Of a DNA stretch of 64,000 nucleotides, positions 1-64,000 are shown piece by piece. Below the pieces are notes generated by a model. The model was not told the origin of the DNA. It saw only the letters and a list, made by a program, of their open reading frames with translations, and did not search any database. Position 1 is the first letter of the stretch; each line of letters starts with the position of its first letter. The position numbers were made by a program, and so were the translations under genes. The DNA comes from Eledone cirrhosa (taxonomy: Eukaryota): positions 79,112,001 through 79,176,000 of the forward strand of contig OZ024745.1 in NCBI GenBank assembly GCA_964016885.1. Direction: 5' to 3'.

Positions 1-368
1 CTAATTAACCTGGGCTTCGGGCCTGGTCGGCCAAGGCGTAGAGCACCCTTTGCGGGAGCACAGCCCAGGTCTTTGGATGAACTGGCAGCAAATGCCTGAA
101 GATCAACTATGTCTTCTGGTACACCAATGGCAATCACTTTGTGGTTTGCAGATTCAGTGGCATTCTCAATGCGTCTAGGTTCAACATGAGGTACGCGGAG
201 ATTTTTTAACAAGGCACTCCGGTAAGATCCCTCATTGTGGGGTTCTACACGAACGCTTGATTTTATTTCCGCTATTTCTTGGCTTAAAACGGAAATCATT
301 TGCCGTATTTCCTCAAACACCGTATTGACGGTCGGTTTTTGTTGTTGTTCTTCTCCTTCAACAGGCAT
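1..368 (-). mobile_element. LINE ORF1 (CR1/L2-like, RRM-type) N-terminal part, open to the window edge
   Basis: ATG at 368 opens a stop-free frame of 122 codons to base 1: MPVEGEEQQQ...VIAIGVPED...ALRLGRPGPKPRLI. The GVPE...RLGR...PR motifs are typical of CR1/L2 ORF1p. Missing from the ORF track because no stop lies in the window. Confidence 0.7.
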
Positions 369-379
369 GGTAGAAGACA

Positions 380-1260
380 CATGGAATGATATGTCACAAA
401 CTAGGTAGCTTTGGCATAGCTGGAAAACTAGGTGAATGAAAGACAGAAGCCAGACTGTTACAGCCAATGGGGTTCTCTCATAAGAAACGTCAATAACAAG
501 TGGTGTGCCACAGAGAACTGTCTTAGGGTCACTACTGTTTGTGGTGGCTCTCTCAGACATACCCTCTGTAATACTGACAGCCTCCCTCACAAGCTATGCT
601 GATGACATAAAAGTAGCACAGGCAATCAAGATACCAGCAGATTACAAGATTTAGATGCCATATATGAAGACAACAATAAGCAATTTAATGCAGGTAAGTT
701 TCAAGCCCTCCACTATCAACCCACAAACATAGGACCACCACAACAAAGGTACACTGGACAAGGAGGAATTGAAATCCCCGAGTCTGAATCAATACGGGAC
801 CTGGCTATTGACATGAACATTGAGGCATCGTTACACATTACCAAAATGACAGCAATGTGCAGACAACTGGCAAGTTAGGGTCTGAGGACATTCAGAACAA
901 AAGATCCAGAAACCATGTTGGCCCCCTGGAGGACTTTCGTCCTCAGCCAACTGGACTATTGCTCTCAGCTGTGGTCACCCCACAGTGTCAAACTAACTGC
1001 AGAACTTAAAGTAATCCAACGAAGCTACACCAAGAGGATTGCCTCAATGAAAGAGATGAGCTACTGGAAGAGACTGAAAAAACTAAAGCTTTACTCCCCA
1101 GAACGAAGATGGAAGGGATACACAGTGATATAAGTATGGAAGATCCTGGAAGGGTTAGCACCAAACTTTGGCAAGACCAACCCATGAAAGGATGCTACTG
1201 TGTAGTGCCAAAAGTCCCATCCATCGTATTGAGAATAAGGACCACATACTGCGTATAGCA
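380..1260 (+). mobile_element. Decayed CR1-clade LINE reverse transcriptase fragment
   Basis: Translates piecewise to SGVPQ..VLG.LLF, SYADD and LDYCSQLWSP...IQRSYTKRI...KLYSPERR, with stops and frameshifts. Confidence 0.85.
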
Positions 1261-1570
1261 GTTGGTTTCCGCAGCTGATGCTATTCCTAATGCCAACCAC
1301 ATTACAGTGAGGACTGGGTGTTTTTATCATGGTACCAAAATGGTGGATTCGGTGCTTTTTGTCGTGTCATCAACATGACCACTTGACAGAGTGGACAGTG
1401 CTTTTTATCAAGTCACCAGCATGACCACTTTACAGGCTGGACTGGATGCTTTTCCTCATGTCTTCATTATGACCACCTTACAAGAGGGACTGGGTGCCTT
1501 TGTTGTTGTGGCACCAGATCAGCATACAGAGTGAACTTAGTACTTTTTGTCATGTAACCGCATTGTGACA
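1255..1570 (+). repeat. Degenerate ~50-bp tandem units from an abundant retroposon (here called family B)
   Basis: Recurrent units GACTGGGTGCTTTTT..CATGACCACTTTACAG; the same units recur at 17.9-18.1 kb, 19.9-20.1 kb and 45.1 kb. Confidence 0.65.
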
Positions 1571-1729
1571 GATCAGATGTAGAGTGTATCCAACTTTCAT
1601 ACTTGTCTCCATGGGTTAGGCAGGCAAAGTGTATTGGGGTGAGGGTTTGGAGGGAGTTGACAAATAAGTATGTTTGACATCGATAAGGTGCATGGAATAT
1701 TTAGCTGGTGAGGGTTGGGTATAAAAATT

Positions 1730-2730
1730 GGTGAGAGTGAAGAGAAGATTGGTGCAGACTAATGTGTCCTCTACATGTTTGTTTCATTTCATTTTAAGCA
1801 CATGAGAAAGCGGATCTTCTGCAGTACAGCATGACGCCAGAGATCTCAATCCTGTCATCTTTGTGAGGTTTAATTGGACAAGGTCAGCTTTTATCACTTC
1901 ATCCCAAGCTTTCCTAGGTTTTCCTCTTCTGTCGTTTCCATCAACGTTAAGTGCCTTGCATTTTTTTACACAGCTACCAACCTCCATACACATCACATGT
2001 CCAAACCACTGCAATCTCCTCTCCTGTACACTGCATCTGACCCCTCTTATGCCTAGTTTCTCTCTCAATTCATTGATGCTTTGTCATTCATGTACATCTA
2101 TCGGAGCATGCAAGCTTCATTGCTTTCCAATCTTTGTAGGTCCACTGCACATATTGCCCAGGTTTCACTTCAATGCAGCATTGCTGTTCTTACACAAGCT
2201 TCATACAGTCTACCTTTCATTTTAAGGAAAAAACCTTTTGTAGCTCCCTGAACTTTTTCCATCCCATTTTCACTCTAGCTACTATACTTTCAGAACGCCC
2301 ACTTCCACAGCTAATTTGGTCCCCCACATAACAGAAACTAGTTAAGTCAGTAGACCATGTCTTGCACATCCTTCTATGGAGCCCTCTGGACATTTAAAGG
2401 AGCTAATATCCTGTGAGCTCTTGCTACTTACTGCTCCTGTACATCGACCACATACAAAACCTATGCTCTTTGTTAGCCTGCCTTAGATCCAACTACATTT
2501 CTTGTGTACCCTTAGGATGGAATTTCTACCTACCCCTTTCCTACACACTGAGCAAGGCCATTTCCCTGGGGGAATTTGGGCGCTGTTTTCCTTTCTACGA
2601 ACTACCTTCTTTTCAGCATCCGTGAAGGCAAGTACACCATTATCATCTCGGGCACACTTCTCCACAACATCACAATTTTCCCTGACACACTGCCTCGCAA
2701 ACCTAAACATCTCACGCCATTGGTCCTCAT
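1730..2730 (-). mobile_element. Internally deleted RTE-like LINE fragments
   Basis: Minus-strand peptides ERRLQWFGHV...RRGKPRKAWDEVIKADL, WPCSVCRKGVGRNSI and FRFARQCVRENCDVV. Related pieces occur at 16.1-16.7 kb and 55.5-56.0 kb. Confidence 0.8.
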
Positions 2731-2962
2731 TATGTATGTATGTATGTATGTATGTATGTATGTATGTATGTATGTATGTATGTGTATGTGTGTATATGTA
2801 TGTGTGTGTATGTATGTGCGTGTGTGTGTTTGAGTGTGTATATATGTATATAAATATATATGTATGTGTGTGAGTATGTATGAAAACAATGAAATTCAGT
2901 AAAACATAAATAATACGTAATTACGCAAAAATGAAAATGAAAGTACATACATAGATATAAAC

Positions 2963-2995
<33 letters not shown>

Positions 2996-3013
2996 TGTAT
3001 GTATGTATGTATG
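2731..3013. repeat. (TATG)n/(TG)n microsatellites
   Basis: Direct reading of the sequence. Confidence 0.95.
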
Positions 3014-3552
3014 TTCTTCCGCCCTTTGTCAGGTTTTGTTTTTTGTCCAAAATCACCCTCCTCACCAAGTAAACTTGGGGTTGCCGGTTTAGTCGTCGAC
3101 GACCCAACCATGCGATAGGTTGTACTGGGTTACATGTTACCAGTAGCACTTAAGAGTGACTCGACAAAAGGACGGAAGAACTCATAACAGTCAACGGCCA
3201 TCCGAGAGTGTGTAAATATGTATATACACATGTACCGCGCGGTTAAACCACTGAGAGTGAATTACCCCTAGCCTTTGTCAGGGCATTCTTCTAGGAGAAG
3301 GCAACTCAGGAAACTGGGATAACTCCGATATAAAACCTGCGGCTCAGTAGTTACCGATGATGTTGATCTTTTCTTCTTTTCGGGTTATAGCTACTGTCGC
3401 TCAGAGAATGGGATTGGCTCAGTGCACAGTCTTTCCTCACTTAAAAAAATATCTTCACGCACAGGCATTGCACGATAGAATTAATTAATAATGGTATATC
3501 GTGCAATGGCCATACTCGATAACGAGGGGGCAGCTATCATGTATGTATGTAT
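3014..3552 (+). mobile_element. Non-coding, RTE-related non-autonomous retroposon inserted in (TGTA)n
   Basis: GC-richer block flanked by (TGTA)n on both sides; contains GGAGAAGGCAACTC...AAACC, reminiscent of RTE 5'UTRs; ends in a TGTA tail. Confidence 0.45.
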
Positions 3553-4350
3553 CAATGATTACGTGGGATCAGAAGAATTTAACTTACCAAACATTCTCAA
3601 ATGCATGTTGGTCACAGGGTTAAATGATCCGCAAGCTATTAAAAGCACCCTAGTTGGCGACTGCGTTGGTGATATCTCCATGTCTTCTGATATGGACATT
3701 TGAGTAGGTTAGATTTTAAATAAATTAGGCAGCTGGACAGATAGATTGGTCTTCTTTTTATTTATTATTCTTATGGATATTATCGCTTAGATGTATTGAT
3801 ACGATGAAACTGAAGATCGGGTTGGTCATTGATGCGTCGTCACAAGAAGCAAGGGACAAATAAGAGGGAGGGGGTTGACACCCCCACAAATGCCCTGTGT
3901 GTATAAAATGCTTGATCACATCGGTGTATCGGTCAGTCGTTTGGTCGCGGGTTAAACTCATTTAACATATGCTGTCGAACTTACTGTATTGAGAACTGTC
4001 TGTTTCACTTCTAAATTACGAATGTAGTGCGTCACAACAACCGCAACAACCACCCCTACCACTCACATATGCTTAGTGTAGCAACAACATGTAAATTAGT
4101 GCTTGTCTGCTTTTCCTTTAGATTCGATTTATTTTTCTAATTCGTTATTCTTATTGATGTTTTAAAATATGATTATTGTTATTATATTTATTATTTTTCG
4201 TTTGTAGTTATCTTCATTCTAATTCTTATCGGTATTAAGAATGTTTCATACATGTTTACGTACGTACGTATGTAAAATGTAGGTATATATATATATATAT
4301 ATAACCCAAGATTAGTGTGGTTCGTTGATTACTCAACGAATACAATTTTA

Positions 4351-4387
<37 letters not shown>

Positions 4388-4406
4388 CAATAGTAACATA
4401 TACTGG

Positions 4407-4567
4407 TAGTTAAGTTTTGTTGGGTTATACACCCTACCTCATTCAGCCTGTTATATAACAGGCTGAATGAGTTGGGGTGTGTATAACCCAACGAAACTTA
4501 ATTAATTATACTTAACTTGTCCTATGGACTGAGTGCTCTTACCCTTGGATATTTGTAACAAACTTAT

Positions 4568-4575
<8 letters not shown>
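4407..4575 (+). mobile_element. Palindromic Penelope-like remnant with a variant hammerhead core
   Basis: Spacerless inverted repeat centred at 4454/4455 (arms ~48 bp). Contains CTGAATGA-GTTGGG..CCCAAC-GAAAC...GTC and is flanked by (TA)n. Confidence 0.5.
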
Positions 4576-4599
<24 letters not shown>

Positions 4600-4659
4600 C
4601 CAGCGAATTTTCAACCGTCAAGGTTGTTTTCCACGGCTATCTCATTATTTATAAAACAA

Positions 4660-4722
4660 ATTTTATCTGATGAAAGCGCACCAAGACTGCCTTGGTTGCC
4701 CTTGAAATATATATAATAAAAT
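4660..4722 (+). ncRNA. Minimal type I hammerhead ribozyme motif
   Basis: Stem I ATTTTAT/ATAAAAT; CTGATGA at 4667-4673; stem II AAG..ACCAAG-ACTGC-CTTGGT..CTT; GAAA at 4704-4707; palindromic TATATA stem III; UA cleavage site ending at 4715. Confidence 0.75.
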
Positions 4723-4764
4723 AATGATGGTTTTATAAATATAGTTTCCATTTATTAATATATT

Positions 4765-4873
4765 TCAAATCCCGCCGAGGTTAACTTTGCCTTTCATCCT
4801 TACGGGGTCGATAAAATAAAGTACCAGTAATGCACTGGAATAATTGCTGGCCTTGTGCCAAAAGTAGAAACAA
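4765..4873 (+). mobile_element. 5'-truncated tRNA-derived SINE (here called family A)
   Basis: TTCAAATCCCGCCGAGG...GCCTTTCATCCTTACGGGGTCGATAAAATAAAGTACC...AGAAACAAT with an 11-bp TSD. Confidence 0.85.
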
Positions 4874-4972
4874 TTAATATATTGTATATTTACTCCAGTA
4901 AACTGTTGAGTGCTCTATAGCAGTTATAAACTTTTAAGTTTGTTGGAATCCCAACAAATTAAATATAACTTC

Positions 4973-5017
<45 letters not shown>

Positions 5018-5110
5018 CTGTGTGTAATTATATACATATATATATAAGACGTAATAAACAACGCAATATAATTATTTCTACGGAAATTCTTAACACACAT
5101 GTATATAAAG

Positions 5111-5280
5111 TTTAATATAGAAATAGCTTCTACAGGACTAGAACTGTTTCATCCGAAAGAAGTTATCAGACTGAAACAGTTCTAGTCTTGTAGAAGCCAT
5201 TTCTATATTAAATTTGATGTTTACACTACTAATCTATTGAGTACCTTTGTGGTTACCCCTGATTGAACCCAGGACTCATA
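5111..5280. mobile_element. Inverted-repeat Penelope-like remnant with a decayed hammerhead
   Basis: Arms 5111-5151 and 5172-5212. The minus strand reads CTGATAA-CTTCTTTCGGAT-GAAAC-AGTTCTA-GTC, with the core mutated. Confidence 0.5.
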
Positions 5281-5474
5281 CACACACATATACAGTATAT
5301 ATATATACAATATATTGTGTATTCTCTTGGATATATGGTCCTTTCTCTCTATCTCTATATCTCTTAATTTTGAATTATTATAGCTCTGGATAAAGTCTAT
5401 TGAGCTTTTTTATTGCGAAATACAAAAAAAATCGAACATATTTGATATGTTTTGATACCTCATATTTGTATATA

Positions 5475-5699
5475 TCATCATAATCATCGTTACGCCTGAA
5501 CACCTAAAACTAACTTGGACGACGGAGTGTCACACGCACAGCCGCACGTAAAACTAACTCGGAAGACTTAAGGTCCATTTTCCATGCTAGCATGGGTTAG
5601 ACAGGTTGTCTCATTTGAGGCAAGTTGGGTTGGGTGACCATGTCTTATTCATATAGAACTGTTTCTGGCTAAGTTTCTATGGTTGGATGACCGTCCTAA
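5475..5699. mobile_element. Family-B retroposon copy ((CAT)n-CGTTTAAC end), host of the Helitron
   Basis: CATCATAATCATCGTT...TTTTCCATGCTAGCATGGGTTAGACAGG...GGATG. Other copies near 15968, 17900, 34365, 44960, 55240 and 56178. Confidence 0.7.
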
Positions 5700-6486
5700 T
5701 CTATCTTCTATCTATATATATAAAACTGTGGTTGTCTGTCTGTCTATCGATTTTTGGCACACATCTCCTCTTAGAATCTCTCACGGAATTGCACCGAAAT
5801 TGCGAGACTTGTACATTGAGCCCTAGCGAAGACATCGGAAAAAAAAACATTTCAAATTGACCCACCCTATGTGACGAAATCGAATATAATGTATCGATTT
5901 TTGAGCGTAAGTGATCAGTTATTTCCCTTTGTTCTGTTTACATTGAGCGTCTTACGTAAAAAAATTACGCTGGTTTTCTCAGCGTTTAAAATGACATTAA
6001 CACAATACACGAACATTCGAACACTAAGCTTCCGTTTTGCTTCATTTCCATTTAAAAGCATTTTAAAACAATATTTTTACTTGAAAACAAGTCTATTTAA
6101 AGACTACGTAAAACAAGCAAATATTTCAGGCGTGCAGACAGACAGTCGTGCAGAGAGGTGATATAGGCGTGCAGACAGACATAACTGATAATTTGGTTAC
6201 GCTAATGTTTTTCTCTGCGTTGCAGTGTTTACATTTTCGATCTTTGTTAATAAATAACCAGTGCAGTTTTTATCCCCAGCATCCTCTTTTGTTATAACAT
6301 TCGGGTTATCGTTATGTTTTCTTAACTTCATAAGGCATATTGTTGGTTGAGGGAATATTAATCAAAAACACCACATGCAAGTCTGCACAGTAGACACTAC
6401 AGTTTTTAAGCCAAAAAAGAAACTTAACATTGTAACTTTAACACAGCTACTGAGCGACCCCGAGCAACGCCGGGCTTTACTGCTAG
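5700..6486 (+). mobile_element. Complete non-autonomous Helitron (787 bp)
   Basis: Begins TC (5700) after A and ends CTAG (6483-6486) before T. Subterminal hairpin CCCGAGCAACGCCGGG at 6459-6474. No TSD; removing it restores the host CCTAA|TGCTAA. Confidence 0.85.
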
Positions 6487-6489
6487 TGC

Positions 6490-6527
<38 letters not shown>

Positions 6528-6570
6528 CACAATATATTAATAAATGGAAACTATATTTATAAAACCATAA

Positions 6571-6640
6571 TATATTTTATTATATATATTTCAAGAGCGA
6601 CCGAGGTAAATTATGGTGTGCTTTCATCAGATAAAATACA
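6571..6640 (-). ncRNA. Minimal type I hammerhead ribozyme motif (mirror copy)
   Basis: Reverse-complement copy of 6769-6838 in the left palindrome arm; core intact, one stem I pair becomes G-U. Confidence 0.7.
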
Positions 6641-6768
6641 GATTTGTTTTATAAATAAATATTGACATACCCGGAAAAAAGACAACCTCAACAGTTGAAA
6701 TTTGCAAATTTCAACCGTTGAGGTTGTCTTTTTTCCGGGTATATCAATATTTATTTATAAAACAAATC

Positions 6769-6838
6769 TGTATTTTATCTGATGAAAGCACACCATAATT
6801 TACCTCGGTCGCTCTTGAAATATATATAATAAAATACA
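6769..6838 (+). ncRNA. Minimal type I hammerhead ribozyme motif
   Basis: 10-bp stem I TGTATTTTAT/ATAAAATACA; CTGATGA at 6779-6785; GAAA at 6817-6820; TATATA stem III; UA site ending at 6828. Confidence 0.78.
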
Positions 6839-7555
6839 TTATGGTTTTATAAATATAGTTTCCATTTATTAATATATTGTGTATTTACTCCACTAATTTG
6901 TTGAGTGCTTTATATCAGTTATAAAAACTTTTAAGCTTGTTGAATCCCAACAAATTAAATATAACCTCTGCATATATATATATAATTTTATTTTACAAAA
7001 AGAAGTTATACAATGATGGAAATGTGGAAAAAAAAGATTAAAAAAAAAAACCAAAATTAAGTAATGAAAACAAGTGGAAGGAGCAAAGAAGGGCAGACCT
7101 GGCTGTATAGGAAAGTAGAGGAAAGGACTAGGCTTGTTAATGAGTCTATATGTGTGTGTGGGTCTACAAGTTCCAATAGATGAGTTTTCTTTGATGTTTT
7201 TGTGTTTGCGTGTGCATATGTACCCTAGTCTTGTATGTATGTAACCTGCATCAGTTTGGTCCAAAGAACATCTTATCTATCAACTTTCTGATTCCAACTT
7301 CTGCTAGAGAGAGAGAAAAAGTTCTCCAACCCAAGATGATAATAGAGAGAAGGGTGATGGATTGGCAATATTGATAGAGAGTTGGACATGCTTTACGGCA
7401 TAGAATTATGGCCCTTTACATTCAGAGTTCTAATCCATCCGACGTTACCTTTGCCTTTTATCCTTATAGGGTCGATAAAATAAAATACGCATAATGTACT
7501 GGGATCAATTTACTCTTCCCCCAAATTGTTGGCCTTGTGCCTCAATCATAACCAT

Positions 7556-7735
7556 TTGGCAGTATCGGTAGAGGGTCGGACGCCATGCTTTCCAGCATAG
7601 TTACGTCCCTTTACGATCTGAGTTCAAATCCCGCCGAGGTTGACTTTGCCTTTCATCCTTACGGGGGTCGATAAAATAAAGTACCAGTAATGCACTGGAT
7701 AATTGCTGGCCTTGTGCCTAAAGTAGAAACAATTA
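7556..7735 (+). mobile_element. Family-A SINE, near full length (older copy just upstream at ~7360-7550)
   Basis: Box-B GAGTTCAAATCC, conserved core and AAT-rich tail. Confidence 0.9.
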
Positions 7736-8343
7736 TTAAGAGAGAGAAACAAAGAGAGAATGGAATGAGGAAATCAAATTAAGAGGTGGTGGAGGAGGAT
7801 GAGATGTTGCATACTAGAAATTATAATTCGACTAACAGTTGCATTTAGTAATTTTCAGAAAGTATCCAATCAATCACTCTCTATATTGATTTTTCCCCAT
7901 TGGCATAAGGTCTCTAAATGTAGCTAAACATCAAAGCCAGAAGCGTGCTCTTGGTTTCTTGAGATCACAAGGATATTTCAATTCACTATTAAAGAAAATT
8001 CACATCAGTTACGCTGCAAATATTTTTTGCAAAAAAACAAAACAATGCTAGAGCAAGCCAATTTTCATTAGAGAGAGATGAAAGTCAGTGAATCTTGACA
8101 ATGTTTAAACTTACAGGAACATAACATACTTTAGATCGGAGGTTGGCATACAGCTTGCAGCTTCATTTCTGTTGATTGTAACATAGGAGTATCATCAAGA
8201 TCTAAGGATCTTCATTAAGAGGTGGCAAATTGGCAGAGTTGTGAAAACATAGGGTAGAATGCTTTGTGGTATTCGTTGTCTCTCTCTCTGCTCTGACTTC
8301 AAAACCAGCTAAATCAACTTTGCCTTTCAACCTTTCGAGATTT

Positions 8344-8381
<38 letters not shown>

Positions 8382-8954
8382 CCAATCTAGTACTGGGATG
8401 AATTATTCTTCGATACCTTGTCCTTACTGAATTGCAACTTTACTAGACAATGTTGGGAAGGTTATGCTGTCATTTAAATTTTTAACCTTTTTGATACTAA
8501 CCAGCCCAAGCTTTTACACTACAAAACTGTTTATTTTCAAGTGTTTATATTCTAAACACCAACTTAATTCTGAGAGAGTTTGCTAAATCCCTTCAAATTC
8601 TTAATTATTTTCAAAATATTTAAAAAGCATTAGAAATATGGTAACTGTGAATGCAACAATTCCAAACAGGCTGAAGGCTTTAGTAAATGGCAATTTAAGC
8701 TGTTAATAATGCTCCTTTGCACTTAAATTATCTAACACAACATAGATTTAGAGTTGTGCTTTGCTGATGAGTTCATAAGGCCAAAACCTGTATGGAGGTT
8801 TCTCCCCTAATAATATAAGTGTTTTTCTCACCATGTAATTCTAGTTAGCTTTTAATGCACCCTCAATTGAGCATGGTGGCACTAACTTAACTATTTAACA
8901 GTTCTCAAGGAACAAAGAACTATGCAATCTGCACACAAAAACTAAAGTATTAAT

Positions 8955-9134
8955 TGTTTCTACTTTAGGCACAAGGCCAGCAATTACCCAGTGCATTACT
9001 GGTACTTTATTTTATCGACCCCGTAAGGATGAAAGGCAAAGTCAACCTCGGCGGGATTTGAACTCAGATCGTAAAGGGACGTAACTATGCTGGAAAGCAT
9101 GGCGTCCGACCCTCTACCGATACTGCCAATCCAC
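8955..9134 (-). mobile_element. Family-A SINE with a 23-bp TSD
   Basis: TSD CACACAAAAACTAAAGTATTAAT at 8932-8954 and 9135-9157. Confidence 0.92.
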
Positions 9135-9350
9135 CACACAAAAACTAAAGTATTAATGGTAGTGCCTCAGCATAGTCAGTCTTTGGATTGGAACAGGTAA
9201 AAGAATCTACAAGTTGCGCTGAATTAAGACAAATATATTCAACATTTTTAATTTAGTAAAACTTAAACCTGAAATGAAAACGCCTAGCTTTCATCACCCT
9301 TGTTTACTTAGATTATTTAAAGTATATTAATGAAAGTATCAGAAAATATC

Positions 9351-9384
<34 letters not shown>

Positions 9385-9609
9385 ATTTGCTTATTTAAAT
9401 GTTTATATCTTTACTATTGGACAGACCTTTGTGAAAATGTACAGTAACTTTATGAAAAAACTTAAATGCGATGTAGTCATGATGCTCTTTGTATTTTTCA
9501 AGATTTTTTTTTTTTTTGTTACTTCAGGACAATTAACAGTTAAACTACAAGATGTAACATTCAATAATGTTTTTTCCTGGCTATGCATATAACCAACAAC
9601 AAAATACCA

Positions 9610-10340
9610 TTATTAATGTTGGAACATGTTTATTAAGTATAATAAATTACATATTAACATAAAACTTCAAAAAAATTAAATAGTTATGATTTCTACCAAA
9701 ATTACATTCATAGAAAAAAAAACAAAAGTGAAAAAATATTGCAGACATTTTCTGTTAACACAGTTAAAATAAATCTCTTGAAGACACTAGCTTAAAAGGC
9801 AAAAAAAAAAAAAAAAAAAAAAAGTTAATTTCTTCACAAAATGAAGAATTAGTATATTACAGAGGTAAACAAACTTCAAGTTCAAATGGATGGATATTTT
9901 TATATATGTATATACTATAGATCAAAATTTATCAACTCTCAATTATTACATGCTGATTCCTCTATCTAGAATATACCAGAATATTTTTGACTTTAACACC
10001 TAAATTATGTCTGTCAATATTAATTTCTTAGGCACAAGGCTACAACTTTTATAGAATGTGGTAATAGAATTGTATATGGTTTCTGACAGAAATGGTTTAA
10101 GTAAATTAGTTTTAAACATCAATTAAAACCATTGTAATCATGGCTTGCCCGTTTATTCTATGCTCTCCTGTTTTCAATAATATTACTTTTGAAATGGCAC
10201 AAGACTAAGATCTTTTTTTTTTTGCAAATGAAAAAGTATAGCAAATTGAACAACCTTAATATATTACTGGTAAATATATTTCATTCCCAAACTCTAATAA
10301 TAAAAGAAAGGCATCCCAGTAAGATCAAAAGAGATTACAC

Positions 10341-10371
<31 letters not shown>

Positions 10372-13300
10372 TCTAGAGCTCTGCCTTTCCTGCGAGCTCA
10401 CTTTAAAACAAATTAATCAAATTTACTGATATATAAATGGAGAGAGGAATTAGTATCAGCCACAACCAAAATTATTCCTTTTAACTAGATGTATGCACAT
10501 CTACACATACAAGTAGCCTTTAGGTTCAAATTTGAAATACCAAGAAAATATTTAATTTTTATGTTCTTTTGTTACATTTAAGTTAAAGTATTCAGTTATG
10601 AAGGTATGAGATGTTGTGGAGTTCATGCCTTTCCTAAAAGCAATTATGCGAAACTGATTTAAATGTAAATCAGAATCCACCAACAGAGCATTTCACCAGT
10701 TAGATCCTCTAAAACAAAAAGAAAAAAAAAAAAGAAAAACAATGATGAAAACTCAAAAAAGCAGCAGTTAAATGCAAGGAGATTTGAGATCATTGATTCC
10801 TAATAAAAAAGGCATATTTGGCAGTAGTTCTTTAAAATACCAGCAACTGAGATCAATATTAATGAGGTAAAAAGTAACCAAAAATTAAACACCTGAGAGT
10901 GGAATTGTCAAATTTCTAATTCAGTATTTATAAAAAAAAAAAAATAAAAAAATAAGTGGTGGAGAATATGCATTGAGCAGAAACTTTTATCTGATAAGCT
11001 GTAAGCAAAGAATAACTGACATTCCTGAGGTTACTTTCTATGAGAAGAGGACAGAAAACTGGACAATTTCTCAAAAGAAAGGAAAAAGAACATATATATA
11101 TTGTGCGAAATTGCACGCCAGTAAGGTGGCTGGAGATAGAGATGCAGGTGTCTGTCTTATGTAACTGGTTTTCAAATTCTGCTCGTTGTTTCTAAACATG
11201 TGCGTACGTGTAGTTCAAGAAATGACAAGACAAAATACACAGATGCAAAAACACAAAATCTTAGTTTCACACTTAGGAAGAAATAGAAGATAATGACATT
11301 TCAGATGTAAATCCTTCTCCAAGAAATGGAGAGAGAGAAACGGTTGGGACATCAGAATTTGGAGGGGAAAAAAAAAAGGCTTTAAGAAAGCTGGGGAATA
11401 GGCTGGTGTGCAGGGGTGGGGGCCAAAGTGGAGAGTCCAGGTGTGTCAAGGGTGTTATGTTTGTGGGGATATATATATACACACACACAAAGGTAGATTG
11501 AAGAAAAGGAGGATAAAGTTAAGGCCAATAAAAGAAAAAACATTTCACTAATTAAATTTGATATTTATGTGGAATGTTCAGATGAGGAAAACTGATGTAA
11601 AAAAAAAAAAAAAAAAAATTTGAAATCAGCTTTTATTTGCTGAATATCCTATGCACTATTGGTCCCTTAAAATAACTGAAATGAACAAATAAATAAAAAT
11701 CAAACCCAAGACTTTAGTTCTTAGATACAAAAACCACCTACTTTCAAGTAAAAAAATCTAACTGAAAAACCTTTTGTCAATGTCATGCAAGAACCTGTTC
11801 CTAAAAATCGTCTTATGAAAGTTATTTTACTAAAACTCTCCAGCTTTGTTATTTTCAAAATTAATAGATACTGGGAGTATCACATTAGAATATAGTCACA
11901 AAATGGTTTTAGATTATATATTACAGAAATCCTGTAAGCATCAACATTTTGGTTATTGTCTTACAATATTCTGTTATTGCTTATTATTTGAATCAAAATC
12001 AGTGCCATCATTAATCAATGGCTGTGAGAAATAAAAATATAAAACAAATTAACCCCCTCCCCTCTCTCACACACACACACAAATTGGTACCCTTTTTTTT
12101 GTTTGCTAATAACTATTTTTTTAAATATACACTTTCAGTGACATTTTATTGACCAAAAAAAATTGCTTATTTGCAATATTTTACATTCTCAGACTAAATA
12201 ATAAACAATAGTCCAATCCAAAGATTAATTTTTTTTTTATTAGTAAACTATGATTGCTTTATAAGGAAAAAAAAAAAAAAAAAATCAGACAACATTTTGA
12301 AGGAAAAATAAAAAATAAAAAAATCTTTTTTTATTTAAAATGGACTTTATTGCTCTATCTTGGACTTTCCTGATAAATTAACTATTGAAATTCGATAGAA
12401 GTATTGAAGTAAATGTAATTTTGGATGTTTTCTCTAGCAATCATAATGGTTTCTTTTCATTATAACCAAAGCCAATTTTTGCAAGTGGAAGCTTGATTCA
12501 ACATTAGTGTTTTACTGGTTTGCATTTTATCAAACCATGGAGGGAACAAAAAGCAAAATTGACTGGCAGGATTTGAACTTGAAATGTAGAGAGATGAAAC
12601 AAAGCACTGAATGTAAACAAATCATATATAACCTGTCATTTTACTGTTTCTGAAAACTCACCATGTTTCTTATAATGTAAAACAAGTTATATGTAATATT
12701 TTGAAAATATTGCCAAAATGATATGACAGGTGCCTTTCACATTTTAATGAGAAGCTATTAATATACAAAAAGTAAATAATATACATCTTTAGAAAGTGAT
12801 AGATTTACTTTTAGTTTAAATTTATGTTAAATGTTTATAAGATAAATACCAAAATATAACTAATGTTAGTTAAAAGTATCTAAGTATAACTCAAAAACAT
12901 TAGAAATTGATAAACTTTGTTAGAAACAAGTTACTTGTTTTCTCCCTCCCTGCAATCAATGATATGATTGACTGCAGTTATGTATAAAGATGTTGGGTAT
13001 GTTGGATTTCAAATGGGAAAAATTCATTTTATATATTTATTTTGTTCAAAACAAACTTGGAAAGAAAATTTTAGAATAGTTGATCTCGAGAAAAGCAGCA
13101 ACCACCCTGCTTCAAACAAGATGAATTAAAAAAAAAAAAATTTCATCAATGTAAATATGAGATTAAATACACAAAAACAAAACAAAAAAAATAAAAGATC
13201 TGAGATCCATGAAAGAAAGATCAATTACTTTGTGAAATAATATATACACGTCATAATAATGTCTGCAATTTAGATGAAATGGCACGGTGTGTTATATGTT

Positions 13301-14097
13301 AAGTACATAATATTCATAGTATGCTACTGATGAATATCAACACTGCTTCTTACCATTTTAGGTACTATTTTTACACACTAAATTTAAACACCCAGCATTT
13401 AATTTATAAAATGAAACTCAAATTCATCTCATCTCACATTTAGCATACTGAAATCCACTCCCAATACAATACACCACTAATGTATGCATGTAAAAATGCA
13501 CATATACAATACTTTTACACTATTCTATTTATTCCACATTCTCTCCAACACAGGTACAGTATATTGCCATATAATCATAACATTTTATAAAGGACATGCA
13601 AAGTAACAATGTTCAGAACACCTTTCAATAGCCACAAGATGCTATGAATATGTGGTAGTGTGTGTGTTTAAAAAATAATAATCAAAATAAAATGAAAAGT
13701 GACAATACAAGATATGAGTTGATTTTTCATTTTTGAAGCTTAGCCAAAAATGCTTCTAAATCGATTGTGGACAAGCAGAGGATGAATGAAAAGTGAAAAA
13801 AATTGTTTCAAACAAGACCAATATTTATGAGAGATTAGAGATATTTAGGGTTTCTTCTCAAAAAGAACTTTTGACTGTCTACAGAATCAAATATATGGCA
13901 GTGATTAAACAGAGAATTTAAAAAAATTATAGCAAATTTACAAACAGGACTTCCAAGTTGACAAGAGAAATGCTGAGGAACCCCCAAAATGTAGAAATTG
14001 GAAGTTGTAATCGCTAACTGGAAGCCAGAATATACCTGCAAATAGCCTCTCTTCTTACCTTGCTTTTAATCTGCGTATGAATGTATACACAGACACG

Positions 14098-14145
<48 letters not shown>

Positions 14146-14535
14146 CACAAAGAATTATTTACTATACATTTATGAAAAATATAGAAGGAAAAAAAAGGAC
14201 TAACAAGTTTTCTCAAGTATTTATCAATTGTAAAATGAATTGGCAGGTATAAAACTGGAATATTCCATTGATTGAAATAAACTCCAATAGTAAAAAAAGC
14301 CCACCCATTCCCATCTTGTTCTTGTTTATTATCTTTTGATTTTAGATGAATTCCAAGAAATTGCAATTTGTTTTTTTAGTGTTAACAAAACTAATCAAAT
14401 TTCATTTTTTCAGGGATATTTTTCCTCACACACACTCTTTCAGATCATATTAAATCTCCTAGACTTCAATCCCCAAATATTCAAGCTGCCATGTGTCATC
14501 TGGGGCATGAGGTTAAATGGACTACATCAACTATG
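9610..14535 (-). other. PAIP2: Putative long PAIP2 3'UTR with several candidate poly(A) signals
   Basis: Follows the PAIP2 stop codon; nearly free of transposons; many U-tracts. AATAAA (minus) at 12346-12351, 12145-12150 and 9629-9634, the last followed by a GU-rich element. Confidence 0.5.
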
Positions 14536-14595
14536 CTAAAAGCCAGTGGAAGGAATAAACTCTGGAGCATTTGGATTTAGCCGACTGTTTGCAAT
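14536..14595 (-). CDS. PAIP2: PAIP2 last coding exon (PAM2 motif)
   Basis: ttttcag|IANSRLNPNAPEFIPSTGF*, matching the canonical PAM2 SxLNPNAxEFxP; phase 0. Confidence 0.93.
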   Translation of the reverse strand: MANSRLNPNAPEFIPSTGF

Positions 14596-16139
14596 CTGAA
14601 AATGAGGAAATAGAGTATAGTAAATGAAAAATACAAAAAAATATATAAAAAAAAACAAATCTAGAATACTACGTTTTTCCCCTCGTGCATACATATATTT
14701 GTGCTAGAATGGATTTTGTAAATGTGTATACCTATCTGTCGTGAATTTCCTAGATGTGACACTAAATATGTCGAACAGACTGTACTACCCATAGAGAAAG
14801 CCTAATGATACGTTAAACTACATTAGTAAACATTCTAATCATCCAGCCAGCATAACCAAACATCTCATTGAGACTTTCCTGTTTATCAGCTAATGAACAT
14901 ATCTTCACCAATCATTCTACATATTACAATGAAGCTCTAGTCTGGTGTGGATTTCTAGATAAGGCAGAACACAGTAAGTACAAGCAAAAACCTAAGAAAA
15001 ATAGATCCACATGCATTATACAGTATAAACATCATATAATATGGAAGTGGTCACACTAATACCTAAAGCCTTTCTTATTTTAATTGGGAAACATTTCGAC
15101 TTAGCACATAAATATCACAAGATTTTAATAGAAATACAGTTAAAATATACTATTCCACAACTCCCAATCTCGCACACATCACTGTGTCTAAGTTAGGAAA
15201 AATACCTAGCCATAGTAATATAAACAATCCTGAAGTTCTAGCTGCAATTCTATCAATAGGGACTACTGCCCTCTAGCCAGGAAATGCCTATCAAGAAGGA
15301 ATATGACTTCACTTTCAGCTTATATCCAAAATAAGTTACACTCAGAGATCTTAGCTAAAGTTAGATTCTATAACAGAAATAAAAGACCATGGGATCTTTG
15401 TGCTGCCAAAGCCCTGGAAATCCTTTACGCCAATGAACGAATCGTAAAAAATCTGAGGCAGTTTCAGTTTGTAAACAAACTGTATAAACATTTTTGTACT
15501 ATAGCCCATTATATCCTAATGGATAATATGGACACTATGCTGATGATATACATCATGATGTGGTAGCTAAGAGCAATCTAATTTTATAATCAATTCTGTG
15601 TGTGTGTGTGTGTGTGTGTAAACACTTTATTTGTATGTAGGTGTATGCACATGTATATACATATGAATATTGAATGGATATGTGTATATATGTATGTGTA
15701 CATTTATACACATACACAAACATACATGTGTATATATGTATATGTGAGTGTATAATTTTTATATACTATATCTTCGTTTACACATACTTATGTATGAGCC
15801 TAAATCTGAAAACATTATTAATGTTCTCATTATTATTATTACTTTTATTATTATTATTACTTTTACTATTATTAATACCTTTAGTATTTTTTCTACATCT
15901 ACAGATTAATTTTTCAGTTTCGGATTTTTTTTGCTTAAACATTTAATCTGTGCTAATAATATATATATCATCATCATCGTTTAACATCTATCTCCCACGC
16001 TAGCATGGGTTTAGACGGGAATTGTCCCATGTGAGGCAAAATTAGTCGTCTTGCTCGTATAGGACTGTCTGGCGGGTTTTCTACAGCTGGATGCCCTTCC
16101 TAACACCAACCACGCTTACAATATATTTTTTTTAGGAGA

Positions 16140-16680
16140 AGAATGTGGAAGTTGAAGGACCCTACAGCCAGTAACAAATTTAGAGGCATGCTTTTGACAG
16201 TAAGGAAGAGCAAATAGAGACATACAATATAAAGAAGCAGTGAGAATTCCTGCAAGATAATCTACTGATGGCCACAAATGAAATCTGTGGCTGGAGCAGA
16301 CCTCTAAGGAGAAGGAAAGTGACTTGATGGTGGAACAGTAGGGTGGAGGAGACAATCAAAGCCAAAAGGCAGGCTTGGAAAGAATAGCAGGATGGAAGAA
16401 ATAGAGAACACTACCAGGTGGCTAGGAGAGAAGCTAGGTAACAAGTGTACTTTGTAAGATAAAAAATTTAAGCATGTTCTGCAACTTGAAGACCAAAGAT
16501 GTGAGGTGTTGAGGATTGCAAGATAATGTGTCGCGGAAAATTGTGATATTATTGGGGAGAAGTGTGTCTGTGATGATAAAGGAGTACTTGCTCTGACTGA
16601 TACTAAGAAGGTAGCATGGAAGTGCCACTATCAAAGACTAGCAAATGTGGCGACTGAATAGAATAAAGTCAGTTTGCCAT
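16140..16680 (+). mobile_element. Decayed RTE-like LINE fragment
   Basis: Homologous to the reverse complement of 2600-2730 (e.g. GAGAAGTGTGTCTGTGATGATAAAGG). Confidence 0.6.
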
Positions 16681-16854
16681 GTCCATTGCAGGGTTAAATC
16701 CCCAGCTATCGCTGGTACTTGTTTTTAGCTAAGTATACTGAAGCAGCCTGAAATGAAGTGTTTTGCTCAAGAACAAAACACCCAACCCACATACTGCTAC
16801 TATACATATACATGTACATATTAATTAGAATATTTTTTACATAGAAAAATATAC

Positions 16855-16989
16855 CTGTTCTTTTGTGAGGGGTGTAGATAAATGAATGTCATTGAATCTT
16901 TCTGTTAGACAATTTTTTGATAACGAACTGCATTGCTGCCCTTCAGTTAACATTTCTTCATATGCTTCTTCCAAGCGATTCCATTCCAA
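16855..16989 (-). CDS. PAIP2: PAIP2 middle exon, variant B (45 aa)
   Basis: tttccag|LEWNRLEEAYEEMLTEGQQCSSLSKNCLTERFNDIHLSTPLTKEQ|gtat; 135 nt, phase 0-0. EEML and FND resemble vertebrate PAIP2. Confidence 0.85.
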
Positions 16990-17889
16990 CTGGAAATGAA
17001 ACAGGTTATGATTATTTAATAGCTATAGACAAAATATTTAAAACCAAAATTTTATTTCACCCTGTTTAGAGCTACTATTATGGTTAATTAGCCAGTCCTG
17101 ATCAGGCAGACCCATGATGAAAGGCTTTCAATCTCATCTTTTAATCAGGTATAGCTTATTACATTATTACATTATCCTATACGTCCTTCCCTTTGTTGGT
17201 ACTATGATGTGATTTAAAATTGATTTGCCTGCTGTTAAAAGCAGATTGAGCAACCACAGGCTCGATTACTAGGATGGTATAGGGAAATAACTGTCATAAT
17301 TGATCAAGCATCTGTCAAAATGACTTGCAGTGTTTAGTTATCTCAAAGTAGATTGAGTACCAGTAATATATTGTTCATGCCATTCTCTTTTTCTGTCAAG
17401 CCTGAAGGATCATCAAGCTGGTTTCCTCACTGTAAAGTCACAGAGTATAAAACTCTCTCTCTCTGAACAGGATGCCTGCCAACTGCATGGTTAACTTCCA
17501 GTTGTGTACTGGAGCAACCTGAAATGAAGTGTTTAGCTCAAGATCACGTGCCACCTGGTCCAGAACCTATTGTGATTGTAAGTTGCAAAACCATAACTAC
17601 TAGGGCATGCACCTTGACTGACTATACCATTCCTTAATAAATTTATAGCAATGTAAGCATTATTAAACTTAAAATTTCACAAACTCTGTTGTAACATTTC
17701 TACAGCTTTCTCATTTTCAAAGATTGCAGAACTGTCAGAATACCAACAAAATATTATACTATACTCAGATATAGAAAACAACTTGTCTTTTATAGAATTC
17801 TCAAGATGTAAGGATATTTTGATTGTTACTTTGGGGTATTCACAAAAAATTTAGCAATAATTTTATAGATGGATCAACAGGCATACCTT

Positions 17890-18248
17890 ATATACCAGTT
17901 GCTGGGCTGTGTGCTTTTTGTCGCGACACCTACATGACCACACTGTAAAGTGGTCATGTAGGCGTCATGACAAAAAGCACCCAGCCCACACTAAAGTGGT
18001 CATGTAAGTGTCGCGACAAAAATCTCCCAGTCCACCCTGTAAAGTGGTCGTGTAGGTGTCATGACAAAAAGCACCCAGCTAACACTTTAAATGTGGCTGG
18101 CATTAGGCAGGGCATCCAGCTGAAGAAACCAAGCCAGAAACAGTTCTGTATGAGCAAGACATGGTCACCTGACCCAAGTTGCCTTAAATGAGACAACCAT
18201 CTAACCTAATCTAAGGAGGAAAATAACCATTAAACGATGATGATGATA
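17890..18248. mobile_element. Family-B retroposon copy with internal tandem units
   Basis: Ends TTAAACGATGATGATGAT; contains repeated CACTGTAAAGTGGTCATGTAGG units. Confidence 0.7.
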
Positions 18249-19007
18249 ACATTTGTGCTATAAAGTAAATGACTAAATAACATTCAGACCTTATCTATCC
18301 ATAATTCTACAGCCAATAGAGGAAAATCAAAGTTTCCTCTGAACTTGCGAACAAAATAAATATAGAAGGGGCTGTCCTCTTTACAGCCATCAAAGTTGAC
18401 CACACTGAGATTGAAATAAATTATGTATTCTGTGCAAAAACTGGTGGTTGCTGCATTATACTTCTCTTATTTAGAACATTAAGGTGTTAATAATTTGGTA
18501 GCTTTTTATGATGTATATCAAGAGCAAATCTACACGAGTCTATATCTTTAACTACAGCTGAGTTTATAGATATGTGTAAGGAAAATTAAATTATTAAAAA
18601 AGTAATTAATAAGCAGTGTCATGGACTCAATTCACTGTCACTTGTTATTCATACCTAATAGAATAACTGGTACTAGATGAGCTAATGAAGGAGCTTCCAG
18701 TCAAATTTACATCAAACCACACCCTACACTCTTAAAAAAAGAAAAGACATTGGATAATGTAGTCCTAGATACATAAATGTCTGGAGATAACCACAGCTGG
18801 AACATCTTTCATCATAAATCTACTTAACTCGGATGGACCTGGAGTTAAACAACAACAACAACTGGTATCAGAGGATAGGAAGTATGGTAGGGCTTTTTAA
18901 AATTTCAAATCAAGATACTGAACTAAGAATTGATGAAAAAGACTCCCTAGTACTAGATTTAAAAAGGTCGCGGTAGGACTTGAGATTAGGATAAAAATAA
19001 AAATCAC

Positions 19008-19136
19008 CTGGTCTTCTGTGAGGGGAATAGGAGGTACCTCAGCCCCATTCAATTTTGATTTTAGCGGACAATTTCCTGATGAGAAAAGCCACCATTGTCC
19101 TTCCTTCAACATTTCTTCCAAGAACTCTTTTTCCAC
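19008..19136 (-). CDS. PAIP2: PAIP2 middle exon, variant A (43 aa), paralogous to 16855-16989
   Basis: ttttgatttag|VEKEFLEEMLKEGQWWLFSSGNCPLKSKLNGAEVPPIPLTEDQ|gtgatt; 129 nt, phase 0-0. Shares EEML.EGQ, NC and PLT..Q with variant B. Confidence 0.8.
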
Positions 19137-22100
19137 CTAAATCAAAAGATAAAACCACTGAAGTGTTCAAAACAAGAAAAGACGTTGCAACATCAAGGCT
19201 GGTCTTATGCCTTTTCTATCAAATTTTGAAGGAAAAAAAACATTGTCACAAGTCAAAATTTTCATAGAGGGAGAATATAATTGAAAAGCAAAATCAGTAA
19301 GATTTCAACTAAGCACTTGAAAAATATGAAAATAATATTTTATGATGTTTACTCCAACAACTGATTCTGCCACCCTATTACTCCGATATAAATAAAGGCA
19401 TGACTGTGAAGTTAATTTCACAACTATGTGGGTTTGAGTGTAATCTCACTGCACGACACCTTCACCAAGTGTCTTCTATAGTTTCAGGTCAACTGAAGTT
19501 TTATGAATGAATTTGATAGATAGAAACTATAAAGAAGCCCATCATTGTGTGTGTGAGAGAGAGCGGCATGCAGCTATATAACAAGTGGTGTAGTTTGTCT
19601 CAAGAAAGTCTTGTCCAACTAATGCCTGCAAAGAAAAGTCCAACGAAAACAATGAGGTAATAAAAATTGATATATTTTTATATTCTTATCAAAGTTTCTT
19701 TTGCCTTCAAATCTCCATTCTACAGAGAGAAAAAACTATTTCTTAACGACGATGATGATAATTTCAGCTAGTCAAAATCAACATCATTATCACCATTTTA
19801 CATCCCCTTTCCATGTTGGCATAGGTTAGAGCAACCAATCTTGCTCAATATATTCTATATTTGGTATGGTTTCTACAGCTGCATACCCCTCCTAATGCCA
19901 AGTACTTTACAGAGCATATTGGGTGCATTTAATTACACTACCACTTTACAGAGTGCACTGGATGCATTTAGTCATAGCCTCAAGACCATCCTTTTCCAGA
20001 GTGTACTAGGTGCATTATATTGTACCACTAGTACTAGAGAAGCGAGACTAACAGAATCCCCTCTACATCGTTTCCGTTTGAAAGCGAAACAATTTACAAT
20101 ATACAGGGTTCATTTTATCATGGCACCAACACTAGTGAGTTTGCCTTGAATTCTGTAAAATCTAAGGGGGTGCTCACTACCTAATGTCCTTGTTTAATCA
20201 AAAGAGCAACTAGGAAAGCATGACAAAAATACCAGGGTAAATAGAATAAAGTAAGAGAAAGAGAGAGAGAGACAATGAATTGGATGGTCTGGTCAAAGGG
20301 GATGTAACTAGTAAAAATTTTAAATACCCTTGCAATGAGAACTAACTTGTCCTTAGTTATACGAACATCACCTGTATATTCTGCTTGATCTCAGATCACT
20401 AGCATTTAGTCAACCCTTTCATTACCCTATTTCTAATGAATTATGCTACCTATGGTTTTCAAATCATTCTGAAAATAATAAAAATTTGGAGGGATTTAGT
20501 AATATAAGTAATTTTCTCATCAAGAACATAAGTTGGAAATGTTCTTACATAAAATTATGATGGCAGGTTTTTAGATAAATGATAACATGGCCTTGTGTAT
20601 CTGGTTAGAACGAATAGACCATGTTCCAGCGTATTGTAAGAAACAAATATGAATTGGTGTTAGGCTGTAAAACTGTTGCCGCAAAATGTCCTGCCCAACT
20701 CAGCATGAAACGTTGACGTAAAATTGATGATGACAATAAACACTTTAAAATAAACAGTTTTGTATTATAGGAACAGAATTAACTCTTTCAATACTAAACA
20801 CATGGTTTGGTACTGAAAAGGTAAAAACTCTTAGGATCTAAAACATAATTACAGTCAATCATTGCCATCAAGACATAACCAAACAGAAACATCTACATGG
20901 TTGCTTGACATGCTTGAAATAGCAACTAAACCTCCCTCAAAATCAGACCCTAAAACCTGAATAATTTTCCATTGTTTCCTTGGATCTAAAGGCATATCTG
21001 AAAAGTTCTGATATTAATATAAACTTTGATAACTTGCATACATATTTTTGTTGTTAGCCTTCAAATAATATCAATATCATAGTTTTGTGGTTGAACTTCT
21101 AAACTTTAATACAAAAAGGTAATGCAATGCAGGATTCTCTATACTTTAGCAATGAAGTTTCTGGCAACCCAAGAGAGTCAAATCTAAATCTTAGAAGCAA
21201 ACAGCACTGGTCTTATCATTTAACATCTATTTTCCCTGCTGGCAAGAATTGGTCACCTCAAACAAAAATAATTCTGTGATTCAAAAGAAATATAAAAATG
21301 TGAAAACAATATACGGCCATTAGGATGTATTCAAAAGTATAGTTTACTTGTATCAATAAAGTATGCACTGAATACAGTTCTGATAATTAAAGAGACATTT
21401 AGAAGATCTAGGTAACAATTTTGACATACTTTGTAGAGAAGCATAGCCTCAGTTATATGCTATGATTTTAATCTCTAAAAATATAGATAAGTTAGAGCTC
21501 CTCAATTGATTGAGAAAAGGTTTCGGAGGTTAAGGTTAGTAAAATATTTTGAAGATTTGCTATAACAATAGAGGGATATAAAACAAATCTGATACACACT
21601 GGGTGGAAAAAAATACATTTAGATCAATCAAAGAAGATTTTAAATGAATTTCAACTAGAAACTGATAATGTTGAATGTCATGAGATAATATAAAATCTTT
21701 ATACAATAAACTACAACCAAACTAGAAAAATAACAGCAAGTCCAATTCCAAACACTGATCTGTGCCTTCACTTCCAACATAGCAAAGGTGATGAAAAATA
21801 GTAGTAAATAACTACGTTATCATTCTGAGTATCGTTCACTTCTCAACAACCACTGAGTTTTATGTTAAGCTAAATCTACTGGATATTAGTTATCTTACAT
21901 CAGGCACCAGTCATTTCTCTTTCTGACGAATTTCAATAAAAATAATGTTGTCCTTGAAACATAACTGGCATGACCATCTAGCCAAGATAATCACTTATAC
22001 GTGACATCAAATGCATTTCTTGGACTAAAAGTTTGTTTTCTGGCCACTAACTGGCAAGCATCAACATCCAGAGTATTGTCAGTTTCAAGTTCAATTATAG

Positions 22101-22445
22101 ACAAATTGATTAAAGCTGCACTATGCTCATAAAGACAATTCTTTGGTTCAGTCCAGTTTACTTTAAGGATCAAGAATGCACAGTAAATCACCAAGTACCT
22201 TGTTAACATACAGTACCAAATTCAAATCCTGTGAATCTAAAGGAAATAAAAGCTTCAGTAGTTTCACTAATGGCCCATTTCGAAGATCTAGGACCTGGCT
22301 CTAAACATAGTCCATCTCATGTTAAATTCAACATGCAGAAATATTCAGTTATCTGAGTTGAGTTGGAAGAACTTTCCAACAATAAGAATGCAATAATTAT
22401 TTTTAACCTCCATACATAAAATTAGAAAATAAAAAAGCACTTTAC

Positions 22446-22556
22446 CTGCCGATCAAAATTCTCTACACCTTCCTCTCCCATCCACATATATTCCGAAAAA
22501 TCAACTTCTGATTTCTCAGGTTCAACTTCCATTTTAATTTTATTTGGATACTTCAT
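22446..22556 (-). CDS. PAIP2: PAIP2 first coding exon
   Basis: Acceptor cttgttag at 22563; ATG at 22556; MKYPNKIKMEVEPEKSEVDFSEYMWMGEEGVENFDRQ|gtaaa. Matches the PAIP2 hallmark F.EYMWM...F.RQ. Confidence 0.93.
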
Positions 22557-23529
22557 ATCTACCTAACAAGAAATATGAAAAAGAAAACAGAAGTCAGAAT
22601 ATCTTTTAACACAGAAACAATAAGGAGATTAAGAAAAACAAAATATTATATTCAAGATTAATTAAAACTGCTTCCACTTAATCCTGTGACATTTAATATC
22701 CATGAATTAGCTATATGGCATTACACAATTGAATTATGAAGTATGCTATTTATATTGAGGTTATATCTGTAACACAGTACCTGCTATAAACATTTTGAAA
22801 AAAAATGAATTTCTTACATGCATGTTAAATATTCAGGAAAAATCCACTAATGTTAAATTGAATATAACTTCATTATGAACAATTTTGGTATATGTATAGC
22901 TACTTTTCAAGCTTGACAATGTCAGGTATACTACTAGTATACAAATATAATTTAAAATCTTTTTCCCAGAAAACTCGCCACTATAAACTATACCTTAACT
23001 ATAAACAAGCCTAAATGGGAGCCTCTGCATAGTCAATCAATCTGCTAGAAATAGCTAATTTTCTCAAACTGTTCATTATTACATTCCTAAATAAAAACAC
23101 TGCTTATGTTTAAAATGATTTTGAAAATAATCAAGAAGTTGGAGGGATTTAGTAATATAAGTTTCTCAATATTCAGCTAGTATTTTGAACATAAAGGATC
23201 ACACATAAAATTATGATAGAATATTTTTAAATAAATATAAACGTTTTAAAATATAGTTTTGTATCATAGAATCAGAGGTAGGGCACACAAACATGTGGCT
23301 AAATTACAGTCTGTGTAATTACATCAGAGAGAGTGTGTGTGAACAATAAAAAATATTCCATCATCACTACCCCAATGGTATACGAGCCCAGATGGAGTGG
23401 GAGAACACTCCAGGCGCAAGCCACTTCGTGGACAGAATGAAGAAAACGTTAGAGGGGACACATTGAAATAACCATTGACTAAAAAAAAAGGGGGGGCACA
23501 CAATGTACCTGGTGTACATATAAAATAAG

Positions 23530-23815
23530 ATGGCAAAAATTAGTTTAACCCGTAATAACCTCTCAGAGACCTACATTAAGGACACGTGTTTATGGAATCC
23601 ATGGCCACTTGCACATTCATTTCATGAGCATGTTGTTCTGTTGATCAAATCAACTAACACATGCCGCAAGCGACAGACCAGTGACTGGCAATACCAACCA
23701 CTACCTACCCACACATGGAAATGGCATGGAACCAACTGCAAGATTTATTGGCCACAACAGCAACGACCCAGATACATGAACAAAGCAACAACTTTGTATA
23801 AATAAATAAAGCCAG
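23530..23815 (+). mobile_element. Possible decayed Penelope GIY-YIG endonuclease C-terminal fragment
   Basis: Frameshifted similarity to the vY.I.C..c...Y.G...H....W pattern; heavily degraded. Confidence 0.3.
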
Positions 23816-26299
23816 GAGAGAAACAAGCAAATAAAACAAAGACCTGCCATATGCCAATGAAAGGCAACTGTACTAAAAATTAAAATACTTTGCTAGAAAT
23901 AAAGCTAAGTATACCAAGTGTTCTTCAATTTGTAAGCTACGTATATATTAAAAGAGATGTTTTACTTGCATTCGATATAAATCATGAAGACAAGCTTGTT
24001 TATAAACATTTATTGAGTGGCTATCGTTAGCTTACTTGTCATTAGGAATATGCTTTTCCTTTATTACTACTGCTTGCGATATCTTGTATACAAACAGTAG
24101 TGATCACATACAGATTTTACTGATTATAAAAACAAACAAAATTCTTTTAGTTCCTGTTAAATTAAATACCGATCTCTTTGTATAGAAAGTATGATAATCT
24201 TTTTAAATAAAAAAATTTCAACTGTTGTGGAAAATTATTTCATAATCCTAAATTCTTTATAGTCATAAATATTGAGACTGTTTTAATTGAAATTTAGATA
24301 AAATGAAAGGAAGACTTTGTGAGTGCTACACAAACTGTTTGTTATAAAGCCAGAAAGTCTTTCAGCTTTGATGTTGCGTGATGCCATGGATTGTGTCTGG
24401 GAGTAGTTGACACAGGTTGGGGTGGGCATTTGAGTCAAAGTGGTGAAAGAGCGACCACTATGTATGTATATGCTAACCAAATTAATTCAAACTATCTAGC
24501 ATGGATATCTTTTTTTTCTGTCCTTACATGCTATCTCCAAGAGTTTTTTGTTGAAACAGGGAACTCTTCTGGAATATTGTCACAGACTTGGAGCTCTGCT
24601 TTTAGTACATTATAGACAGTTTCCCTTGTTTTCTCAAGCTAAGGTCACCATTGAAAAAAAAACTTGTGTGGGCATTGCTGCATTTGAGATAAAGAAGATA
24701 TAAACATATACCTTAAGGAACCTCAAATTTATTAAAGACAGTATTTTTCCCTATGGCTGTCTACTATCTCGGGAGTATTGATAATTGCCAGCACAATCCA
24801 ATACTTAACATATAATTCATCCATACTAGTTCAGGTCTTGACTACACCACAGAATTATTCAAAAAGTATGGTACTTGTTAAACTAAATGTTGATACTTTG
24901 TTGTGAAAGCTGCTTTTAGTGATGTCATACCTCTTGAGTATTCTATAGTTTCACATTTCATAGATATCTAGGATATCTGGTCAAGCTTGGTTTACCACAA
25001 AGGCCCCAAAAGTCTTTTACACCTCTCTCAAGTTTGCTTTCCAATTCAAGCATTAGCTTAAATACTTAAGTTATACTCAATGTTTTGGCTTCTAGTTTTT
25101 CAATAGTTTTTGAGAATAATTTAAGATTACAATTAAGAGGGACTAAATCTTTGATAATTCACAAGCGTTTCCTTTGTCTCCAAAGGACTTCTAAAGCACC
25201 TTGGGGCACTTCTCACCTAAGCTCTGGAAATAGCTTTTTAAGACCTTCCAACATTCAAGTATTCTGTTAATAGCTGGCAAAATGGAAAACCATCTAGTCA
25301 CAGGATACTGCAACTATCAGCCTCCACAAGTCTGCAAAACTTCATTAACTTTTTTTTTTCAGCAGAGATGCTGAAATAGTTACATACTAAGTACAATATT
25401 CTCAACATCAATTTTCTATAGCAAATTTTGTTGTATTATGAAAAATGTGAGCCAAACAGTTTGCAGCAATAGGATTATTTTGAACAATTTTCAGTTTTTG
25501 GTAAGTTGTTTTCTGTAGTTTACAGTAGCATTCTCAGCAGTGTATGCAGATACTTTATTCAGATACAGACCCGACATCTTTAGTTTAGATAGTAGCCAAT
25601 TTGTTATTTCCTCTGATGATTCATTGCTATCACTGTAAAAGTCAAGTAACATATGCTGCACTCCTTTATCAAAATGAAAATATCTTAAAAATACTGGGTA
25701 ACACTTGTATCTTTGTTTGAAGTATTAGTTGCTATTGGCAAGAGGAAAACCATGATCTTTCATGTACTCCAAACGTTTGTATAAAATACAATGCTAAAAT
25801 ATTTTCATACAAATCTTTTGCCTTTCACAATCAATCAGTCAGTGTATATTTCTTTTTTAACTTCTATTTCACAATCAACACTTCTGTATGACTGATGATG
25901 CTACACATTTAGAGTTATGTGGGAGGGAAATGTTATGGAAGTCTTGGGGTGAAAGACACCATGTAAACTGACATGTATCTTCCTGCCAGTAAGGGCCTCC
26001 AAATGGTTGCACTGTGGAGGGTTGCCCTGTATTGGCAACGAAAGTAGGGTAACTGTCTTCTAGTTATTGCCTTTATAGTAGATGCATGTATAACTGTATT
26101 CACTGTTCTCATCATGTACTTGGCTTCACCATTGACCTCTGGCAGGAGAGAAGTAATCTTCTTTGCAAAAATCTCAACCTTGGAAAGGAAGCCTGTTGTC
26201 AGTTTCAACTATTGTCAGTCAAAGACAGTTCAGACAAGGACTAACAATGTTTGTTGATGTTAAGAACACTTCAGTCTCTGAGAGACAGCTATAGTTGTC

Positions 26300-27300
26300 A
26301 ATGAAAAATTCTGAGAACTCCAGAGTAATTGGATAATGGCCCACCAGTTTCTGCACATTGGGAACAGTTCTCATCTGTTAATGCTGGTGCCCACGGAAAA
26401 AATAAGGCAGACATTCTAGCCAGGGTCAAGCCTGGTTCGAAGTGCTAAAGGATTCGGAACTGGGCTTACCTGTAATGTGTTGGCAGAATGACTCAGAGCT
26501 AAAGAGACTGCATACTGGGAGTGGGGAGAGCTGCAAATGGACAATGGCACTGCATTTCCCTCCAAGATGCTTGAAAAGTGGAATATGAACTGCTTCTTCA
26601 GAGCAGCATATAGGCCAAGTGGGAATGGGTTTGTGGAGAGACACTATTACACGATCAAGGCCATGGCATAACCAATTGAGGTAGTGTTTTGGTACAAGCC
26701 AAGGAGTCTACAGAGAGTCATATTTAATTATGAATGGCAACATCCGTAAACAGGAGCAGAGGGACCACATTCGAACAGGCTGGAGACAAAATCTGAGTCA
26801 AGCCTCCAAATATGCACTGTATGTCTCAATGGGGTAAAGGAACAGTAACAACTAAATTCCTGAAACAACGTGAAACATCATGTCTTGGATGTCTGCAGGA
26901 TTATCAATTTGTTGGACGACAACGAAGTAATAGAGGATGTAAGCAGCACCCCAACTCTGCAGAGATCACAGCAGGAGCATTAGGCACCCAGGCGGATGGT
27001 GGATTTTTCACATGGAGTGAGGTGATAAGACGATCTTTAATATGGGGGGGGGGGGGTTGTAGTCTCACCGGAAATATAAGGGCCAGAGGGTTTTGCAGGA
27101 AGAAGGAGGGCACTGTGACATCACAACAGAAAGCAGCAGCATAGTGGGCTTTCTCACCCTCTTGGTCAACGAACATTGGGAAAGGAGGATGTGTTTTTCT
27201 GCTCCGTGCACTGGGGGATACAAGGGACCATACATTTTGAAATATATTATAGAGCAGTTTTTCCCAGTTTTGTTTCTGATCATCTTTTAAAGGTTGAACA
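26300..27300 (+). mobile_element. Gypsy-like LTR retrotransposon remnant (integrase core, polypurine tract, 3' LTR)
   Basis: 26538-26672 translates MDNGTAFPS...AAYRPSGNGFVERHYYTIKAMA. A G-run PPT at ~27042-27056 is followed by a TG-starting LTR-like block. Confidence 0.7.
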
Positions 27301-28199
27301 TGTCACAGACTGGTCAGTACTCAAGCGAAGTTTGTCCTCCAAGTGGGTTGGGTTGGGGGAGGGGGGGGCAATCATACATCTACCATGTACATTTTATTGT
27401 TACACCAACATTAGGGAAATTGTCGTGTCTTTGGCAAGTTTTATATGGCTGGATGTCCTTCCAGTCACCAATCACTTTACAGTATGTTGGGTGATCGTTT
27501 ATCATGTAGATCACCAACACTAGGAAGATTGTTATGTCTATGGCACAGCTAAAGAGTCCTCCCTTTCCTTTGTTTGGCAAGTTTTTATGAATAAATTCTC
27601 TCCATTAAACCAGGTTTTGCTTCATTAAAATTAGGCTGTGAGGGATTATCTGTAAAATATAGGTATGGATTATGCGACTTTGGGAAATCGTATAACAGTT
27701 CCATTGATCGAGATACGTAAACAAGCCTTTCGTTTTGTTGTACTAGCTGGTCTGCATATTTTGAAGTTCAGAAATGGAAAGAGAATTTGTTTGCTTTTTC
27801 AAACTAAGTACTAATATTTTATTCTAAAGTGAACAACAATCATCTTAAAATCTCATTCCTTGATTTTGCGCACGAGATATAAATCTGAATGCAAAAGCAA
27901 AACTTAATCCGTTATAACAGAGTGCACAAGAGAGCAAAGTTAAATTAGGTTTTTTTTTTCTTTGCTTTTTATTTTTTTCTGTTTGTCTTGTAGGATGTAA
28001 AAACAAGGTATGCCATAAGAGTTAGTTTAGAATACACGTCGCAGATTAGAGAACAAGTGCACGTATCAAGCGAAAGTTATATAAACAAAAACCAACGCTA
28101 GGCAATAAACACAAAGATCACGAATCCCATAATTATTTATTTTAATCATTAAGACTACGCAATTGTCAATTGAGCAAGTTGTAAACATCTTTATACATT

Positions 28200-28385
28200 A
28201 ATAATTGTTTCTACTTTAGGCACAAGGCCAGCAATTAACCAGTGCATTACTGGTACTTTATTTTATCGACCCCGTAAGGATGAAAGGCAAAGTTAACCTC
28301 GGCCTGATTTGAACTCAGACCATAAAGGACCGTAACTCTATGCTGCAAAGCATGGTGTCCGACTCTCTACCAATACAGCCAATCC
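28200..28385 (-). mobile_element. Family-A SINE with TSD ACATTAATAAT
   Basis: Full SINE core on the minus strand; direct repeats at ~28195 and ~28386. Confidence 0.88.
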
Positions 28386-28744
28386 ACATTAATAATGCAG
28401 TTTAATTTCAATAATCTGGTCTAGTTTGAATGCAAGTGTGCCTAGGTGTAAGTAATTCGGTGTTTTAGTTATTAAGCTACTATTATCCAAAGGATATATT
28501 TCCTTATATTCAAACCAAACGTGGATACAAGATTTAAAAATAAAAGCCCTAGTTGAGACGTCCCACCTTTTCCCTGGTTTAAGAGATCTTATCCTTTCAC
28601 GTTTACATTCATATAAAGAGCATCCATTTTATAGCTTTTTCTTTTAAACAGTTTTACGAAATATCATCAACCGAGTCGAAAAGAAGCACAAAAAGTACAT
28701 AACTAACCCAGTCATCATGCAATTATCGCTAATGTGGAAAAATA

Positions 28745-28753
28745 AATTACCTC
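28745..28753 (-). other. PAIP2: Candidate splice donor of a non-coding PAIP2 first exon
   Basis: GAG|GTAATT on the minus strand in a CpG-richer unique region. PAIP2 needs an upstream exon because its ATG exon starts with an acceptor. An alternative donor TCG|GTAAGC lies at 31841-31849. Confidence 0.3.
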
Positions 28754-30356
28754 ATTACACCTGGTGTTTGTGTTTAAAATTTTTTTTTTTAAGAAAGTAA
28801 AGTAAAACACTAAGTATATTAATTACAAACTGAAGACCAGTCACACACATACATATAATTACTTATCTGAACCGAATGGTTCAGTTCGTTTCGTAATCAT
28901 TAGGTCCCAAGTTCGATCCCAATGCGTGGCATCTTCAACATACGTAAATGTTTAGAAGTTTGTTGGATGGACTGTATCTGTAATTCTAAAGAACAGCCTC
29001 AAATCTTGAGAATTACGTGTACAAGTGTACACGTGTCTGTGGAAGGCTCAGCCACATGCACGTTAATTTCACGAGCAGGTTGTTCCATACCTATTGTATA
29101 TATATTACAGTATTGTGCTGTGGCACAAAAACTAAATACAAAAGTTATATTTATTGGAAACTGAAGATTTCACAAACCGTTACTCAAGGTCCTTTTTTTC
29201 TCTCTTCCCCAAAGAAAAATAGTAAAGCAGCAATGTTAGATTTATTTCATTCTTGGAAAGCGTCCTAGAAAATTGTGATGTCACCAGTTTCAATCGAAAC
29301 CCTATGTCACCTACCCTTGGTGAAGATGTGAGCATCATATTTTTCAAATTCTGAAGTAAAATATTTGTGCTTTGAAACTTTAAATACAAGCTAAATTTAA
29401 ATTTTAAAAAAAAAAGGGGGGGGGGGGGGGAAATGAATTATAAAGTGGCACCTTTCTCGACAACAGAGATCGACTTTAATATGTTTTGTTGTTACTAAAT
29501 TTCCCACCCCAAATTCAAATATAAAAATAAATAAAAAAGAGAAAATAAATATGGTATAAAAAAAAAAAAATCAAATACTTTCTGATTTAAAATCCCATTT
29601 CGAGAATGATGCTGATTGAAAAAGATTTTAGGGTGTTCATATCCCAAATGGGATTTGAAACGAGTTGCACTTTACGATGTTGGTCAATGGAAGGGTTAAA
29701 GTATAGAAGGTAATAAGCGTATCAACAATTTAGTTATATCTATTGTTCAGCGAATTAAACTAAAATGAGCAATAATAACTAGTCGAAAGCAACATACATA
29801 TGAAAATGGGAACGTTAAATAGCGGGCTTATTAAATGCCTTTATAAGATTGATGATCAATGGCAAAATAATAAGCTTAGCTCCGGTGTGTATACACACTC
29901 GCTGTTCGTAAATAAGGTCCGACTTATTCTAAATGTAGCTGAATTATTTTATTAAATCGCCACCCGATTATTCTGTACTTATAAACCATCGAAGTGGACT
30001 ATCATTTCAGCTGGGAAGAAAAACTGTAGATTTTTTTAATGAATAATTAAAGTTAATGATTAGTGACAAACTAAATATTAACTTAGCTTAGGTCATTCGG
30101 ATATGTTTTATTTGTTAGCGCCGAATGAATTTAAGGCTTTGAACTTTGCTTAAAAGATGCATAAATTTTGAGAATGGAATGTTGTGGCGTTTATGCTTTT
30201 CCAAAAGCATTATCGACGCAAGTGTGACGATTTTAACTTTAAATCGAAACCGGACTGCTGGTTGTATGCAGAGGACATACATACATGCATACACAATTCG
30301 ACAGTTTCTTTACCTAGCTTGAAAATTTGAACAGAAATGTGACGTTGTGATGAAGT

Positions 30357-30550
30357 AATAATAATAATAATCGTTTCTACTTTTGGCACAAGGCCAGCAA
30401 TTATCCCAGTGCATTACTGGTACTTTATTTTATCGATCTCGTAAGGATGAAAGGCAAAGTGAACCCCGGCGGGATTTGAACTCAGACTGTAAAGGGCCGT
30501 AACTCTATACTGCAAAGCATGGCGTCCGAACCTCTACCGATACTGCCAGT
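30357..30550 (-). mobile_element. Family-A SINE
   Basis: Conserved core and (AAT)n tail. Confidence 0.88.
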
Positions 30551-31959
30551 AACAATGATTAATATTTGAAGCAGGTATATATATAGGATATCTAAACATT
30601 ATAAACAGGATATTAGGGGTATTATATTAATGCCTTTCCCCGAGGGCATTAGTTATTCAAGTTGGTGTTTCTTTTAGTAGTTGGAAAAATTGGAGATTAT
30701 TGATGGAGAAAGGGAGTTCGTGATTTTTTTTTTTTTTCTAAAGACATGACTTTTTCGTGTTTTTCAAATAGATATTCAATGTTTTTTGTTTTTTTTTATT
30801 CAATGGTTGTTAGCTTATTTTGTTGGGATATTGAAATTCTTCGTTAAAAAAATTAACCTGCAAACAGCTTTTAGGTTTTGTATGCAAAACTTAAGGATTA
30901 CCAACGAATGTGACAATAGTAATTAAAAAAAAAAAGAAGCCAACTCCTTATATAGAAATATTTGCTACTGATAGAAAACGGAGTCGTATTATACTCGCAC
31001 CAAATGTTACCACTTTCGGGCCCCAAAATTACAAATAAAACAATATATTTTAAAGCCTAAAAATGAAATGGAGTAGGATTATTTTTGTAACATTTCATTA
31101 TTTCTTGTTTATTTTTTAATCATTCCATTAATTAAACAGAATTTTTTAACTATTAGATTTAAAATTTTTATTTTTATTATTTTTTTAAAGAAAGAATAAA
31201 GAATGCGGTGCTTCGCATGTGTAAACATTTACTACTCTTCAATGATGGTGCACATTTCTGCTAATCAAAACCCTAGTTAAAAACAAACGAATTCAAAGCA
31301 TACTATAAGCAAGAGGGGGAAACAAATATACTGCGAATTCAATGTTTTGTTTAAGTTAGTATCAAGAGTTTATGCTATATTTATTCCTACAATGTATTTA
31401 AAATGTGTGTTGGTCAGATTCATGCTTATGGGTATGCATGCAGAGTATAATATATATACATTATACACCTACATTATATATATATATATAAGCTTACAAA
31501 TGCTACACACACCCGATATAAAATAAATAAATAGATATCTTGAGAGTGTTGGTAGTGGTTGGCTTTATGTCCCGAAAGTAGTAGTAACATTTGCTGCAAG
31601 TAAATTACAACCATCTTTCACCAAGAGATAAATATTTCGGTCTAAAGATTCGTTGGTCATACCATTTAAAATCCAACCAGTAATTCTCACCTTAGCATTC
31701 TATTTTCTAAGGTTATCGTTGAGCAGTTTTGTATATGCTTTAGACTGTATGGAATAATAATATTAGAGTCGAAACAGCTAGTATAAGAGGTTAAAGTTAT
31801 GCAAGATGAAGAGAGTAATAAACAAGGGTTTGATTTAAAAGCTTACCGACATACGGAGCTGGTGAATTGAACACTTCTGTTACTGGTCTGGTTGTCTAGA
31901 GTGTTAATGGTGCTTAGACTGTGGTGATACTACCGTGGTAATGATTAAGGAGGAGCTAG

Positions 31960-32340
31960 CTACTGAATGTTGTTATTGTTCTACTGGTGGTGGTTGTGCT
32001 CCGGAGTGTTCAGTTAGTGGTGATGACTGGAAGGGGGAGTCGTAGAACTAGTAATAATGATAGTGTCGGGTAAGGGGATGTCTGCGGTAGTGGTAGTATT
32101 AGTAGATGAAAGTGTACTATTGGTGGTTATGGTGACAATAAATATTAGCGAGACAGTGTAGTAATGATGATAGCGAAGTAGTAATATTGGTGGTGATAGT
32201 GAGAAAAATAGCAACAATGGTGGTGATGATAGTGATGATGGTCGTCGTTATAGTTTTAAAAGTAGTATAATGGATTGGTAATGATAATGGTGGCAGTGGT
32301 AATAATAGTATTGATGAGAGTTCTAATGACAATATTGATG
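31960..32340. repeat. Degenerate (RGT/GAT)n trinucleotide low-complexity tract
   Basis: GGT/AGT/GAT/AAT repeats. Confidence 0.8.
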
Positions 32341-33169
32341 TTGGTGAAAATTAGTATTTAGTTTCATCTCTCTACGTTCTGAGTTCAAATCCAGTATTGA
32401 TCGACGCTACCTTTCATTGCCCTGGGGTCGATAAAATAAATACCAGTCATGTACTGGAATTTATTTTCAATCAGTTTTCACCCCACATTAACAAAGTGGG
32501 TGGGTACTGGGCCAATAAAATAATGAATATTTCATTAGAGTAAAGAAGAGCCGTCGAACAGGGGACAAGTCTCTTCTTGAACTTTACTTATGCAGCTAAT
32601 GTGTTTAAGAAACACATAAACACCAGTACTTACTATCTGTTCACCTCTAATTTCTTTTCCAATAAATATATAAATTTATTTAAAATATAAGGATTTGTGC
32701 ATAATCAAAGCGAAATCTTTATTAAACCAACTATCTATGAAAACGATTATGAAGAAGGGGAGAGTAGGGAGAATTGGGTGAGATGATGATGATAACAATG
32801 TCGAAGACAACGATGATGATGGTAAAATAAAAGTTTGTAACGAGATAACGGTGGTGACATCAATTGTATAAATGAAAACCGTATTGAAACATTAATGGAT
32901 GGTTTATCACAAAAAATAACTATGAAACGAGGAATATAGAAAAAAAGTATGATTATATGCTTTTCTGGGGAAGCCTAAGATCGAAGTACGTCTGTTGCTT
33001 TCGTTAGTTGGCGTTAAAGACTGGCATCCAAAAATTCGTTGGGATTAATTATTTCACTTGTTTTTCAATTCACTATATTGTATCTGTGAGACATGCGTAT
33101 TTTGTATACAGTTCGATCTTTGTTGGCAGGGAAAGCGGACGTTAAACGATGATGATGACCATTCCAGTA

Positions 33170-33843
33170 GTTCTTAAGTTGCCACTTACTGTCTGCTAGC
33201 ATCAAATACTCAGAAGACTGGGTCGATGTCCTACCCATGGCTAACATCGGTGGCCTACTCAGGTTGGATGAGCTTCGTGTAAGGGTCTGAAATGTTGGTG
33301 TGGTAGGCTCCTCGACTACTCAGGCATTCAATGGTCTATCTTGCCGTCTGAATGCCGTTCGCTTCGCGCGTCACACTGAGCTAAACCTCATTATTAAGAG
33401 AGCTTTGGCCTGGGCAAACATCCCTTCAATTTTGGAACCGTCTGGGTTGTCCAGAATTGATGGGAAAAGGCCTGACGGTCTTACCCTGTGCCCCTGGATA
33501 CGAAGCAGGTGTCTTATCTGGGACGTCACAGTTAGTGACTCTTTTGCTTCTTCCCACATCCTGGATGCTGCAGATAGGGCGAGAGCTACAGCTTCTTGTA
33601 GCCGAACAGAACAAAATTCTGAAATACCAAGATCTGTCAGTTAACTACCTTTTCCAGCCTGTGGCGTTCGAGACGTTTGGGGGAGTTGGGCCGCTAACTG
33701 CGAGGTTCTTGTCATCACTGGAGGCTCGCCTAACCGAGGTAACTGGTGATGCTCGTGAAGGTGCTTGGTTGTTCCAGTGCATCAGCCTCGCCATCATCCA
33801 ATGTAATGGCGCAAGTATGTTGACTGGCCTAAAAAATTATTAG
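33170..33843 (+). mobile_element. 3' end of a non-LTR retrotransposon with a restriction-like endonuclease (CRE-like)
   Basis: LSC...RH..LN.IIKRAL...EP.GL...DGKRPDG....W.....WDVT, then across one frameshift KY..L...Y.FQPVAFETFG...FQ.IS.AI...N. Confidence 0.85.
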
Positions 33844-35109
33844 AGAAGTTTTCCAGTGCTCTTCGCGATATAGTTATCTTTTGTTTAGGCGGCAGTTCAT
33901 TGTCCACCCCTTTCACTTACCTTTTGTTGTATGTGGTCCAAGATGTGTGTATTACTTGCTTCTGTGTTTTTTTTCTTTAATCCTTTTTCTTTTTTATTTA
34001 TATTATTTATACAATTGGGAATAAACTTAAATACCATATGTATTTTATAAAACCAAATGTAGGTGGTCATAGATACTTTGCCAGTGTCATTACATTGCCC
34101 CATTTCGTAGACATAGCATAGTTGTATGGTTAAGTAGTTCGCTTTGCAATTATAAGTTTTTATGTTCAGTCCCACTTGGTTGCATCTTAGGAAAGTGTCA
34201 TATACCTTAGGTTCCGGTTGACCCAAACCTTATGAGTGAAATTGGGGAGATGGAAATTGCTTGGAAATCAATCGGATGGATTGTACCTGTAATCGAAAAG
34301 GGCAGCTTTGTTGTGCTGAATCCCTCTGAGAATTACGTTAAGGACACATGTAGTGGTGTTGGTCATGTAGGAGCCACAGCAAAAAGCACCCAGCACACAC
34401 TGTAAATGTGGTTGGAATTAGGAAGGGCATCCAGCTGTAGAAGCCTAGTCAGGAACAGTCCTATATGAATAAGACACGGTCACCTGACCCAACTTACCTC
34501 AAATGAGACGACCTGTTTAACCTATGCTAGAGTGGAAAATAGACATTAAACGATGATGATGATATATATGAAGCAACGTTTTATTTGTTGTAGAAGAAAT
34601 GACGAACACAACAAATACCAACAATTCTGGTTTAATATATATCTTTACTTCACTTCAGCAAAAAAGGAAAAAATATGATTACTTCGAATTGTCAATATAA
34701 TATTTGATTATAGTGTTCTCAAATGAATATAGTGTTTAGTAAAGCTTCGGTGTTGTGCAGAAGTCTTTTATTTACCATGTGACAAGTTGTAGTCGGCAAT
34801 ATGTAGCTAGCTGATATAGCAGTAAACCGTATATATATATATATATCCAGGCTGTGTTGTACAGGCGAAAAGGCAGTGGACTGAGTGATGCTAGGTCCAC
34901 ACAACAGCCTATTTATAATGACCACTAGTTATTTTATTGATAGATGACAGATGGCCCCAGATAATGTTCTCCTTCATACCCCTGGTGCCATAAATCCTAC
35001 CATCAGGGAAAATTTTCTATTGTCTTCCCTGTGAGGTCACAGGTCACTCACTTGGTGGCCTTGGGAAAACATTTATTTTGCTATACACACACACATATAT
35101 ATAAATATA

Positions 35110-35385
35110 TATTGTTGGTTAAAGTCTTTTCTAACCCAAGGGCTCATCATACCAATGCTTATCCCCTTTTTCCTTGGCGCTAAGCGACTGAGAGTACAAG
35201 GGTCTCCCTGGACAGGACACAGGTCTATTGCAGGATTAACTTCCCAGCTTCTGCTGGTACTCACACTCAACTGAGTGCTTAGGGTTTAACTTAAGAACAC
35301 AACACAGTACATTCTCCAGGAATCGAACTGATAACATTATGATTGTAAGTCCAACATACTAACCATTAGGTCATGTGGCTTCACT
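35110..35385 (-). mobile_element. tRNA-derived SINE (second family; a plus-strand copy lies at ~50145-50430)
   Basis: Box-B-like GTTCGATTCC on the minus strand; shares the CCTGTCCAGGGAGA and GAAACTAGGATAAGC-type tail with the 50.2-kb copy. Confidence 0.65.
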
Positions 35386-35392
35386 ATATATA

Positions 35393-35741
35393 AGCAGAAT
35401 GGATATTCAATTTGTTGGTAATTCAACAAATATAAATGTTTATAACTGATTCAGAGCACTCGACAAGTTTTCTGGAGTATAATATTCAATGATATTAAAT
35501 AAATGGAAACTATATTTTTAAAACCATATTTATTCTATTATATATATTTCAAGGGTACCAAAAGCTTTGGTACGCGTTCATCAGATAAAATACAAAGCGT
35601 GTTTTATAAATTTTGACATAGCCAAGGAACATACCTTAACGGTTGAAATTTTCCTTGGATAGATACACTTTGTATTTTATTTGATGAAAGCGTACCAAAG
35701 CTTTTGGTATCCTTGAAATATAGTTTCCATTTATTTAATAT

Positions 35742-35748
<7 letters not shown>
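35393..35748 (-). mobile_element. Penelope-like palindromic element (same family as 4599 and 6525)
   Basis: Tail 35393-35485 followed by imperfect inverted arms. The plus-strand mirror hammerhead is damaged (TTGATGA at 35681 and a deletion). Confidence 0.75.
35531..35592 (-). ncRNA. Minimal type I hammerhead ribozyme motif
   Basis: Minus strand reads TATTTTAT-CTGATGA-ACGCGTACCAAAGCTTTTGGTACCCTT-GAAA-TATATA-TA-ATAGAATA. Confidence 0.7.
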
Positions 35749-35804
<56 letters not shown>

Positions 35805-35821
35805 TATATATACATATATAT

Positions 35822-35945
35822 AAATATATTACACAAAGAGAAGTGTGTTACACAGTGAGATGTGTGTAAAGAATTATTACAAGTGAGTAATAATTCTTTA
35901 CACACATCTCACTGTGTAACACACTTCTCTTTGTGTAATATATTT
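35822..35945. repeat. Perfect hairpin, 59-bp arms with a 6-nt loop, in (TA)n
   Basis: 35822-35880 is the reverse complement of 35887-35945. Confidence 0.9.
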
Positions 35946-36174
35946 GTATTTGAGCTCAGAAGAAAATTCTCTATTCTTCTTTGAGCTAATATTATTATTA
36001 TTACTGTGAACTGCGGAATACTCTTAATTCCGATCCTTGTATATATATATATATATATATGCTTCCAGTTCCTTAGAGGTCTAACAACACACCCAGGAGC
36101 TGGACATATCAACAAATTAACACAGTAAAATCCATTACAACATCATGTTTTTCTATTTTTTTCTGTTTAAATTC

Positions 36175-36238
36175 TTACTGCCTGATGAGGTCATAGCTGT
36201 TGAATAATGGCTATCACTGAAATATATATAGCAGCGAA
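36175..36238 (+). ncRNA. Minimal type I hammerhead ribozyme motif (different family)
   Basis: Stem I CTGC/GCAG; CTGATGA at 36182-36188; stem II GGT-ATAGCTGTT/AATGGCTAT-ACT; GAAA at 36219-36222; TATATA-TA. Confidence 0.72.
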
Positions 36239-36689
36239 TGTGAATAAATGAAGCCAACTTTACCCTGTTGACTTACACTTCTTATTTTTATATATATATT
36301 GTAGTAATACCTAAAATGTTATTATTCAAAGGCCTTTAAGCTAATAAAAAAGATAAATATAAATATAACAATATCTGTTTCAACACATGATTTCATATAA
36401 AAAAAACCTTGCAAAACAAATACATCGCAACTATAACAATATGGCAATCTAGAATATAACAACTCAACTAGAAATATAACATGCCCCCCTCCCCCCTGTG
36501 CTTTCGAATGGGAATTGTCTTTTGTGTTTTTTTTTAGCAATTCATTCAATTGACTGAGAATTAAAGTTCGTAGTCTGACAAATAACCCGCTTTTTTTTTT
36601 ATTGTCTAGCTTCGCTGGGTTGTTGTTGTGTTCTTTGGTATATCCCATATGCTTGGAACTTTAATGGCTTCTAATCTTTTCAATGAGAC

Positions 36690-38600
36690 AGATGAGTTAG
36701 ATTCCAGTGTTTGATTTTATTTTACTGATATATCATCAAGATTTTCGCACCTTTGGTCCTCTGAAGCAGTTGATTGATCCTCGTCTCCTGTATTCATTGG
36801 GTTCACACTCTCAGCTAGGGGCACCAGTGCTTCCAAATCTAGTGTAGATGGTGCAAGACACTGGATGGAAACAATATCGTCTCTGCTGTTTCAAAATTCC
36901 ATTATTGCAAAATAAAGAGACATTTTTTCTACTGGTTTGACTTCTTCAACTAATGGATATCCTTTGAGTCTCAAGTGTTTCATGTGCAGTAGGGTGTTTC
37001 CACTTTCCTGCAAGTACTTTAGTAAACATGTACCTGCAACTGATGATCTGGGAAATCTGATAAATCATTCATGAGGAGTTTCATTTGTTGAGGTACAGAG
37101 AAAGGAGTTAATTGAAGAAATAACTGATGGTAGGACAGTCTTCCACGGCTGTTTAAAAAGATTAAATGAATGTAAAGTTAAGTTCATAGTTTTCAGCAGT
37201 GTGCCATTTTCTCTCACATTGACCATTTATTGTGGTCTGTAAGGAGTGGTAAACTCTGTCACAGTTTAGCATTCTCAAATTGGGCACCTTGGTCTGAAAG
37301 TATACATCTTTGTGACCCAAATATTGAGAAGAGGTTTAATAGATGTATCATCACAGTCTCAGTATTCATATCAGAGAATGGAAAAGCAAAGAGGTATCTG
37401 CTAAACTCATCGATTAACACCAGTAAATATTTGTTCTTTGTAGAACTTGGGAGAGGACCCACAAAAGCGATTGAAATTTGCTCCCAGGGCCTGATGGTAT
37501 GTATTAGCTTGCCTGGTGATGGTTTAGTGTCATGCAGATTTGACATAAGTCTATTATTTCTTACAGGCCCCTAATGGATACTGGTAAGTTGTGAACTTTA
37601 CAGTAGTGGAGCATCCTAGTCAAATCAGGCTGACATAATTAGCAGTGGAGTATTGGTACTCCTGCGTTTGTTTGTAAGGCAACACATCTGGATTTTTTCA
37701 AAATACCAGGGCAATAGGAAAATGTGTAATTTAAGTCAGATAGCTTCATTCGCCATCAACTTTTGATTTTTGTTGTTTTGTGCTTATCAAAGACACAGAA
37801 CATTGATCTGTTACAATATTGTAATGTGGACCACAACCAATTAAGTGCTGCCATCTGCAACAGCATTCAACGATTCCACACGCCTCTCTTTTTATAATGG
37901 TTGGTCTCTTCTTGTGTAGTGACAATACTCTTGAAAAGAAGGCAACTGGTATCCATTTTGCATTAATATTTCCTCAAATGCAGTAGCAGGCGCATCTGTC
38001 TTGTTAGAGTTATGTCATGTATAGAGGCAGATAATATGGACCTAGTTAAAATTTTTTTTAGACATTTTATTGAACACTCGCTTCTTCAGACAGACCATTG
38101 GCATTGATTGTTTCCTGTGATTTGAAGACAGGCACTGTCAGTTCAGAACAATGAGGGATTCATTTTGCAAAGAATCCTATCTGTTGGTTTAGTTCTTTAA
38201 CATTTTTTGGTTCTGGCATTTGTAGGAAAGCTTTGTAGTGATCAAGGTCTAGCTGGAGAGTGCCATTTTCTAGAACATAATCTAAAAACTATATCCATTT
38301 TGAGCAACTCTGCTTTTTTCATAGTTGATTTGCTTACCAACTGTCTTGGCCAGCATCTTGAATTTGTCTAGGTTCCTGTCATACTCAGCTGAACCAAATC
38401 TACCAAAAATGATGTGACCTCTGTCTTTTCTAGACAGTTTGATCTTATGAATTTGTCCAAGACCCACTACAAAATGGCAACAGATGCTGTTGTGGTGTAG
38501 TTGTTGATGAGTTCAGTCTGCAGCCGTTAGTGCTCCTTTATCGCACCGCTTTGAACAACATCATCAGAAGGAACCTAGACACAGCTGGTTTCCCGGCACA
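36690..38600 (-). mobile_element. Decayed Gypsy/Ty3 pol (RT, RNase H, integrase)
   Basis: PWEQISIAFVGPLPSS..NKYLLVLIDEFSRY.FAFP...SDQGAQF, plus RNase H-like GYPVAFFSR upstream; many stops. Confidence 0.85.
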
Positions 38601-39205
38601 ATTTAAGCCAGCTAACCTCAACTATGCTGATTCATCCTCTTTCTTTTTGAAGTGGGAAAATCTCTAATTTGTGAGATGTGCTGTGACACGTCCTCCGCGT
38701 TCGACCTTGTCGCTTTGGCCACAAACCCATGCTCTATTGGTCATAATGCAGAGGAGAGGAATATAGTTAAATAACCGACCGATTACTCCTTGTACCAGTC
38801 TCCTTGGTCCTTGCACTGCTGATTTCCTCCTTAAAATAGGAAAGTCAGTGACCAGCTTGAGGAGGGAGCCCCGTGAGGTGGGGTTGTTGTTGCAGTGGGT
38901 GTTTTGAGCCATTCTCCGCGGCAACGCCTTTACCATTTGGTCTGCAGGGTGCGGCTGAGGCACTGCTCAGACTGGAGTGTAGTATCTGTCCCTCACCATT
39001 TTTCTTTCGTTGCTTGATTCCTCTTTCTTTTTCTTATTTTCCTTTCCTTTTTTTCTCCTTAATAGTATGCTTTACTTTTCCTTATTCATACACACAGAAA
39101 AAGTTATTTTCTAGCAATAAAGAATTGTTTTAAAACCGTAAAAAAGAATTAATTCCCCTTTTTTTTTTTTATTAGAACTCTCTATTGATTGAAAAGTATA
39201 TTTTA

Positions 39206-39224
39206 TGGCGCGCCAAATTTCAAG
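39206..39224 (+). promoter_or_regulatory. E2F site with adjacent CHR-like element (candidate FANCI promoter)
   Basis: TGGCGCGCCAAA (reverse complement TTTGGCGCGCCA), with TTCAAG 4 nt after the GC core. It lies in unique sequence upstream of the first FANCI acceptor; GTATGT donors occur near 39439 and 39456. Confidence 0.55.
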
Positions 39225-39874
39225 TGTTTGTTGACAACTTAATACAAATACGGACATTTATTATTTTCTGGTTTCGTCAACGAACTAAAACAATTTCATT
39301 TTGTTTACTTCAGCATATTTATTGAACTTAATCAATCTCTCAATTACAAAATTACTTTGTATAAAGGGAAAACGGCTTTGAGTGGATCAATTTGTTTTCA
39401 ACCCCCAGTACGCTTCTATCTGAATGTTATATTTCCATGTATGTATATATCTTAAGTATGTCTAACGCTTTTTATTGTTACACATTTCAATGTATTCTCA
39501 CCAATTTATGTTTTCTTGTATGTGTATGTTTTTATTTGATTGTATTTTCTTTGACACGCTGGGTCAACATTTACGCATTATGCGAGAATTTTTGGCATTT
39601 ACTTATTTTGCCGAAAATCACAGCAATTTAATTCTCCGGCCCTTACGATATATTGCATTTCGCCCCACAATTTTTTATTTGAGCGATCTTCCAGCTTATT
39701 CTGAAGTCTTAAAAGAAGACCTGCGATAGTTAGTTTTAACGGGATCGCTTTATTTTTTAATTATATAACCAATCCAAAAAGCATTAAAAAATAAAATCGG
39801 ATAATTTCCGACCCTTTTATATAGGAATGCCATCATTTATTATATTAAAACCATTTAATGTAAATACAATGTAA

Positions 39875-40130
39875 ACCCCCTTCGGTCACGAATGACCATG
39901 AAAATGACCTAGAAAATTCCACTCCTAAGCACAAACCAGGGCAAGGTGCTTTTGTGGAAGACCAGTCGCCTATGCATAGCGGTTTCCTCTCTCCAGGCCA
40001 TTGATGTTGCCCAAGGGAAAGGCAAAGGCTAATACAGCTTGGCACCAGTGACGTCACAACTAATTTCTACAGCTGAATGAGCTAAATTGTCTTGCTCCAG
40101 GACACAACGCATCGCTCGATTCGGGAATCC
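39875..40130 (-). mobile_element. SINE (third family, CORE-like)
   Basis: GATTCCCGAATCG...GTGTCCTGGAGCAAGAC on the minus strand, with a typical 3' block. Confidence 0.55.
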
Positions 40131-40469
40131 AGCACACACACACATATAAAGTCATCTCAGCTTTATGGATGCCTTCAGGTTTATAACTAAATCCACATTG
40201 CTGACATTTATTGAAAATGGAGTTTCCATGAAAGGTCACTCGGAGTTTCTCGTTTCTGGTCCTCAAGTGACTGAAGACTGGAAATGAGAAACTCCAAGTA
40301 GGGATTCACACAGGCTCAGCTTTGAATCAACAAAGGTTTAGGAAGACCCTTCACTTGTGTCAAAGATACGACAACCTCTTTAGTGTTGGTGATCTACATG
40401 ATAAACGTACCCAGTACATGCTGTAAAGTGATTGATGATAGGAAGGGCTTCTCTTTTTAGCCCACTTAT

Positions 40470-41850
40470 TCCTGAGAGGGCCGTGGGGGCAGTCTTCAAA
40501 CATTCTTTCCAGCAGGTCCTGTCAGAAGCAACCGTCTCTAACTGATCCAGCTGGATCCCCAAGCTAGACTAGCCAAGTTCTTGAATGTTATCCAACCATC
40601 TTGCTCGGGGTCTACCCCTGGGTCTCTTTCTGGTTGGTTTTGCCAATACAATCTGTCCAGTGATTCATTCCCGAGACATTCTAACCACATGTCTTTAGTA
40701 TCGGAGCTGTGATCTCTCAATTCGGAGAAGTAGTGACTCTGATCTCCAAGCTATGCACTTTAACGAGTAACATTACACCAAAGACTCTCTGGAGGAATCC
40801 TATTTCAGCTGCTTGTATTTGCAGTAGTATTCTTTCGGTCATTACCCAAGATTCATGACCATAGTTAAGGGTTGGCATGAAAACCGAATTGAAGACAGCG
40901 AGTTTGGCTTTTACACCTACCACCCTTCTGATTACTGACTGCTGGAGCAGGCGCATTACTGCATCAGCTTTTGCAATTCTTGCACTTAATTCAGCCTCCT
41001 GCCTTCCATTACTCATGAACACAGTCCCGAAATACTTGAACATCTCTACCTGCTTCAGATATAGTCGGGGTTTCCTCAACAATGTTCCATGGCTCTGATA
41101 CTGTAGATTTGAATGGATGATGGAAACTACACTCTTCAGGTGTGGCACTAGAAATGACTGCACAGGCGGGAGTGGAGATACTCAAGCCTCCAGCTGTCAG
41201 AATGTGTTTTGGACTGGATCCTGTTAGGAGGGAGGATTTGCTTCATGAAGCTTAGGCTTCTGTGGGTTTTGCAAGTTTATGCACCTAACAAGGAGTACGA
41301 ATACAGGTTTCTCCTTGATGAAGTCACTGCAGTTAAGACTATATCCTGATGGGAGATTTCAATACACGGTACTGACAACCTGACATGGAAAGGAGTAATT
41401 GGAAAGAATGGCGACCCCGATCTAAATACGAATGGAGAGGCCCTACTAGACTTCTGTTCTAGTAATGGACTCTATTATGAATATCTTCTTCCAGCACAAT
41501 GACATCCATAAATATACATGGTATAAGGGGAATCGGGGACAGATCAATAATTGATTTTGTTATTGTCTCTGATCTCTTTGATTCTGTGCTGGATGTTCAG
41601 TTCGTGTTAAGAGAGGGGGTTGAGCTGTCAACTTATCGCCATCTAGTTACTTGCAACTACCTAAAGCCACAGAAGTCTACAAATCTAGCAGGTCCATTGC
41701 GACCTACAGGATAAAGTGGGAAACATTGGTGGATAAGAGATCAGGACCAGATATGCAGATACTATTGCATCAAAATTCAGGGAACTCCCTGAAGAAAGGC
41801 ATCCAGTGAAATATTTGGGAGGACCTTTCAAATGTGTCAAAGACATAACC
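40470..41850. mobile_element. RTE LINE with inverted 5' part: RT C-terminus on minus (40470-41150), AP endonuclease on plus (41150-41850)
   Basis: Minus: QVEMFKYFG...PTLNYGHESW...QAAEIGFL. Plus: VYAP, MGDFN, NG..LLDFC..NGL and SIIDFVIVS. Confidence 0.8.
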
Positions 41851-42040
41851 TTCCTTGTGCTGGTCTCACTGTAAAATGCATGGGATTGTATATATGTGAG
41901 ATGCAGACAGGGGTCAGATGGTAGCCTCATTTTAGCACTGACTCGGTTTGTGAAGATCTGTTCACCCCTTGCTAGCAGGGAAAACGGATGTTAAATGATG
42001 ATGATATATTTAAATCTGTATGATTGCAGATTGGCAGTGA

Positions 42041-42142
42041 ATGGAAACATTTAATAACATGGATGAGAAAATAATTGCATTGGCTGACAAAAGAAAGAAA
42101 GAAGAACTTAGAAGTGTATTAAAAGATGTTGACAAAAATCAG
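42041..42142 (+). CDS. FANCI: FANCI first coding exon
   Basis: Acceptor tgcag at 42029; in-frame ATGs at 42041 and 42059; (METFNN)MDEKIIALADKRKKEELRSVLKDVDKNQ|gtaag. Compare human MDQKILSLA. Confidence 0.9.
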
Positions 42143-43031
42143 GTAAGAACTCATCATTTTATCATGTGAATCTTTGCTTACTTCTTAAAAGTTGATTTGT
42201 GGATAACAAAAATGCATAGAAGCAAAATATGTCTCCTGTGGACCTGAATGATTTCTAAGGCCTTTGGCAAGACATCAATGTGGAAGCATAGATCTTTACT
42301 GTAAGCAGCACATAATATTATTATCTTGTGTATATTCTTTTATTATTTTACTGGTTTCAGTCATTAGACTGGCCATACTGTGACACCACCTTGAAAAAAA
42401 TAAAGATCTTCAAGCATTGCATTGGACTCATGTAAATTTTTTATTCTAATTTCTTTTGACTAAGCATAATGCCATTTTTTTTTTTTAAAATTAAAAGAGA
42501 GATAGTTGGTTGCCTTGTATTTTAAGAATACTAAAATGTAGTTTGCGTGAAGCATTGTATATTAATTTAATTTCAAAGTGAATATACCGGAATATTTTTT
42601 CTCTGAGAGTTCCTTATACTCTGACATTTAAGTCCTGAAATATTAGGACTAAAGAAAAACCCAAAATATAAACCAGGTCACTAACTTTTTTGTTACCTTC
42701 ATCATACTGTCCATTTTGCATTGTTTAGCCTTCTTACATATATCACTTTCCACATTAAGAATACCATTTTGTTTAAATTCATTTAAAAATAAAGTCTGAA
42801 TTATTACATCCCCTCTCATATCCTTTTACATCCACAATGATTTAAATGCACAGATACACCAGACATGTAATATTATTGTTTATTTATTTTTACTAACTTT
42901 TGTGTATATTCTTTTATTATTTCACCGGTTTCAGTCATTAGACTGGGGCCATACTGGGGCACCACCATAAAAAAATAAAATAAAGATCTTCAAGCACTGC
43001 ATTGGACTCATGAACATTTTTTATCATTAAG

Positions 43032-43107
43032 GTTGAAAAGATGTTGGAAGATTGTATTGTGAAAGAAACCAGTGAACCAGTAGCTCTCATAAGTGCGCTT
43101 TTATATG
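43032..43107 (+). CDS. FANCI: FANCI coding exon 2
   Basis: aag|VEKMLEDCIVKETSEPVALISALLY-G|gtaag; 76 nt, phase 0-1. Confidence 0.88.
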
Positions 43108-44477
43108 GTAAGTATATCTATATTGGTAATTTTGTTTCTTTTTCTTTTTCTTCTTCTTCATTCACTTATTTCTGTGAAGGTTGTGGGACAGTCCTTTGGC
43201 ACGACTTTCAGAGGGTCATATCAGAAGCGACTCTCTCCAAATGATCCAACTTGAGGACCTGTGACATGTCCTGGGAGGTGTGGGATGGACTCAAAAGTTG
43301 ACATCCCAGGACCCCAAAAAAAGTTTAGAAAGGAACAAACGTTAATAATTTTGGTACTTGTTATGTTTCCAATTTATTTTTAAAGCTAGCATAAGTTTGA
43401 TTTTGGTTTTAATTGGGATATCTACATATTATTGGAGCAAATGTATTTTGCATTTGTATACACATCCATCCATTAACCATTTAAGTATAAATTTACAGTA
43501 ACTTTTTTGTCAATCAGAAAAACTGGAGAATTATATTGGGTACACTTCAATGGCTATAAGGTGGTCATTGAGTATTTTGTGGTGAATTCTCTGGTGTATC
43601 CTTAAGTTCTTTGTAATCTATCTCATTGACAGTTTCTTTTATTCCATTTGAAAACTATAGGACAGCTTTTTGCTCTTCATAAAGTTTGGTTCTTTAGTTT
43701 TAAAAATAAAAACTCTGGTAACCATATAATCTGTCAAAGAGACAAGTTGAGGAATAACCAGTACAAAAAGTGTATTTACTTGGTTTCTTTATCTAAGTCA
43801 ATAGAAGCACAGCTTACATACTTCTTATCTAAGTCAATGTAAGTGCAGCTTACATATCTCTTATTTACATACATTATGGTAACAATATATTTTTCTAAAA
43901 TAATTCTCTTGTTAACCCAAGTGGAAGTAACTGTAAGAAAAGAACATGGGATGAAATAGTGAAGCTGATCTCAGGAAGTTGAATCTTATGAAGATGACAA
44001 AAGACTACTGTCGTGTGTTGCTGTGCTGAAGAAGACCCCTATTCAATCCATGCAATTGTAAAATCATGGATGATGATGATTTCATTTACCAAGTTTCATT
44101 TCAAGGGTTTTGTTGACCAGAGGCTATTTTAGAAATCCACGAGGTGTTGTACAATGGGATCAAACCTAGAATCATATGCTTGTAGTGCAAATTTTTTAAC
44201 CAGACAGCCATGCCTGTGTCTATCTTTATAGTTCTTTGCACTGTTATAGTTGCAAAATGGTTATATACTTTTTCTCTGAATATGATAGGGCTCCATATTG
44301 AAAGGTATAGACAATTATATCATTTCCAGTGCTTGACTGGTACTTCATCAAAGTTGATCAAGGTGAAATTTGAACTTAGAATATGAAGGAACATAACCAA
44401 ATACCATAACATTTTGTCTAACACTCTACCAATTATGCTATCTACTACCTTTTTATTTATATTTAACCTCCTGTGGT

Positions 44478-44668
44478 GTAATAATTGTTTCTACTTTTGG
44501 CACAAGGCCAGCAATTACCCAGTGCATTACTGGTACTTTATTTTATCAACCCTATAAGGATGAAAGGCAAAGTTAACCTTGGCGGGATTTGAACTCATGA
44601 CGTAAAGGGCCATAACTCTGCTGCAAAGCATGGTGTCTGACGCTCTACCGATACTGCAATCTACCAAT
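44478..44668 (-). mobile_element. Family-A SINE
   Basis: Conserved core on the minus strand. Confidence 0.85.
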
Positions 44669-45344
44669 AATGTTGATTAAAATGGGTCATCATGGCTATA
44701 GATGAATAATTCAATGAGCTATTGGGCTTATAAATGGGCATGAACTCAATTACAAAACACTTATCACTTTATAATACTCCCACTGACTATAGCAGATAAC
44801 TGTACCCCTCCTCTCTCTGGAACCTATTTAAAGCTAAGTGGTCTGTGTTTGGGAAAGTTAAGTGCCTTCATAGACATGGAGCCATATTGTTGACAAGATT
44901 TGATTTGCTAACCATTTGGTCAGTAATTTGTTACTGTTTATTTAGCTTGCTACAGTATTCATCATCATCATCATCGTTTAACGTCTATCTTCCACGTTAG
45001 CATGGGTTAAACAGGAGTTGTCCCACTTGAAGCAAGATTGGTCGGTGACAGTGTCTCGCTTGTATAGGACTATCTGGCAGGTTTTCTACGGCTGGATGCT
45101 CTTCCTAACACCAACCATATTTACAGTGTGGACTGGGAGCTTTTTACTGTGTTACCTACATGGCCACATTACAGCATGGACTGTGTGTTTATTTTGTCAT
45201 GACACCTACACGACCTCTTTAGTTTGGACTGGATGTTCTATTGTACCAACATAAATTTATAGAGAAAGGGTGGTGTTGGCGGGAGTCAATACTATGTGTC
45301 TATCTATATTCATTATAAAGAGTAACGGTTTGCTCTCTATGTAG

Positions 45345-45475
45345 GATTTTCTTTGGAAGAAGAGGAAAGAGCTAATAAATGGTTGGACATTTATTTGTAT
45401 TGCATTAATTGTCTGCAAAAGAAAGATCAACATTCAAAGGTTTCTGCAAACGTCATAGATTTCCTTATTTGGCAG
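45345..45475 (+). CDS. FANCI: FANCI coding exon 3
   Basis: tag|GFSLEEEERANKWLDIYLYCINCLQ...IDFLIWQ|gtaag; 131 nt, phase 1-0. Confidence 0.9.
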
Positions 45476-46150
45476 GTAAGATTTAAAAAATTTATTTTGA
45501 GGTGAGTATTTCAGATACTTCTTAACTGCATGATTGATTTCTATTAAACTAGTTATTTAATTGGGGCCCATGCAAGACTTGCATAGACCATAATAGACCT
45601 AATATCTTGTTTGTATGTGGATACAGCTTGGCCAAATGGTAAAAAGTTTCCTTCACAATCATAAAGTCCCGCATTCAGTCCTAAGTTTTCTATGACTGCA
45701 TGCCTTTCCTATCAGAGTGTACTGGGTGCATTTATTATGTAAATCACCAGTACTAGGGAGGTTATTTAAAGAGTCTTTCCAACCCTTTATTTGGCAAGTT
45801 TTCTCCAGCAGGATTCCCTTCCTATTACCAACCACTTTACAGTGTATACTGGATGAATTTATTGTGTAAATCACCAACACAGGAGGTTAGCTGAAGAGTC
45901 CTCCATCATAGTATCATATGATCTGCCACCATTTCAGCCTTATCAACTCAGTCACCAACACTCTGCAGTGTTAATGTTCATTTTGAGTTTTTACAAATTT
46001 GATGGGCAGTAAAACAAGAGGCATGAAGAGAAGTCTGGAAGTAGAACTCTGAGACAGAAGAATATTTATGTAAGATGACACAGCTGCTTTACTTGAAGAA
46101 TAGCAGCAGATGTATTGATTGGTTCATAATGGATAAGTATGGACAACTAG

Positions 46151-47230
46151 TTCAGTCGAAGAGAGGTAGTCACGGTTCTGGGACAGCTTTCCTCACCATA
46201 TGAGATGTCATCTGGTGTACCTCAGGGATCTGTTCTTGGCCCCTTTTTGTTTGTGGCATATATTAATGACATAGATGCCAACTTAAGGAATGCCACAGTA
46301 CTAAAGTACGCAGACGACATCAAGCTGTACCTTGAGATAAAAAGGACAGATCCTGAACACTATAGATCTTGCTTGCAGTCTGACCTGGACACAATGCAAC
46401 AGTGGATCTCAGACTGGCAACTCAAGCTAGCTGTGGACAAGTGCACCACCATGCATTTTGGGAGTAAAAACCCAGCGTCCACATACTCCCTCCACAGCAC
46501 TAATATCAAGAAGTCTTCCTGTGAACGTGACCTGGGCATTACGGTCAGCAGCGATTTGCGTTGGACGAGGCACGTCTCTAAAATTGTCAAGAGGGCCGAG
46601 GGTGTCTTAGCATCACTCAGCAAGACCTTTGTCAGCCGCTCTCCAGATATCTATTTAAGGCTGTATACAGCTATGGTGCGACCACACTTAGAATTTGCAT
46701 CACCAGTCTGGAACCCCTATCTTGCTCAGGACATTGACCGCCTGGAAACTGTTCAGAGACGTGCAACCAAGCGAATACCCTCCATCAGGCATCTACCATA
46801 CTCTGAGCGCCTTGCTTCCCTGGGCATGGATTCATTGAAGCTCCGACGCCTGGCAACTGACTTGGTAAACACCCACAAAATTGTTAACCATGTTGCCAAC
46901 AACAACCCTGAGTACCTTTTCGATTTCCATGTGTCTAACACACGTGGACATGCCCACAAAGTAAGAAAACAGCACAGTTCCCATGACTTTCGGAAACATT
47001 TTTTCACGCTCAGAGTTGCTGAAGCATGGAACAAACTACCTGCATCAGTTGTTAGCTGTCGAGACACTGCATTCTTTAAGGCCTCCATGCTTCCCGAGAT
47101 CCGCCAACAGAACAGCTAACACATACACACATGTACTTCCCTGACATTTGTGTATTATTCTATGTACTATATTGACGAGTTGTAGTGCACCTGAGCACTT
47201 TACACAATAATTTCATTATTATTATTATTA
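46151..47230 (+). mobile_element. Young 5'-truncated CR1-clade LINE (intact RT C-terminal ORF, 3'UTR, (ATT)n tail)
   Basis: Uninterrupted ORF SGVPQGSVLGP..YADD..ERDLG..RPHLEFA..WNP..FF..RV...WN.LP with stop at 47119; tail ATTATTATT. Confidence 0.95.
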
Positions 47231-47597
47231 TAAAATAGCAAAGACCATTGAAGAATGAGTTTATGTTCAGGTGAGCATGCATACATAGAAAGACCAGTTC
47301 TGTATAAATAAATGTTTTTATTTATTTTTATCAGTAGTTTTTGGTGGGTTGATTAAATGAAAAACACTCTATTTTAATTAATTAATGAAGAATTTTTACT
47401 ATAATTATTTCATTACAAAGATAGTAACACAACATATAGTTCTTATATAAAATTATGTTGGAAGATTTTAATTTAAATAGGAATCTTTTAAAATGAGAGG
47501 TTATTGTTTTATAGCATCAGAGGCAGTTGTGACTCTCTTTGTATAAAAAGGATTAAATTATATTTCTAGTTTGTTGTATTTTCTGTGGTTGTTTCAG

Positions 47598-47683
47598 ACA
47601 GAAAAGTTAGCTGACACCAACTTGGTTTCTTTGCTTAAACACTTTACTGAAATCATTAAAACTGCAAATCTGCAGAATAACAA
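47598..47683 (+). CDS. FANCI: FANCI coding exon 4
   Basis: ttcag|TEKLADTNLVSLLKHFTEIIKTANLQNN-K|gtaag; 86 nt, phase 0-2. Confidence 0.88.
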
Positions 47684-47714
47684 GTAAGTTTTTTTTAATA
47701 TGTATTTGTTATTA

Positions 47715-48338
47715 AATAGGGTTTTACTAGAAGGCTACCACAATGCAAATGGGACAATAATTGTTAAAAATATATTAATAACAAAGATATTGGAATCTTA
47801 GCTTGCGGTTGTTTGAAGGTCCTTATATTTTGAGATAAAATTCCTCCATCAAAAGAATAAATGAGGAAACTAATTTGGAGCAAGATATGTTGTGTTGCTC
47901 TTACTGCAAGGTAATATCCCAACATCTTTGTTATTATTGGTAGAGTGTCAGATAAAATGCCATGGCAGTATTTGTTCAGTCTTTTTACATTCTGAGTTCA
48001 AATTCCACCAAGGCCCACTTTGTGTTTCATCCTTCCGGGGTTGATTTAATCAACTTTGCCCTTCGCAGAAAATTTATTGGGTGCCTAAATTAGAAATCAT
48101 TATTGTAGGGTAGTACCGGTAGAAGGTTGGACGCCATACTTTGACACATAGAGTTACGACTCTTGCCATTCTGGCCGAGGTTAACTTTGCCTTTCATCCT
48201 TACGGGGTTCGATAAAATAAAGTACCAGTAATGCGCTGGATAATTGCTGGCCTTGTACCAAAAATAGAAACAATTATTATAGTTTTAACAATTAATGTCC
48301 CATTTGCACTGAAGTAACCTTTTAATAACACTACTTTC
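47715..48338. mobile_element. Long-TIR MITE carrying two nested family-A SINEs
   Basis: AATGCAAATGGGACAATAATTGTTAAAA (~47741) is inverted as TTTTAACAATTAATGTCCCATTTGCACT (~48283). SINE copies at ~47938-48100 and ~48107-48280. Confidence 0.6.
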
Positions 48339-48397
48339 TAAACTTTACAAAATGCTTCAAGCAAACTACAACACATTCTTATATGTTATTGTATTAA

Positions 48398-48602
48398 CCC
48401 TTTAGCATTTACATTACTCTATATTTACTATTGTATTTTCACAGTAAACACTTTATCTCACATAATATTGATTCTATGAGATTTTGATATTTATTTTAAG
48501 AACAATACCTTAACATCAGTATGAGGGGTAGGTTGGGGCTGGTTTGAACAGAAAGAGGTGAGAGAATTCTGGCCAGATATGGCCGGTTTAGATACTAAAG
48601 GG
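48398..48602. mobile_element. piggyBac-like MITE (205 bp)
   Basis: TTAA TSD at 48394-48397 and 48603-48606; TIRs CCCTTTAGCATTTA / TAGATACTAAAGGG. Confidence 0.8.
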
Positions 48603-48745
48603 TTAAAGGTGGTGAGTTAGTTGCAAGTAGAATGCTAGCTTAAATATCCTTGTAGTACTTATTTAACATCTGCCTACATTCCCAGTTGAAATCAGTTTGT
48701 GTCAACTTTGCTTCCATCCTGTGATGGAAACCGGTTCTTAAGATA

Positions 48746-49401
48746 GATTTCTTTATTAGCCACAAGGGCGCAACAAGAAAGGGGACAATACAAAGACATG
48801 CCGGGGATTTTACATACAGTCGTGTAAAAAATATAAAAACAAACAATTTCAACAATCGAAATCCCCAATAGGGGGGAGGCGCCACAAATGGGTTGTTTAA
48901 TACCCCGTCGATAGAACAACCCTCAACTCGAGGAGCGTGTTGTGCAAGTGCTCCTTTCTTCCTTTTGCTCTCTTCCTCAACCTACAGGCTTATAAACAGA
49001 GAAGGCCCAATCACTCGGGCCATTTTCGCTTCATTCACCCACCTTTCAGTAAATTTACTGGGGTGCAGTGCCTCTCTCTCCACCCTGATTCTCCTTCTAA
49101 AGTGATACTTAAAGAAGGGAATCAATTGTTGTCCGGAGAGAAAGGCATCTGTCCTCAGTCCTCTCAACCTCGTCCACCATATAACTTCTTTCACCATAGC
49201 CACCGTACAGAGGAAAACCGCCTCTCTTTCGTTTTTGAAAGAGTCTGGCGGTTTGATCCTTACTATGGACTCGGCAGTCAACTGTATTTGTCCCATACGC
49301 AACAGCAGTTGTTCTGCATAGTTCCACAGGTCGGTTACGCCTGGGCAGTGTACAATTGCGTGCAGAACTGTTTCAATGTCCTGCGCACATCTTGGACACG
49401 T
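48746..49401 (-). mobile_element. 5'-truncated L1/Tx1-like LINE 3' end with a 15-bp TSD
   Basis: Zinc knuckle CPRC....ETVLHAIVHC, W..R and F..RW motifs; 3' AATAAAGAAAT; TSD CCGGTTCTTAAGATA at 48731-48745 and 49402-49416. Confidence 0.88.
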
Positions 49402-49484
49402 CCGGTTCTTAAGATAAGTAGTGGGACAGGACTCAATGAAATTGTCTTCACTATTCACCTCTCCTAGTTTTATATGAAACCATT

Positions 49485-49652
49485 AGGGGGTCGGACGCCA
49501 TGCTTTGACGTATAGAGTTACGGCCCTTGCCATTCTGAGTTCAAATCCCGCCGAGGTTAACTTTACCTTTCATCCTTACGGGGTCGGTAATATAAAGTAC
49601 CAGTAATGTACTGGGTAATTGCTGGCCTTGTGCCAAAAGTAGAAACAATTAT
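49485..49652 (+). mobile_element. Family-A SINE
   Basis: Conserved core; ends ~60 bp before a FANCI acceptor. Confidence 0.85.
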
Positions 49653-49711
49653 ATTATTATCTTGTACAAATGTTTTATCTTTCTCTTGGATTTCATTTTT
49701 TATTAATGCAG

Positions 49712-49840
49712 GATTCTTGAATTGTTCCCTAAACTAATATCAGTCGTTGCCACAAGAGAAAAGGTTCCTATTGATGACATCAATTGGTTGAAAGGTTCTG
49801 ATTTTAAAAGTCAAATCCTCAACAAAATTTGTTCTAACAA
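49712..49840 (+). CDS. FANCI: FANCI coding exon 5
   Basis: gcag|ILELFPKLISVVATREK...KGSDFKSQILNKICSN|gtttgt; 129 nt, phase 2-2. Compare human SLELLPIIL...LINTLCS. Confidence 0.9.
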
Positions 49841-51360
49841 GTTTGTATATGTTTTACACTGTTCTTTTTGTTGTTTTATGTTAGATTTTGTTGAATTGTT
49901 ACTGCACATATTGAATAGGTGTTGGATTAAGGATCCTTGGCTGGTATGTCTATCCCATCATTGGAGTTGAATTGTGCAAGTGGCCAACATATTAACTATC
50001 AAACAGCCTCTGTTTGTTCAATAGTAAATATATATTAGAGAGATATGCACCTTTCTGATGTAAGTAACCGAAGCACAGTATAGCTAGTGTGTGTTTCCTT
50101 AGCTTGCATCCATCATTGTTATTTTATGAATTTTTTTCTTTTTGTCAAGGTGCATGACCTAGTGATTAGGGTGTTGGACTTACGATCATAATGTCATGGG
50201 TCTGATTTCTGGACTGGACTGTGCCTTGTATTCTTGAGCTTAACTTTTCATTTCACATTGCTCTAGTAGACTCAGCTGAAAATGAGTACCAGCAGCAGTT
50301 GGGGAATCAACATTGTGATGGACTGGTGTCCTGTCCAGGGAGAAGTCTTGTACCCTTAGTCATTTAATGCTGATGAAACTAGGATAAGCACTGGCCTGAT
50401 GAGCTTCTGGGCTTGGGAAGAAAAAGTCTTTTTCTATGCTGGCATGAGTTGGATGAGTCTCATCATTTGTCATCTGTCCTCTGACACACAATGGTAGAGA
50501 AAATCAGCCAACTTTGTGTATGCCTTGCAGTGTGGATTGAATGCGTTTCATCATTTCACTGAACTAGAGAGGTTGTTATATGGGAGAGGACTAAAAGATT
50601 TCCTCTATGCTATACCAGTTCTTATTCAAAGTGACTGCTTCCAGAGTCCATGTTTCACTTCTACATTCCATTTTTTTTTTTACATGGTTATTATAGCTGG
50701 ATGCTCTTCCTGTCTTCAATTCCTTTATAAAGTTCAGTTTATCATGTTACAGACAATAAGCTAATTGTCCTCATGCAAAAGGGCTAAAGAGTCCCTCTAC
50801 CTTGTATCAGTTCTTATTTGAACTTACTTTAATCTTATACAATGCAGCTCATTGAGTCTATGTTTCGTTTGTATTTGAATTCATATTTTTCTGTATGTTG
50901 CTTGGAGAAGGATGGATTCTACTAAGCTGACTTTACCAAAATATGCAACTTAAAGTTAAAATCTAGTCCACCCACCACCCAATAAGTTAGGGGGGAGGGG
51001 CGTTCACTTCTTATTTAGAAGACATTTTACATAAGAAAATATAGACTGACAAATGTTAAATTATTATGTTCAAAATGCCTGTTAGCTTCAACCGTCATGC
51101 ACGAAGCAAAATGAATGAGGTGATTTTGTCATGAACATGATTGCTACAGAAGTGAACTAAATGAAATTGATCATATGTGTTTGTGTAACCAGCTATAGAG
51201 AACTTTATTTTCTAGAATCAGGAATTTATTCGATAGTCACTTGAGCCTTGATGAAATAAAACAAACTAGGTATATTTATTGTAGACACAAAGACTTGTAG
51301 AAGACATTACTGAATCATTTAAATATAATTCTTTTTTTTTTTCATCTTTTTCTCTCCCAG

Positions 51361-51526
51361 ATGGAATACCAAATTTGTGATACCACTTGTTGGCATGCTG
51401 AAAGATGTCCAGATGTCTACTGATGAGCTGGAATTTGTCATTGATAAAACACTTCGCATCTTTCCAGAGTTAGACATCTATGATCTGCCAGCACTGATCT
51501 TGAATTTGTTGCTCTTATCAATAAAA
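51361..51526 (+). CDS. FANCI: FANCI coding exon 6
   Basis: cccag|WNTKFVIPLVGMLKDVQMSTDELEFVIDK...LLLLSIK|gtgcgt; 166 nt, phase 2-0. Confidence 0.93.
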
Positions 51527-52957
51527 GTGCGTATTCTTTCACCACCCTCACTTTCGTTTTATTTTAACATCTTTCAGTGGTATCTGTTCTTTCCCTCTCT
51601 CTTTTTTTTGTGTTTTTGTGTGAATGTTTCTGAAAACTTGGATGTTTGTATATATTGACAGATGTGCAGTTGGATGAATTTAACCCTTTTGATACCAACA
51701 CGCTCCAAAACGGCCATAGTTCTATTAAATAAAACCACAAATTTTTCCAATTTTTTTTTATATAAGAGTCATTTGTTAAGTTACTATCTTAGTAATGAAA
51801 TAATTTATAATTTTAGTAAATCTTTCAAAATTCTTCATTAATTAATGATTTCTAATTTAGGCACAAGGCCAAGAATTTGTTGGGTGGGAGAAAGTTGAAA
51901 TAATTTAATCTAGTATGTGACTTGTACTTTATTTTATTTTATTGACTCCGAAAGGATAAAAAGTAAAGTTGACTGAAATGGGATTCAAACTCAGAATGTA
52001 GTGACTAAACTCTGATATTGCCAATACACTGCCCATTAATTAATTGAAATAGAGTGTATTTAATTAGAAAGAAGCCAGCTTACTAACGGAAAACTCAATA
52101 GTTTTTTTTTCTTGTTACCAATGTGCTGAGTCTATGGCTAAGCTATCTAACATTCATTGGTCCAGTTTTCTTAGATACATATAGCTATCCTATACTGTTA
52201 CAGCCTTTTTTGTTAGTTGTGAGAGCATAATAAAATTGACAAATTTGCATTGTAGTTTTTATTGTAGTGTATTGGTAATATACAAAACAAATTAGCTAAG
52301 TGGATAAGGTCTTCGACTACCAGCTCCTCAGTCTTTAGTGTTCAAATCCTCTACAGATGTTATTGTGTATGCTTTGGTAAGCTAGCTTATGGAAATGGCC
52401 AATAGATTATCTAAGAATATCACCCTGCACCTTTTTATACAGCTGTCATCCTTCATACGCATTACATGGCCATACCAGGTATGTATGTTTTGTTGATCAT
52501 ATGACAACCAACTTGTTCAACCTGCGTGTGTGTATATGCATGTGCATATATAAGTGTGTAAGTTCATTGCAGGCATTTTAATATTGACAATGTTTAAAGC
52601 ATTTGTTTATGTCTTCTATCAACAATGCATCTGGCAGTATATCAGTATTTGATGAAGATGAGAGGTACACACTGTATTTATAAATAAGATACAGGTTGAT
52701 GTCAGGAAGGGTATCCAGCTGTAGAAAAACTGCTGCAAACGTCTTGGCCAATCCATGCTAGCATAGAGTTAATGGAAATAAAAACAATTATGTTGATGAT
52801 AGTGGTGGTGATGACAAAGAGGAGGAGATACTGTATTCAAGAATCATACAACCTATGTTTACATGGAAAAATAAGATAATGGTGAAGATGACAATGTTGA
52901 TGGTTTAAATATTTTAACTTAATTTCTATAATGAATAATTTTTTCCTTCCTCTTTAG

Positions 52958-53040
52958 GGTCACCAACAGAAAGTTTTGGAAGGTATTATGGATTTCTTTA
53001 TTGAAAAAGAAAATTTCCTTCGAGAACAAGAGAAAAACAT
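52958..53040 (+). CDS. FANCI: FANCI coding exon 7
   Basis: tttag|GHQQKVLEGIMDFFIEKENFLREQEKN|gtgag; 83 nt, phase 0-2. Confidence 0.92.
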
Positions 53041-53568
53041 GTGAGTTATTTTTCTCTTGCAGGTTATTATTGTTGTTTAACTCTAGGTTAACATTGATTG
53101 AGCAGACCTATGATCAAAGACATTCTAGCCGTGATCATTCCACCCTTTTAAGGGTATGTAGAACTACATTATCTAATGTGTTCTTCCCTTATTTAAGATA
53201 ATGTGCAATTTTAGAGAGATTTGAGTGCTATTATTAGCAGGTTGGGCGACCATGTAGAGGCTTGTTAGCTTGTCTCTTACATATATCAACCTGGTCAACA
53301 TCCTAACATATGTAACAACAAAGCATACAGTGCAGACCCTTTGAGCAGTATTTCTAGTTTGAATTTATGACTATGTAGTCATTAGTTCAACACTTTAAGC
53401 TTACAAACTCAGTATTTTCATGCACCTTACATTTTTGTATATTCCTGTTAGAATTCATTGTATCGAAACGTCTCATTTTAAATTTACAATCTGTTCAATG
53501 AGACTCTATTCTAATGTATCCCTTTTAATGTTTTTTCTTCATTTTTTTTTAATCTTTCATTTTTTAAG

Positions 53569-53704
53569 GGACAGCATTGATCTAAGTGTGGAACTTATTG
53601 ACAAGAGCACATTACGTAATATAGAAGGAACAGTCATTCTCCATTCTGTGTATGCAATCAAACAAGATAATGATTTAATCAAAGAATTAATTAAATTTCT
53701 TAAA
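53569..53704 (+). CDS. FANCI: FANCI coding exon 8
   Basis: taag|DSIDLSVELIDKSTLRNIEGTVILHSVYAIKQD..LIKELIKFLK|gtaag; 136 nt. Compare human LRHVEGTIILHIVFAIKLD. Confidence 0.95.
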
Positions 53705-53741
53705 GTAAGTCTTAACACATCATTGTTGTCTTAGCTGCAAT

Positions 53742-54310
53742 GATAATTGTTTCTACTTTTGGCACAAGGCCAGCAATTACCCCAGTGTATTACTGGTGCT
53801 TTATTTTATCGATCCCATAAGGTTGAAAGGCAAAGTTAACCTCGGCAGAATTTTTGCTGCAATAATAACAATAATGGTTTCTAATTTTGGCACAATGCTA
53901 GCAATTTGCAGGGAGAAGAAATTCAATTGTTTTGACCATAAGTACTTGAGTGGTACTATATTTTATCAACCTTGGAAGGATGACTGACAAAGTTGACTTT
54001 GGCATGATTTGTATTCAGAAAGTAAAGAGCTGGAACAAATACTGCTAAGTATTTGTCTGATGTTCTAACAATTCTGCCAATCCACCAAATAATTCTTTCT
54101 AACATTGTTACAAAAGCAGAAATTTGGGAGAAGAGCAAAATTGATTATATTGACCCAATATTTAACTGGTAGTTTACTCTACTGACCTCGGGAGAATGAA
54201 AAGTAAAGTTGATCCCTGCATGATTTGAAACCAGAATGTAGAAGGCCATAACAAAATACTATAATGCATTTCATCCAATGCACTACAATTCTACCATCAC
54301 CCTCTCAAAT
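53742..54310 (-). mobile_element. Tandem cluster of three family-A SINEs of different ages
   Basis: Cores at ~53742-53850, ~53870-54090 and ~54100-54310. Confidence 0.7.
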
Positions 54311-55459
54311 CCATAACAATTCACCAATTAATAACAACAAAATTGACAAATTTTGGATGGGTCTACATCACAGTACCTCTTTCTATTTTTTTTCAATTCT
54401 GTGCCATTTTTTCTGTTTTGTTCACAGCTCTAAGGTCTTCTCACCCCACTGTTGCTACTGCCATTTGTGATGATATATATTTTCTCATATTAGCCTGAGT
54501 GAGATGAGTTAGGGTTAGACCAGATCAGCATATCTCTATTAGTTTTCATTTTGTGTTATTTTTGTCTGTGAGGTATCACTTCCTTTACTGTCTTATTTCT
54601 AAGCCAAACTCTGTAAGCCTCAGTCTTTGTTAAGAAGGCATCTTTAACCTCCTAATTAAACTGAAGTTGGTGCAATAATAGTGTTGGTTCCAGAATACAT
54701 GCTGTCCACTCTGTAAAGTGATATTGTAGCGAATTCTTATATAGTGATGGTGAGTTGTGTAACAATAGAATGTTGTTTGTAGAGACAGAATGTAGAGTAG
54801 ATTCGCGTGCGAGTTGATGAGGAACTTTACCCATATATGCGTAATGAATCCATTGAAAGAGGAGATATTTTTATTTTCTTATTTTGAGATCTATTGTCAA
54901 GGATTCTCCATTTTTGGCAGTTGAAATTTGCATTATTGCAAAAAATATTTTAATGCAATTATGCAAATTACTACTGTTAAAAATGTTTAGAATTCTTTCC
55001 CTACTTTTAAAAATCTTTGTCCACTGGTGTAGCAGTTTCAAGAGGGTTATGCTTTGCTGGTGAAGTCTATTAAGACTGGAACATAGCCTCCATTGTGCTT
55101 GCCAACAAATATCCCACCTTTCTCTTTGAAAACTGCTAACAATTGCCATCAGATCAGTTCTTACTTTCTCTAACTAAGACGAAAAAAAAAAAAAATTTTA
55201 TTGCTTACTTCATTCAGTACATCATCACCTGCCTTAATTATAGGTCGTCTAGGTGTCATGACAAAAAGCATCCAGCACACATTGTAGATGTGGTTGGCGT
55301 TGGAAGGGTATCCAGCCATAGAAACCAAGCCAAAATCAGCCCTCCATGAGCGAAACACAGTCCTCCGACCAGATCTCTCACAAAGGGACAGCCTGTCTTA
55401 CCCATGCTAGCATGGCAAATGGTTGTTAAATGATGATGATGAGGATGATGCAATGACCC

Positions 55460-56010
55460 ATTATCACGAACATTTTATGTTTGCTTTTCCGTGTTTGCAT
55501 GGGTCAAGTAAATCCTTTTCAGTACAGCATTCCTCCACTCGTGGCCCTTCATCATTTTTGCTGTGAGCTTCAGCAATTTTTGATTTGCTCTCCTGAATTC
55601 TGCCCAGGCTTTCTTTGGTCTCTCTCTACTGCAACTTCCTTTTGCTGGGATTTCTTGGCACTTCTTCTCTCTGTGATCATTCTCCATATGCATCACATGT
55701 TCATACCAGTGAATTCTTCTCTCTCGCACATTGTATCTGATTCTTGCTATATCCAGTTTTTCTCTCAGCTCACCTGTGCTTCATCGTTCATGCATATTAA
55801 CATTACACATCCAACAGAGCATGCTCTCGTCATTTCTCTCTATCCTTAGCACACTCTCTGCATTCACCACCTAAGTCTCATTGCCATGCAACATTGCACT
55901 TCTCACACAGACATCATACAATCTGTCCTTTTGGAGAGAAAGTCCTTTCTTCAGAGCTAGTAACTCTCTGAACTTTTTCCACTTTGTTCTTATTCTAGCT
56001 ACTATACTAT
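55460..56010 (-). mobile_element. Decayed RTE-like LINE fragment
   Basis: MRERRIHWYEHVMHM...RERPKKAW. Confidence 0.7.
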
Positions 56011-58070
56011 GTTTCATCATTTTACAATTATTATTTGCATAACATAACGAGCCAAAAAGGGTGCTTGTAATTGGCTGCTTGACCTATGAGAAATAGCAGC
56101 CAAATCTCCCTTAAATTACACCCTACTACCTAAAAAAAAGGAAAAACACATTGGTCAATTTTATTCTAGATACACTTATCATCATCATCATTTAACATCT
56201 ATTTTTCCATGCGTGGGTTAGATTGGTTGTCACGTTATGAGACAAGACAAGACCGGAGATTATGTCTTGTTCATAGGGATCTATATTTTGGCTTGGTTTC
56301 TACAGCTAGATGCCCTTCCTAATGCCAATCACATTATAGTATGGAACCACATTACTGCATCTGGAAAAAAAGATAGGGTGTTTATTGTTGAAATGTCATA
56401 GGTCAGCTTGGCTGACCTTGGGTTAAACAACATCAGCTTACATAACAATGGTCATTTTTTAAATTTCATTTTACTGTTTCATGTATATTTTGATATTTGG
56501 ATGTCATTAATCTGTATTAAAACAATACAATAACCATTGTCTCACCATCTCAAAAGAAGGGGAAAAAAAACAAACAAACTCTGACACCTATAATTACACA
56601 ATTGTTCATTTCTCTTTTTGCATCCAAGGCATTTGCTATTGTTTTTAAAGTTTTCAATGTTTTTGTTTAATTTCTGCCCTCGTCTCTTCCCCTGACACAT
56701 CTCTCTTCCCCTCTCCCTCCCTCTCTCACTGTCTTCTGTTTTCTGTTTTTAAAGGTTAAATAATTTGTAGTTTAACATCATGCAAAGATATCATTGAAAC
56801 ATTTTTGCATGTCACTGCATCTGTTCACACTATTCAAAGGATTTCAGTCTCTCTCTCTCTCTGCTTTTTTTTCATGTATTATTCACTCTAGAAACTAATC
56901 TTTTAGCCATTTGCTTACACCTTTGTATTTGTTTCATACAAAGCTTATTGTGCTTTTCTATTATCAAGCCTTTTGTCTGTGTTCTAGTCACATATATTTA
57001 CTAAGCCACTTGTGTATCTGCTCTGGTATCTTAGAAACTACTGCAGATAAGAAGGAAGGGCAATCGTGTTTATCAAAGTTTACTAAGCATATTTGAAAAA
57101 TGGCTTTATTTGTATTGCTCCATTCTGCACGGCTGGGAAAAATTAGTTGTACCTGTAATTCAAAAAGCCAGCCATGTCACACACTATGTTACACTGATTC
57201 TCCCTGAGTATTATATCTAGGGTGTACATGTCAGTAGAATGCTCAGCTAGTTGTCTGTTAATTTCATGAACAAGTTAAGTTGTTTGAACAACTGGAACAC
57301 TCATCATTTGAACTGCTGGAGGTCTAACACACATACAACACAGGTTATCATCAATTAGTTATATATGGAACTGGGGACCTTGCCTGAAGTATAAGGGTCA
57401 GTGATATCATGGAGAGCTTTACTGGAAGTAGAAGGGTGACGTCACATAAGCGGGAGTAGGACCAGGAGTCGGTCTCTCACTTTCAGACTGTTTGGCACAG
57501 AGGATGTGTTTTTCCTGCATGAGTTCAGGATATGTGTTTGTAGGTTCTGGTCAGAGGCTTGGCAGGTAGGGCCTTCACGGATATACCCTATCTGGACAAG
57601 ATCAATCAGAGATGTCTCGTGTGTTAGGTTAGCTATGCCTTTTCCCCCTTTATTACAAGCCATTTCAGCATCATGTGTGTGTGTGTTTTTTCTCTTCTCT
57701 CTTGAAATTCCGGAACTGGGCTCCAGCACAAACAGACAAGAACTGTTCTTGATGTGTGAAAGGTTGATTGGTCACTATCCAATTGCAGGGTGTCTCTGAA
57801 CAGCATGTAGCCATATCAAGAGATGAGCAGATGAGGTGAACTGGGGTGGGGGTGGGGGGACAGGACGATGGTTATGAAGCAGGAGATCCTCACCATTCTC
57901 TAGGGAAACGCCTTCTTTATTCTCTCTGCTGGGGCCGTGGGGCAGCCAGCAAGTGGGCCCCCATTTGCTCACAGTAGTGAGAGATGGCGGCAGTGACAGT
58001 GGGAGTTTGGTTTCATTGTGTTCGGACCTGGTATATATGTATATATTTATTTACCACACCACATTAACTG

Positions 58071-58124
<54 letters not shown>

Positions 58125-58195
58125 TCACCTAAGTTCTTCCTTAACAACACTCCTTCTCTATCTCTCTACAAAAGGTGTTATTCTCTAAGATACTG

Positions 58196-58345
58196 TTAAC
58201 AACTCAGTGAAAGTTATATTATAACAGCTCAGAGTAAGTTGTTTTATAACAACTCAGTGTAACTTATTTTATAACAGCTCAGTGTAACTTATTTTATAAC
58301 AGCTCAGTGTAACTTATTTTATAACAGCTCACTGAAAGTTATTTT
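58196..58345. repeat. 25-bp minisatellite, 6 copies
   Basis: Unit ATAACAGCTCAGTGTAACTTATTTT starting at 58196, 58221, 58246, 58271, 58296 and 58321. Confidence 0.92.
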
Positions 58346-58419
58346 CATTTCTCATTTGACAATGGATAGCGAAATTGAAGAAAATGAATTTGAAAACATC
58401 ATCTTGTTTTTCCCAGAAT

Positions 58420-58940
58420 GAATCAGTCAATGAGATTGATATGGGGTGGAATGTTCCAACTGTTCTGAAACGTTTCCGAAGGGCTCTGATTGAAAAGTGA
58501 GAGAGGCTTCATCGCTTCCTTTCTCATTTCACATCAAGGTCTACTTGTGTTGCCTTTTTTTGGCATGAAACCATGTGTCAGCTGTGAGAGGATGTTGTCA
58601 TAATACAGCTATCAGTTTTGCAAAGCCCACAAATCTGGTCTCTTGCACTGAATTGCATCATGAAAATATTGGAGGACTTTTTGATAGTACACCTTTAACT
58701 GTTTGCCCTTCTGGCACGTATTTCTGATGCACAATGCCTTGGTAGTTGAAGAAAACAGCATCGCCTTGAATTTTCCCCACATCTGACATTCTTTTTTTGG
58801 GCCTTGGCAACATTGGATGTTTCACTATGATGACTGAGCTTTGGTTTTCCCGGTTGTACCTGTACACCAAGTCATCACAGTATTCAAAAACTCAGGCTCC
58901 TTGTTGGCAATGTTGAACTTAATGAAAATGCAACAGTACT
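58420..58940 (-). mobile_element. Decayed mariner transposase
   Basis: YRYN.E.K.QSS, PRPKK and VFFNYQGIVHQKYVPEGQTV motifs with frameshifts. Confidence 0.8.
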
Positions 58941-59213
58941 GACTGTTTGAAAGCAACTGACAACTCCAGCAAGTTTGCCAAAAGTCATACATGTGTAGGA
59001 ATGTATGCTGCTCACCCTGCACACTCTTGTCTCCCTAATAAACAGGTTTGTCTCATAAAACTAGGGGCAGTTTCAAATTGCTTGATATCAAAAGGATTAA
59101 ATGACTAAAGCAAAATAGATGAAATATAATATGTAGACATATATATTTTGATTATTTTCTCTAAAATTCTTCTTGGTTTAATAAAGTTTTTTTTTTTTAT
59201 ACTTATCTTCCAG

Positions 59214-59306
59214 ATGGAATTACAAACAATAACAATGAAATCTTTGAATCCTTTTGTGCTGGCTATGTCTTTAACCATTGGTCAAGTATTTCACTTTAGA
59301 GATCAA
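59214..59306 (+). CDS. FANCI: FANCI coding exon 9
   Basis: ccag|MELQTITMKSLNPFVLAMSLTIGQVFHFRDQ|gtaag; 93 nt, phase 0-0. Confidence 0.92.
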
Positions 59307-59634
59307 GTAAGTATTTATGTTTCAATTAGTTAGGAAGAGGAGAAGAGGCACTAGCCATGACCTGTACATGCCCTGCCTGACTGGTGAGATAATTGTGGTG
59401 GATGATCAGTTTGAGCATCTGCATTGAAAATCTGGTTAAGAATTCCAGAGAACTTCAAATGTGCTGAGAAATGGGTAAAATGTTCAGCCCAGGATCTTGA
59501 GACAGATGTGAGGAGATAAAATGGCGCAGCTTGCTTATTTTTCATCTGTTTTCCCTGCTTGTATGGGTTGGTCGAGTTGTCACATTTTGAGGCTAGTTGG
59601 GCCAGATTGTGTCGTATCTTTTATTATAACTGAA

Positions 59635-59850
59635 GTTGGTTGATTGGTAAAGTGTTGGACAAAATAACCTAGTGGTATTTAGTTACATCTCTTTATGTTC
59701 TGAGTTCAAATCCCGCCGAGGTTAGCTTTGCCTTTCATCCTTATAGGGGCCGATAAATTAAAGAACCAGCAAGGCACTAAGGTTGATTTAATCGACTTCC
59801 CCTCCTCCCCAAATTGTTGGCCTTGTGCCTAAATTAAAAAATATTATTAT
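59635..59850 (+). mobile_element. Family-A SINE
   Basis: GAGTTCAAATCCCGCCGAGG...GCCTTTCATCC core. Confidence 0.8.
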
Positions 59851-59887
59851 TTTTTCATGAATGAATATGTTCTTTGGAATTAAACAG

Positions 59888-60024
59888 ATTTTTACCTTGC
59901 TGAAGAGTATTATTCTGAAGAGCTACACTGATGCTGAACGACAGCAACGATGTATTTGGTTACACGAGAATATATCTGTCATTTCCAAGCCTGATAGTTT
60001 TGTCATGGAAGTCATTGAAAACAG
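59888..60024 (+). CDS. FANCI: FANCI coding exon 10
   Basis: acag|IFTLLKSIILKSYTDAE...FVMEVIEN-S|gtgac; 137 nt, phase 0-2. Confidence 0.9.
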
Positions 60025-61038
60025 GTGACTTCTTAATCTTTTATTTATTTACTCATTTATTGTGTAGTTGTGTAGATGAGTGGTTGTCTGGAAGTTATGA
60101 GTGGTTGCCTGAATTGATTTAAACTTTGATTGTTGCTTGGGTTAGCTCAACCCCTGTTTAGTGCCTGTATTGATACAAGCCTTGAGTGGTTGACAGGATA
60201 ATTCAAGCTTTGATTAGTTTCCTAAATTGACTTGACTTGAGAGTTTTGTCATTGCTTGAATTGTCTTAACTGGGCAGTTGAATAATTTTTCTAAACTTTT
60301 TGGAGTTGTCTCAGTGTTTTATCATTGTTATTTGTTGGTGCTGCAGCATGACCACAATCCAATGACCAAAATTAGTAAAATAATAGAAAAAATTGTTTAT
60401 TTTACGTTTGCTTTTGTATGCTAGCATAAGTTAAAGAAAACTTTTTGAGGAAGTATTTATATGGTCTGATGCTCTTTCTGATGGTAATCCCTTCTTTATT
60501 TATAAATATGGTATATACCACTCCTCTTTGTTGAACACTGCAGGACATTGTTTATGTGTATCATAAACATATGACTCTAATTGCTTTAAATCTTGTCGAT
60601 ATGAAGATGCATGTAGTAAACTGACACATGCACACACACATGCAGCATTCCAGCAACCAAATTCACTCACAAAGCATTCGTTGACCTGAAGCTATGTTAG
60701 AAGACCCATGTGGTTGCAAAGAAAACCTTTTATCTGTTACATTTGCATATTTGTTGAAATGGATGTAGTATTATTTCTTTTGTTGTAGTTTTATCACCGA
60801 TTTTAGTCTTAGCCATGTTAGAGTCATTGAAAGATGAAATTCTTCATGCCAGCATGGAAAAAACGATGATGATGATGATATTATTTGAAAACTATATTTT
60901 GAATATATGAGTACAGGCATGGCTATGTGAGAAGAGCTGCATTGTTGAGGAAACAAATTGATTTGTTTCATTTACCATCGTTTATCTTTCATATTTTCTA
61001 CTGCATTGTACTGGCTTTTAAAAAACGTATTGGTCATT

Positions 61039-61077
<39 letters not shown>

Positions 61078-61417
61078 TATTTGGGGAAGGTCATATTGAT
61101 ATAATATTGCCAGAAATATATAATAAAACACACTCACTGTTTGGTTTGGGTTGGTTTTTGCTTCCGTATATTTTATATCCCTATAGTTAATTTAGCTGGC
61201 AATCAATTTTATCATTGATTGACTGACAGTTAAAAAACAAAAAAACAAAAACAAAAACAAAATATATATATATATAGCCTCTCAGGGTTCTTTTGTCACA
61301 CACCCGTGATATCATCAGTGATACTATTATGTTTCTTCCTGTTGTACTGTAATCTTTACTTATATATATATATATATATATTTTACACATACATTATTAT
61401 ATATTTATTCTGTGCAG

Positions 61418-61592
61418 CATTTATGGATGGGACAATGTTGTACTTGGTTTAATACAACTTGGATTTATTTTAATGGATTCATATGGACCTAAAAGTTCCT
61501 TTGGCCGTGTTGAAGGTGTAACATTAAACCAACCTGTATTACACCAAAAGGCCTGCAATTTAGGCTGTCAAATACTTCTACAAACATTCAAG
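61418..61592 (+). CDS. FANCI: FANCI coding exon 11
   Basis: gcag|[25 protein letters not shown]...ACNLGCQILLQTFK|gtaag; 175 nt. Compare human [22 protein letters not shown]. Confidence 0.96.
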
Positions 61593-61799
61593 GTAAGACA
61601 CACTTTGCTTTTTTTTTTCTTATTTGTAGTTCAATTCCTTGCATCTCTTGATCTCAATTCAAACTTTTTTCTCATATGAAAAAATGGTAGAAATTATTCA
61701 GGATTGGTAAGTTTGCATTGAACTGTGTTCACCATCTGGTTTTGACTTCCTCTTCTAGCCTATTTCACTTCTTTGCTTATTTCATTGCATGCTTATAAT

Positions 61800-62720
61800 T
61801 GTCCATTTTTGTTCTTCTTTATTTGTTGATCCTTTGTAGATTGTACATCCTAATCCTTGATGTACAGCTTCAAATGCAGTTGGGGAATGTAAATGTTTAG
61901 TTGGAGAGGCCAGGTGTATCTTTGCAAGTTATTTTTCTCACTTCTGATAGTGTTGACTGTATTTCTCTTTCGTGTCTTCAGTCTCCTTTCAATAATGAGA
62001 TCAAAGTAAACAATAGGTAATGTCTTGTGCTCTTGAAGCGTCAGTGGTCTTCAGCTGGTCTTTAAACTGCTTCTCTGATCTTCCAGTGAAGTGTTGACTA
62101 TGGTGTGATTGGCTGGAGTGGATCTTATGAGGATCTTGTCAGATATGTGCACTTTATGTTCAGATCATCTCAAACGGTATTTGTATAGTGTAGATTCAGA
62201 GTTAAGGGTATTGGTTTAACAATATTTCTGTGTGTGTATAATCCTATCTCGCCAAGTGACAATGGATTTTCTAGAGACACTGGATATTAAAGGTCTCTCA
62301 AGCCATAATGTGTTTGCTAAGCATTTAGAATGCAATTTGTGATAGTTGTTTAGAAAAATTCTTTCTGACCTTCCCAGAAGATACAAATGCCTCTCTGCAA
62401 CAGTTTAGAATCTCCTTGTTCAGTGTGTAGTCATCAGAAAAAATGCTACTTAAGTATCTAAATTGAGACAGTGTGGCATAGATGTTGTACTGAGAAAGTG
62501 GTGGGGAGAGGAGACAGTGCATTGCTATTGATTGATGATATCAGTTTTCTGACAGTTAACTGACAGTCCAGTATAGATGTTAATACTCCTGCAATAATTA
62601 TACATATTGTGACCTGTACGTCCTGATGTAGTTGTAAGGGTGCTGTAGTAACATACTTGTCATGGGCATTTTAAACCTGATAGAGCCCGTCCTACTCCAG
62701 TCTGAACACAGCTGATTTCT
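61800..62720 (-). mobile_element. Decayed RTE LINE C-terminal fragment
   Basis: QFRYLSSIFSDD..LNKEI motif and downstream RP..RF/D-like remnants. Confidence 0.55.
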
Positions 62721-63562
62721 TCCATAGAAGGAGAGAGAGGAAGAGTGAAAGAAGAATTGATCTCAGTACTGAACCTGTGCATTTTTTTTATTCATCTCAA
62801 AAAGATGAAAAGTGAAGTTGACCTTAGCTGGATTTGAACTCAGAGCACAGAAAGCCAAAACGAATACTGCAAAGCATTCTATCTGACTGTGTGTTTAAAA
62901 CATACTATCATATTAATCAGAAAAGATGTTAACTGTTTGGAAATTTATTCTAGCAGCGCCTAGCTAACCTTAATTTATATAACCTTGTTATATCATGATT
63001 TCTATTTTAAGCAGAAGGCCTGATATTTTGGGAAGAGGGGAGAGAAAAGCTAATTAAATTGACCGCAACTTGACTGGTGCTTTATTTTATCCACCTCGGG
63101 ATAACAAAAGTCAGAGTTGACCTTGATAGGATTTGAACTCAGAACATAAAGAGCCATAACCAAATACTATGGATCATTTTCTCTAGTGCTCTAATGATTC
63201 TGCCAATCCACTGCTCTTATAAATAAACTGTTTGGTCTGGTGTCCATTCTATTGACCCAGTCAGGAATGACCTTAACAATGACTGAAATAAAAAAAACAA
63301 AAATACTCTATCCTTAAGGAGCATTGGACAAAATACCTTGTGGTATTTGGTTACATTCCTTTATGTTATGAGTTAAACTCTTGCCTAAGTCAACTTCACC
63401 TTTCATTCTTCCACAGTCCATAAAATAAGAACTGGGGTCGATGTAGTTGATTGTGCCTGACAAAGTAAAATCAGAGGATTGAAAACAGTAAAAAAAAAAA
63501 AATTTATGACTTTTTCCCCCGATTTATTTCAATATTCAAACAATCACTTTGTTTATTTTAAG

Positions 63563-63653
63563 GTTCAACACAATACTGTAAGGGAAAATATCCTGGATGA
63601 AATTTTTGCCCGGATTGGATCATCAGAATCGAAACCTGTTACCCATATTCTTG
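63563..63653 (+). CDS. FANCI: FANCI coding exon 12 (gene continues beyond the window)
   Basis: taag|VQHNTVRENILDEIFARIGSSESKPVTHIL|gtaatg; 91 nt. Compare human IHEMIRQEILEQVLNRV...PISHFL. Confidence 0.92.
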
Positions 63654-64000
63654 GTAATGTATGATTCTTCATCCTCCTTTTCTTTTTTTTTAACATATAG
63701 TCAGAGAGGGAAGGGTAATAGCCATGATCCTTTTCAGGGCTCCTGAGATAGGTGGGATGGATGGAGAGAGGTCCCCTCAAATTTGAAACATAGCTTGAAT
63801 GCTTTTAACAGAGCAGACTCTGTTAAATGCAGCCAAAGACCAAGTGGTGGTCTTAAATGAGGCAATGAATTAAGTTTATTACTTATGTAGACCACAGTCA
63901 GATTTGAACTCAAAACTAAAAGAGCTGGAATAAATACAAAGCATCCTGTTTGATGTTTTAATAATTCCACCAGTCCATAACCTTCGATTGGTACTTTATT

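Follow-up and report, generated by a model that had tools for sequence, protein, structure and literature searches.

Complementary losses can keep both copies of a duplicated gene, a course termed duplication-degeneration-complementation or subfunctionalisation. Tandemly duplicated homologous exons that substitute for one another or undergo mutually exclusive splicing are described in the available portions of PMC9741552 and PMC9013439, and the main text of the former, as far as it is accessible, does not mention PAIP2. In the PAIP2/PAIP2B family itself, the acidic PAM1 region contacts RRM2-3 of PABPC1 and PAM2 contacts MLLE. Residues 26-83 of human Paip2A bind RRM2-3 in two steps (PMC9019252, available text). 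PAM2 is required for PAIP2 binding in cells, and mammalian PAIP2 has been linked to synaptic plasticity and spermatogenesis (bioRxiv 10.1101/2021.02.07.430161, accessible part). Given these mammalian roles, splice control specific to octopuses could matter for cephalopod RNA regulation.

The window, that is the whole 64-kb stretch of Eledone cirrhosa DNA analysed here, carries a small gene on its minus strand that the first-pass annotation had called PAIP2, and this identity was upheld by a Pfam PAM2 match and by named orthologues. The gene resembles the PAIP2/PAIP2B family in the order of its elements, its intact PAM2, its intact DFSEYMWM..FDRQ and its presence as a single gene in the genome. 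It differs in that the second half of the octopod PAM1 is spread over two duplicated exons, designated A and B, and is less acidic and partly optional. As in the exon substitution systems (PMC9741552, PMC9013439, available portions), the copies point to tandem exon duplication and both are frame-preserving and conserved, but the octopod copies are not swapped; the models show A or A+B. Each copy has lost different parts, so the two are complementary, not alternative. Such complementary loss is likewise the mark of duplication-degeneration-complementation, but here it acts on motifs in two exons of one transcript, and one copy can be skipped. The locus may thus be a small natural example of subfunctionalisation in which two exons within a single gene share out the functions; it also dissects PAM1 into separable halves, NMR having mapped the complex of this region with the RRMs. 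The surprise is limited, because automated annotations already contain the isoforms and exons are commonly duplicated in tandem. The searchable literature, to which most subscription papers and bioRxiv supplements do not belong, gave no description of the octopod PAIP2 duplication or its splicing, and four supplements of PMC9699675 held no entry for PAIP2 or the locus.

The gene consists of exon 2, exon A, exon B and the last exon, separated by introns of 3309, 2018 and 2259 nt, with GT-AG boundaries and phase 0 at every junction. A probable first exon lies upstream. The coding features are listed below (a slash marks a splice junction).

31847..31852, minus strand: 3' end of the probable first exon (ATG TCG/gtaagc), which would supply an in-frame ATG further upstream
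22446..22562, minus strand: exon 2, N-terminal part of PAM1 (DFSEYMWM...FDRQ), with a second ATG at 22556
19008..19136, minus strand: exon A, the duplicate with core columns 1-9 and the Trp patch, from which nine core residues and the NES-like motif are gone; present in 8/8 octopod models
16855..16989, minus strand: exon B, the duplicate with core columns 10-18 and the NES-like motif, without columns 1-5 and the Trp patch; a cassette in relatives' models
14536..14595, minus strand: last exon, coding portion with the PAM2 motif and TAG; same sequence as the C-terminus of Octopus proteins matching PF07145

The earlier claim of two open phase 0-0 exons on the minus strand with good splice sites was borne out in coordinates and translations, both exons being GT-AG in the contexts tttgatttag/GTGGAA...GACCAG/gtgatt for A and catttccag/TTGGAA...GAACAG/gtatat for B. 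The isoform lengths of 99, 101 and 144 aa were also correct when counted from the ATG at 22556; with the four residues of the upstream exon they become 103, 105 and 148 aa, as in the relatives' models. Across this presumed junction the first exon and exon 2 would read M-S-V-D-M-K-Y, and the relatives have MSVGMKY, MSANMKY and MSSANMKY. Exon 2, which bears the N-terminal PAM1 signature, is identical to that of other octopods at 30-33 of 37 residues. The C-terminal PAM2 motif was matched by PF07145 above the cut-off in three orthologues, and the PAM2 peptide 1jgn_B was matched weakly (E 1.5).

A scan of the whole interval 14596-22445 for open, frame-preserving yAG..GT segments with a pyrimidine tract and a good donor found no third, canonical middle exon in the introns. 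Its four candidates were A, a shorter A of 99 nt, B, and an 87-nt segment unrelated by sequence. The shorter A would arise from a possible internal donor at 19038 (minus strand, GAG/GTACCT), giving a frame-preserving form without the last 10 codons. The open 87-nt stretch (16324-16410, minus strand, in the intron after B) has acceptor-like and donor-like ends, does not resemble PAIP2, is missing from the models of relatives and is probably due to chance. Fast first-look searches of the genome with exon 2, exon B and the full decapod-type protein revealed a single locus and no second or processed PAIP2 copy. In contigs from three DNA-like runs of one sample, both exons were covered at single-copy depth with no differences, a coverage that is not independent because the sample may be the source of the assembly. 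No Rfam match was found in the window.

Sequence comparison indicates that A and B are almost certainly tandem exon duplicates. They share 82 of 123 aligned nucleotides and score 96, whereas 685 control windows from the 13-24 kb region, both exons excluded, average 23 and reach 48 at most, and their proteins have 17 of 40 aligned residues in common (z 6.7). The proposed tandem duplication of a middle exon inside the PAM1-bearing region is confirmed by this score, and both copies are conserved. In the 150 nt on either side there is no clear continuation of the similarity (upstream 42 vs 39 +/- 8.5, downstream 53 vs 40 +/- 8.5). Over 38 hand-aligned codons, dS was about 0.50, dN about 0.45 and dN/dS about 0.9. 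Within Argonauta the similarity of A to B was not significant (z 1.1).

A and B are neighbouring homologous exons, each about as long as one ancestral exon, and Sepia and the other outgroups are single-copy. A single segment of 51 residues is present in the Sepia pharaonis cluster and in two decapod-like records that share 84% and 92% identity with it. The E. cirrhosa copies each align along this segment, A with z 5.5-5.6 and B with z 5.5-7.3; the A copies of other species align more weakly (z 2.8-4.8), and the best shuffle equalled or beat the real score in 4 of 12 A-to-decapod comparisons. The pair of 43 and 45 residues, set against 51 residues, indicates duplication and not intron gain. One block alone was seen in Patella, Littorina, Gigantopelta, Crassostrea, Tubulanus and a Ridgeia-linked record (names were looked up for 10 of the 17 other representatives), and no second such block was found among the retrieved mollusc, annelid-linked and nemertean representatives. 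A and B have traits in common that the decapod segment lacks (a tail proline), which makes it probable that the exon was already changing before the doubling. In the mirid bugs Apolygus lucorum and Lygus hesperus (P0026, P0045), PAIP2 was noticed to have independently duplicated the N-terminal half of PAM1 internally, giving two DFSE.MWM..EEFD units.

Exon B is kept in three other octopods and is 84-87% identical to that of Octopus and 75% to that of Argonauta; the corresponding values for exon A are 64% and 79%. Compared with Octopus, B is about as conserved as exon 2 (89%) and more so than A. Across the four octopods, 16 of the first 19 residues of A and 13 of 17 residues in a stretch at the end of B are invariant, and the latter stretch includes the sequence LTERFNDIHL discussed below.

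The first-pass annotation had regarded A and B as giving two versions of one region, but the copies are not interchangeable versions of it: each kept different parts of the ancestral exon. A core profile was made from 17 outgroups, leaving out P0026 (internal duplication), P0027 (fragment) and P0034 (insertion). E. cirrhosa A scored 21.2 bits over columns 1-9 and -13.2 bits over columns 10-18, and B scored -1.6 bits over columns 6-9 and 14.0 bits over columns 10-18. Exon A retains columns 1-9, after which nine residues are missing between a pair of short internal repeats, and the core of exon B begins at column 6 and retains columns 10-18. The core is followed by Trp in 8/17 outgroups, and the aromatic Trp patch is, as had been noted, kept in A alone and gone from B. 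It is very probable, judging from these profiles, that the copies retained complementary parts of the ancestral exon. Independently, MAFFT placed A+B on the outgroups as a full PAIP2 interrupted by one 38-column insert; in the same alignment A-only is a deletion form.

The best 23-column core window reached 15 bits in the three A+B proteins scored and stayed below 0 in the three A-only proteins scored. The corresponding leave-one-out score was 57-75 bits in 10 of the 17 outgroups, and against these values the 15 bits of A+B suggest a weakened PAM1 in all isoforms. Octopods have no contiguous acidic block of the VEEELWEE.FIEACFEEML type behind FDRQ, theirs being split and weakened. Acidic residues number 16-17 in the ancestral segment, 8-10 in A and 8-9 in B, and basic residues number 7-8 in A plus B vs 1 in the ancestral segment; the acidic sum is kept, but the many basic residues make PAM1 look weakened in A+B as well. 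Among the 30 residues that follow FDRQ, octopods have 6-7 acidic and 3-4 basic ones, and the 17 outgroups have 8-13 and 0-2. The tail of exon 2 fits the first five core columns badly (-13.6 bits vs -3.4 to +2.9 for the tail of A). An HMM of the outgroup middle segment, which is too weak for this purpose, gave no match under E 0.25 for A or B, and no PAM1 structure was found in the PDB by sequence.

Octopod gene models (n=8) were gathered by searches with B, A and the full orthologue and by cluster look-ups, covering every member of three octopod clusters; all are automated models. Exon A was present in all eight. Four hold both exons (Octopus bimaculoides X1 and X2, O. sinensis X1, Argonauta hians), four hold A alone (O. 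bimaculoides X3, O. sinensis X2, two of O. vulgaris), and none holds B alone. For O. vulgaris, A-only models are the sole ones on record. An index-free search of 1.84 billion representatives yielded 20 proteins, of which the two from octopods were one A+B and one A-only form. In these models B behaves as a cassette, being included in O. bimaculoides X1 and X2 but skipped in X3, and included in O. sinensis X1 but skipped in X2. The Argonauta model may be homology-guided, because its name is borrowed from O. sinensis. For alternative forms, the O. vulgaris genome paper relied on Iso-Seq together with PASA (PMC10700109, available text), and we assume that the A-only accessions stem from that annotation.

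Strict mutual exclusion, the splicing mode first proposed, is contradicted by four A+B models and no B-only model among eight, a distribution that fits A as constant and B as optional. In all likelihood, A and B are not strictly mutually exclusive. Of the features that enforce exclusion, a very short intron, a U2/U12 clash and a frameshift on joint inclusion are all absent at this locus, the A-B intron being 2018 nt long and joint inclusion being in frame without a stop. On the basis of the relatives' automated models, exon A is likely always included and exon B likely an optional cassette in E. cirrhosa.

The account that we favour, and hold to be probable, is that the middle exon was duplicated into complementary copies, of which A is likely constant and B likely optional, and that B would restore the second half of PAM1 together with a predicted signal for export by CRM1. 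At 144/148 aa, the A+B protein would be the full repressor, with all ancestral elements in order around a 38-residue insert, and would be exported from the nucleus. The A-only protein (99/103 aa) would dock on PABP through PAM2 and bind the RRMs more weakly, as the mapping of human Paip2A binding to residues 26-83 and the dependence on PAM2 suggest. It might also stay in the nucleus, because it is of about 12 kDa and has no export motif. Skipping of B would likely remove half of the PABP-binding helix and a conserved predicted NES, and B would likely be a cassette that tunes PABP binding and nuclear exclusion. That the inclusion of B is a regulated switch is a tentative proposal.

The export part of this account depends on a motif in exon B and on its decayed counterpart in exon A.

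16879..16908, minus strand: NES-like motif LTERFNDIHL, class 1a (hydrophobic-x3-x2-x1), with conserved spacing
19035..19064, minus strand: decayed counterpart in exon A, LKSKLNGAEV, with Ala at the third hydrophobic position and prolines behind; register set by eye from the A/B alignment

The class 1a pattern, which was chosen after B had been inspected, is carried between PAM1 and PAM2 by 13 of 19 outgroup linkers (P0027 excluded) against 1.0 expected, and in 11 of these 13 a match lies 10-15 residues before PAM2. When the decapods are reduced to one, the count is 11 of 17 outgroups (mean 0.96 and maximum 5 in 1000 shuffles), and five other NES spacings occur in 0-4 of the 17. The spacing is present in exon B of 4/4 octopods and in exon A of 0/4, and no NES of any class was found in the two A-only proteins scanned. 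The B motif resembles class 1a leucine-rich NESs in its spacing, its acidic neighbours and its lack of internal proline or tryptophan (PMC3442415, available portion). PAIP2 resembles hosts of class 1a NESs in being disordered (human Paip2A, PMC9019252, available text); the motif itself is a predicted one. According to the accessible text of PMC3442415, true NESs prefer class 1a spacing, yet consensus matches are often false.

In the available supplements of PMC4764573, the main text of which does not mention PAIP, human PAIP2 is a category A1 CRM1 cargo with a RanGTP stimulation of 1500 and an enrichment of 190. PABPC1 is a cargo B (110, 29), and PAIP1, another PABP binder, shows no CRM1 enrichment (1). 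Xenopus Paip2b is a cargo B with a log10 nucleus-to-cytoplasm ratio of -1.06, which corresponds to a nuclear depletion of about 11-fold. In the CRM1-bound fraction, PABPC1 exceeds PAIP2 about 70 times in abundance, and because of this excess PAIP2 could piggyback. The odds that LTERFNDIHL is a working NES are slightly below even. No mapped PAIP2 NES was found in the literature by title or abstract opening, where most subscription papers are not searchable. A candidate export signal for the whole PAIP2 family would explain why the 14-kDa protein is excluded from the nuclei of oocytes and would be relevant to the reported nuclear role of Paip2 in Drosophila (PMC8623629, accessible part). A broader proposal is that the family has a widely conserved CRM1 signal between PAM1 and PAM2, that octopods placed it with half of the RRM-binding helix on one cassette, and that regulated skipping turns the sole PAIP2, otherwise a cytoplasmic repressor that strips PABP, into a weak PAM2 adaptor that enters the nucleus; as a whole, this is rather unlikely. 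CRM1 repeat 3 (PF18787) had a single match in the genome, at C2:368249439-368249537, in an exon of the exportin-1 gene with a frame of 42 aa.

The same splicing could hold with the B motif serving not as an export signal but as a short helix for another partner, such as a turnover factor or a further PABP surface, a reading that we consider unlikely. Hydrophobic spacing of this kind also marks amphipathic binding helices, 6 of the 17 outgroups are without the strict pattern, and the capture of PAIP2 by CRM1 could be indirect. However, class 1a is the one spacing enriched and is that preferred by true NESs (PMC3442415, available portion), CRM1 enrichment is 190 for PAIP2 vs 29 for PABPC1 and 1 for PAIP1, and human residues 89-110 are unperturbed by RRM1-4 (PMC9019252, available text).

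It is less probable still that there is no switch, the copies having decayed neutrally until both were needed, with A+B as the sole working protein and A-only as tolerated skipping. The A-only form does miss elements conserved across invertebrates, and the dN/dS of about 0.9 between A and B fits relaxed divergence after duplication. Against this, A-only models come from three Octopus species and, for O. vulgaris, have no A+B counterpart, and the first part of A is nearly invariant in four octopods (16 of 19 residues).

Mutually exclusive exons, or a B-only isoform in E. cirrhosa, perhaps steered by competing pairing of three inverted repeats that loop out A or B, are very improbable: A and B are alike in length, equal in phase and clearly homologous, but the models and the A-B intron oppose exclusion as set out above, and B, without the first five core residues, would find a poor substitute in the exon 2 tail. 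The repeats in question are as follows.

19867..19961, no strand assigned: high-copy interspersed repeat, upstream copy, in the exon 2-A intron; inverted relative to the A-B copy
18015..18250, no strand assigned: high-copy interspersed repeat, middle copy, in the A-B intron; able to pair with the upstream or the downstream copy
15966..16113, no strand assigned: high-copy interspersed repeat, downstream copy, in the intron between B and the last exon; inverted relative to the middle copy

The predicted pairing of the middle copy was -171 kcal/mol with the upstream copy and -173 kcal/mol with the downstream copy, against about -78 kcal/mol for shuffles. The layout is like the competing structures linked to mutually exclusive exons (PMC9013439, available portion), but 7 of 80 control layouts from 40 genomic stretches also reached it (2 of 40 when non-overlapping). 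Competing inverted repeats were dropped as an exclusion mechanism, the layout being within chance.

Several further observations concern repeats in the window. The repeat at 17903-18250 contains a 39-nt hairpin and three tandem units of 46-48 nt, and its summed contig depth was about 100,000 times that of its flanks; about nine related copies lie inside the window. The inverted repeat pairs in the PAIP2 introns would be candidate substrates for A-to-I editing. Open frames at 46151-47119 (plus strand), 33291-33843 (plus strand), 40717-41181 (minus strand) and 48982-49482 (minus strand) resemble what we take to be reverse-transcriptase fragments of non-LTR retrotransposons. The segment 24600-26300 (minus strand), in the first intron, gives the impression of a decayed coding region of a DNA transposon.
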